A stretch of DNA of 32,000 nucleotides. It comes from Euryarchaeota archaeon SM23-78 (GTDB taxonomy: Archaea > Nanobdellota > Nanobdellia > Woesearchaeales > SM23-78). Where the stretch lies: the NCBI GenBank assembly GCA_001595785.1, contig LSSJ01000022.1, positions 21,957 to 53,956 on the forward strand. Direction: 5' to 3'. Positions 1-32,000 of this stretch are shown here, in pieces (position 1 is the first letter of the stretch; the number at the start of each line of letters is the position of its first letter). The translations under genes were made by a program, and so were the position numbers. The notes under the pieces are model-generated. The model ran no database searches and had not been told where the DNA came from. It saw only the letters and a list, made by a program, of their open reading frames with translations.

Positions 1-1342
1 ACCGTGTGTGCCCAGAATAATGATTATCATAATTAACTGTGGGATGACGGGTTCCATGCTTAAAGGTCATTTGAATGTTTCTTATATTGTATTGGTTGGT
101 GAGTCTGTTATAGTCAATAATCCTACCAGGGTTCTCCATAAAAAAGACATGGTAATATCTGTCAGGAGGAGCACGACCAGGTCTTGGAATGTTACTTGCT
201 TGAGCTATCTTAAAGGTAAGAGTGAGATTAAGTGCCCTTGTGGTAGCATCAAAGATGATTCGAGGTATTCTTAGAGGTCCAAAAGGCTGTTGCAAAGGAT
301 TATTATGACCATTATTAGGCTCTTCCTGTGTTGGAATGATAACCAGCCTTTCCTCTCCTTGGCCCCTTTGCTGCTTGCTAAGTATCACGTTGTGCAGGGC
401 TGTCTGGGTTGCTCCGGATAGCTGGGGCAAAGGGTCTGGGAATTCCAGCCTTGCTTGGTTGTAGCCGTCCTGTCCAGGACTGCGTATTTGCAAGTCTTCA
501 TTCATGGGCACTCCTGGGAACTCAAACCTGCCGTTAATGTTTTCAATGATTTGAGTGGTGGCATTTATGGTGTGGTCACCATTAATTCCTGGTATCGTAA
601 AGGTTAGACTAACATCATGCCCGTCAAGTCCTGTGCCGGTACCCCCTTCGTAAACCAGTTGAGCCCACTGCAGGGCTTGGTTATTGTTCCAGTGAGGAGG
701 TCTTGGAGCCTCTTCAGGGTTTAAGGTTGCTTTGTCAACAACTCTTCCTCTGAGGTCTCCGAACTGAGCTTGGAAAGTGATAGGATGATATTTCCATCTT
801 AGCTGTTCAAGATCTGTCTGTAATCGTCCAGCACCTGATGCTAATAAGCCGCTGCGAATCTGGTTTCTTATTCTTTTAATTCCATGCTTATCAAATTTAG
901 TGGTTAGGTCTGCAGCTCCCAGTGCAAGTACTGGTCCTTCAGGAACATTTGGATAATAATATTGAAAGGCTTGGGCTGTAAAGAAGCCGTTCTGGTTTAC
1001 TATGAAGGTTTCAGGTTCTCCAAAATAAACAATATCCTTTATTCCCAGGAAGATAGCTCTTACCTCTCCTGTTCCTTCATAGGGCTGCAGTGCTCTTCTG
1101 AACTCTTCAAAGGTTCTTGGATAACCAAGGGCATTGCTTGAAAGATTAGCATAAGAAGGAAGATTAATCTGCCTGTTTCTTGGATAAAGCCCTTTTGCAT
1201 TTGCTTCATCAAAAGCTGCTTTGCTCTCAAACAACCAGAGGCTTACAATGTATTCTCCATATTTCCTTCTAGCAGTATCATAGTGGCGGTCTCCTCTTCT
1301 AACAATATTCCTTGCAATCCACCTGGTGATTGGAAGCGCCAT
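1..1342 (-). CDS. large hypothetical protein, partial (C-terminus lies beyond the left window edge)
   Basis: Absent from the ORF track because it has no stop inside the window. ATG at 1342-1340 (minus). I translated all 447 codons down to position 2 without a stop (MALPITRWIARNIVRRGDRHYDTARRKYGEY...NYDNHYSGHTR). The ATG directly abuts the TAA of the upstream ORF (TAAATG). No family recognised. Confidence 0.6.
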   Translation of the reverse strand, partial: MALPITRWIARNIVRRGDRHYDTARRKYGEYIVSLWLFESKAAFDEANAKGLYPRNRQINLPSYANLSSNALGYPRTFEEFRRALQPYEGTGEVRAIFLGIKDIVYFGEPETFIVNQNGFFTAQAFQYYYPNVPEGPVLALGAADLTTKFDKHGIKRIRNQIRSGLLASGAGRLQTDLEQLRWKYHPITFQAQFGDLRGRVVDKATLNPEEAPRPPHWNNNQALQWAQLVYEGGTGTGLDGHDVSLTFTIPGINGDHTINATTQIIENINGRFEFPGVPMNEDLQIRSPGQDGYNQARLEFPDPLPQLSGATQTALHNVILSKQQRGQGEERLVIIPTQEEPNNGHNNPLQQPFGPLRIPRIIFDATTRALNLTLTFKIAQASNIPRPGRAPPDRYYHVFFMENPGRIIDYNRLTNQYNIRNIQMTFKHGTRHPTVNYDNHYSGHTR

Positions 1343-2032
1343 TTATGTAACCCTCACAGTTAAATCTGCATTACCATCAGGTCTGAACTCCAAGCAGTCA
1401 ACAGTTGGTTCAAAACCTTTAGCTTCATCTCCTGTTTGTAAAAGAGTGAAGGGAGGTAAGTCTGCATCCTTTTCAGGTTCTAGATATGTTGCTGTGTAAA
1501 AATAGGTACCTCCCTTTCTAAGGGTAGAAAAGTACTTTCTCACCCAAGGCTTCATAATGTGGTAGCCCTCTTTGTTAAGCTCAATAATAATATTACCGGC
1601 AGGAACACTGTGAAACTCAGCCACTCCATTATCATCAGTTCTGCCGACGTAAGGAGTTGAGATAACTGCAAGCTTGAACTTTCTTACAAACCAGTTCCAA
1701 CTCCTTTTTCCTTGTGTATAAATACTAACTTTTACTCCTGGAATACCTTTTCTATCAATGTTTTGTACTCTTATAATAACTCTTCCTGTGTGGCCTTCTG
1801 GGTGTTCAGGACGTGGCTCTCTGGGTTCTCTATTCCCCCCTCCTGTTCTTCTGTCTCTACCATCTCCTCCTCTATCCCTCTCATAATCATCTCCACCTCT
1901 TCCCCAGTTCCTAAAAAGACTTCCTCCTGTCACAAAATCAAGAATCTTAGCAATGATTAGAATCACAAGCAATATATATGTCCAGCTTACTATTGCTGCA
2001 TAAGCATTCACTACAAAGGTTTCTGCTACCAT
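1343..2032 (-). CDS. membrane-anchored protein with an N-terminal TM helix, a Gly/Arg/Asp-rich linker and a carboxypeptidase-regulatory-like beta-sandwich
   Basis: 229-aa ORF. TM segment is AIVSWTYILLVILIIAKIL. Low-complexity linker is GRGGDDYERDRGGDGRDRRTGGGNREPREPRP. The segment RVIIRVQNIDRKGIPGVKVSIY...TDDNGVAEFHSVPAGNIIIE resembles a CarboxypepD_reg fold. Its start overlaps the upstream ORF by 7 nt. Confidence 0.6.
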   Translation of the reverse strand: MVAETFVVNAYAAIVSWTYILLVILIIAKILDFVTGGSLFRNWGRGGDDYERDRGGDGRDRRTGGGNREPREPRPEHPEGHTGRVIIRVQNIDRKGIPGVKVSIYTQGKRSWNWFVRKFKLAVISTPYVGRTDDNGVAEFHSVPAGNIIIELNKEGYHIMKPWVRKYFSTLRKGGTYFYTATYLEPEKDADLPPFTLLQTGDEAKGFEPTVDCLEFRPDGNADLTVRVT

Positions 2033-2628
2033 TTCTTTTCAGCACCAGGTTTAAAGAATTTCTTAATCCAGGATTCTTTTATGAGCATGACCATGGGCAG
2101 ACCTACAAACAAGGCCCATTCGTCTAAGAGGAATAATAAGAGGAATAATAAGGCAAGGCCTAAGAGGTTTTTTAGCCAGCCTGACCTGTCATCCTCGCCT
2201 TTTTTCCTTAATACAAACATCGCAACCCAGCCTAATCCTATGAAGAAGCCTAGGAAGATTATTGAGCTCATTACTACTGTTATCAAGCCCCCAGTTGCTA
2301 GCAGCCATTCTGTTGGCATAAGAAGCACTCCTATTATGCTAAAAGCAAAGGATACTATGCCTGCTGTTTTATTGTCGAATATCTTGGTCTTTTTTAGAGC
2401 CATATTAGCCACTGCAAAGAGCACCACGAATAATATGAATTTTAGAAAGCCTTCTTGGACAAATGTATTTGAGCGCAGCACCTCTATGTTAAAGAGCCTG
2501 CCTATAGCTTCTATTCCTCTGTCGAGTGGACTTACTCCTGTTCTTCCATAAGCAAATACTTGAGGTATTAAAATTATCAATGATAGAGAATAAAATAAGT
2601 GCTTCACAGTGTTCTTTTTTATTTTCAT
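2026..2628 (-). CDS. polytopic membrane protein, unknown function
   Basis: 200-aa ORF with about 5 hydrophobic helices (LFYSLSLIILIPQVFA, FILFVVLFAVANMAL, IVSFAFSIIGVLLM, IIFLGFFIGLGWVAMFVL, LLGLALLFLLLFLL). It is co-directional with and overlaps the next ORF. Confidence 0.6.
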   Translation of the reverse strand: MKIKKNTVKHLFYSLSLIILIPQVFAYGRTGVSPLDRGIEAIGRLFNIEVLRSNTFVQEGFLKFILFVVLFAVANMALKKTKIFDNKTAGIVSFAFSIIGVLLMPTEWLLATGGLITVVMSSIIFLGFFIGLGWVAMFVLRKKGEDDRSGWLKNLLGLALLFLLLFLLDEWALFVGLPMVMLIKESWIKKFFKPGAEKKW

Positions 2629-2724
2629 TCTTTACAATCCTCTTCTTTGATATTATTCTTTATAAACTTTTCTTAAATTTATAATGATTACAATATTTCT
2701 CTGAATTCTTTTGATTTAAAAATC

Positions 2725-3003
2725 CTAATAGCCATGTTTCTTTTTAAACTCTTCAAATTCCATTTCCTTTTTCTCCCGAGGAACTTCAAGGCTTATCTTT
2801 TCAGTCACTCTGCTTTGCTTTAACAGCTTTTTCAGCTGCTTTTTCATGGAGGGCGTATTCCATGCAAGTATTTCTTTTAACTTAGGTCTTATTCTTCTTG
2901 AGAATACTCCTGTGGAGTCATTCAGGTTTCCGTCTAGTCTACCCTTGATTATTTCTAGTTCTTGATTGGTGAAGATGATTGAAACCCTGTTTTTTTTACC
3001 CAC
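2725..3003 (-). CDS. small basic protein, possibly ribbon-helix-helix DNA-binding
   Basis: 92-aa ORF with a GTG start. RVSIIFTNQELEIIKGRL...FSRRIRPKLKEIL fits a beta-strand/helix/helix pattern. It is the first gene of the minus-strand module. Confidence 0.4.
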   Translation of the reverse strand: MGKKNRVSIIFTNQELEIIKGRLDGNLNDSTGVFSRRIRPKLKEILAWNTPSMKKQLKKLLKQSRVTEKISLEVPREKKEMEFEEFKKKHGY

Positions 3004-3536
3004 ACTAAACTTAAATATATTTAAGTTTATAAATATTTTGATAAGCCAGTCCTCTACTCACTTTCTCGTCGGTTAATTTAGTAGGCTTTGTTAAGCAAAG
3101 AGGCAATATTTGAAACAGTTTGTATTGGCTTATGACCTAAGCTGAAATTTTTTCTTCAGTTATTAATAACCTAAAGGTTTTTAGAAATTTTATTACTCAT
3201 ATCATTTAAGATCTTTAGTTTATCCTAGAACTCATGTTTTTTACTCTAATTTTATTCTTAGGGCCTTTTTTTGTGAATCTCATGATTTTTGTTTTGGAGG
3301 TTATTTTTCTATATTGATATACGCGTCTAATGATAACATGAGCTGGCTAACCTCGTGGTTTTATGCTTGGAAGAACTCTTTTTGTGCTTACAGAAAGCCT
3401 TGACCTAGTGCTTAGCATATTACCGCGCGGTTTTTAGCTATTTACGTCTATTTTTTGAAATTTATTTTTTTAATTTATTATTTTTTTGCAAAATTTTTTT
3501 CAAAAAATAAAAAATTTTGGGGGTTTGTTTTTAATT

Positions 3537-3550
3537 ATTGTATATACAAT
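3537..3550. promoter_or_regulatory. 14-bp perfect palindrome ATTGTATATACAAT upstream of the PadR-like gene, a candidate operator or TATA region
   Basis: The palindrome is read directly from the sequence. It lies about 70-110 nt upstream of the possible starts of the PadR-like ORF, inside a 615-bp non-coding divergent region. Confidence 0.25.
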
Positions 3551-3618
3551 ATATTACTTATACTATTCATTGTTTAAACTATAAGTTGCTTGTAGTATAT
3601 ATTGTTTAATATATATAT

Positions 3619-4032
3619 TTGATAACCAATAAGTATTTAAAAATTAAGATTCAGTTTTTTCGTGTGGCAAAAAAGACAGAAAAAATACGGGACGACTCGG
3701 ACTACTTGGAGTTGAAGGGGTTTTTATCTTTTCTAATTTTGCATGAATTAAGCCTTAAAAGGCTCTGTGGCGATGAGCTTTCCAACAACATTGGTAAACG
3801 CAAAGGTAGTTCTCTTACCCCCGGGACAATCTATCCTGCTTTAAAGAGACTCAGAAAAAAAAAGCTCATCGCTTACAGACGCCAAGGCAGGAAAAAGGTC
3901 TATACATTAACAGAAATCGGTAGAGAGGAGCTTGAGAGGCTTTATATGTTGTTTAGTAATTATTTTTATGGTTTGAAGCATAAGATTAAGCGTAAGCCAG
4001 TGAAAAAGAAGGGCGGAAAAAGAAAGCCATAG
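3619..4032 (+). CDS. PadR-family winged-helix transcriptional regulator
   Basis: LKGFLSFLILHELSLKRLCGDELSNNI...LTPGTIYPALKRLRKKKLIAY...KVYTLTEIGREELERL matches the PadR wHTH pattern. The start is uncertain: the track uses TTG at 3619, and an in-frame GTG near 3664 is equally plausible. Confidence 0.7.
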   Translation: MITNKYLKIKIQFFRVAKKTEKIRDDSDYLELKGFLSFLILHELSLKRLCGDELSNNIGKRKGSSLTPGTIYPALKRLRKKKLIAYRRQGRKKVYTLTEIGREELERLYMLFSNYFYGLKHKIKRKPVKKKGGKRKP

Positions 4033-4074
4033 GATAAAAGTTTTTTTTTTTGCTTAAAAGTTTTAAACAATAAA

Positions 4075-4653
4075 ATGTTGCTCTTAAAAAAGAAAAAAGA
4101 CAAAGAATCTGAAGATCAAGGCCTGTTTACCTACACATCAAAATACATTACCGATGAGCTCGAACTCATACAGGACCAACAAGACAACCTAATAAAGGTC
4201 TCAGAAGAGCTGGAAAAAGCATTTTCTCAAACAGACAAAATGAAAAGATTCTTTAAAATATTAAAAAAAATAGATGAAACAATATTGAAAAACATTGAGG
4301 AGAGAAGAAAAGAAGAATCAAGCATGATCAACCTCTTAGAGGATATAAAGCAACTAGTAAAGAAAAAAAAGTACGAAGACCTTGAGAAACTAATGCTGCT
4401 CGTTCAGAATAAGAGTAAACTCAAAATAAGACTATCCCAAGAGGAAATGAACACCTTAAGACAGCTAATGAACCAGATATATGAGCTCTACAAGGAATCA
4501 TCAGGTCTATGCAGGTTATACCAACTTGTTTATTCAAATATAAGGCAGATTTATGATAAATGTGCAGAGGAGATAGGCACAGAACTCACAGAAGAAGAAG
4601 AGCTTAGCAGAGCAGGCGCTTATAGAGAGAGGATACATAGAGGTGGAGAATAG
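4075..4653 (+). CDS. coiled-coil protein, unknown function
   Basis: 192-aa ORF rich in K/E/L heptad-like sequence. No catalytic motif recognised. A TATA-like TTAAAAGTTTTAAAC lies about 20 nt upstream of the ATG, so the transcript may be leaderless. Confidence 0.55.
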   Translation: MLLLKKKKDKESEDQGLFTYTSKYITDELELIQDQQDNLIKVSEELEKAFSQTDKMKRFFKILKKIDETILKNIEERRKEESSMINLLEDIKQLVKKKKYEDLEKLMLLVQNKSKLKIRLSQEEMNTLRQLMNQIYELYKESSGLCRLYQLVYSNIRQIYDKCAEEIGTELTEEEELSRAGAYRERIHRGGE

Positions 4654-4664
4654 GTTTATGAGGT

Positions 4665-5126
4665 GTGAAAATGATGGGAAGAGCAGGTTATGATGTTGAT
4701 ATTGATAGGCTTATGGCCTTTGAAAACCACGAAGTTGAGGAGATGAGACATATTCTTGAAAGGATTACGGATGAGCTTAAGGAGATGAGGCATCTTGAAA
4801 AGAATCTAAAAGGCTTAGATGACTTCTTAAAATGGACTCTTGAAACAAAGAAATGGTTTGAAAAGAACTATGATGTTAAGATGTTTAAATCAGAAGAACA
4901 CCCTGATGAGAAAAAAGCTTTGAAACATACAAAGTACAAGAAAATGGCAAGATTGACTGGTAAGACATATAGGAAAATAGAAAAAGTGCTTGAAACCTTT
5001 GCTGAGCTAGAACACCATAAAAAGCGATTTGAGCTCTTAAATCAAAAGTTAAAGCAGATGGTAGAAGCCTTGCTTCCTGAACTTAGAAAGGAATATCGTG
5101 AGGAAAGAGTTGAAGCAAAAGCGTAA
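4665..5126 (+). CDS. coiled-coil protein, unknown function
   Basis: 153-aa ORF. The likely true start is the ATG at 4671, 5 nt after SD GAGGTG (4659-4664). It follows the previous gene by 12-18 nt and is charged and helical. Confidence 0.55.
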   Translation: MKMMGRAGYDVDIDRLMAFENHEVEEMRHILERITDELKEMRHLEKNLKGLDDFLKWTLETKKWFEKNYDVKMFKSEEHPDEKKALKHTKYKKMARLTGKTYRKIEKVLETFAELEHHKKRFELLNQKLKQMVEALLPELRKEYREERVEAKA

Positions 5127-5291
5127 ATGCACACGTAAAATCTTTTTCTTAATCAAAACCTTTATATAATTCTAGTTCGCATAATACACATTATAAGAAC
5201 TTTTGGCTGGTTTCTCGTCGAGAAATAAGCCTTCAAAACCCATATAAAATCATGAAAAACTCAAAAAACCAGCTTAAAGAGGTGATTTTTA

Positions 5292-5537
5292 ATGAAAATA
5301 GCGGGTTCTAAAGTAAAAAGTAGTAGGAAAAGCCTCATTACTAAGGAGTTCTTAACAGGCCTTTTGGCCTTAGCCCTTGGAGTGTACAATCTTCTTGCAC
5401 ATTTTGGTTATATTACCAAATTTGTTGAAGTACCCCAACTAATAGGTAATATTCTGCTTGTACTGGCAGGTCTTTTCCTTTGGATTACTGCTTTTAGGCT
5501 CAGCAGGTTTAGATATCATAGCCGCCGCTTGTTTTGA
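5292..5537 (+). CDS. small two-TM membrane protein
   Basis: 81-aa ORF preceded by SD GAGGTGA with a 6-nt spacer. Hydrophobic segments are LTGLLALALGVYNLLAHF and IGNILLVLAGLFLWITAF. Confidence 0.55.
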   Translation: MKIAGSKVKSSRKSLITKEFLTGLLALALGVYNLLAHFGYITKFVEVPQLIGNILLVLAGLFLWITAFRLSRFRYHSRRLF

Positions 5538-5574
5538 GCATATTTTATACATAGATTAAGGAAGATAGAAGAAA

Positions 5575-6390
5575 ATGCTTAAAAAACTTGAAACAGAGCT
5601 TAAGATAAGGGGTTTTAGCCCTGAAACTGTAAAGGCCTATATAAGGCATAACAAGGCTTTTCTGGGTTTTATTAAGAAAAAGCCTGATGCTGCGTCTGAA
5701 GAGGACTTAAAGGCGTATCTGGCTTTTCTTGTCTCTGACAAGAAGCTTTCTTCAAGTTCAGTTGCTCTTGTTAGGTCTGCTCTTTTATTCTTCTATAACC
5801 AGGTGCTTGATAAAGGTTTTTCTGGTATAAAAACCCCTAAGATTCAGAGAAATACTCCTGAGGTGCTTTCAAAAGAAGAGGTTAAGGCTCTTTTAAATGC
5901 TTGTGTTAATGAGAAGAGCAGGCTGCTTATAGAGTTTCTTTATTCTTCAGGATTAAGGGTTAGTGAGTGCCTTGCTTTGAAAGTTGAGGATATTGATTTT
6001 AATGAAAGGGTTTGTGTTGTTAGGCAGGGTAAGGGCAAGAAGGATAGGGTTACCGTGCTTTCTGATAGCCTTGCTCAGCGTCTTAAGGGTTTTCTTGAAA
6101 AGCAGGGCTTTTCTTCTGGCTTGATTTTTAGGAATAAGAAGGAAGAAGTCTTGTCTGCTAGGAATGCTCAGAAGATTGTTTCTGGTGCTGCTAAGCGTGC
6201 TGGTATTAGTAAAAAGGTGACTCCGCACAAGCTTAGGCACAGTTTTGCTACGCATCTGCTTGACTCTGGTGTTAGTATCAGGGTTATTCAGGAATTATTG
6301 GGTCATTCTAATCTTCAGACCACTCAGATTTATACTCATGTTTCCAGGGATCATATTAAGCGTGTGAAGAGTCCTCTCGACGATTTATGA
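5575..6390 (+). CDS. tyrosine recombinase, XerA/XerC/XerD-like
   Basis: N-terminal SAM-like domain (RGFSPETVKAYIRHNKAFLGFI). Catalytic signature is GLRVSE...HKLRHSFATHLL...LLGHSNLQTTQIYTHV (R..HxxR..H..Y). Confidence 0.85.
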   Translation: MLKKLETELKIRGFSPETVKAYIRHNKAFLGFIKKKPDAASEEDLKAYLAFLVSDKKLSSSSVALVRSALLFFYNQVLDKGFSGIKTPKIQRNTPEVLSKEEVKALLNACVNEKSRLLIEFLYSSGLRVSECLALKVEDIDFNERVCVVRQGKGKKDRVTVLSDSLAQRLKGFLEKQGFSSGLIFRNKKEEVLSARNAQKIVSGAAKRAGISKKVTPHKLRHSFATHLLDSGVSIRVIQELLGHSNLQTTQIYTHVSRDHIKRVKSPLDDL

Positions 6391-6619
6391 GGGTTTTTTT
6401 CTTTTTATCTTTCTGTTTTTGCTATATTTTGTTTGTGTAAAACTTTTAGTCATTTATTATAATTTATATTTATTGGTTATCCTATATATAGATTATGCAA
6501 TACTAAAGTTTTCTATCAAAGACTAAAAGTTATATTATATATTATAAAATATATTTTGAAGTATTTCTAAAACTTTTAAGCAATGATTAAATTAAAAATT
6601 ATAAAAAATTTTAGTAAAT

Positions 6620-7042
6620 TTATAGTTTAAGCATAGCCACCTGTCTAGCAATTCGAGGATCGATCTCAAGCACATTCCTACGAGCCTGAAGCTCCCTAAA
6701 CTCAGGGTCAAGGCTAAAAACCACTACATCATTAACCAACTCTCTATGGATAGACACGCCCTTACTAATAAGATTAAGAACATACATGCTAACCATGTCC
6801 TCTGTGAAACCAAGGTGTTTAGCAATCTCAACAACAGGCAAAGCCTTACCCAGATAAAGAGTCATAAAAACCTCCTGCTCCCTTGGAGAAAGCTTAACAT
6901 CAAGTTTTCTAGCCTTACCAGGGTTAAGAACCAGCTCTAACTCATCCAAGCGCTCAGATAACTTATTAACCTTGGCCTCTATCTCTGCAAGCAAGCACTG
7001 GCTAGCCTGAATCTCAGAAGTATTCTGATTAATACAATCCAA
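6620..7042 (-). CDS. HTH-domain regulator with a coiled-coil N-terminus (start uncertain, frame open up to 7150)
   Basis: LSPREQEVFMTLYLGKALPVVEIAKHLGFTEDMVSMYVLNLISKG resembles a LuxR- or TrmB-like HTH. The track start is TTG. The frame stays open for 36 more codons up to a strong SD (see findings). Confidence 0.55.
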   Translation of the reverse strand: MDCINQNTSEIQASQCLLAEIEAKVNKLSERLDELELVLNPGKARKLDVKLSPREQEVFMTLYLGKALPVVEIAKHLGFTEDMVSMYVLNLISKGVSIHRELVNDVVVFSLDPEFRELQARRNVLEIDPRIARQVAMLKL

Positions 7043-7267
7043 ATGATCATCAAGCTCAGCCTTGACCGCCTTAAAAGCCCTTCTTATACTTTGGACTAAC
7101 TTGACATGTTCTTTATTCTTCTTATTACTAAAAAACTTAAAGATAACTCTTCACCCCCTCGACGCGAAAAACCTATAAGTAATCAAGGATTTAAATACTT
7201 TATTGTTGTGGAAAAATACTATTCAATGAAATAAATTTTTAAACCCTCACTATCTTCCAGTACTTAC

Positions 7268-7897
7268 ATGACCAAAAAAGAATTATGTATAATGCTCTCA
7301 AAACTAAAAGTCTTTGAAGAGCCATGCATACGGCTAGAGCAATACCCAACAGACCCAGAGATAGCAGGAGAAACCCTCTGGTTTGCTCACATGCAAGGAG
7401 ACATAAAAGACAAAGTAATAGCAGACCTAGGCTCAGGCACAGGTATATTAGGCCTCGGAGCCCTTGTACTAGGAGCAAAAAAAGCCTTTCTAATAGATAT
7501 AGATACCAAAGCCATGGAACTGGCAATGAAGAATAAAGCCTTTCTAGAGCAGGAAACAGGGCTTGAGCTGGACGCAAGCTTTACAGCAGGAGACATAGAA
7601 GTGTTTGATGCGCAAGCAGACATAGTGATAATGAACCCGCCCTTTGGAACCAAAAACCAGAAGATAGACACAGTATTCTTATTAAAGGCCATGAGCATAG
7701 CAAAGGTTATCTATTCGTTTCACAAAGCCAGCACAAAGGAATATATTGATAAGCTGGTTAAAGATAATGGCTTTACCACAACACATTATAATGAGTATGA
7801 CTTTCCAATAAAACAAAGCATGGCGCAGCATAAAAAAAAGATAGAGAGGATAAAGGTGGGAATGTGGAGGATAAAAAAGAATGAAACTAGCATCTGA
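7268..7897 (+). CDS. SAM-dependent methyltransferase, COG2263/METTL5-like (NPPF motif)
   Basis: Motif I is VIADLGSGTGILGLGA. An acidic motif II (FLIDID) and the catalytic IVIMNPPFGTK are present. The length of about 209 aa is typical for this family. Confidence 0.75.
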   Translation: MTKKELCIMLSKLKVFEEPCIRLEQYPTDPEIAGETLWFAHMQGDIKDKVIADLGSGTGILGLGALVLGAKKAFLIDIDTKAMELAMKNKAFLEQETGLELDASFTAGDIEVFDAQADIVIMNPPFGTKNQKIDTVFLLKAMSIAKVIYSFHKASTKEYIDKLVKDNGFTTTHYNEYDFPIKQSMAQHKKKIERIKVGMWRIKKNETSI

Positions 7898-8120
7898 ACT
7901 CGAAGATAAAATAAAAACAGGAGATGAACAATTAGTTTTTGAAGCTGATAGTCTAGCGCAGATTGACGTTGAAAGAGTTAAACCAACATTTACAAAAGAA
8001 GATTACTTGAAATTCTTAGAAGAGTATTTTGAGAAAGATAGGGTGCCTTTATTTAAAACAAAAACAAGCAAAAAATATTTAAAAGAATTATTGCCGAAAG
8101 CAAAAGCATATTTTGACTGA
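7881..8120 (+). CDS. small acidic hypothetical protein
   Basis: 79-aa ORF that overlaps the methyltransferase stop by 17 nt. No motif recognised. Confidence 0.4.
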   Translation: MKLASELEDKIKTGDEQLVFEADSLAQIDVERVKPTFTKEDYLKFLEEYFEKDRVPLFKTKTSKKYLKELLPKAKAYFD

Positions 8121-8131
8121 AGAGTGTAAAA

Positions 8132-8575
8132 ATGCTAGATAAAAAAAGAGTAGGGGTGGGCTGCGGAGTAATGCTTCTAAAAGATAACAAAGTACTTCTT
8201 GGCAAGAGGCATGAAGACCCAAACAAAGCTGATTCTGAGTTGCATGGAGAAGGGACATGGACAATGCCTGGCGGTAAACTACACTACGGAGAAACCTTTG
8301 AGGAGTGTGCAAGAAGAGAAGTAAGAGAAGAGACAGGAATAAAGCTGAACAAGATAAGAGTGATGTGTGTGAACAATGACAAGAACGAGTACGCCCACTT
8401 TGTAACCATAGGCTTGTTCTCAGATGATTTTGAAGGCGAACCCAAAGTGATGGAGCCAGATGAGATAACAGAGTGGAAATGGTTTGACATAAACAAAGTG
8501 CCTAAGAATATGTTCTTCCCAAGCGCAAGAATGCTAGAGGACTATAAGAAAAAGGTTTTCTATCAAAAGAAATAA
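8132..8575 (+). CDS. NUDIX hydrolase
   Basis: Complete Nudix box GGKLHYGETFEECARREVREETGI (GX5EX7REUXEEXGU). Confidence 0.85.
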   Translation: MLDKKRVGVGCGVMLLKDNKVLLGKRHEDPNKADSELHGEGTWTMPGGKLHYGETFEECARREVREETGIKLNKIRVMCVNNDKNEYAHFVTIGLFSDDFEGEPKVMEPDEITEWKWFDINKVPKNMFFPSARMLEDYKKKVFYQKK

Positions 8576-8578
8576 AGA

Positions 8579-8615
8579 GTCCTCGCCCCCGGGCTGGAAG
8601 TTATGCTACAAGTCC
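8579..8615 (-). repeat. diverged copy (A) of the ~38-nt motif derived from the tRNA-Tyr 3' end
   Basis: GTCCTCGCCCCCGGGCTGGAAGTTATGCTACAAGTCC. It has the same block spacing as copies B and C: CCCGG core, 2 nt, a 10-nt block (6/10 identical), 6 nt, then AGTCC. Confidence 0.5.
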
Positions 8616-8717
8616 TGACAGATCTAGCGCGATAATGGTAGGAATAACATAATTCTCTTTGGTTATTATTCCTCAAATTAGAAAATTATTTAAACATTAA
8701 TTCTATAAAACTTAGGT

Positions 8718-9737
8718 ATGAAAATAAACACGGTATTACTCCTACTAATCGTTCTTTGTTTTTTGCTGACAGCCTGCACAAAGTCTGAAGATTTGTCTGT
8801 AAGAGGATCAACTGAAAATCAAGTCTCAGAAGAAAAATACGATGAGCAAGTGCAGGAAACTCCGAGCGCTTCAGAGCAAACCCAAACAAGTCCTGCTGAG
8901 CCAGACCAAGCAGAACCTGCTCAACCAGCTTTACCTGCTCCAAGCTCGAATTGCGACAGTGAGGCTCAGCCTGAAAAAGATGATTGCTACACTAAACTAG
9001 CGCAAAATACCTCAAATTCTGCTTTTTGTGACAAAATCAGTGATTCAAAGAAAAAAAATTATTGTTACTCTAACCTAATTTTAAGAGGACTGGTGGATGC
9101 TGAACTGTGCAATAGATTATCTGAAACCTTCTATTATAAGGAGTTATGCTACTCTAAGTTGGCAGAAAAAAATTCTGACCCTGGTTTTTGTGACAAAATT
9201 AGTGATATTAGTATAAAAGACACTTGTTTTGATGTGGTTGCCAGAGCAAGAGAAGATGCTAATCTTTGTGATAAATTATCAGATTCATATGCTTTTAAAC
9301 CTACTTGCTATTCTTTAATTGCAGCAAAGAAGCAAGACGTATCAATTTGCAACAAAATACAGACAGGCGATGCTACATCAACTCCCCAAGAGAACAAAGA
9401 CGATTGCCTGGCCGGTGTTGCTTGGATGAATGGAGATATAAACATTTGTGAAAGGATTGTTACACAAAGTTCAAAAGATCACTGTTATAGCGGAGTTGCA
9501 CGAATGCTAAATAATTCTGATATTTGCTTAACAATATCTACGTCTCTTGCAAAAGCAAGTTGTTTAGCAACTGTTGCTATACGCCTAGATGATCCTTCAA
9601 TTTGCCAGAAAGGTTCTAAAACTGAAATAATCGATGATTGTTATAGTACCATCGTCATGGGCACTAAAAATAATATTGCATTATGCGATAACATACGAGA
9701 TGAAAGTAAAAGAAGGGTATGCAAATTGTATGCTTAA
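8718..9737 (+). CDS. secreted lipoprotein with about 9-10 tandem Cys-pair repeats
   Basis: Signal peptide plus lipobox (LLLLIVLCFLLTAC). A Q/E/P-rich linker follows. Repeats have the form C-[DN]-[KR]-[IL]-S-x6-8-C-[YF]-x3-[AIV], for example CDKISDSKKKNYCYSNL, CDKISDISIKDTCFDVVA and CDKLSDSYAFKPTCYSLIA. Near-identical nucleotide repeats start at about 9019 and 9185. Confidence 0.7.
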   Translation: MKINTVLLLLIVLCFLLTACTKSEDLSVRGSTENQVSEEKYDEQVQETPSASEQTQTSPAEPDQAEPAQPALPAPSSNCDSEAQPEKDDCYTKLAQNTSNSAFCDKISDSKKKNYCYSNLILRGLVDAELCNRLSETFYYKELCYSKLAEKNSDPGFCDKISDISIKDTCFDVVARAREDANLCDKLSDSYAFKPTCYSLIAAKKQDVSICNKIQTGDATSTPQENKDDCLAGVAWMNGDINICERIVTQSSKDHCYSGVARMLNNSDICLTISTSLAKASCLATVAIRLDDPSICQKGSKTEIIDDCYSTIVMGTKNNIALCDNIRDESKRRVCKLYA

Positions 9738-9792
9738 AGCGTATGCAACTGGCTAATTAATAAGAAAAAATTAACTAGCGAGGTGTTATATT

Positions 9793-10236
9793 ATGCAAAG
9801 ACCAAAATTTGTATGGGCAGTAACAATAGTTAGTGTTTTAGGTTTTCTTTTGATGATAGTCAATTTTATCAAGGGAATAACTTCTACAGTCACAACAAGA
9901 GGCGCTCCTGTTCTTATGACTCAGAAGATTTTCTTTGTGGCTTATCTAATACTTGGAGTGTTAGGCATGTTCTTTATCTATAATCTTTTTATGCTTAAGA
10001 GAGATAAAAGCAAACTATGGAACAACATAGTCGCACTGGGTGCATTAATCCTGACTGTATTCGGAATTTTGCATGATAGTGAGGTTATGGGAGTTCTTTC
10101 TGATTCTTCGCAGCAAGTTCTTATACAATCATATGCATACCCTGCTATAGTTGTTGGATTTGTTTACTTACTAATGATTCTTTTGTTTTGGAACATATTC
10201 AGGAAATATTTAAACAAGAGCAAATCATTTTCTTAA
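9793..10236 (+). CDS. four-TM membrane protein, unknown function
   Basis: 147-aa ORF with 4 hydrophobic helices, preceded by SD-like GAGGTG. Confidence 0.6.
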   Translation: MQRPKFVWAVTIVSVLGFLLMIVNFIKGITSTVTTRGAPVLMTQKIFFVAYLILGVLGMFFIYNLFMLKRDKSKLWNNIVALGALILTVFGILHDSEVMGVLSDSSQQVLIQSYAYPAIVVGFVYLLMILLFWNIFRKYLNKSKSFS

Positions 10237-10355
10237 GATTTGCTTTTGCTTCAGATATTTGAAACATAATCATTCAATTTCAATCCTCTCAAAATGCAAT
10301 CCCGGCATATAATAACATATGAAAAACACGTTTTGTCGTCAATAAAATAGAAAAT

Positions 10356-10393
10356 AGTCCCCGCGCCCGGATGGATAGTTTTGGTAGAAGTCC
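10356..10393 (-). repeat. copy (B) of the tRNA-Tyr 3'-end motif, a candidate att remnant
   Basis: AGTCCCCGCGCCCGGAT (10356-10372) is 17/17 identical to 12235-12251, which covers the T-loop end, T-stem 3' strand, acceptor 3' strand, discriminator and 2 nt of flank of tRNA-Tyr. It is followed by GGATAGTTTT-N6-AGTCC, shared with copy C. Confidence 0.7.
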
Positions 10394-10399
10394 CCCAAA

Positions 10400-11125
10400 C
10401 TATTTCTTTTGAGCCAATAGAATCATATTGACATGTACAGGATTGTGAGTAAAATGATATAATCCTCTTTTTACTTCTTTATCCAACAAAGAAATGAATG
10501 CTATATCAAAACCTTGTTTTTTAAATGCCTCAGTAAACTCTCGATGATGCTTATGATAATTATAGGTGTTAAAAAAATGTCCTTGATTTGTGAAGAAGAA
10601 AATTCCATTTGGTTTTAGTATCCTATTAATTTCATTGGCGTACTCATCAATAGTTGGTCGAATTGGTTGAAATTCTTCTGGAGTTGTCCTTACAATTTTA
10701 TCAGTAATCATGTGGTTGTGTATTTCTGTAAAATAATTATCCTCAAAAGGATAAGGCAAATCTTTAGCATCCCATGGAAAGAAAACTGATTGAATACCAT
10801 CGTTATTTGTTTCTTGTTTTATGAGTTTTTCTTTAGCAAAATCCCTATACCAAAAAGGTTTGGTTGTGTCAGGCCTATATTCTGGTTTGTCTTTTCCCAT
10901 TAATTCTAAGCCATCTCTGTCAGCGTTTTCCCAATATGTACTTAAATCAAAGTAATAACTCATTCCTCTATAAGTAATCTCAATCTGCCTCCCCTTCAAG
11001 TATTCTTTTAGATTTCTAAGAATTGGAGCATGCTCTGGTCCTATCTCTAATGCAACAATATGGTCAAGTTTATTTCTTTCCTGTGTAAAATAATCATTCA
11101 GAGTTTTTTTAAGTAAAAATACCAT
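10400..11125 (-). CDS. class I SAM-methyltransferase-like protein with a degenerate glycine loop
   Basis: VALEIGPEHAP resembles motif I, DAKDLPYPFEDNYFTEI resembles motif II, and EINRILKPNGIFFF resembles the post-II motif. The assignment is tentative. Confidence 0.5.
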   Translation of the reverse strand: MVFLLKKTLNDYFTQERNKLDHIVALEIGPEHAPILRNLKEYLKGRQIEITYRGMSYYFDLSTYWENADRDGLELMGKDKPEYRPDTTKPFWYRDFAKEKLIKQETNNDGIQSVFFPWDAKDLPYPFEDNYFTEIHNHMITDKIVRTTPEEFQPIRPTIDEYANEINRILKPNGIFFFTNQGHFFNTYNYHKHHREFTEAFKKQGFDIAFISLLDKEVKRGLYHFTHNPVHVNMILLAQKK

Positions 11126-11199
11126 AATATCTACCTAAACTTCTAAATAAGAACTGATTTAAAAAAGTTTCGTTTTGTAACCACTGTAAAATAATAAAT

Positions 11200-11236
11200 A
11201 TCCCTACGCCCGGGCGGATAGTTTTCATTCAAGTCC
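11200..11236 (-). repeat. copy (C) of the tRNA-Tyr 3'-end motif
   Basis: ATCCCTACGCCCGGGCGGATAGTTTTCATTCAAGTCC. It shares the CGCCCGG, GGATAGTTTT and AGTCC blocks with copy B at identical spacing. Confidence 0.6.
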
Positions 11237-11285
11237 TGAAAAATAAGGTAGTGTCATTTCGTGAGAAATTAATCTGGTTATAATC

Positions 11286-12161
11286 TTACCACTTTGGAAT
11301 CTTACCATTCTGCACTGTAGACCAATATGTATCATTAATGACACCGTCAGAAATGGTCAAATACCATTTTTTAAGATATTCGGATTTCTTTCTAAGAACG
11401 GTATCACTATCAATCCTTCGCTTATAGTCATTACTATATAACAGTTCAACAGTGCCTGCAATATCCTCACCAATACTATGTGTACAATAGTTGTTAAAAA
11501 ATCCAGGAGGTGTTGAGGGGAGTGACTTCCATGTTGAGGAATTATAAACGGCATCAGGGTGAAGTGCCCTCCATTCTTCTTTAGGAATATCCTGAGTTAA
11601 TATATGGGCAAGTTCATGATGAAAACTTTTATTCTCAAAAATAGTTCCGAGAACAGCATGATGGTACCTGAGCCATTCATCCCTTCCGGCACTAATTGAC
11701 ATGCCACCCCAGAAAGTCACATAAGCAACAGGTGTTGCACCTTGCTTCATAATCTCTTCTGTACTATATGTATAAGCTCGCACAATCTCAACCTTTTGCA
11801 GATGCTTCTGAAGCAATTCCTTAGGATAATAGCGCATTGCTTCTTCTAACCCCTCCAAAGCCTTTAACGACATATACGGAGAATGAGATCTAAGGCCAGA
11901 TTTTTTGATGAGCGGAGGACTCGGTCTGCCAAATCCTACAAGAGTGGGTTCACTCCAAACATCTATCTCAAGATGATATGTATCTGAGAGAGTTTGCTCA
12001 AGCTGAGTTATATTATTTTCAATTTTTCCTCTTCTTAAGCAATCTTGGCTTGTTACATATAGATGAGGACCAAAGGCAAGTGCTCCGGCTAAAATTGTTC
12101 CAGTTATAATTTTTCCTTTATGCCTTTTTGCTTTTTGGAACATATCTTTTAATCTTAACAT
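11286..12161 (-). CDS. membrane-anchored HExxH zinc-metalloprotease-like protein
   Basis: I trimmed the start to the ATG at 12161 because the track ORF (to 12317) runs into tRNA-Tyr. It has an N-terminal TM segment (IITGTILAGALAFGP) and the motif FHHELAHILT. Confidence 0.6.
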   Translation of the reverse strand: MLRLKDMFQKAKRHKGKIITGTILAGALAFGPHLYVTSQDCLRRGKIENNITQLEQTLSDTYHLEIDVWSEPTLVGFGRPSPPLIKKSGLRSHSPYMSLKALEGLEEAMRYYPKELLQKHLQKVEIVRAYTYSTEEIMKQGATPVAYVTFWGGMSISAGRDEWLRYHHAVLGTIFENKSFHHELAHILTQDIPKEEWRALHPDAVYNSSTWKSLPSTPPGFFNNYCTHSIGEDIAGTVELLYSNDYKRRIDSDTVLRKKSEYLKKWYLTISDGVINDTYWSTVQNGKIPKW

Positions 12162-12236
12162 TTTAATATCCCCATTACAAGGGCAGTTTAACTTTATAAA
12201 TCTTTCGATTATTTTACTACTTACAAGAAGTGAAAG

Positions 12237-12358
12237 TCCCCGCGCCCGGATTTGAACCAGGAACCTTTCGGGAACAGCTGGTCGTGTATCATTTCTAGCC
12301 AGTCGGCTTCTCAACACGACATCTACAGCCGAACGCTCTGCCGTTGAGCTACGCGGGG
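12237..12358 (-). tRNA. tRNA-Tyr(GUA): tRNA-Tyr(GUA) with a ~50-nt anticodon-loop intron
   Basis: Minus strand reads CCCCGCG-TA-GCTC-AACGGCA-GAGC-G-TTCGG-CTGTAG[intron]CCGAA-AGGTT-CCTGG-TTCAAAT-CCGGG-CGCGGGG-A. C1-G72 is the archaeal/eukaryal Tyr identity pair. The intron contains a 7-bp helix GTCGTGT/ACACGAC. Confidence 0.85.
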
Positions 12359-12382
12359 TATAGACTAGAAAGAAATGATATG

Positions 12383-12391
12383 TTTATAAAA
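12383..12391 (-). promoter_or_regulatory. TATA box (TTTTATAAA) of tRNA-Tyr
   Basis: It lies 24 nt upstream of the tRNA 5' end. The same spacing is seen for tRNA-Pro (24 nt) and tRNA-Gln (25 nt). Confidence 0.5.
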
Positions 12392-12404
12392 GTTTTGTTC
12401 GTTC

Positions 12405-12449
12405 GCATTGTTGTTATTTTTACTCTGAGGCCAATAATAACAACAATGC
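12405..12449 (-). terminator. 14-bp perfect hairpin downstream of the 482-aa gene
   Basis: GCATTGTTGTTATT-17 nt-AATAACAACAATGC. It starts about 28 nt after the stop at 12478 and lies just upstream of the tRNA-Tyr promoter. The function (terminator or insulator) is inferred only. Confidence 0.35.
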
Positions 12450-12477
12450 TCACATAAAGAAAATAAAAGAAAAAAAC

Positions 12478-13926
12478 TCACTCCCTGTGCACCAGATTAA
12501 TTCCTTTTGAATAGATTGTTCTTTCCTTTCCTTTCTTGGTGTCAAACCTGGCTTTTGCACTTGGAAGTCTGATACCTCCTATTAGTTTGAGTTTTGACTT
12601 AATCTTATAAGTTATTATTCTTTCCTCATAAGACTCTAACACGTCAAGCTCCCATCTAGCCACTGTGCCTCTCTTGCTCTTTCCAATGCTTATGGGTTCC
12701 ATTGAGCCTAGGTGCGCTTTTTTCTCTATCTCTGCTATGCTTGGCACACTGTCTGTTACTCTAAGGTTGTGTATGGGTCTTCTTGCCCTGTTCTTTAAAT
12801 AAATCCTTACTTTTACTTCACTCACTCCTTCCTTTGTTTTCCCAAGAGGCTCTGCACTCTTAACAATGATGATAGGGCTTCTAAGAGCGTAGTAAAGTAT
12901 AGTTGTCAATATTATTAAGATGATGATTAGTACCAGGAGTCTGTAGTCAGTGATAATAAATATTTTTAGGCTCTCTTCTGGGAACAGGTCTTCTCTTATA
13001 ACATAGTAGGTCTTGCCGTCAATTCCTTCCTCTTTAACAGGGTCGGGTGAGAATTTTGTGAATAACCTCTTAAAAAAGTTGATACTAAACTTTTTCTCAG
13101 CAGTTCCTTCCTGATTCCCATTATTATAGAGGGTGTAACTTTCTTCTGTTCTAAACAAGACGCTCTTCCTAGTATAAGTCTTCTGCATATTAATGTATCC
13201 TATGATTTCGTACTCAACAGATGATTCTGCTATTCTTTTATCCTCAAAGAATAGAGTAACTGTGACTTTTCTTGTTCCTGGTTCTACAAGAGGGTCAACT
13301 TCGAACAGGATTTCATTGGTCTTATCTTCCAAAGGTAATAGGTGAGTGGTGTATTCTTTGTAAAAAATTTCTCCGTTAATAATCACTTTTAAATCCTCAA
13401 GGTCTCTGGGGTTTCTATTTCTGAGATTAAGTCTTACAGAGACTTTCTCTCTGGGATCAATCTTTTTATCCATATAAACTATTGTTGTAACTGTGGGTGC
13501 ATAGGTTCTGTTAAGCAGATATGAGGGCACAACATACACAGCAAACTTCTGAGTCTCCTCAAAGTGAAACCCTGTTTTCTCAGACTTTATTTTGATAGGA
13601 ATGAAATAGGTTTTTCCCTCTTCTACTATGAGCTTTGGTTTTAGTTCAATAATATACTTTGCCTCTGATTCTGGGGGTATCAAGCCTACTGCTGGCTCAA
13701 CATCCAATAACCAGTCAATATCCCTTGTGCTTACAGTAAAAAAATCCTCATAACCAGCAGGGTTTTTGATAATCAGCTTAAAAAAAGCAGATTCCTCCTT
13801 TGTGATGGTGTTATTAAGGGTCTCAACAAAATAGGTGAATGCTGATGCCTGTAGGCATGTCATGAGAAGCAAGACTAACACTATTATCAACATGAATATG
13901 AGTCTAAACCCTATTTTTTTATTCAT
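12478..13926 (-). CDS. secreted/membrane protein with predicted beta-sandwich repeats and an internal TM anchor
   Basis: Signal peptide (FRLIFMLIIVLVLLLMTCLQASA). About 300 aa of beta-rich sequence follow, then a TM segment (LLVLIIILIILTTILYYAL) and a further ~135-aa domain. It resembles archaeal COG1470/CARDB-type surface proteins, tentatively. Confidence 0.6.
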   Translation of the reverse strand: MNKKIGFRLIFMLIIVLVLLLMTCLQASAFTYFVETLNNTITKEESAFFKLIIKNPAGYEDFFTVSTRDIDWLLDVEPAVGLIPPESEAKYIIELKPKLIVEEGKTYFIPIKIKSEKTGFHFEETQKFAVYVVPSYLLNRTYAPTVTTIVYMDKKIDPREKVSVRLNLRNRNPRDLEDLKVIINGEIFYKEYTTHLLPLEDKTNEILFEVDPLVEPGTRKVTVTLFFEDKRIAESSVEYEIIGYINMQKTYTRKSVLFRTEESYTLYNNGNQEGTAEKKFSINFFKRLFTKFSPDPVKEEGIDGKTYYVIREDLFPEESLKIFIITDYRLLVLIIILIILTTILYYALRSPIIIVKSAEPLGKTKEGVSEVKVRIYLKNRARRPIHNLRVTDSVPSIAEIEKKAHLGSMEPISIGKSKRGTVARWELDVLESYEERIITYKIKSKLKLIGGIRLPSAKARFDTKKGKERTIYSKGINLVHRE

Positions 13927-14013
13927 GGAAACTCGCCTCCTGCCCTTTTAAAACCAATAAGTCTAATAGAGTATTACCTTTATATACCTTTCTATTTTTG
14001 AGTGAGTAAAACT

Positions 14014-14790
14014 TTACTTTTTCCTTCTAGGCCATAAAATAATCATGCTGGTTCTTTTTTTGTATTCCTGATATTTCTTATTCCTGCCATATTTTGTATC
14101 AGCATGTTTTTCTAGCTTTGGAACGCCTGTGACAAATCGAAGAATGAATATAATATATAAAGGACTAACAAGGCCTACAAGGGTGTTCAACAAAGATGCG
14201 GATAATGTAGGCAGGCAATAAATGTATATACCTATCCAGCAAAGCATTTCACCAAAATAGTTAGGATGCCTTGAATATTTCCATAGTCCATTTTCAATCC
14301 ATTTTCCTTTATTCTTAAGATTATTTTTGAAAGCAAACTTCTGTTTGTCAGCAGTAGATTCTATTAGCAAACCTGTCATCCATATAAGAAATCCTATGAA
14401 CGAGACAAGACCTATTTCTTTTACTTCTGAATTTAAGTAGATAAGGGTTGGTAACAGGATAAGCCATACACTTACTCCTTGCATAAGCCAAAAACCCGAG
14501 AACTTAACAAAACTACCTCTTATCTTGTCAAACCTTGCATCCTTCTTAATCTTTCTTATTCGTTTGAACAGAAAAAGAGCAAGTCTTAAGCCCCAGATAA
14601 GGATCATTAGGAAGAGGATAACCTTTCCAATAGTAATACTATTTAGAACCAAGACCAGGAAAGCCAAAATTATAAAGGTAAGTCCATATGACAAGTCGGT
14701 TAACTTATCGGTTTTAAAAAAATAAGCAGGTATGAACATCACTATTTGAATTAGAATTGACAATCCCAGTGATGTTAAAAATATTGACAT
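14014..14790 (-). CDS. DUF1295 / steroid-5-alpha-reductase-like membrane protein
   Basis: Polytopic protein with the family signature YSRHPNYFGEMLCWIGIY. Confidence 0.75.
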   Translation of the reverse strand: MSIFLTSLGLSILIQIVMFIPAYFFKTDKLTDLSYGLTFIILAFLVLVLNSITIGKVILFLMILIWGLRLALFLFKRIRKIKKDARFDKIRGSFVKFSGFWLMQGVSVWLILLPTLIYLNSEVKEIGLVSFIGFLIWMTGLLIESTADKQKFAFKNNLKNKGKWIENGLWKYSRHPNYFGEMLCWIGIYIYCLPTLSASLLNTLVGLVSPLYIIFILRFVTGVPKLEKHADTKYGRNKKYQEYKKRTSMIILWPRRKK

Positions 14791-14832
14791 ACTAAAAAAG
14801 AATAAAAGCTTATTTTTAAATTTATGGGAAAG

Positions 14833-15019
14833 TGGGGCTGCGAGGACTCTCAGAGAAACTGCAGATCAGTTTTTCTTTTGAACCCCGGTCACCAGCTGTT
14901 CGTTTCATTGATAAGCATATACAGGCATGCTTTTCTCGCAAACCCCGAGCTGGGATGATGGTTGCTCCAAGCAACCTCAAAAACTGAGGTTTTTGTTGGC
15001 CAAGCTACACTACAGCCCC
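14833..15019 (-). tRNA. tRNA-Pro: tRNA-Pro (NGG, most likely GGG or CGG) with three introns
   Basis: Minus strand 5' part is GGGGCTG-TA-GTGT-AGCTTGGCCA-ACA... The 3' part is GCTGG-TGAC-CGGGG-TTCAAA[30-nt intron]T-CCTCG-CAGCCCC-A. The gene is 187 nt for a ~74-nt tRNA. The T-loop intron fits a bulge-helix-bulge motif (TTCA/TGAG helix, bulges AA|A and AG|T). The best anticodon arm is CCAGC/GCTGG with loop TCGGGG|intron|A. Other registers or hairpins give CGG or TGG, which are all Pro. Confidence 0.65.
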
Positions 15020-15043
15020 GTTTTATGGAAGAAATAGTATTGG

Positions 15044-15052
15044 TTTATATAA
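15044..15052 (-). promoter_or_regulatory. TATA box (TTATATAAA) of tRNA-Pro
   Basis: It lies 24 nt upstream of the tRNA 5' end. Confidence 0.45.
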
Positions 15053-15060
15053 TTATTTTT

Positions 15061-16065
15061 TTATTTCTTTGATTTTTTTCTAGAACCTGTCTTCTTTGTC
15101 TTTTTTGTTACCTTTTTCTTGGTTTTTCTTGGTTTATTTGTTTTACTAGAATCTTCTTTAAGCTCAGTAAGGTATTGTTTCTCCTCTTCTTTTCTTCTCT
15201 TTAATACGAAGATTATAGCAATGATCAGAGCTATTATTAGTCCTGCCAAGAACACTTCTAGAAGGGTTAGTGGCTGAGATGTTTGAGCTGGTTCTTGTAA
15301 TGCTTTTCCTGCTATGTTACTACTCTGCTTTTCTGTGCTGACTGTGAAGAAGGCTTTTCTAAAAGAAATATCATTTAGTATTATATCCAGTTCTGCATAG
15401 CCATCATTATTAAAATCAATGCTAGTAGAATCACCTTCCCCTAGTTTTATCCTTTTATACCCATCAGATATTAGGAGCTCTACGAATTCTATGCCTGTAC
15501 TGTAATCCTGGATTACTCTCAGGATGTTCATATCATAAGTAATATCCTGCTCTTTTACTCTTATAACATCATTGGGTACCACGTTTTTTATGTCTATTTC
15601 AAGATTATCCTTTAGCTCGAATTCATAGATAAAGCCGTCTCTATCAGGGAACCTGCTTATTTTTAGCTCAGATTCTTCTTGCTCGCCTATTATGAGTTTT
15701 CTTAGTTCTGAATAAATGACTTGGTTGCTTGTATCAACACATTCTATTCTCCAATGATAAGTGCCAGGTACCAGCTCTGTTTTTATCCTAGTATCATGAG
15801 GTGAGAACAGTGCATTAGTGGTCTTGGCAACCTTTTCATTGAGCAGCAAGGCACACTCCTTTATCTCAAGCTCAAGGGGATACTTAAACATAAATTGAAT
15901 AGTTGTATGTTGAGTTTGGGCATTATCAATAGGAGAGATTAAGATTACTTCAGCAGCAGGGCTTATCAAAAAGCCTGTTATTGAAGCATTATTTGCAATA
16001 ATAAAATATATTAATGCAAGGGTAAATAAGCCAAAAACTATCTCAAGCTTTGTTATTCTTTGCAT
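15061..16065 (-). CDS. secreted surface protein with a C-terminal TM anchor and Lys-rich tail (paralog of 16070..17170)
   Basis: It has a signal/TM start, a shared GTYHWRIECVD-type domain, the anchor LAGLIIALIIAIIFVL, and the tail KKVTKKTKKTGSRKKSKK. Confidence 0.65.
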   Translation of the reverse strand: MQRITKLEIVFGLFTLALIYFIIANNASITGFLISPAAEVILISPIDNAQTQHTTIQFMFKYPLELEIKECALLLNEKVAKTTNALFSPHDTRIKTELVPGTYHWRIECVDTSNQVIYSELRKLIIGEQEESELKISRFPDRDGFIYEFELKDNLEIDIKNVVPNDVIRVKEQDITYDMNILRVIQDYSTGIEFVELLISDGYKRIKLGEGDSTSIDFNNDGYAELDIILNDISFRKAFFTVSTEKQSSNIAGKALQEPAQTSQPLTLLEVFLAGLIIALIIAIIFVLKRRKEEEKQYLTELKEDSSKTNKPRKTKKKVTKKTKKTGSRKKSKK

Positions 16066-16069
16066 TTCC

Positions 16070-17170
16070 TCATCTTCTTGTTTTTGGTTCTACGCTTTTT
16101 ATGATATCAAACTTTTCCTTTTTATCAATCAAAGGCCATTCCTCATCATGCTTTGAGCTCTTGTGTTTCTTTTTTTTGGTTTTAGGCCTGCTAAAAGGGT
16201 CTTCTTCTCCTACATGTATGGTCCTCACTCTTCCTCTGCCTTTTAAAACTAGGTAGAGGGCAATAATCACTACTAATGCTATAACTATTATTACCAAAAT
16301 GAGGAGAGCATTACTCTTCTTCTCTGGTCCTGGTTGTGGCTCTGGGGGAGTGGGAGGTTTTACTACTGGTTCTTCATCCTCAACAACTATAACCTCTTCC
16401 TCTTCAGGTTGTTGTTCTGGCTCCTCAGTAACTTCCTCTGGTTCTTCTTCCTCTTCAACAGTTGTTCTTGGGTAAGGAGTCACAACAAAATAAGCATTAA
16501 CGTTTCTCTCAACATCTATTAAAGAAAGCTCAATATCTATAGTTTTATCTTTATCAAAATCAAAACTAAACGTGGAAGGGACAAGCATCTTATGAATAGT
16601 ACCTGCACTTCTGTCTCTTACCTCCACAAAGTTGGTATCCCCAGAAACACCCATCTTAATAATATCAAGGTAATGAACGGTTTTGCCAATCTTTATCTGG
16701 ATGTCCTCTCCTCCTTTCATGGCTGGCAGCTCTACAGGGCTCTGACCAGGTGCTATTGTGAATACATAACTCCTAAGGCCGTTTGGATTGTAAAGGATTT
16801 CATAACCTTCTTTTATTTCTGCACCAACATTAACAGTCAGTGTTCTTTTCTCAGACAATATTTGGCTGTGTTCTGTATCAAAACACCTCATAAACCAAGT
16901 ATGGGTTCCTGCTTCAAGCTCTATGGTCATTTTATTGTTGGTTCTCCTGATAAGAATGTTTCTGAAACCTTCGACTTTGTCATCAACAATTAAGGAGCAG
17001 TTAAGAATATCAACATACTCGCTAAAACCGTAAAGAAAGTCCTGCTCATAAGTTGTTATAACAGCTCCATCACTAGGTGATTTCAGGAGTATGCTAATAG
17101 GCTCATCAGCATTTACTGCTAGTGCAAATAATAATAGAACAAATGTTAGTATACATAGATGTTTTTTCAT
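16070..17170 (-). CDS. secreted surface protein with an acidic linker, C-terminal TM anchor and basic tail (paralog of 15061..16065)
   Basis: Signal peptide (LTFVLLLFALAVNA). The GTHTWFMRCFD domain aligns with GTYHWRIECVD in its neighbour. An E/P-rich linker, a TM segment (LLILVIIVIALVVIIALYLVL) and a K-rich tail follow. Confidence 0.65.
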   Translation of the reverse strand: MKKHLCILTFVLLLFALAVNADEPISILLKSPSDGAVITTYEQDFLYGFSEYVDILNCSLIVDDKVEGFRNILIRRTNNKMTIELEAGTHTWFMRCFDTEHSQILSEKRTLTVNVGAEIKEGYEILYNPNGLRSYVFTIAPGQSPVELPAMKGGEDIQIKIGKTVHYLDIIKMGVSGDTNFVEVRDRSAGTIHKMLVPSTFSFDFDKDKTIDIELSLIDVERNVNAYFVVTPYPRTTVEEEEEPEEVTEEPEQQPEEEEVIVVEDEEPVVKPPTPPEPQPGPEKKSNALLILVIIVIALVVIIALYLVLKGRGRVRTIHVGEEDPFSRPKTKKKKHKSSKHDEEWPLIDKKEKFDIIKSVEPKTRR

Positions 17171-17232
17171 TTATCCCCACCCTTTATTTCTTATTATTAT
17201 TTCATTTGTTGTTAATGTATATAAATCTTTTG

Positions 17233-19296
17233 TTAGAATATCTTGCTTTCATGCCCCTGCTTTCTTACACGGATTATGCTGTCCACAAAGCTCTCCATTT
17301 TTGCTTCATGACTTACTATTATGCCTTGGGCTACGTTTATCTGGTCAAGCACCTCTCTTACTCTGTCTAGTTGTTCTGAGGAGAAACCGTCTGTTGGCTC
17401 ATCAAGGATGATTAGATCTCTAGTCCTAATAGTGCTTAGGAAGTCATTGATAACCTTATTTAAGGCTAACCTGTAAGCAAGGGCTACACTGGTCTTCTCC
17501 CCTCCTGACAGGTTGTCAAGCCAGGTCTCATAACCGTTTTGCTCAATCACAGGGGAGAAAGAGTCATCAAGCCTCACACTAAGGGCCTCGTCTTCTAGCA
17601 GGGTGTTGAACCATTCTTGGAAAAAGGCATTAAATTCATTGTAGATTCTTGCAAGAATGCTCTTCTCAATAACATCTACCAAAATGATGAAGTGGTCTTG
17701 CATCCAGGTCTTTATCTCTTGGAGTTGTGAGAGTTTTTTCTCATCCTGCTTCATCCTATCAATCTCCTGCTTTAATCTCTCAATTAATTTGTTAATAGTC
17801 TGGAGTTGGGTTTTCTTCTCAACCACTGCTTTCTCAAGCTTATCCTTTTCTTCTCTTTTATCTTCTAGTTCCTGCTTTGCTTTTTCAAACTCTTCTTTCT
17901 TGTCTTTTTGCTGCTCAAGCCTTTGCTCTAATTCTTTTATCACTTCTTTGTGCTTGCTCTTCTTATCTTTTAAATCAGACAATTCTTTTTCAAGATTCTT
18001 TTTACGCTCTTTTTTCTCTTCTAGAGCGTCAAGTTTTACTTTTTTTGCTTCAAGCTCTTTTTCTCCTCTAATATAATTATCAATTTCTTCTTCTATGGCC
18101 CTCTTTTTACCACTTAACTTTTTATTCCACTCCTCAAGCCTTTCAAGATTGGTTTCGCATGTTTTGATAATCACCTGCTCCCTTGCATTCACCTCTTTTG
18201 CATGTTTCAGAGTAATCTTTTGCTGGCAGGTAGGACACACATCAAGGTCTGTTATTTTTTTAATAATAATTTCAGAAGCCTCTTTCTTTGTCTTAAACTC
18301 TGATTTCCTGGAATTAATTTCTGATAGTTTCTTATCAATTTTCTTAAGCTCCTCTTTTTTCCTTTTAATAGTTTCTTTTATCTCTTCTGCCTTGCTTATA
18401 TCAAAGCCTTCTAAACCTTTTAAGAGTTCATCAAGCATTGAATTAACCTTTTTTAGCTCTGCTTCTCCTCTTTCCAACTGCTTGGTGAATGAGCTAAACT
18501 CACTCTTCTTAACCTCGCACTCCTTCTCAACCTTTTTCAACTCCTCAAGCTCTTGCTCTAGCTTGTCAAAACCCTTTTTTACTTTTTCAAACTCATCCTT
18601 AATATCTGAGAGCTCACCCTCCTTATCCTCAAGCTTTTCCTTGAGCTCCTCAACCTGCTTGTCATACTCTTCTAGCTCTTGCTTCTTATCAGGCAGAATC
18701 TCAAGCTTGCCCTGCAAAACACTGACCTTGTTCTTAAGCTCCCTGATATAGTTAAGAGAGTTCTCTTTAACACGCTTGTACTTATCAATATTAAACAGCT
18801 TTCTAAGAATATCAAGTCTTTCCTCTCTGTTCTCATAAAGAATCCTTTTCATCTCCTCCTGCGGGGTAAAAACCGTGTACCTGAAGATTAAAGACTTAGA
18901 CTTGGTAAGTAAGGTTTCTGGATAACCAATTAATTCAAGAATCCTGGCTTTTAATTCCTGAGGAGTTCCTTCGAAGACCTTGTCATTAATAGTCAAGGTT
19001 CCTGGTTCCTGCACAACTCCGCTGGAAGTTCTTTTTAAAGAACGCTTAATAGATACATTATCCTTACCAAGAGTGAATGAGAGTTCAACAGAGCCCTTAC
19101 TAGCACCATGCCTAAGCAAGGTATTGCCTGTGAGCACCCCTTTCATAATTCCAAAGATAGCAAACTCAAGGGCTAATAGGATTGAGGTCTTGCCACTCCC
19201 AATATCCCCTGATAATAGCACAGAGCCAGTAGGGAAGCTAATGGTCTCATCCACATACGATCTTATATTCCTCAATCTAAGAGAACGGATGATCAT
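17233..19296 (-). CDS. rad50: Rad50-type SMC-like ATPase with a zinc hook
   Basis: Walker A is GDIGSGKTSIL. Long coiled coils flank the hook CPTCQQ. The signature is LSGGEKTSVALAYRLAL and Walker B is LIILDEPTDGF. At 687 aa it is shorter than typical archaeal Rad50. Confidence 0.85.
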   Translation of the reverse strand: MIIRSLRLRNIRSYVDETISFPTGSVLLSGDIGSGKTSILLALEFAIFGIMKGVLTGNTLLRHGASKGSVELSFTLGKDNVSIKRSLKRTSSGVVQEPGTLTINDKVFEGTPQELKARILELIGYPETLLTKSKSLIFRYTVFTPQEEMKRILYENREERLDILRKLFNIDKYKRVKENSLNYIRELKNKVSVLQGKLEILPDKKQELEEYDKQVEELKEKLEDKEGELSDIKDEFEKVKKGFDKLEQELEELKKVEKECEVKKSEFSSFTKQLERGEAELKKVNSMLDELLKGLEGFDISKAEEIKETIKRKKEELKKIDKKLSEINSRKSEFKTKKEASEIIIKKITDLDVCPTCQQKITLKHAKEVNAREQVIIKTCETNLERLEEWNKKLSGKKRAIEEEIDNYIRGEKELEAKKVKLDALEEKKERKKNLEKELSDLKDKKSKHKEVIKELEQRLEQQKDKKEEFEKAKQELEDKREEKDKLEKAVVEKKTQLQTINKLIERLKQEIDRMKQDEKKLSQLQEIKTWMQDHFIILVDVIEKSILARIYNEFNAFFQEWFNTLLEDEALSVRLDDSFSPVIEQNGYETWLDNLSGGEKTSVALAYRLALNKVINDFLSTIRTRDLIILDEPTDGFSSEQLDRVREVLDQINVAQGIIVSHEAKMESFVDSIIRVRKQGHESKIF

Positions 19297-19352
19297 GGCA
19301 AACAGGAAAAGAATAGATTATTTATACTTTTCCTTTGATATCTTAAAAAAAC

Positions 19353-19360
19353 TTTATAAA
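19353..19360 (+). promoter_or_regulatory. TATA box (TTTATAAA) of tRNA-Gln
   Basis: It lies 25 nt upstream of the tRNA 5' end. Confidence 0.45.
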
Positions 19361-19385
19361 CCCATAAACAGTAATGAATGAGTAT

Positions 19386-19531
19386 AGCCCTGTAGTGTAG
19401 TGGCCAAATCATTGAAGGCTAATCATTTCGGATTTTGGAGGCAATCCAAGCCGAGAATGTCCGAAGACCTCGGTTCGAAATGTCGAAGAAGCAGAGTACG
19501 CGGTCTTCAAGCGAAAGTCCGAGCAGGGCTA
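19386..19531 (+). tRNA. tRNA-Gln(UUG): tRNA-Gln(UUG) with three introns (D-loop/D-stem junction, 37/38, T-loop 59/60)
   Basis: AGCCCTG-TA-GTGT-AGTGGCCAA[~15 nt, 19408-19422]TCAT-T-TCGGA-TTTTGG[20 nt, 19439-19458]G-TCCGA-AGAC-CTCGG-TTCGAA[38 nt, 19480-19517]T-CCGAG-CAGGGCT-A. It has the A1-U72 pair typical of archaeal tRNA-Gln. All three introns can be drawn as bulge-helix-bulge motifs (central helices GGCC/GGCT, TTTT/GAGA, TTCG/CGAA). Confidence 0.75.
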
Positions 19532-19621
19532 TCTTATACTTCTGTCCGTTTTAAAGGAACATTTCAACTTGATTTGAAACTTTCGGAATATTTATAAAAT
19601 ACATAAGGCAAATAACTTATC

Positions 19622-20131
19622 ATGGAGCTAAAAGTCACAGTCAAGATATTGTTGATTATCTTAGTAGCAATCGCAGGAATTCTCTCACTTTTAAGATTAT
19701 TTGGTATCTGGATGATAACATGGGGAGCGATATTTCATTTAGTGCTCATTATCTGGGTTCCTTTAGTTATAATTATACTAGGCCCATTCTTTCTTAGGAA
19801 ACTGATAAAACGGTTTTTTGCACCTAGATGGATTAGTGTAATCCTCTTTTTTGTGATACTAGCATTACTCTTTCTTATTGAGATAGTTCCTTTTAGAATA
19901 TCAATAAATTGTGTTTTCCCCCCATGCGGGTATGTGACCACAGCAGTATCAGCATATACAGTCTTTTCATATCTATCCAGCTATCCAGAACATCTTAAGA
20001 CATGGGCTACCCCTTTCACCTTTCCAGTAATAATGCTTGAGATACTTGCAGCGTTTTTGCTGAGCAAAGCAGGAGCATGGCTGGTTGGAAAAATTAAAGC
20101 CAAGCTCTCTGAAAGGACAAAACCAAGCTAG
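19622..20131 (+). CDS. polytopic membrane protein, unknown function
   Basis: 169-aa ORF with about 5 hydrophobic helices. Confidence 0.6.
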   Translation: MELKVTVKILLIILVAIAGILSLLRLFGIWMITWGAIFHLVLIIWVPLVIIILGPFFLRKLIKRFFAPRWISVILFFVILALLFLIEIVPFRISINCVFPPCGYVTTAVSAYTVFSYLSSYPEHLKTWATPFTFPVIMLEILAAFLLSKAGAWLVGKIKAKLSERTKPS

Positions 20132-20158
20132 CCTCCAAGCGGGGCTACTATTTTTAAA

Positions 20159-20872
20159 ATGAACATCCTCCCAAATATTAAAATCATTGGCTTAGCCCTT
20201 TTCTTTGAAAAGCAAAAAATCCTTGTTATTGCAGACACTCATATTGGCTATGAAGAGGCTCTTAACAAGCAAGGGATTCTTATTCCTAGGTTGCAGTTCA
20301 AGGAAATTATGAAGAATTTGGAAGATGTTTTCAAAAATGTAAAGCCCAAGCTTATAGTAATGCTTGGCGATATAAAGCATGAGTTTGGCACTATTTCTAA
20401 GCAGGAGTGGCGTGATACTCTTAATTTGCTTGATTATCTGCTTGACAAGGCAAAAGTGGTTCTAATAAAAGGTAATCACGATACAATTCTGGGGCCTCTT
20501 GCTAGAAAAAAAGATTTAGAAATTAAAGACTATTTTGTTGTTGATAATTATTTATTTTGCCATGGCCATAAGATATTTGATGACCAGATAAAGGAATGGA
20601 AAAAGATAAAGACAATCATTATTGGTCATGAGCACCCGGCTATTGGTATAAGAGATGATGTAAGGGTTGAAAAATATAAGTGCTTTTTACTAGGAAAATA
20701 CAGAGGGAAAAATCTGATTGTGATGCCTAGCTTTAACTTTGTAACAGAAGGCACAGATGTGCTACAGGAAAAACTGTTAAGTCCTTTTATTAGTAATATT
20801 AATGAGTTTGAAGCATTTGTGTTAGGAGATAAAGTTTATAACTTTGGAAAGATAAACAAGTTTAGAGAATAA
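20159..20872 (+). CDS. metallophosphoesterase, archaeal SbcD/Mre11-related small phosphoesterase family
   Basis: Calcineurin-like motifs are present in order: VIADTHIG, GDIKHEF, GNHD, GHEH. The ~237-aa size fits the short SbcD-related family rather than Mre11. Confidence 0.75.
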   Translation: MNILPNIKIIGLALFFEKQKILVIADTHIGYEEALNKQGILIPRLQFKEIMKNLEDVFKNVKPKLIVMLGDIKHEFGTISKQEWRDTLNLLDYLLDKAKVVLIKGNHDTILGPLARKKDLEIKDYFVVDNYLFCHGHKIFDDQIKEWKKIKTIIIGHEHPAIGIRDDVRVEKYKCFLLGKYRGKNLIVMPSFNFVTEGTDVLQEKLLSPFISNINEFEAFVLGDKVYNFGKINKFRE

Positions 20873-20874
20873 GA

Positions 20875-21510
20875 TTATTTTTTCTCCTTCTGATACTCAA
20901 AGTAGGAATAAACAATCAAATAAAAGGCAAATGCTAGCACAGGAATAAGCACAAACCAAATCGAGTACTTGGGAAAAAAGATTCCTATGATAGCAACAAC
21001 CCCTGCAATCTTGAACAGGTTTGCACCTAGCTTATGAGTCTTATCCCAAACCTGGTCACTGCTCAGAGTCCAAGGAGTTCTGATGCCAATAAACCAGTTC
21101 CTCTTAGCCTTTTGTAATAATATGCCTATGTAAAAGAAGAGCAGGCCAAGAGCAGGAACCATTGCAATATTCATGTTGTATCTAACTCCTAAGTTCCAGA
21201 GAATAGTAAGCATGAAGATGTAGAAAAAGAACACAAATAATAATATAATGAACCAGTCAAAATACTTTCTGAACTTCTTAATATTAGCTTTTAAAGGGTC
21301 AATCACAGGAATAACAAGGAAGAGCAAGAACAAACTAAAAGATATAATCGGCATTAGGAACAAACCCCAGAACTTAGACATATAACCATCCACCTGGCCT
21401 TTAGCATTCCAGTGAGAAGCCATTTTGTCAGGCACATTAGGATAAGCCCAGAGCGCAATTATAAATGAAACTAGGATTATTATAATGATTACAATATTGG
21501 CTTTTCGCAT
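20875..21510 (-). CDS. SdpI/YhfL-family membrane protein (DUF1648 + SdpI)
   Basis: MASHWNAKGQVDGYMSKFWGL resembles DUF1648. IGIRTPWTLSSDQVWDKTHKL is the SdpI signature. Confidence 0.75.
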   Translation of the reverse strand: MRKANIVIIIIILVSFIIALWAYPNVPDKMASHWNAKGQVDGYMSKFWGLFLMPIISFSLFLLFLVIPVIDPLKANIKKFRKYFDWFIILLFVFFFYIFMLTILWNLGVRYNMNIAMVPALGLLFFYIGILLQKAKRNWFIGIRTPWTLSSDQVWDKTHKLGANLFKIAGVVAIIGIFFPKYSIWFVLIPVLAFAFYLIVYSYFEYQKEKK

Positions 21511-21573
21511 ATTCAGAGCTAAGCCTTGTTTTTTTATTAATCTTTCGAAAAAATAGAATCAGAATCCACAACC

Positions 21574-21583
21574 CTTATAAATA
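21574..21583 (+). promoter_or_regulatory. TATA-like box CTTATAAATA with SD GAGGTGG (21609-21615) serving the metK 5' relic
   Basis: The box lies about 40 nt upstream of the ATG at 21623. The SD is 7 nt upstream of that ATG. Confidence 0.4.
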
Positions 21584-21622
21584 CTGGTTCTTAAGAAAAG
21601 TTGAGTATGAGGTGGTTTTTTT

Positions 21623-21664
21623 ATGAGCAAATACTTTTTTACAAGTGAAAGCGTTACAGAAGGA
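21623..21664 (+). pseudogene. metK: relic 5' end of metK (14 codons, [14 protein letters not shown])
   Basis: [11 protein letters not shown] is 11/11 identical to residues 5-15 of the downstream MetK, but 6 of the 11 codons differ synonymously. Homology stops exactly before the GHPDK motif. The frame then reads 31 unrelated codons to a stop at 21760. Confidence 0.6.
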
Positions 21665-22541
21665 ACCACAATCTTATATAACCAATTTATAATGAAGCAA
21701 TCTTTTTTTATTAGAAATTATGAATTCCCACAAAGGAGGCTTAGTTTATGGGAATTATAATTTCAAAAAATAAAAAAAGAGAATGCTTATCTTTTATTAA
21801 ATCAAACTTCAACAAGATTTCTCAAAGACAAATGGCAAAGATTTTAGGCCTGGGTAAAACAAGTGTAAACAGATGGTCTAAAGAGTTGGATTTAAAATTT
21901 AAAAAACACACTGTAAATGAGAAATTCTTTGATAAATGGAGTGAAAAATCTGCTTATATCTTAGGGTTGATTTTTTCTGATGGAAATATTAATTATAATA
22001 CAAAAAAAGGGTATTGTGCTATTACAATAACTGCTGCTGAAAAAGATAAAGAACACTTAGAGAGAATTAGAAAACTTTTATCAAGTACAAAACCTCTTCT
22101 TTTCTCATCAAAGACAAAGTCTTATAGGTTAATAATAAACAGTAAATACATGTGCTTAAATTTATTGAAATTAGGACTTACTCCAAAAAAATCCTTAACT
22201 TTAGACTTTCCTACGATTCCAAAGAGTTTCTTAAAAGATTTTGTTCGTGGAGTTATTGATGGAGATGGAAATGTGAGGTATCTCTCTCGAAAAAGAAGCC
22301 CTTATTTTGAAATCACTGTTGCTTCTGGTTCAAAAAAATTTTGTGAAGGATTTGTAAAAGTCGTTAAAGATGCGATTGGTGTTGATGCGAATATAAGAAA
22401 AGCAAAAACAAACACATTTATAATTCAATATTCCTGTTCTAGAGGAGAAAAGCTTGCAAAATATATTTATTCTAACGCAACTATTTTCTTAAAAAGGAAA
22501 TATCTGCCATATAAAGAAAATGTATTAGGAGGTAAGTAAAA
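21665..22541 (+). mobile_element. free-standing homing-endonuclease gene insertion between the metK relic and the intact metK
   Basis: The interval is bounded by the end of relic homology (21664) and the metK ATG (22542). It contains only the LAGLIDADG ORF with its own SD (AGGAGG, 8-nt spacer). Confidence 0.55.
21748..22539 (+). CDS. LAGLIDADG (double-motif) homing endonuclease with an N-terminal HTH
   Basis: The two motifs are [12 protein letters not shown] and [12 protein letters not shown], about 100 aa apart. The N-terminal HTH is [24 protein letters not shown]. Confidence 0.85.
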
Positions 22542-23699
22542 ATGGATGGAAACTATTTTTTTACATCAGAAAGTGTAACTGAAGGTCACCCAGATAAAGT
22601 AGCAGACCAGGTCTCTGACGCAATCCTTGATGCAATGCTAAAAGATGACCCTAATTCAAGAGTAGCAGTTGAGTGCTTGACAAAAACAGGCTTTATTATT
22701 GCTGCTGGCGAGGTCACAACCAAGACTTATGTTGATATACAAGAAGTGGTTAGAAACACTCTTAAAGAGATTGGTTATGACAAGCCAGAGTATGGCTTTG
22801 ACTATAAGACCTGTGGGGTGCTTACCAGTATTTCTGAGCAAAGCCCTGACATAGCCCAAGGCGTGAATGAGACAAAAGAGCATGAGCAAGGAGCAGGCGA
22901 CCAAGGAATCATGTTTGGGTATGCATGCAAAGAAACACCTGAGCTTATGCCTTTACCAATAATGCTTGCTCATAAACTAACCATGAGATTAGCAGAGGCT
23001 AGGAAGAAGAAAGAACTAACCTTTCTAAGGCCTGATGGTAAGAGCCAAGTGACAGTGGAGTATGATGATGGAAAACCTGTAAGAGTGGGTGCTGTTGTGG
23101 TGAGCACCCACCATGACCCTGATATTAGTATAGAAGAATTAAGAAAACAAGTAAAAGAAAAAATCATTAAGCCTGTTTGTGGAGAATGGATTGATGACAA
23201 GACTAAGTTCTTTATTAACCCTACAGGCAGGTTTGTTATAGGAGGACCAGTGGCTGATAGCGGGCTTACAGGAAGAAAAATAATTGTAGATACTTATGGA
23301 GGAGTGGGTAGTCATGGAGGAGGCTGCTTCTCAGGCAAAGACCCAAGCAAGGTTGATAGGAGTGCTAGTTATATGGCTCGTTACATTGCAAAGAACATAG
23401 TAGCAGCAGGCTTAGCTGATAAGTGTGAGGTGCAATTAGGCTATGCTATTGGAATAGCAGAGCCTGTGAGTGTACTTGTTGATACCTTTGGAACAGGAAA
23501 GATTGATAATGGTAAATTATTAGAGCTAATAAAGAAAAACTTTCCTCTTAAACCAGCAGAGATGATAAAGTATCTTAAACTAAAAAGACCCATATATAAG
23601 AAGACTGCTTGTTACGGGCATTTTGGCAGGCAAGAACCAGAGTTTACCTGGGAGAAGACAGATAAGGCAGAGGTTTTGAAAAAGGAAGCTTTTTCTTAA
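22542..23699 (+). CDS. metK: S-adenosylmethionine synthetase, bacterial/eukaryal type
   Basis: [38 protein letters not shown], and [27 protein letters not shown]. It is full length at 385 aa. Its SD GGAGGT lies in the last codons of the endonuclease gene. Confidence 0.95.
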
Positions 23700-23719
23700 G
23701 CTTAGTATTTTAATTACTA

Positions 23720-25090
23720 TTAGCATTCAAAATTAGAAGGGAACATGTACTGGGTTGGGTCGCGTTGCTTTGCAATAACTAAAATTCCAGTTTCTTTATC
23801 CAAATAATAATCTCCCTTAGCTCTTCCATCCTCAAGCTCTGTGTAAGGTTTTAGTCCAATGCTCTTGAGTTTTTCTTCTCTTTCTTCATAGGTATCATAT
23901 TCTGGGCTTATAATCACATTTTTACCTATTTTTACATTCTTATCTAGAATAACTTTTTCTAATTTTGAACCCTCACCTATATGAGTAATATTTTCATGTC
24001 TGAGCTTATTGTTAAAGAACTCATTCCTATCAGCACCAAGCAATATGCATTCTTTTAATTCAGAGTCTTTCTCCATAAGGGTTTGGTATCCTATAACTGA
24101 ATTCTTTACAACGCATCCTTTTGAAATCTCATCTCCTGGGCTCAGAATACAACTTTGCACAGAGGCACCGCTTGCTATTCTTGGTCCTGGAAGATATCTT
24201 ACAGATGTTCTTATTCTATTAGCTATTAGGTCTAGAGGTGCTCTTTCTTTTGTGAAATCCATGTTGCAGTTAAAATAATCTACAAGTTTACCTACGTCCC
24301 GCCAATAACCATTAAATACATATGCATAAAGCCTACCTTTATTCTCCTTTATGCTAGGAATAATCTCTTTTCCAAAATCATCTCCTGGGTGTTGTTTTAA
24401 AAAAACTTCGAGTTGGTCATGGAAAAAGATGTAGTTACCCATAGATGCAAGGAAATCCAGGTTTGAATTTGAGTTTGGGATTCCGAGGCGGCTTTTTATT
24501 ATTGGGGTTAGTCTGAATTCTTCTATAACCTCCTTTTCTTTAGGTTTTTCAGCAAAGGCTATTATTCTTCCTTGTTCATCTATTTTTATAAGACCAAAGT
24601 CATGAGCCTTGCTTTCTGGAACCAGGTTTGCCATGATGGTTATGTCTGCATTATTACTAATATGTTGTTTTATAGCAGCCTCATAGTTCATACAATACAC
24701 ATGGTCTCCTCCGAGTACAAACACAATTCTTGGATTATATCTATTAATGCGGTGAAGGTTTTTCCTTACAGAATCAGCTGTGCCTTCAAAACGTACAATT
24801 TTTTTTCCTTCTTCATAAGGGTGTACAATCTCTAGTTTTCTATCAATACCATCAAATCCCCATATACTTCCATCTCTTAGATGTCCTATCAATGATCTTG
24901 GTTCGAATTGTGCTGCTATTATGGTGCTGGGTATTCCTGTATTAGTTATGTTGGATACTACATAATCTATAATCCTGTAAATCCCGTGAATTCCTATTGC
25001 TGGCTTAGTCCTCTCTTTTGTAAGTATCTCTAATCTTGTTCCTCTTCCTCCCGCCATTACAAAGGCCAGTACATATTCATCTAGAGCCAT
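23720..25090 (-). CDS. GlgC-like sugar-1-phosphate nucleotidylyltransferase (ADP-glucose pyrophosphorylase family)
   Basis: AFVMAGGRGTRLEILTKERTKPAIGIHGIYRIIDYVVSN matches the GlgC N-terminus. A left-handed beta-helix-like C-terminal half and an extension follow. Confidence 0.8.
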   Translation of the reverse strand: MALDEYVLAFVMAGGRGTRLEILTKERTKPAIGIHGIYRIIDYVVSNITNTGIPSTIIAAQFEPRSLIGHLRDGSIWGFDGIDRKLEIVHPYEEGKKIVRFEGTADSVRKNLHRINRYNPRIVFVLGGDHVYCMNYEAAIKQHISNNADITIMANLVPESKAHDFGLIKIDEQGRIIAFAEKPKEKEVIEEFRLTPIIKSRLGIPNSNSNLDFLASMGNYIFFHDQLEVFLKQHPGDDFGKEIIPSIKENKGRLYAYVFNGYWRDVGKLVDYFNCNMDFTKERAPLDLIANRIRTSVRYLPGPRIASGASVQSCILSPGDEISKGCVVKNSVIGYQTLMEKDSELKECILLGADRNEFFNNKLRHENITHIGEGSKLEKVILDKNVKIGKNVIISPEYDTYEEREEKLKSIGLKPYTELEDGRAKGDYYLDKETGILVIAKQRDPTQYMFPSNFEC

Positions 25091-25156
25091 AAAAGGCTAC
25101 GAAACACAAACCCTTTATAAATATTACTATTAAGTGATAAAAAATTTAAGAGAATA

Positions 25157-25306
25157 TTATCTAAACACAGGATGTATATACTCCTCCTTTGGGTCAGGGG
25201 TTTCTCTGAAGTTCTGCTTAGGACAATTATTGCATTCCTGGGCTACAAAGCCCTTTTTCTTTTTATCAGGGTCAAAACAGATACCATTAATACAATACTC
25301 GCACAT
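25157..25306 (-). CDS. 49-aa Cys-rich (CxxC...CxxC) zinc-ribbon-like small protein
   Basis: Not in the ORF track because it is too short. Sequence is MCEYCINGICFDPDKKKKGFVAQECNNCPKQNFRETPDPKEEYIHPVFR. It is preceded by SD-like GGTGAT with a 4-nt spacer. The antisense 64-aa track ORF (25134..25328) looks spurious. Confidence 0.4.
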   Translation of the reverse strand: MCEYCINGICFDPDKKKKGFVAQECNNCPKQNFRETPDPKEEYIHPVFR

Positions 25307-25380
25307 TTGTATCACCGTTACAGCTTAGAAATATATACTTAATTTTAGAGTTTTTAAATGTTTTGGTTGTTACGGACGAA

Positions 25381-25396
25381 ATGCGCCGACCGGGAA
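25381..25396 (-). repeat. tRNA-3'-end-like 16-mer, copy 1 (minus strand TTCCCGGTCGGCGCAT)
   Basis: It is 16/16 identical to 25834-25849. It reads as T-loop end TT, T-stem 3' strand CCCGG, acceptor 3' strand TCGGCGC and discriminator A. Confidence 0.6.
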
Positions 25397-25453
25397 CAGG
25401 AAGAAAGTTACCAAAAAAGCGCACCTTATTGAAAAGGAATAAAAATACTATTT

Positions 25454-25741
25454 TTACCTGTCACTAAGATAAATTGCTGATTCTCCTGATTGAACAAAAC
25501 CCTTTGTTGCTTGCAGATCCCATGCTTTGCCATCATACTCACGTTCATCTGGCTTGTACTGTTGTAATCTGTAATCAATTGCTTGAACAACTCTTGCTCT
25601 CTCTTGTTCAATTCCCTGGTCAATACCTTTCCATCTTCCTACTTCGTAACTAACAAACATAGTTAACCCTGACAGGGCTAATCCTCCTAAAATACCACAA
25701 ATAGTTTTCTTTGCTTTTTCCTTTTTTATTGAATTTATCAT
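25454..25741 (-). CDS. small single-TM protein, unknown function
   Basis: 95-aa ORF with an N-terminal TM segment (ICGILGGLALSGLTMFV). I prefer it over the overlapping 65-aa ORF in another frame. Confidence 0.45.
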   Translation of the reverse strand: MINSIKKEKAKKTICGILGGLALSGLTMFVSYEVGRWKGIDQGIEQERARVVQAIDYRLQQYKPDEREYDGKAWDLQATKGFVQSGESAIYLSDR

Positions 25742-25815
25742 TTTGTAAAAAGAAATACGGCCTGGATATATAAATATTATGGAATTGTAACTACTATTTA
25801 GAAGATAAAAACCCT

Positions 25816-25836
25816 CATATGAATTTAATTCATATG
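25816..25836. repeat. 21-bp palindrome CATATGAATT-T-AATTCATATG abutting repeat copy 2
   Basis: Perfect 10-bp arms, read directly from the sequence. It overlaps the first 3 nt of the 16-mer. Confidence 0.5.
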
Positions 25837-25849
25837 CGCCGACCGGGAA
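25834..25849 (-). repeat. tRNA-3'-end-like 16-mer, copy 2
   Basis: ATGCGCCGACCGGGAA on the plus strand, identical to copy 1. The flanks are unrelated. Confidence 0.6.
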
Positions 25850-25953
25850 TCCATAATATATTCTTAAAAGATTACAACTTCCCCTTCACTGCCTTACGAA
25901 AAATCATAGATTTTTCTAAATCAACAACCTCGCCTTAAAGGACGAGGTATGTT

Positions 25954-25999
25954 GGTGCTCAAAAACAAAGTTTTTGGCACCTCAAAAGCAAAGCTTTTG
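25954..25999. repeat. two A/T-run hairpin/palindrome units (CAAAAnC-AAA-GnTTTTG family)
   Basis: GGTGC-T-CAAAAAC-AAA-GTTTTTG-GCACC (25954-25981) and CAAAAGC-AAA-GCTTTTG (25983-25999). The first unit plus the following CTCAAAA is homologous to 30236-30267. Confidence 0.5.
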
Positions 26000-26003
26000 T
26001 TGG

Positions 26004-26096
26004 TACAAAAAAGCATAATCGAGCATAAAGCGAGGTTGTTCGGTTCAAAAAAGAAGACCGATCCTCGCAGTGAACAACGAGGTATGCTTTTTTGTA
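26004..26096. other. 93-bp element closed by 14-bp perfect inverted repeats (structured RNA or MITE-like)
   Basis: TACAAAAAAGCATA (26004-26017) pairs with TATGCTTTTTTGTA (26083-26096). The inner hairpin is GCGAGG...TCGG-TTCAAAAAAGAAGA-CCGA-T-CCTCGC. It lies directly downstream of the ZPR1-like gene stop. Confidence 0.45.
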
Positions 26097-26118
26097 AGCA
26101 AAAAATCCAAATCAAAAA

Positions 26119-26667
26119 CTATGTCTTTTTTGCTTTTTCAGAAATAATTGCAGAGTTACCACTAGGGTCATCTATTATCAGCTTTGCCTTGTCCTGGCCC
26201 CACATAACCCTTGTTAGCTTCTTAATCATGTTCTTGGCTTTTTTCTGCTCTACCTTGTCCTCTGCTTCCTCTCTAAGCACATCTGTCATTTTCTTAAATC
26301 TCTGCAGAATGCCCTCAACATTGGTAACATAGCCATTAGAGCTTTCCCCCGGTTCAATCGACCCTACATGTGGAATCTTAACTGTGGCGTTTGATGATTT
26401 TACAACTCTTATGTGCATATCCTTCTCAGAATTAATTTCAAGAGTATACTTACAAGCAGGTTTTTTCTCTTCTGCCTCAACATCTGCTTTGTGATAACCA
26501 CAACTAGAACAATCCATTGAGAATATGTAAGTCTTTCCAAAAAAAGGAACATCCATGTCTGACTCTGAAAGTGTCAAGGTTTTGTTATGACAAATCGGAC
26601 AAGTCTCCCCTTTGATAACAGTAGGAGCGCTCTCTGCTTCTTTTTTATCATTTTTCTTCTTAGCCAT
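26119..26667 (-). CDS. ZPR1-type zinc-finger protein (COG1779-like)
   Basis: CPICHNKT...CSSCGY forms a C4 finger, followed by a ZPR1-like beta domain. The 182-aa size is typical for the archaeal family. Confidence 0.8.
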   Translation of the reverse strand: MAKKKNDKKEAESAPTVIKGETCPICHNKTLTLSESDMDVPFFGKTYIFSMDCSSCGYHKADVEAEEKKPACKYTLEINSEKDMHIRVVKSSNATVKIPHVGSIEPGESSNGYVTNVEGILQRFKKMTDVLREEAEDKVEQKKAKNMIKKLTRVMWGQDKAKLIIDDPSGNSAIISEKAKKT

Positions 26668-26835
26668 TCCACCTCTTTTGTTAGGAATTTGCTTTTTATA
26701 GTTTATTGTAATTCAAACTACTAGTTCATAACACTTATTTTGTTGTACAGAAATCTTTTTAAAACATTAATCAGGGTTTTTTAAAGTTTTTGGATTACAC
26801 TTGAATAACATAGAAATTGTAGAAAAACAAAAAAC

Positions 26836-27243
26836 TTAATCTTCAGTTTCCCCGCTCAAAGGATTAGTTGCTCCCTTAGTCCTGAATATATGGGCAAAAC
26901 TCGGAGTAACAACAACATAGTCATCTCCAAAACCAGCAATGTCTCCTTCAATAGCATCAGTGGTTTTCTTTAACTTGTTAACAGCTCTCTTAAGCTCTAC
27001 CAAGTCCTTGTCTTTCAAAGGCTTGATATTAACCAGAGCAATGGTGTAACCCTCTCTTAAAGAGTCCAGAATAGGCTTTATGTCTGAGAAGTCATTCATC
27101 ACAAAAGGCCTAACAATGATTTTTGAACTTCTACCACGCTCTGCTGCTTCTGAGTTCAACTCAACATACTCGTCTTCTGCCTGGAGATTATCATCCTCGT
27201 CATAAGTCTTCTTCTTCATCCTTTTAATTGAAAAAAACTTCAT
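26836..27243 (-). CDS. sepF: SepF-like cell-division protein
   Basis: IVRPFVMNDFSDIKPILDSLREGYTIALVNIKPL...AIEGDIAGFGDDYVVVTP matches SepF/DUF552. I set the start at the ATG at 27243, 7 nt after SD AGGAGGG. The track ORF extends to 27276. Confidence 0.8.
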   Translation of the reverse strand: MKFFSIKRMKKKTYDEDDNLQAEDEYVELNSEAAERGRSSKIIVRPFVMNDFSDIKPILDSLREGYTIALVNIKPLKDKDLVELKRAVNKLKKTTDAIEGDIAGFGDDYVVVTPSFAHIFRTKGATNPLSGETED

Positions 27244-27391
27244 AAGTCTTCCCTCCTTGCTTCCTCGTATAATCACAAGGATTCTTATTGATAAGTGATT
27301 ATTATTCTGATTTATGCTTGAAATATATAAAACTTTCTGTTTTAAACTTCTTGGGGAAGTTTAATCAAAAAATTTGTGAATTTTTTGTATT

Positions 27392-28441
27392 CTAAGCAAC
27401 ATAAGGCCCTAGCCTCTTCTTGAAATCCTCTATTAAGTACACCAAGCTTGGCTCTGCTTTTAATCTTAATGCTAAATGATAACTAGTCAGGTCACCGAGA
27501 ATGATTGCTGAGAACATCTTGCTCAACAAAGAAGGGCCCCTTATGCCTATCTCTGTGTCACTAATCCCTTTTTTTAACATTATCTCTTTCACAAGGCTCA
27601 TCCTTCTTTGTATTCTTCTATGGTCCTCGTCAAACCTTAGGATTATTGAGTGATAGTTTCCTCTTGGATTCTCAAAGCCTTCAAGCTCATTATGATTCAT
27701 CTCAGAGAAAACGTTGTTAAAAGCCATTATCTTGGAGTTTTCATTGAACTGGCATTTCCATCTGTAACCAACTGCTTCAAAGCGTTTGCTTGTATATATA
27801 ATCGGTGTCTTATATATCAGTTTTTCTGATAATGCCATGGCATTTCTTTCCAAGATTTGAAGTTGTGGCTTTAAATCATCTTTTAACCTAAACACTTCTT
27901 TTGCTCTGCTCTCAACCAATCTTAATCTTTCTAAGATTCTCAACATCGCAAAGAACTGTGTAGTCATACCTGTTCGTGGCTGGTACCTTGGAGGCGTTGG
28001 TGGCAGTATGACTATTGGAGTTCTTGAAACCTTTGTATATTCCTCTAGTTTGCCTCCTTTTGAAATAGCAATTACTCCGCAGCCCCTTCTCCTGGCCTCC
28101 TTGAAAACAGTAATAGTTTCTTCTGTGTTGCCAGAGAAAGAACAAGCCATTACAAGTGTGTTGGTATCAGCCCACATAGGAAGAGAGTAATCTTGCACAA
28201 CATCCAGGCGTAGTTTTTCATTTGTAAGATAGCTTTGTAATAACAAGCCTGCAATGCTTGAGCCTCCCATACCAGCAACAATAACAGAAGTATATTTTCT
28301 ATTAGTTTTACCCAGGTCCAAGCCTTCTACTAATTTATAGCCTTTCTCTGCTAGCAAAGGGGTTTCTAGGATTGCTCCTCTCATATCATAGGAGTCAAGC
28401 TTCCGGATATCTTCTGGCAGACTAGAACCTTCCTCTGGCAT
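27392..28441 (-). CDS. bifunctional phosphoglucose/phosphomannose isomerase (SIS domain)
   Basis: VIVAGMGGSSIAGLLL and CSFSGNTEET are SIS motifs. I trimmed the start to the ATG at 28441, because the track ORF to 28591 would overlap the divergent MtaB-like gene. Confidence 0.8.
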   Translation of the reverse strand: MPEEGSSLPEDIRKLDSYDMRGAILETPLLAEKGYKLVEGLDLGKTNRKYTSVIVAGMGGSSIAGLLLQSYLTNEKLRLDVVQDYSLPMWADTNTLVMACSFSGNTEETITVFKEARRRGCGVIAISKGGKLEEYTKVSRTPIVILPPTPPRYQPRTGMTTQFFAMLRILERLRLVESRAKEVFRLKDDLKPQLQILERNAMALSEKLIYKTPIIYTSKRFEAVGYRWKCQFNENSKIMAFNNVFSEMNHNELEGFENPRGNYHSIILRFDEDHRRIQRRMSLVKEIMLKKGISDTEIGIRGPSLLSKMFSAIILGDLTSYHLALRLKAEPSLVYLIEDFKKRLGPYVA

Positions 28442-28559
28442 GAGAATACTTCCTCCTCTCTTTTTCCTTATAAAAGTGGTTGTTCTGGATTTTAAATAAT
28501 TTGTGTTAATTAGATAAAAATAAAAAAGTTTTATTAAGGCGGTATTAATTCTGTTTTCC

Positions 28560-29822
28560 ATGAAAATCTTTATTCGAACCTTTGGCTGCACATTGAATCA
28601 ATCTGACAGTGAAGTGATGAGCGGCTTGCTTGTTAAAGCTGGTCATAAACTAGTTGATAACCTGGATTCTGCCGACCTAGTTTTGTTTAACACCTGCACT
28701 GTAAAGGATAATCCTGAGAAGAGATTCTTTTCTGAACTAGAGAAAGTAAATAAGTTAAAGAAGAAAGTTGTTGTTGCTGGTTGTGTTTCCCAGGCAGACC
28801 GTTACGATGAGAGGTTAAAGAATATTTCCGTGGTTGGGGTTAAAGATATTTGTTCTATTGGTGAAATTGTTGAGAGAACTGCTGAGAGAGATGTTGTGAG
28901 GTTATTAGGTGGTAAGGACAAGGAGAGACTTAATCTTCCTAAAATAAGAAGGAATCCTGCGGTTGAAATAATCCCTTTGTGCACTGGTTGTCTTGGGAAA
29001 TGCTCTTATTGCAAAACACGTTTTGCTCGTGGAGAACTTATGAGTTATGATGTTCGTGCTATTAAAAAGCAGTTTGAGAGTGCTGTTAAAGACGGTGTAA
29101 AGGAGATTTGGCTTACCAGTCAAGACACAGGTGCTTATGGCAAGGATATTGGCTTGAGTCTTCCTGAGTTGTTAAGAGTATTGTTAAGTGTTAAGGGTGA
29201 TTACAGGGTTAGGCTTGGCATGCTTAATCCTAATCATGCTCTTGAATTCCTTGACGAGTTGATAGAGATATATAAGCATCCTAACATGTTCAGGTTTGTA
29301 CATCTTCCTGTGCAAAGCGCTAGCAACAAGATTTTGAAGCTAATGAACAGAAAGTACAGGGTTGAGGACTTTGTTAGGATTGTTAAGAAGTTAAGAAAAG
29401 CAATTCCAAAGCTTACAATAGCCACGGATATTATAGTAGGCTTCCCAGGAGAAACCGAAGAGGATTTTAAAAGGACTTACAACTTACTCCAAGAGCTTAG
29501 GATTCCTGTTGTTAATCTGACCAAGTTCTGCCCTAGACCTGGCACTCCTGCTAAGAGGATGAAGCAGCTTGATACCAAGATTATTAAGCAGAGGTCTAGG
29601 AGGATTGGTGAACTCCAGGCAAAGATTATTAATAACCAGGAGTGGTTAGATTGGCAGGGAAACATTATTATTGATGAGCTTGGCAAGGATTATTCTACTG
29701 TTGGCAGAAATGATTATTACAAGCCTGTTGTGGTTAAGAATGTTAAGCTGAAGCTTGGAACTGTTGTAGAAGTAAGAGTTGTAAATGTTATGCAGAATTA
29801 TCTAGAAGCTGTTTTGGTGTGA
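28560..29822 (+). CDS. MiaB-like radical-SAM tRNA methylthiotransferase, archaeal/eukaryal MtaB (CDKAL1) type
   Basis: N-terminal UPF0004 domain (IRTFGCTLNQSDSE, NTCTV, GC), radical-SAM motif CLGKCSYC, and a C-terminal TRAM-like domain. Confidence 0.9.
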   Translation: MKIFIRTFGCTLNQSDSEVMSGLLVKAGHKLVDNLDSADLVLFNTCTVKDNPEKRFFSELEKVNKLKKKVVVAGCVSQADRYDERLKNISVVGVKDICSIGEIVERTAERDVVRLLGGKDKERLNLPKIRRNPAVEIIPLCTGCLGKCSYCKTRFARGELMSYDVRAIKKQFESAVKDGVKEIWLTSQDTGAYGKDIGLSLPELLRVLLSVKGDYRVRLGMLNPNHALEFLDELIEIYKHPNMFRFVHLPVQSASNKILKLMNRKYRVEDFVRIVKKLRKAIPKLTIATDIIVGFPGETEEDFKRTYNLLQELRIPVVNLTKFCPRPGTPAKRMKQLDTKIIKQRSRRIGELQAKIINNQEWLDWQGNIIIDELGKDYSTVGRNDYYKPVVVKNVKLKLGTVVEVRVVNVMQNYLEAVLV

Positions 29823-29870
29823 ACACACCTTATAGCAATCCCCCTCTTAAATCACCTTCTTACAGTCACC

Positions 29871-29981
29871 TTAGATGGTGGCTTTTTTTAAATACCCCCT
29901 AATGAACTCTGCCCTTTTTGGATCTTTTCCTTCTATGTCGTCTAGGTTTACTTCTAGGGGGTCTTCGTGGTATTCTTCCAT
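29871..29981 (-). CDS. 36-aa acidic small ORF (uncertain)
   Basis: MEEYHEDPLEVNLDDIEGKDPKRAEFIRGYLKKATI, preceded by SD GGGGGGTGA with a 4-nt spacer. The track version (to 30101) adds an AT-rich, promoter-like extension. Confidence 0.3.
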   Translation of the reverse strand: MEEYHEDPLEVNLDDIEGKDPKRAEFIRGYLKKATI

Positions 29982-30149
29982 TAATTCACCCCCCTCTAAC
30001 CGATTGAAAACTTTCGGTTTATCTCTATTATATTCCAACAACAATATGTAGATAGTATTACTAATATTTAAATATTGTTGTACTATATCATACTTTATCA
30101 TACAAATTCAAAATATTTAAAAACCCAAAGGCTTTACCCATTTTTGTTC

Positions 30150-30159
30150 TTTATAAATA
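30150..30159 (+). promoter_or_regulatory. TATA-like box TTTATAAATA upstream of the RHH-nucleotidyltransferase gene
   Basis: It would place the TSS near 30185, so the palindrome array would sit in or at the start of a ~100-nt leader. Confidence 0.35.
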
Positions 30160-30192
30160 ACTAAAAAGCTAAGAGGGGAACATGAAGGTCAT

Positions 30193-30259
30193 CAAAAATC
30201 AAAGATTTTTGGGACAACAAAATCAAAGATTTTGAGTGCCAAAACAAGTTTTTGAGCAC
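30193..30259. promoter_or_regulatory. array of three palindromic units (candidate operators or leader hairpins)
   Basis: CAAAAATC-AAA-GATTTTTG (30193-30211), CAAAATC-AAA-GATTTTG (30218-30234), and GTGC-CAAAA-CAAGT-TTTTG-A-GCAC (30236-30259). SD GGAGGTGA follows at 30273-30280. Confidence 0.55.
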
Positions 30260-30284
30260 CTCAAAATTTCATGGAGGTGAAATT

Positions 30285-31121
30285 TTGAAGGAAAGGGTTA
30301 CTCTGACAATAGAAAAAGAAATCCTAGGAAAAGTAGACCAAACCGTTAATGGCACAGACGTCAAGAACAGAAGTCATGCAGTAGAACTCCTGCTCACCAA
30401 AGCCTTTGGAGAGAACAAGCCCTCAAAAGCAATAATACTAGCAGGAGGCAAAGGCACCAAAATGAAGCCAATGACCAACTTCCTGCCAAAACCCATGCTA
30501 AGAATACACGACAAACCTATTCTAGAGCACAACATAGAACTATTAAAAAGACATGGCATAAAAGACATAATCATAAGCATAGGCTATAGAGGAGAAAAAA
30601 TAAAAGAATACTTTGGAGATGGAAGCCAGATAGGAGTAAACATCACCTATGTAAAAGAAAAGAGCCCCTTAGGAACAGGAGGACCCCTTAACCTATTAAA
30701 AGGCAAGATAAACGATACCTTTGTAATGCTGAACGGAGACGAACTAAAAGACATAGACCTAGAAGACATGTTCATGTTCCACAGAAAAAACAAGAGCACA
30801 GCCACAATAGCCCTAACCACAGTAGAAGACCCATCAAAATATGGAGTAGCAGTTATGAACGGCAACAAAATAATGACCTTTATAGAGAAACCAAGCAAAA
30901 CCAATGCACCAAGCAAACTAATAAATTCAGGACTCTACATCCTAGAACCAGAAGTGTTCAAGATAGTGCCAGAAGGATTCTCAATGATAGAGAATGATGT
31001 GTTTCCCAAACTAGCCAGCAATGACAAACTCCTAGGTTATGTGTTCTCAGGCCAATGGTTTGATACAGACACACCAAACAGATTTACAGAAGCAGAAAGG
31101 GAATGGCAAGGACTGAAATAA
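30285..31121 (+). CDS. ribbon-helix-helix (CopG-like) domain fused to a sugar-1-phosphate nucleotidylyltransferase
   Basis: I set the start at TTG 30285, 4 nt after GGAGGTGA. The track uses TTG 30252. The RHH is KERVTLTIEKEILGKVDQTV...NRSHAVELLLTKAF. The transferase part shows AIILAGGKGTKMKPMTNFLPKPML and NGDEL. Confidence 0.8.
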   Translation: MKERVTLTIEKEILGKVDQTVNGTDVKNRSHAVELLLTKAFGENKPSKAIILAGGKGTKMKPMTNFLPKPMLRIHDKPILEHNIELLKRHGIKDIIISIGYRGEKIKEYFGDGSQIGVNITYVKEKSPLGTGGPLNLLKGKINDTFVMLNGDELKDIDLEDMFMFHRKNKSTATIALTTVEDPSKYGVAVMNGNKIMTFIEKPSKTNAPSKLINSGLYILEPEVFKIVPEGFSMIENDVFPKLASNDKLLGYVFSGQWFDTDTPNRFTEAEREWQGLK

Positions 31122-31435
31122 TTCTCATGAAAATAACCCCATTCCAAAGAAAAGTGTATGCCCTTCTAAAAAAAGTTCCAAAAGGAAAAGTAACTACATA
31201 TGGAGCACTGGCAAAAAAACTAAAGAGCAGCCCAAGGGCTGTGGGGCAGGCTCTCAGAGTTAATCCGTATGCGCCCAAGGTTCCGTGTCATCGAGTGGTG
31301 AGCAGTGATGGAAGTATTGGGGGGTTTAGAGGAAAAACACAAGGCAAAGCAGTACGAGAAAAAATAGGTTTGTTAAGAAAAGAAGGGATTAAAATAATAA
31401 ATGGCAGAGTTGAAAAATCAAGTTTTTCATTCTAG
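31103..31435 (+). CDS. ogt: methylated-DNA-protein-cysteine methyltransferase, C-terminal domain only
   Basis: TTYGALAKKLKSSPRAVGQALRVNPYAPKVPCHRVVSSDGSIGGF contains the active-site PCHRV. An alternative start at ATG 31127 avoids overlap with the upstream gene. Confidence 0.8.
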   Translation: MARTEIILMKITPFQRKVYALLKKVPKGKVTTYGALAKKLKSSPRAVGQALRVNPYAPKVPCHRVVSSDGSIGGFRGKTQGKAVREKIGLLRKEGIKIINGRVEKSSFSF

Positions 31436-32000
31436 AGGTAGTTGTTTCTTGAATAATATTCATATGTTAAGCGTACGCCCTCCTCTAAACTTATGGTGTC
31501 TTTATATTCAAAATCCTTTTTTGCATTCTCATTAGAAGCAATCCAATATTTTGGCTTTGATAACCTAACTTTTTGTACATTAAGTAGCGGAGTTTTTTTA
31601 GTGGAGTAAGAATAAATATTCCCCAAATTTGATATGAAATAAAGAACTTTATAAGGAATGTTGAGTGTTAAACGCTCTTTTCCACATATTTTAAATATCG
31701 TTTCATGTATGTTTTGCCAGGTGACTGGTTCATCATTACACAGAAAATAAGTTTTTGATATTGTTTTCTCTGAAAGCGATGCACTTATCATGCTTTCTAC
31801 AAGGTTATCAACATAAATCAAAGAGATGTATTTATCTTTGTTTCCAAAATAGAAATTAATCCCTGATTTAGCCATTTTAAATATCCCTAGAAAATCCTTA
31901 TCGCCCGGTCCATATACACCACCAGGACGAACTATGGTATACGGTAGAATCTGTTCATATTCCTTCACAACATTTTCTGCTTGTAATTTGCTTTGACCAT
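31432..32000 (-). CDS. NAD-dependent sugar epimerase/dehydratase (extended SDR), partial with the N-terminus beyond the right edge
   Basis: The frame stays open upstream of the track's GTG start to the window end (GQSKLQAENVVKEYEQ). This looks like the 3' part of the catalytic YxxxK region, with the Tyr beyond the window edge. It is followed by TIVRPGGVYGPGD. Confidence 0.8.
   Translation of the reverse strand, partial: GQSKLQAENVVKEYEQILPYTIVRPGGVYGPGDKDFLGIFKMAKSGINFYFGNKDKYISLIYVDNLVESMISASLSEKTISKTYFLCNDEPVTWQNIHETIFKICGKERLTLNIPYKVLYFISNLGNIYSYSTKKTPLLNVQKVRLSKPKYWIASNENAKKDFEYKDTISLEEGVRLTYEYYSRNNYL

Follow-up and report, generated by a model that had tools for sequence, protein, structure and literature searches.

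A putative accretion array of small, integrase-less gene cassettes at the 3' end of tRNA-Tyr in a woesearchaeal archaeon

Genes and repeats behind tRNA-Tyr

The window analysed here is a stretch of 32,000 nucleotides from Euryarchaeota archaeon SM23-78 (contig LSSJ01000022.1), a small archaeon that is uncultured. A tRNA-Tyr(GTA) gene with a 53-nt intron at 37/38 lies on its minus strand (12237..12358). The gene is complete and intact at one end of the insert described below, matching Rfam RF00005 with 53.9 bits, and ARAGORN in default mode made zero tRNA calls there. Sequence comparison suggests that this gene is the integration target (attB, now attL). Positions 59-73 of the tRNA, together with 'CT', form a 17-bp core at attL (12235..12251, minus strand). 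This 17-mer, AGTCCCCGCGCCCGGAT, has two exact occurrences in the window, at 12235-12251 and 10356-10372, with none expected by chance (100 shuffles). The second occurrence, motif A core (10356..10372, minus strand), is thus a 17/17 copy of the tRNA end. A repeat search also recovered a 45-nt family of three copies (8580-8624, 10358-10402 and 11201-11245) with spacings of 1778 and 843 nt. The diverged cores of this family, both on the minus strand, are motif B (GCCCGGGCGTAGGGATA; 11199..11215) and motif C (8578..8594, 3 nt from the stop codon of a NUDIX gene), which match the 17-mer at 12/17 and 13/17 positions respectively. A preliminary description of the region had reported the 17/17 recurrence, the diverged copies near 11200 and 8579, and the start of the tRNA-derived part at tRNA position 59, and each of these was recovered.

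Beside each core lies an arm of ~26 bp with the consensus GGACTT-N5-AAAAC-N3-CC, and the whole site of ~43 bp consists of this common 26-bp arm and a copy of the last 15 bases of the tRNA. The arm had earlier been described as an extension at identical spacing in all three copies. The extension pattern is exact in A and B (GGATAGTTTT-N6-AGTCC at 10373-10393 and 11216-11236), while the copy at 8579 (GGAAGTTATG-CTACA-AGTCC) keeps the same ungapped register and is related, not identical. When the copies were anchored on the tRNA-derived part and the 26 nt upstream were compared, A and B agreed at 18/26 positions, as did B and C (binomial P = 8e-6 in both cases), and A and C agreed at 15/26 (P = 9e-4). 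Each arm was identical to the tRNA body at only 3-4/26 positions. A search with a motif profile (nhmmer) over ~34 kb of this genome and ~170 kb of relatives' loci recovered no copies except those behind tRNA-Tyr. Within these ~200 kb, the lack of dispersed copies speaks against a generic terminator or REP-like element, as does the lack of a hairpin. A split or permuted tRNA piece was rejected, the tRNA-Tyr being complete and the arm having no conserved pairing.

The cores divide the region into three cassettes. E2 (1,036 bp; 11216..12234, minus strand) contains an HExxH metallopeptidase-like ORF (11286-12161), which is preceded by a TATA-like region of its own, and ends in arm B (11216-11241). 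Its product has weak matches to Peptidase_Mx1 and an HExxH lipoprotein family. E1 (843 bp; 10373..11198, minus strand) contains a 241-aa methyltransferase-like ORF (10400-11125) and ends in arm A (10373-10398); the protein gives only sub-threshold matches to Methyltransf_11, yet these are consistent across its family. E3 (1,778 bp; 8595..10355, minus strand) is bounded by cores A and C, ends in arm C (8595-8620), and encodes a Cys-repeat lipoprotein (8718-9737) and a 147-aa membrane protein (9793-10236), both on the plus strand. Motifs A and B sit after the stop codons of co-oriented genes, and the orientation of motif C is opposite to that needed for the E3 genes. The cassettes appear to carry their own promoters, and one of them is inverted. 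None of the five cassette proteins (0/5) has a recombinase-family match in Pfam, NCBIfam or PHROGs, and the array holds no pseudogene debris. The earlier division into an HExxH cassette, a methyltransferase-like cassette and a membrane protein-lipoprotein cassette, all without an integrase, is upheld.

Empty and partly filled sites in relatives

In two relatives (L120 and L121), tRNA-Tyr is followed by 3-5 nt and then by the NUDIX stop codon, which constitutes an empty site, and the order NUDIX, MTase, XerA, PadR is that of the window. The NUDIX gene (8132..8575, plus strand; Pfam NUDIX) is the ancestral neighbour of tRNA-Tyr. The tRNA 3' end of L120 and L121 aligns both to the tRNA of the window and to the motif-C core (8592..8580), from which it continues into NUDIX. 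By this alignment, the window carries an insertion of 3,657 bp exactly between tRNA-Tyr and NUDIX, and motif C core would be the original tRNA/NUDIX junction.

Two further relatives (L118 and L119) have only the E1 cassette directly behind tRNA-Tyr, and E2 is absent. Their homology to the window begins at the motif-B core and ends at the motif-A core, with E1 protein identities of 79% in L118 and 62% in L119. Because the sequence after B is homologous to the flank downstream of the tRNA in these relatives, motif B core would be the former tRNA end that the arrival of E2 displaced. In three lineages E1 forms a discrete unit, whose distal neighbours differ each time and whose compact form (75-nt leader, ORF, arm, core) is constant. 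A word-indexed search of 5.8e9 clustered proteins returned only three E1 homologues, all located behind tRNA-Tyr and followed by arm and core, and an exhaustive profile search added ~20 more distant relatives of the protein. Core sequences follow the tRNA of their own locus: G(G)CGGGG stands in both the L119 copy and the L119 tRNA, and CGCGGGG in both the window copy and the window tRNA. No counterpart of E3 was found in any relative's locus examined. Homologues of the HExxH gene in L124-L126 have the promoter and terminator regions of the gene in common with it and lack arm and core, which indicates that the arm is not a native flank of the cargo gene. Cassette content thus varies between motif boundaries, as had been anticipated. 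Since the site is empty or only partly filled in relatives, the tRNA-Tyr 3' end appears to be a hot spot of site-specific gene gain.

Origin of the array

We consider it probable that the 3.66 kb between tRNA-Tyr and NUDIX are an accretion array, formed by repeated site-specific recombination at the tRNA 3' end. An incoming unit would bring an attP composed of the ~26-bp arm joined to a copy of tRNA positions 59-73, and strand exchange would occur within the 17 bp. Integration would rebuild an intact tRNA and push the previous tRNA end, now fused to the arm of the new unit, further downstream. In this manner three units, E3, E1 and E2, would have accreted. The empty and partly filled sites, with their core-bounded breakpoints, agree with the original suggestion of successive integrations through a common attP arm. 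Motif A core would then be the attR of an E2+E1 composite, which is flanked by the sole perfect 17-bp pair and probably still recombines as one 1,879-bp unit. At least the B and C junctions are probably dead, as their cores are degenerate.

Several points count against the accretion array, among them the degenerate cores and the lack of any recombinase that can be tied to the site. B, the junction nearest to the tRNA, would be expected to be the most recent, but it has decayed further than A, which makes the assumption of a composite unit necessary. The same array was present in four long contigs from different samples, and no other arrangement was seen directly. Finally, conservation between orthologous arms (~62%) hardly exceeds the neutral level except in the GGACTT and AAAAC blocks.

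Contig ends from one public sample bear on present-day movement. Logan contig L007 (SRR6208352) spans exactly 12251..10356, core to core, and the neighbouring contig L017 ends at 12222, with a 30-nt overlap with L007. Interpreted at k=31, both contig breaks are accounted for by one extra junction joining arm A, core and the start of E2, in a circle or a tandem copy. An empty-site junction would instead put the break at 12235. The contig ends therefore point to a possible circular or tandem junction in this sample.

An alternative that we regard as unlikely, although it is the strongest of the rivals, is that three larger integrase-carrying elements of one family at tRNA-Tyr were cut down by deletion to one or two useful genes, and that nothing moves today. 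DPANN genomes are streamlined, and the degenerate cores of B and C, the lack of an integrase and the identity of the array in four independent long contigs are all compatible with such relics. However, E1 is compact in three lineages at 62-79% protein identity and must hence have been integrase-less for long, and pseudogene debris is absent. In addition, the repeats on either side of E2+E1 agree at 17/17 positions, in contrast to the decayed copy between the two cassettes; in L119 the core varies together with the local tRNA; and the repeat-to-repeat contig L007 is hard to account for.

The recombinase

A tyrosine recombinase gene lies outside the cassettes (5575..6390, plus strand). Its product matches the XerA equivalog NF040815 with 278 bits (cutoff 220). 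Against the integron integrase model it scores 232 bits where 265 are required, and that match falls into two stretches. On these scores it is a housekeeping XerA. It lies 2-6 kb from tRNA-Tyr in the window and in L120, where it occupies the same position beside an empty site. Since XerA also adjoins an empty site, nothing links it to the cassettes. An integron-like platform, in which this XerA captures cassettes at a tRNA-Tyr 3' end acting as attI, could draw on this proximity and on the 232 bits obtained with an integron-integrase subfamily model. We judge it very improbable: besides the scores and the empty site of L120, XerA has its own dif-like palindrome ~80 nt downstream, unlike arm and core, it is absent within 10 kb of E1 in L118, and the site has no attC-like fold.

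Because no unit encodes a recombinase, the cassettes of the accretion array would be non-autonomous and moved in trans by an enzyme encoded elsewhere, which we assume by analogy to be a tyrosine integrase. Neither IMG/VR nor GTDB representative genomes nor a searchable metagenome set yielded the motif pattern; the last negative is weak, as known JGI contigs of this organism did not surface and the organism is apparently missing from that set.

No hairpin was found at the site by a consensus-structure search or by single-stranded DNA folding (z -1.5 to +1.3), so the site is neither attC-like nor terminator-like. A role for the motif in RNA or transcription, as a signal downstream of genes (terminator, processing site, tRNA-like 3' tag or 3' half of a split tRNA) in place of a recombination site, would suit the position of A and B behind co-oriented genes, the tRNA 3' segment within the motif and an organism rich in tRNA introns, but deserves hardly any credence given that consensus fold and covariation are both absent, fold energies are no better than those of shuffles, motif C is wrongly oriented for the genes of its cassette, copies occur only behind tRNA-Tyr in the sequence searched, the motif edges are synteny breakpoints in relatives, and the intact tRNA-Tyr gene has no need of a split half.

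A second locus behind tRNA-Gln

A second locus of the same kind occupies 19386..20147 on the plus strand. There tRNA-Gln (19386-19531) is followed by a 169-aa membrane ORF (19622-20131), after which the tRNA-Gln 3' exon recurs at 20134-20147 with 12/14 matches (0.13 expected by chance per window). In L118 and L114, tRNA-Gln is directly followed by a Metallophos gene. The locus behind tRNA-Gln thus looks like a similar single-gene insertion, analogous to the tRNA-Tyr array.

Many tRNA introns are present in this organism. ARAGORN identified the gene as tRNA-Gln(TTG) after removal of three introns, one of them between 59 and 60. Of the 59/60 introns previously assigned to tRNA-Gln and tRNA-Pro, the former is thus confirmed, and the latter was read by eye only. 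The segment duplicated at tRNA-Gln is exactly the 3' exon. One relative has an intron that interrupts the att core 1 nt from its left edge, and the distal att copy of that relative is decayed.

Comparison with known systems

In Firmicutes, CIMEs (cis-mobilizable elements) and ICE/IME-type accretion arrays occupy tRNA genes; their units lie between attL and attR, carry no recombination or transfer genes, accumulate in tandem at a single site by successive integration, and are presumably mobilised by the integrase of a related element acting in trans (PMC5704250, PMC6323972). The present array is alike in its att flanks, its lack of recombination and transfer genes and its tandem accretion. It differs in its archaeal (DPANN-like) host, in the much smaller size of its units (0.84-1.8 kb with one or two genes), in having no known cognate element that is autonomous, and in the minimal form that E1 has kept across lineages.

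Elements of the pNOB8/SSV type and the tycheposons of Prochlorococcus also target the 3' part of tRNA genes and regenerate the tRNA, and in tRNA-targeted island arrays successive integrations are recorded by partial copies of the tRNA, and older elements move outward as newer ones arrive (PMC8371274; bioRxiv 10.1101/2020.12.28.424599). A direct repeat of the tRNA 3' end beside an intact tRNA, and empty sites with breakpoints at the repeat, are found here too. In contrast, those elements carry their own integrase, often with replication genes, whereas no unit does so here, and the three units of unrelated cargo have a common short arm beside the tRNA-derived core.

Integron cassettes, including archaeal ones, are small, mostly single-gene units of unrelated cargo that have related end sites, enter at one insertion point and lack their own recombinase (PMC9668308). 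The same kind of small recombinase-less unit, ending in a related site, is arrayed at one point here. However, the locus lacks an IntI carrying the additional domain, its site does not fold as an attC hairpin, and insertion takes place at a tRNA 3' end; the cassettes also appear to have their own promoters, and one is inverted. The integron-like logic of the preliminary description therefore survives as an analogy of logic only.

At the Caldiarchaeum tRNA-Thr locus, a natural archaeal population carries a tRNA fragment at a distance of 1.8 kb from the intact gene; the Randau and Soll hypothesis links att sites with intron positions, and attP/attB mismatches pass to the rebuilt tRNA (PMC3293823). 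A tRNA fragment apart from an intact tRNA gene is common to both loci. The tRNA-Thr insert encodes a recombinase and duplicates a 5' fragment, whereas the present array has copies of 3' fragments, lacks a recombinase and leaves the tRNA whole. Overall, the locus is best read as an array of att-bounded, non-autonomous cassettes resembling bacterial CIMEs, which follows an integron-like logic and is not an integron.

Significance

DPANN archaea have tiny genomes, and to our knowledge few mobile elements have been described in them and their gene gain is poorly understood. A tRNA-anchored array of minimal integrase-less cassettes would offer a concrete, testable route of gene gain, supported here by sites that are empty, half-filled or full among relatives and by contig ends that hint at a circular form. 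The ~43-bp site is also short enough for direct use as a recombination substrate.

A broader and rather speculative proposal is that Woesearchaeota-like DPANN archaea possess an integron-like system that captures genes at tRNA 3' ends. Single-gene units of ~1 kb, with only the ~43-bp site of arm and tRNA end, would be swapped by a host-encoded or helper recombinase as a main route of gene gain in such reduced genomes, and the left edge of the recombining segment, at tRNA position 59/60, would be tied mechanistically to the unusual 59/60 tRNA introns. If this were true, these introns would either arise from att recombination or restrict it. Together with the intron near the edge of the att core in one relative and the duplicated 3' exon at tRNA-Gln, the array also bears on the older idea, which had lacked direct evidence, that tRNA introns and att sites interact (PMC3293823).

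Arms and cores of the repeated site

The window has a G+C content of ~36%. Its proteins have the same sequences as the ones in the NCBI MAG 'Euryarchaeota archaeon SM23-78', and their closest homologues carry the label Candidatus Woesearchaeota (DPANN lineage). Its tRNA-Tyr(GTA) gene (12358..12237, minus strand) contains a 53-nt intron (Rfam). A 17-mer, AGTCCCCGCGCCCGGAT, consisting of tRNA-Tyr positions 59-73 followed by 'CT', is found exactly at 12235-12251 and 10356-10372, with 0 such repeats expected by chance. A 45-nt repeat family has three copies, at 11201-11245 (motif B), 10358-10402 (motif A) and 8580-8624 (motif C), each composed of an arm and a core copied from the tRNA-Tyr 3' end. 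In order away from the tRNA, they close a cassette with an HExxH gene (E2), a cassette with a gene for a 241-aa methyltransferase-like protein (E1) and a cassette coding for a lipoprotein and a membrane protein (E3). The preliminary description of this locus, a 17/17 recurrence of the tRNA-Tyr end at 10356-10372 with diverged copies near 11200 and 8579, is therefore upheld by the exact repeat and the three-copy family.

In tRNA sense, the 26 nt preceding the tRNA-derived part match between copies at 18/26, 18/26 and 15/26 positions, versus merely 3-4/26 with the tRNA body. The arms have the blocks GGACTT, AAAAC and CC in common (alignment A2). An extension common to all three copies had been proposed; a related arm is indeed present in all of them, but that of copy C is a diverged version. 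The motifs at 8578-8624, 10356-10398 and 11199-11241 have GGACT at their start and end, 33-34 nt apart (GGGGACT in copy A). The 'CT' after the discriminator base lies outside the tRNA and nonetheless recurs in most motif copies. An RNA or single-stranded DNA structure for the motif was rejected, as neither form had a conserved fold. For the side of the cassettes nearest the tRNA, no conserved 'P arm' is claimed, since similarity was significant for the E2 flank versus the E1 flank of the related locus L118 and for no other pair.

No tRNA was called in the window by ARAGORN in default mode because the tRNA genes contain introns. The tRNA-Gln(TTG) gene (19386-19531) was called after removal of three introns, one of them at 59/60, and tRNA-Pro was placed at ~15020..14833 by eye only. 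Introns of tRNA-Tyr vary among close relatives: the window copy has the 37/38 intron only, the L118 gene (11950-12104) has an extra 31-nt intron at 59/60 that divides the att core, and an extra T-arm intron of roughly 80-110 nt is found in the related loci L114 (11615-11834), L119 (12-265) and L120 (11510-11736). The anticodon introns are of two unrelated types with a mosaic distribution over the relatives. The arm showed no resemblance to the 59/60 introns of tRNA-Tyr (L118), tRNA-Gln or tRNA-Pro.

Empty and partly filled sites in relatives

Related loci were fetched via a conserved 482-aa gene upstream of tRNA-Tyr, and synteny on that side is kept in all of them. Two have an empty site, in which the stop codon of the NUDIX gene (8132..8575 in the window) lies 5 nt (L120, 69% identity) or 3 nt (L121, 71%) past tRNA-Tyr. 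Next in L120 come the MTase, XerA and PadR genes, ordered as in the window; in L121 an additional 237-aa gene separates NUDIX and MTase, and the contig ends there. By BLASTN, the tRNA 3' end of L120 and L121 aligns twice, with the window tRNA-Tyr and with the core of motif C (8592..8580) on into NUDIX. This dual alignment places a 3,657-bp insertion in the window exactly at the tRNA end, and motif C marks where the tRNA originally adjoined NUDIX.

A word-indexed search of 5.8e9 clustered proteins yielded three homologues only of the 241-aa protein. The two of them that are not identical, from L118 (79% identity) and L119 (62%), are encoded immediately after tRNA-Tyr, and an arm and core copy comes after each gene. 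Homology of these loci to the window starts at the core of motif B (11213) and stops at the core of motif A (10363 and 10356), past which the window, L118 and L119 all differ. The stretch that follows motif B corresponds by homology to what lies downstream of the tRNA in L118 and L119, and so motif B represents the tRNA end that was shifted outward as the HExxH cassette came in. Homologues of the HExxH gene in the loci L124-L126 have promoter and terminator-hairpin regions in common with the window gene, and the arm and core are absent. On this comparison, the arm is a module joined to cargo and not a native flank of the HExxH gene. Relatives had been expected to vary in cassette content between the motif bounds, and they do: L120 and L121 are empty, and L118 and L119 hold the 241-aa cassette only.

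Possible signs of continuing recombination

The distal core matches the acceptor stem of its own lineage: the window has CGCGGGG, L119 has G(G)CGGGG. In L118, the 59/60 intron of tRNA-Tyr sits within the core, 1 nt from its left edge, and the distal core copy has decayed to 13/17. A Logan contig of SRR6208352, L007, extends exactly 12251..10356, from the first base of one core to the last base of the other, and its neighbour L017 stops at 12222, an overlap of 30 nt. Both breaks would be explained, on indirect but specific evidence, by one extra junction in a k=31 graph, in which the arm of motif A and a core are joined to the start of E2. With such a junction, the 1,879-bp E2+E1 unit would be present as a circle or in tandem. 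Had the junction been that of an empty site, the tRNA contig would be expected to break at 12235. As for the array itself, its recurrence in four independent long contigs contradicts an artefact of assembly.

In three other samples, contigs stop no more than 80 nt from motif B (11175-11253). Two of the breaks coincide precisely with the arm's outer edge at 11239/11240, with a Logan contig at 11239; JGI contigs end at 11175/11253, overlapping by 79 nt. The sole SNP in L007 (11233) is within GGACTT of the arm. Recombination between TCAGGACTTG of motifs B and C was rejected as the source of the 11239 breaks because the same Logan contig passes unbroken through motif C. Homopolymer-length variation was rejected as well, since it predicts the wrong position.

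Cassette proteins and the neighbouring XerA

None of the five cassette proteins matched recombinase families (0/5), in agreement with the earlier observation that no cassette carries an integrase. When 1.8e9 proteins were searched with a profile, ~20 remote relatives of the 241-aa protein emerged, several of which match Methyltransf_11, one above the cutoff. These matches identify the family as a predicted divergent class I methyltransferase-like protein, not a recombinase. Its AlphaFold model (pLDDT 48) was too poor for a fold search, and PDB sequences gave matches at E>0.1 only. The E3 lipoprotein (8718-9737) has internal Cys-containing repeats of ~40-65 aa with 29-49% identity (tblastx self-matches).

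A XerA equivalog is encoded at 5575-6390; this recombinase scores under the integron-integrase cutoff, and XerA is also present next to the empty site of L120. An AT-rich, dif-like palindrome lies ~80 nt downstream of xerA (6471-6502), with one in the same place in L120. A second, inverted copy (37 nt, 84%) is located at 3600-3636, on the upstream side of PadR, and the pair encloses 2.8 kb with PadR, three small ORFs and xerA.

Other possible insertions in the window

At 20134-20147, 12/14 positions repeat the 3' exon of tRNA-Gln (TCCGAGCAGGGCTA; 0.13 such copies expected per window). This copy is 2 nt past a membrane ORF of 169 aa, and 11 nt separate it from the Metallophos gene that comes next. 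In L118 and L114, Metallophos lies directly behind tRNA-Gln without the 169-aa ORF, and in L113 a different 235-aa gene occupies that place. No convincing arm, and none of the Tyr type, was found at the exon copy. On these comparisons, 19386-20147 contains another insertion at the end of a tRNA, again with no integrase. The displaced copy retains the acceptor base of the L114 tRNA-Gln, and a compensated pair (6-67) is present in the window tRNA-Gln. This difference fits the report that rebuilt tRNAs inherit attP/attB mismatches (PMC3293823).

Homology to L120 ends at ~3449, adjoining the second dif-like copy. The region past this point (window 1-3449, with 1.9 kb more in contig L008) has a higher G+C (0.41-0.45) and contains six ORFs of 92-546 aa, which gave no Pfam or PHROG match. 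It is a possible further inserted element. The SAM synthetase gene is directly preceded by a LAGLIDADG/homing-endonuclease-like ORF (263 aa, 21748-22539), which L113 and L114 lack there.

Distribution of the motif and cargo

A profile search found no further motif copies in ~200 kb of this genome and the loci of relatives. Pattern scans of IMG/VR (arm and 17-mer), GTDB representative genomes and a metagenome collection (motif) gave chance matches only. The known JGI contigs of the organism were not recovered from the metagenome collection, from which it is apparently absent, and the pattern-scan negatives therefore say little. BLASTN of the region against phage and plasmid records gave no match, and no relatives of the cassette cargo were found in viral contigs.

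Proposed mechanism and closest analogues

Successive site-specific integration at the tRNA-Tyr 3' end, as first proposed, is supported by the repeats and by the empty and partly filled relatives; the favoured order would be E3, E1, E2. Strand exchange would take place within the 17-bp identity, whose left edge is in the T-loop, a sublocation typical of integrases aimed at tRNA 3' ends (PMC8371274). Each unit would bring an arm and a new tRNA end, and the putative recombinase must act in trans. The inner core B is decayed and the outer core A is perfect, an apparent paradox of order. The simplest account would be that E2+E1 now recombine as a single composite, with B as an internal fossil.

The closest analogues are bacterial CIMEs and accretion arrays (PMC5704250). 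Tycheposons, which build islands at tRNA genes, are close as well but carry an integrase (bioRxiv 10.1101/2020.12.28.424599), and integron cassettes resemble the array in logic only (PMC9668308). The sequence comparisons support a stack of att-bounded, non-autonomous mini-cassettes at a tRNA gene of a DPANN-like archaeon; these may still be mobile and would be served by a recombinase in trans.

Follow-up and report, generated by a model that had tools for sequence, protein, structure and literature searches.

Why should the beginning of a gene stand twice on an archaeal chromosome, with a homing-endonuclease gene lodged between the two copies? This question is raised by the metK locus in the window, that is, the whole 32,000-nucleotide stretch of DNA analysed here, which comes from the metagenome-assembled genome of Euryarchaeota archaeon SM23-78, a DPANN-type archaeon. 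In the window, a metK 5' relic, an older relic, a LAGLIDADG endonuclease gene and a complete metK follow one another in this order (Table 1). A homing-endonuclease element has probably invaded the 5' end of metK, stranding the resident start and bringing a replacement start with it.

Table 1. Features of the metK locus, in positions of the window
Feature	Position	Strand	Remark
TATA-like box (cttataaata) of the stranded resident metK promoter	21574..21583	+	40-49 nt before relic ATG; putative function
SD GAGGTGG of the stranded resident metK start	21609..21615	+	7 nt before ATG 21623
New relic, resident metK codons 1 to 14/15	21623..21664	+	opens 45-codon ORF 21623-21760
Left junction and TATA-like remnant (accacaatcttatataaccaatttata)	21665..21691	+	without metK homology; presumably arrived with the element
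Second metK relic, old and decayed (MKQSFFIRNYEFPQ); makes up the 5' terminus of the element	21692..21733	+	ATG 21692
SD AGGAGG of the endonuclease gene	21734..21739	+	8 nt before ATG 21748
Free-standing monomeric double-LAGLIDADG homing endonuclease gene, 263 aa	21748..22539	+	Pfam LAGLIDADG_3, Hom_end
metK SD GGAGGT, inside last endonuclease codons tta gga ggt aag (L-G-G-K)	22528..22533	+
Intact bacterial-type metK, 385 aa	22542..23699	+	TIGR01034 match
Predicted recognition region, resistant form (codons 14-23: GAA GGT CAC CCA GAT AAA GTA GCA GAC CAG)	22581..22610	+	predicted from relatives

The repeated start of metK

The initial annotation had described a TATA-like box and an SD sequence in front of a short ORF that repeats the start of MetK in synonymously altered codons, and all of these features were reproduced. 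Indeed, the relic is identical to MetK residues 5-15 at 11 of 11 positions, and six of the 11 codons differ, each synonymously (relic/MetK pairs tac/tat, ttt/ttt, ttt/ttt, aca/aca, agt/tca, gaa/gaa, agc/agt, gtt/gta, aca/act, gaa/gaa and gga/ggt). An exact match of 11 residues, in the right orientation and directly upstream, cannot be due to chance, the expectation for the whole window being ~1e-9 as an order-of-magnitude estimate. The homology to metK ends after GAA GG (21663/21664), in agreement with the earlier claim of a break before the conserved GHPDK codons. The possibility that the upstream 45-codon ORF is a conserved independent gene was discarded, because the relics of related loci break at different codons and have unrelated tails. 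In the endonuclease-free loci L081 and L082, a TATA-like box is found at an equal distance from the metK ATG.

Between relic and metK, where only the endonuclease gene had been recognised, there are also a TATA-like remnant and a second, decayed relic. The remnant resembles the CAC..TTATATAA promoter segment that lies ahead of metK or of the old relic in L081, L082 and L161. The old-relic segment, which follows the pattern M..(S/P)FF(I/T)(G)N..F(F)P, lies ahead of the endonuclease in numerous homologues, mostly in frame (for example P0003, P0005 and P0108, and loci L006, L010, L017, L019, L165 and L166 (METIPFFTGN)), and in L161 it stands behind a promoter motif homologous to the endonuclease-free metK promoter (alignment A2). 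Judged from these sequences, the window is a locus with two nested metK relics, the second of which is the older and decayed one. The relic ORF overlaps the start of the endonuclease gene by 13 nt.

At the other end of the endonuclease gene, the stop codon (TAA, 22537-22539) and the metK ATG are separated by 2 nt, and the last endonuclease codons supply the metK SD, both as originally reported; a C-terminal ..GG(K) is common among endonuclease homologues. The MetK protein scores 618 bits against NCBIfam TIGR01034 (cut-off 309), and all three S-AdoMet synthetase domains are recognised by Pfam. Although the host is an archaeon, its metK is of the bacterial type (GHPDK). The first ~20 codons of this gene would have come in with the element. 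A protein identical to the window MetK is encoded on 10 contigs from several samples, and endonuclease sequence lies directly upstream at five of the five places listed; two of these contigs end inside the endonuclease gene and one has a 240-bp deletion, so that among these five places no endonuclease-free site was found in the same strain. Likewise, the MetK metagenome scan returned no near-isogenic empty site, the best endonuclease-free MetK match being 71% identical. A recombination or co-conversion breakpoint within the window MetK was considered and abandoned, as segment-wise identity gives no signal of a mosaic, of recombination or of a co-conversion tract at the present divergence.

The endonuclease and its family

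The endonuclease protein consists of an N-terminal three-helix HTH (residues 7-46) followed by two LAGLIDADG domains, which match Pfam LAGLIDADG_3 in two stretches (E 1.4e-12) as well as Hom_end. The acidic residues of both LAGLIDADG motifs, D78/G79 and D173/G174, are invariant among 26 sequences, and the double-motif classification proposed earlier was thus borne out by both the Pfam match and the catalytic residues. An AF2 model (pLDDT 90.8, pTM 0.83) has only LAGLIDADG enzymes as its top Foldseek matches, the best of which is I-Tsp061I (2dch, E 2e-11), a protein that is also matched by sequence (E 4e-10). The modelled fold has the tandem alpha-beta-beta-alpha-beta-beta-alpha arrangement that the LAGLIDADG class requires. 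The ORF encodes a complete monomeric double-LAGLIDADG enzyme, and its dN/dS of ~0.1 indicates that the gene encodes a functional protein. In parallel, no Hint or intein domain was detected by Pfam, only the HTH and LAGLIDADG domains; an intein origin was dismissed for lack of a Hint domain and because the ORF stands apart and has a stop codon of its own. The sole Rfam match in the window is a tRNA at 12237-12358, with no match, and hence no Rfam intron, in 21500-22700. The gene appears to be free-standing, outside any intron or intein, with its own SD and ATG. The earlier reading of intron- and intein-less homing is upheld in that there is no Hint domain, no BHB intron spanning the ORF and a separate SD.

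This endonuclease has at least 229 close homologues, with 58-73% identity. In 28 of the 28 genome loci with downstream sequence, metK lies immediately 3' of the endonuclease, and these loci span Woesearchaeota, Aenigmatarchaeota, Micrarchaeota and Nanoarchaeia; five further endonuclease loci come from metagenomes. The window element is one member of a large family and not a one-off. Fresh relics occur in eight independent assemblies, the window and seven others, and they break at codon 8 (L002), 9 (L019), 10 (L006, L009), 13 (L015), 14 (L010), 15 (window) or at the second nucleotide of codon 19 (L162). Such fresh relics with differing break points are most readily read as repeated independent invasions.

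As anticipated for a homing element, presence and absence are polymorphic among relatives. Indeed, the endonuclease-free alleles L081 and L082 nest within the endonuclease-bearing MetK clade, the endonuclease gene is truncated in L029 and frameshifted in L028, and in L170, a strain otherwise 100% identical to the window, LAGLIDADG domain 1 has been removed by a 240-bp in-frame deletion. L131 had been a candidate endonuclease-free interrupted allele and was rejected as it carries a different gene, of LAGLIDADG_2 type, in the same position by metK. Presence/absence polymorphism, decay and loss at one fixed site together follow the pattern that homing elements display. Distances between endonucleases and between the MetK proteins are weakly correlated (r = 0.34), and their NJ trees differ, the sequences being 50-70% identical and the trees without bootstrap support; in these unsupported trees, the window endonuclease clusters with L002/L001/L003 and the window MetK with L008/L020/L017. 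Conservation of the endonuclease is similar to that of MetK, its link with metK is old and its C-terminus now encodes the metK SD, all of which is also compatible with partial domestication. The statement that an endonuclease at the metK site was undescribed for archaea agrees with our full-text literature searches, which turned up no publication that connects metK or SAM synthetase to homing endonucleases or BHB introns.

Predicted target sequence and immunity

The endonuclease target appears to be the EGHPDK-x-C coding sequence of metK, for which GAAGGTCAYCCNGAYAAAATHTGTGAYCAG is the candidate consensus site. One-base insertions and mini-introns of relatives fall within codons 15-20, with interruptions of the gene at codons 17-20. 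Such interruptions are present in 17 of 35 endonuclease-linked alleles vs none of 61 endonuclease-free ones (p = 1.5e-9), and the consensus EGHPDK-x-C in 0/18 uninterrupted linked alleles vs 23/61 endonuclease-free alleles (p = 9e-4), in both cases among loci that are not phylogenetically independent; the interrupted linked alleles retain the consensus in 13 of 16 cases. As to the proposed target TEG|HPDK, the predicted site stays in the conserved 5' coding region of metK, with its centre more likely at K19 to C21; the end of the window relic at G15 probably reflects resection.

Two kinds of interruption account for the 17 alleles. Nine contain candidate bulge-helix-bulge (BHB) mini-introns of 21-36 nt, which sit at K19 and consist of a 4-bp helix between two 3-nt bulges; a cut between residues 2 and 3 of the bulge would bring back the reading frame. 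The outer helix of these mini-introns is offset, and the motif is not strictly a canonical BHB. In the other eight alleles, one added base gives rise to a candidate RF2-like +1 frameshift site (GAAGGN CAY CCY UGA C). Ribosome hopping of the gene 60 type was rejected for the 21-36-nt inserts, as take-off and landing codons match in only two of nine loci and the BHB parse fits all nine. Synthesis of MetK as two separate polypeptides was also set aside: restart codons are present, but in inserts of the L001 type the first candidate start is followed by an in-frame UGA, and a split MetK is less economical than splicing. Host alleles may escape the predicted cutting in three ways, through substitutions, through a frameshift of one base or through an mRNA intron of a kind that is rare in archaea.

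The metK of the window has neither mini-intron nor frameshift site, and has V20-A21 (GTA GCA) instead of I-C (ATH TGY). Since it keeps a perfect EGHPDK, its immunity would rest on two codons, and on statistical grounds it may be resistant to its own endonuclease through codons 20-21. The suggestion that a diverged, cleavage-resistant metK 5' end had been brought in by co-conversion is consistent with the allele statistics (0/18 vs 23/61 for the consensus); the co-conversion tract itself was not detected in MetK.

Proposed mechanism, alternatives and known systems

The element is composed, in order, of the old decayed metK relic, an SD, the 263-aa HTH-LAGLIDADG endonuclease, the metK SD within it and the replacement metK start. 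The enzyme would recognise the DNA for E14-G-H-P-D-K-(I/V)-C21 in an endonuclease-free metK and cut near K19/I20, and the break would be repaired by copying the endonuclease-bearing allele. The 3' side would be resolved through homology in the metK body, and the 5' side, once somewhat resected, would be joined independently of homology, as deduced from the anatomy of the locus alone. As a result of this repair, the resident promoter, its SD and codons 1 to 14/15 would stay upstream as a pristine relic, with the endonuclease installed downstream of it together with a metK start that is foreign and has diverged at synonymous sites. To judge from the layout, relic ORF, endonuclease and metK would all be read from the stranded resident promoter. 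Since the cassette would reconstitute its own target, immunity would be needed: the new metK would be spared re-cutting by GTA GCA at codons 20-21, and sister lineages by EGHPDK substitutions, by the one-base insertion that requires a +1 frameshift, or by the mini-intron at K19. There is about an even chance that, more broadly, the metK EGHPDK-x-C of DPANN archaea, and perhaps of CPR bacteria, has been through a long arms race with a dedicated LAGLIDADG family, in which immunity came from substitutions and from two recruited recoding devices, namely 21-36-nt BHB pre-mRNA introns spliced by the tRNA-splicing endonuclease and RF2-like programmed +1 frameshifting. The mini-introns may be ORF-less descendants of an intron that formerly housed the endonuclease.

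The locus could also be explained by an endonuclease that is no longer, or never was, mobile and that serves metK as a DNA- or RNA-binding regulator, as a maturase or as a carrier of promoter and SD, inherited vertically, with relics left by one ancient event and by local gene conversion. The low dN/dS, the linkage to metK in 28/28 loci across DPANN phyla and the metK SD encoded by the last endonuclease codons are in line with such domestication, as is the fact that some LAGLIDADG proteins are maturases, such as I-AniI and bI3, both of which are among the structural matches. However, the relics are fresh and undecayed with seven different break points, and one ancient event is impossible given that the relic peptide is conserved, its codons have diverged and the break points differ. 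Moreover, the endonuclease and MetK trees are incongruent (NJ, r = 0.34, without bootstrap support), endonuclease-free alleles lie inside the clade, the same strain exists with the first catalytic domain deleted and the rest unchanged, and the catalytic Asp residues are invariant. The changes in linked alleles cluster at one 8-codon site, as is predicted from selection by a nuclease and not by a regulator. All in all, domestication is improbable.

Much less credit is given to the relic being exon 1 of metK, joined to the downstream gene by tRNA splicing endonuclease removal of a giant endonuclease-bearing BHB intron, with a redundant internal start. It is true that a BHB intron of an archaeon encodes I-Tsp061I, the structure nearest to the metK enzyme, that genuine-looking BHB mini-introns occur at metK K19 in nine related loci, that the relic of L162 ends at the position of their 5' splice site, and that the window has an intron-bearing tRNA gene. 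Nevertheless, a BHB scan of 21600-21760 to 22400-22680 gave eight weak motifs vs 3.5 in shuffles, none of which yields a sensible MetK, and a long-range intron joining relic to downstream metK was rejected on these chance-level motifs. The relic also lacks HPDK, the two copies are direct repeats instead of complementary sequences, the downstream one has an SD and an ATG of its own as well as a perfectly conserved N-terminus, and the upstream copy is decayed in most loci. Least believable of all is an assembly artefact, in which the duplicated 5' end would be a chimera of two strain variants. The window does come from a metagenome-assembled genome, but independent assemblies of several samples, from different pipelines (ENA, Logan, JGI), show the same arrangement and are 100% identical across 3.4 kb, no shared repeat marks the junction, and analogous relics are found in seven other assemblies.

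Invasion of the metK 5' end by a homing element, as preferred here, can be set beside several known systems. In T-even phages, the free-standing seg and mob endonucleases lie beside their target gene, cut the endonuclease-free allele nearby and spread by co-conversion, the resident allele being protected by sequence differences; these enzymes are of the GIY-YIG or HNH type and belong to phage genomes. The metK endonuclease gene similarly stands beside, not inside, its target gene. Unlike the metK element, seg and mob systems have homology on both sides and so leave no duplicated relic. Closest in sequence and fold are the archaeal rRNA-intron LAGLIDADG endonucleases I-Tsp061I and I-DmoI, which are also monomeric double-motif enzymes; their genes lie in BHB introns of rRNA genes and they have no N-terminal HTH, whereas the metK enzyme is free-standing by a protein-coding gene.

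The closest analogues of the window element seem to be the fungal mORF gene hybrids and the phage T4 MobA/gene 60 cassette. In fungal mitochondria, mORF hybrids have been described for atp6 of Allomyces macrogynus and for atp6, atp9, cox2 and nad3 of Glomus, where a LAGLIDADG or GIY-YIG ORF moves together with a substitute for one end of the invaded gene, leaving the native end stranded alongside; near-identical peptides with synonymous differences between the copies led to the conclusion of a horizontal origin (PMC3630166). The window and the seven further loci likewise have a replacement terminal segment and a stranded native one. In mORF hybrids, however, it is the 3' end that the element replaces, and the native copy lies stranded downstream, whereas in metK it is the 5' end, and the element must therefore bring an SD and a start codon. 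Also unlike mORF hybrids, the stranded metK copy keeps a promoter that would now drive the cassette, and the host is an archaeal chromosome with the gene of an essential cytosolic enzyme. Homing endonucleases with a replacement gene end and without intron or intein were previously a matter of fungal mitochondrial 3' ends and are here seen at a 5' end, where replacement would let the element hijack the resident promoter.

The MobA cassette of phage T4 is a free-standing endonuclease in an essential gene, gene 60, with a diverged copy of the coding sequence that flanks the target (HomR) and, within the coding sequence, an insert that is not translated, prevents self-cleavage and is bypassed in expression (bioRxiv 10.1101/2022.08.31.505936). 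As with MobA, some loci have a decayed metK endonuclease, have lost it or have one of another family in its place (L131, L028, L029, L170). MobA is an HNH nickase and its gene is split into two polypeptides, whereas the metK enzyme is a LAGLIDADG protein and metK stays whole. The MobA insert is skipped by ribosome hopping, whereas the sister metK inserts are read as BHB introns or a +1 frameshift site, and the window has neither. With at least 229 members at a single site, the metK family allows ways of protecting a reconstituted target to be compared as in a natural experiment.

This family offers nine candidate mRNA BHB introns and eight candidate programmed +1 frameshift sites. To our knowledge, cbf5 has so far been the only archaeal gene with a confirmed mRNA BHB intron. 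If the mini-introns are genuine, metK would join cbf5 as only the second protein-coding gene of archaea known to have them, and it would be the first in which a selective reason for them is evident. Like the BHB intron of archaeal cbf5 pre-mRNA, the mini-introns of the sister loci have a 4-bp helix and two 3-nt bulges, and cutting restores the frame (PMC2738675). Unlike it, they lie in metK, in the DPANN lineage and at an endonuclease target, and they are absent from the window. The element also accounts for the many DPANN genomes in which metK is annotated as truncated or split, and its endonuclease is a candidate meganuclease scaffold with a defined candidate target of 22-30 bp.

Anatomy of the locus and the endonuclease protein

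Sequence reading and ORF listing over 21300-24000 bore out the relic anatomy proposed in the initial annotation, in which a TATA-like box and an SD precede a 14-codon metK start that differs synonymously from the intact gene. Indeed, this fresh relic shares 11 residues with the complete MetK, the codons differ at six positions, all of them synonymous, and the homology to metK stops past GAA GG (21664). The endonuclease gene does lie between relic and metK, as annotated, but it is not the sole occupant of this interval, since a TATA-like remnant and, beyond it, a second, old relic (from 21692) are also present. The endonuclease TAA is followed after 2 nt by the metK ATG, and the GGAGGT of metK is located inside the last endonuclease codons. 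The downstream ORF contains three S-AdoMet synthetase domains (Pfam) and matches metK in NCBIfam with 618 bits; the MetK of the window is a bacterial-type enzyme in an archaeal host.

Features of the metK-endonuclease locus in window coordinates
Feature	Position	Strand	Remarks
TATA-like cttataaata	21574-21583	+	read from sequence; upstream of ATG 21623
GAGGTGG	21609-21615	+	read from sequence; upstream of ATG 21623
Fresh relic	21623-21664	+	14 codons from ATG 21623 resemble the MetK start
Old decayed relic (MKQSFFIRNYEFPQ)	starts 21692	+	after TATA-like remnant; in the fresh-relic frame, shifted relative to the endonuclease
Endonuclease ORF, 263 codons	21748-22539	+	own AGGAGG
Complete metK	ATG 22542	+	ORF listing; Pfam, NCBIfam

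The endonuclease ORF was classified by Pfam as LAGLIDADG_3 (two stretches) and Hom_end, and the catalytic acidic residues of both LAGLIDADG motifs (D78-G79 and D173-G174) are invariant in an alignment of 26 homologues. In the confident AlphaFold model (pLDDT 90.8), a bundle of three helices at the N-terminus (residues 7-46) precedes two LAGLIDADG domains of the alpha-beta type. By sequence, 2DCH (I-Tsp061I, encoded in a 16S-rRNA intron of Thermoproteus) is the sole PDB relative; it also ranks first by fold, followed by other LAGLIDADG enzymes, including I-AniI, I-DmoI and PI-PfuI. An intein was considered and rejected, as no Hint domain was found in the ORF. Pairwise dN/dS is about 0.1, with dS near saturation, which points to purifying selection on the protein. 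In one homologous protein, P0076, the endonuclease reads through into MetK, either as an in-frame fusion or through a lost stop codon.

Two genes upstream of the cassette, a metallophosphoesterase gene (20159-20872 in the window) is also present in the metagenomic loci L161 and L162. The gene in between is HTH-CBS in these two loci but SdpI/DUF1648 in the window, and local synteny is thus only partly conserved. Elsewhere in the window, Rfam matches a tRNA at 12237-12358 on the minus strand over 122 nt, with an implied intron of about 50 nt, whereas ARAGORN reported no tRNA; the match overlaps the start of the mechanical ORF 11286-12317.

Endonuclease family, allelic polymorphism and relics

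The endonuclease belongs to a large, site-specific family. At least 229 homologues with 58-73% identity are present in the protein database, and those with named hosts belong to Woesearchaeota or other DPANN. When one genome per species was scanned, 29 close loci (L001-L029) were found; they come from Woesearchaeota, Aenigmatarchaeota, Micrarchaeota, Nanoarchaeia and two bins labelled as CPR bacteria. metK lies directly behind the endonuclease in all 28 loci with downstream sequence, and the arrangement is repeated in five further loci reached via individual proteins. Distant homologues (L030-L080, 31-43% identity), many from Bacillaceae and a few from Chloroflexi and CPR genomes, are not beside metK. 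At L131 (236-979), an endonuclease with no similarity to the window enzyme (LAGLIDADG_2 in Pfam, 118 bits) takes this place, 57 nt ahead of a metK of the frameshift type, which suggests the replacement of one family by another.

With the window MetK as query, 80 loci lacking this endonuclease were identified in metagenomes, and several of their MetKs sit among endonuclease-bearing ones in a neighbour-joining tree. The endonuclease-minus alleles sought in related genomes are best exemplified by two such nested loci, L081 and L082 (MetK 71% identity), which are true empty sites, as promoter and SD directly precede metK. Judging from the translations, we take some of their neighbours to encode proteins of archaeal type, a probable ribosomal protein S17e among them. 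Endonuclease and MetK distances are weakly correlated (r = 0.34); the window endonuclease groups with L002/L001/L003 and the window MetK with L008/L020/L017. Decayed endonucleases are also found: L029 has a truncated one and L028 one with a frameshift. Ten contigs, derived from several samples, encode the exact window MetK; among the matches listed, identity to the window is 100%, apart from L170, from another sample, in which a 240-bp in-frame deletion with 3 nt of microhomology (equivalent to window 21927-22163) removes endonuclease residues about 60-139, that is, the first LAGLIDADG domain. This pattern of gain, decay and loss is the one expected for a homing element and argues against an indispensable cellular role of the endonuclease.

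Relics were searched upstream of each endonuclease with the N-terminus of that locus's own MetK. Seven other loci carry fresh relics, each an ATG behind an SD, whose homology ends at codon 8 (L002, MKEKKILT), 9 (L019, ..NNFLFTS), 10 (L006, MKNKYLFTSE; L009, MAKITYFTSE), 13 (L015, MKDYRFTSESVS), 14 (L010, 15 residues) or nt 2 of codon 19 (L162, 20 residues). Since the break points vary and the tails are unrelated between loci, the events are independent, and the 45-codon upstream ORF of the window is not the conserved gene that it might otherwise have been.

Most loci of the window's sub-lineage contain, between fresh relic and endonuclease, a conserved segment M..(S/P)FF(I/T)GN..FFP, usually in frame with the endonuclease. 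In L161 and L165 it is preceded by the motif ATTCCAATAGGAATATT...TTTATA, which also precedes metK at L081 and L082, and in L166 it still reads METIPFFTGN; the segment is thus an older, decayed metK relic that is now the 5' end of the element. In a second endonuclease sub-lineage the conserved relic is another one, EGHP-x-YL-(C/S)-D, which shares the reading frame of the endonuclease and lies 45-85 nt before its ATG. It reads GAAGGNCAYCC-NCATATTTA-TGTGAT in L011, L012, L013, L016, L021, L023 and L027, and all seven show the same replacement of the nine bases at the centre of the presumed target.

The ATTCCAATAGGAATATT motif itself is conserved, partly palindromic and located before the metK TATA box (L081 2016-2050, L082 733-770, L161 2925-2965, L165 upstream of 1501). 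It adjoins a divergent HTH-CBS gene in L081, L082 and L161, and a SAM-sensing regulator of metK may use it as its operator.

Probable target site and interruptions of linked metK alleles

Sixteen of the 28 genome loci carry, after the endonuclease, a metK with an interruption inside codons 17-20. In the first type (L008, L013, L016, L021, L024, L027, L028 and the LAGLIDADG_2 locus L131), one extra T generates CAY CCY TGA CAA (codons 16-19) and metK resumes in the +1 frame. The programmed +1 frameshift site of prfB (RF2) combines an SD-like element, a 3-nt spacer, a slippery codon and UGA C, and we take the context GAAGGN-CAY-CCY-UGA-C to resemble it. Both loci binned as CPR bacteria are of this type and neither has the intron form.

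In the second type (L001, L003, L006, L007, L010, L011, L018, L023, e.g. 4385-4415, and L026), an insert of 21-36 nt follows K19 and opens a stop codon at once. Each of the nine inserts has exactly one bulge-helix-bulge (BHB) parse. In particular, the last base of the Pro17 codon and the Asp18 codon pair with GUCU, AUCU or GUCC in a 4-bp central helix, which is flanked by two 3-nt bulges, AAA (K19) and UGA, UUA, AAA or ACA, and abutted by an inner hairpin of 4-11 bp. Standard pairs account for 36/36 central-helix and 36/36 first-four hairpin positions, with double-sided changes in each set. Cutting between bulge residues 2 and 3, as in the cbf5 rule (PMC2738675), restores ...EGHPDK(V/I/M)(C/A)DQ in 9/9, with insert lengths in all three phases. 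An internal loop displaces the outer helix GGUCAC:GUGACC, and the motif is therefore not strictly canonical. On sequence grounds, these inserts, which lie where the endonuclease presumably cuts, are candidates for archaeal pre-mRNA introns in a gene other than cbf5; for archaeal protein-coding introns, a 2025 paper still cites cbf5 alone.

The free alleles, without endonuclease, that entered the counts are those whose upstream sequence extends over 600 nt or more (n = 61). Interruptions occur in 17/35 linked versus 0/61 free alleles (p = 1.5e-9), and the consensus EGHPDK-x-C in 0/18 uninterrupted linked versus 23/61 free alleles (p = 9e-4), both values being indicative only because the loci are not phylogenetically independent. 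Among interrupted linked alleles, 13/16 retain the consensus; in uninterrupted ones, position 21 is A, S or M, or else P/A/I14, A15 or A17 is present. The functional window copy, GAA GGT CAC CCA GAT AAA GTA GCA GAC, falls in the A21 class. These clustered alterations, together with the end of the L162 relic at nt 2 of K19, place the recognition site probably at codons 14-22. Its centre is more likely near K19/I20 than, as initially proposed, between TEG and HPDK. The candidate BHB introns and +1 frameshift sites have the appearance of anti-endonuclease immunity, and could outweigh the window itself in importance.

Proposed mode of invasion and related systems

The anatomy, the family, its polymorphism, the relics and the clustered target alterations support, with refinements, the proposal that a free-standing endonuclease invaded the metK 5' end. 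The enzyme would cut endonuclease-free EGHPDK-I-C alleles, and the 3' end of the break would be repaired by homology in the metK body, with copying running leftwards from the donor metK start through the endonuclease to the old relic. The 5' end would be joined non-homologously after variable resection, which would explain the differing relic lengths and the non-homologous window junction, GAAGG followed by AACCACAATC. A single crossover with a circular intermediate is a possible alternative route, as it would give an identical product. After invasion by either route, the layout of overlapping or abutting ORFs suggests expression from the stranded promoter.

Full-text literature searches found no link between metK and homing endonucleases or BHB introns. 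The closest analogues of the window element are the mORF gene hybrids of fungal mitochondria, in which the native C-terminus is left stranded by a substitute that arrives with an endonuclease ORF (PMC3630166); the window case is their mirror image, at the 5' end. The family as a whole is paralleled by the T4 MobA/gene 60 element, which combines an endonuclease, an element-borne flanking coding copy and an untranslated protective insert, and whose endonuclease decays or is replaced by other families (bioRxiv 10.1101/2022.08.31.505936).
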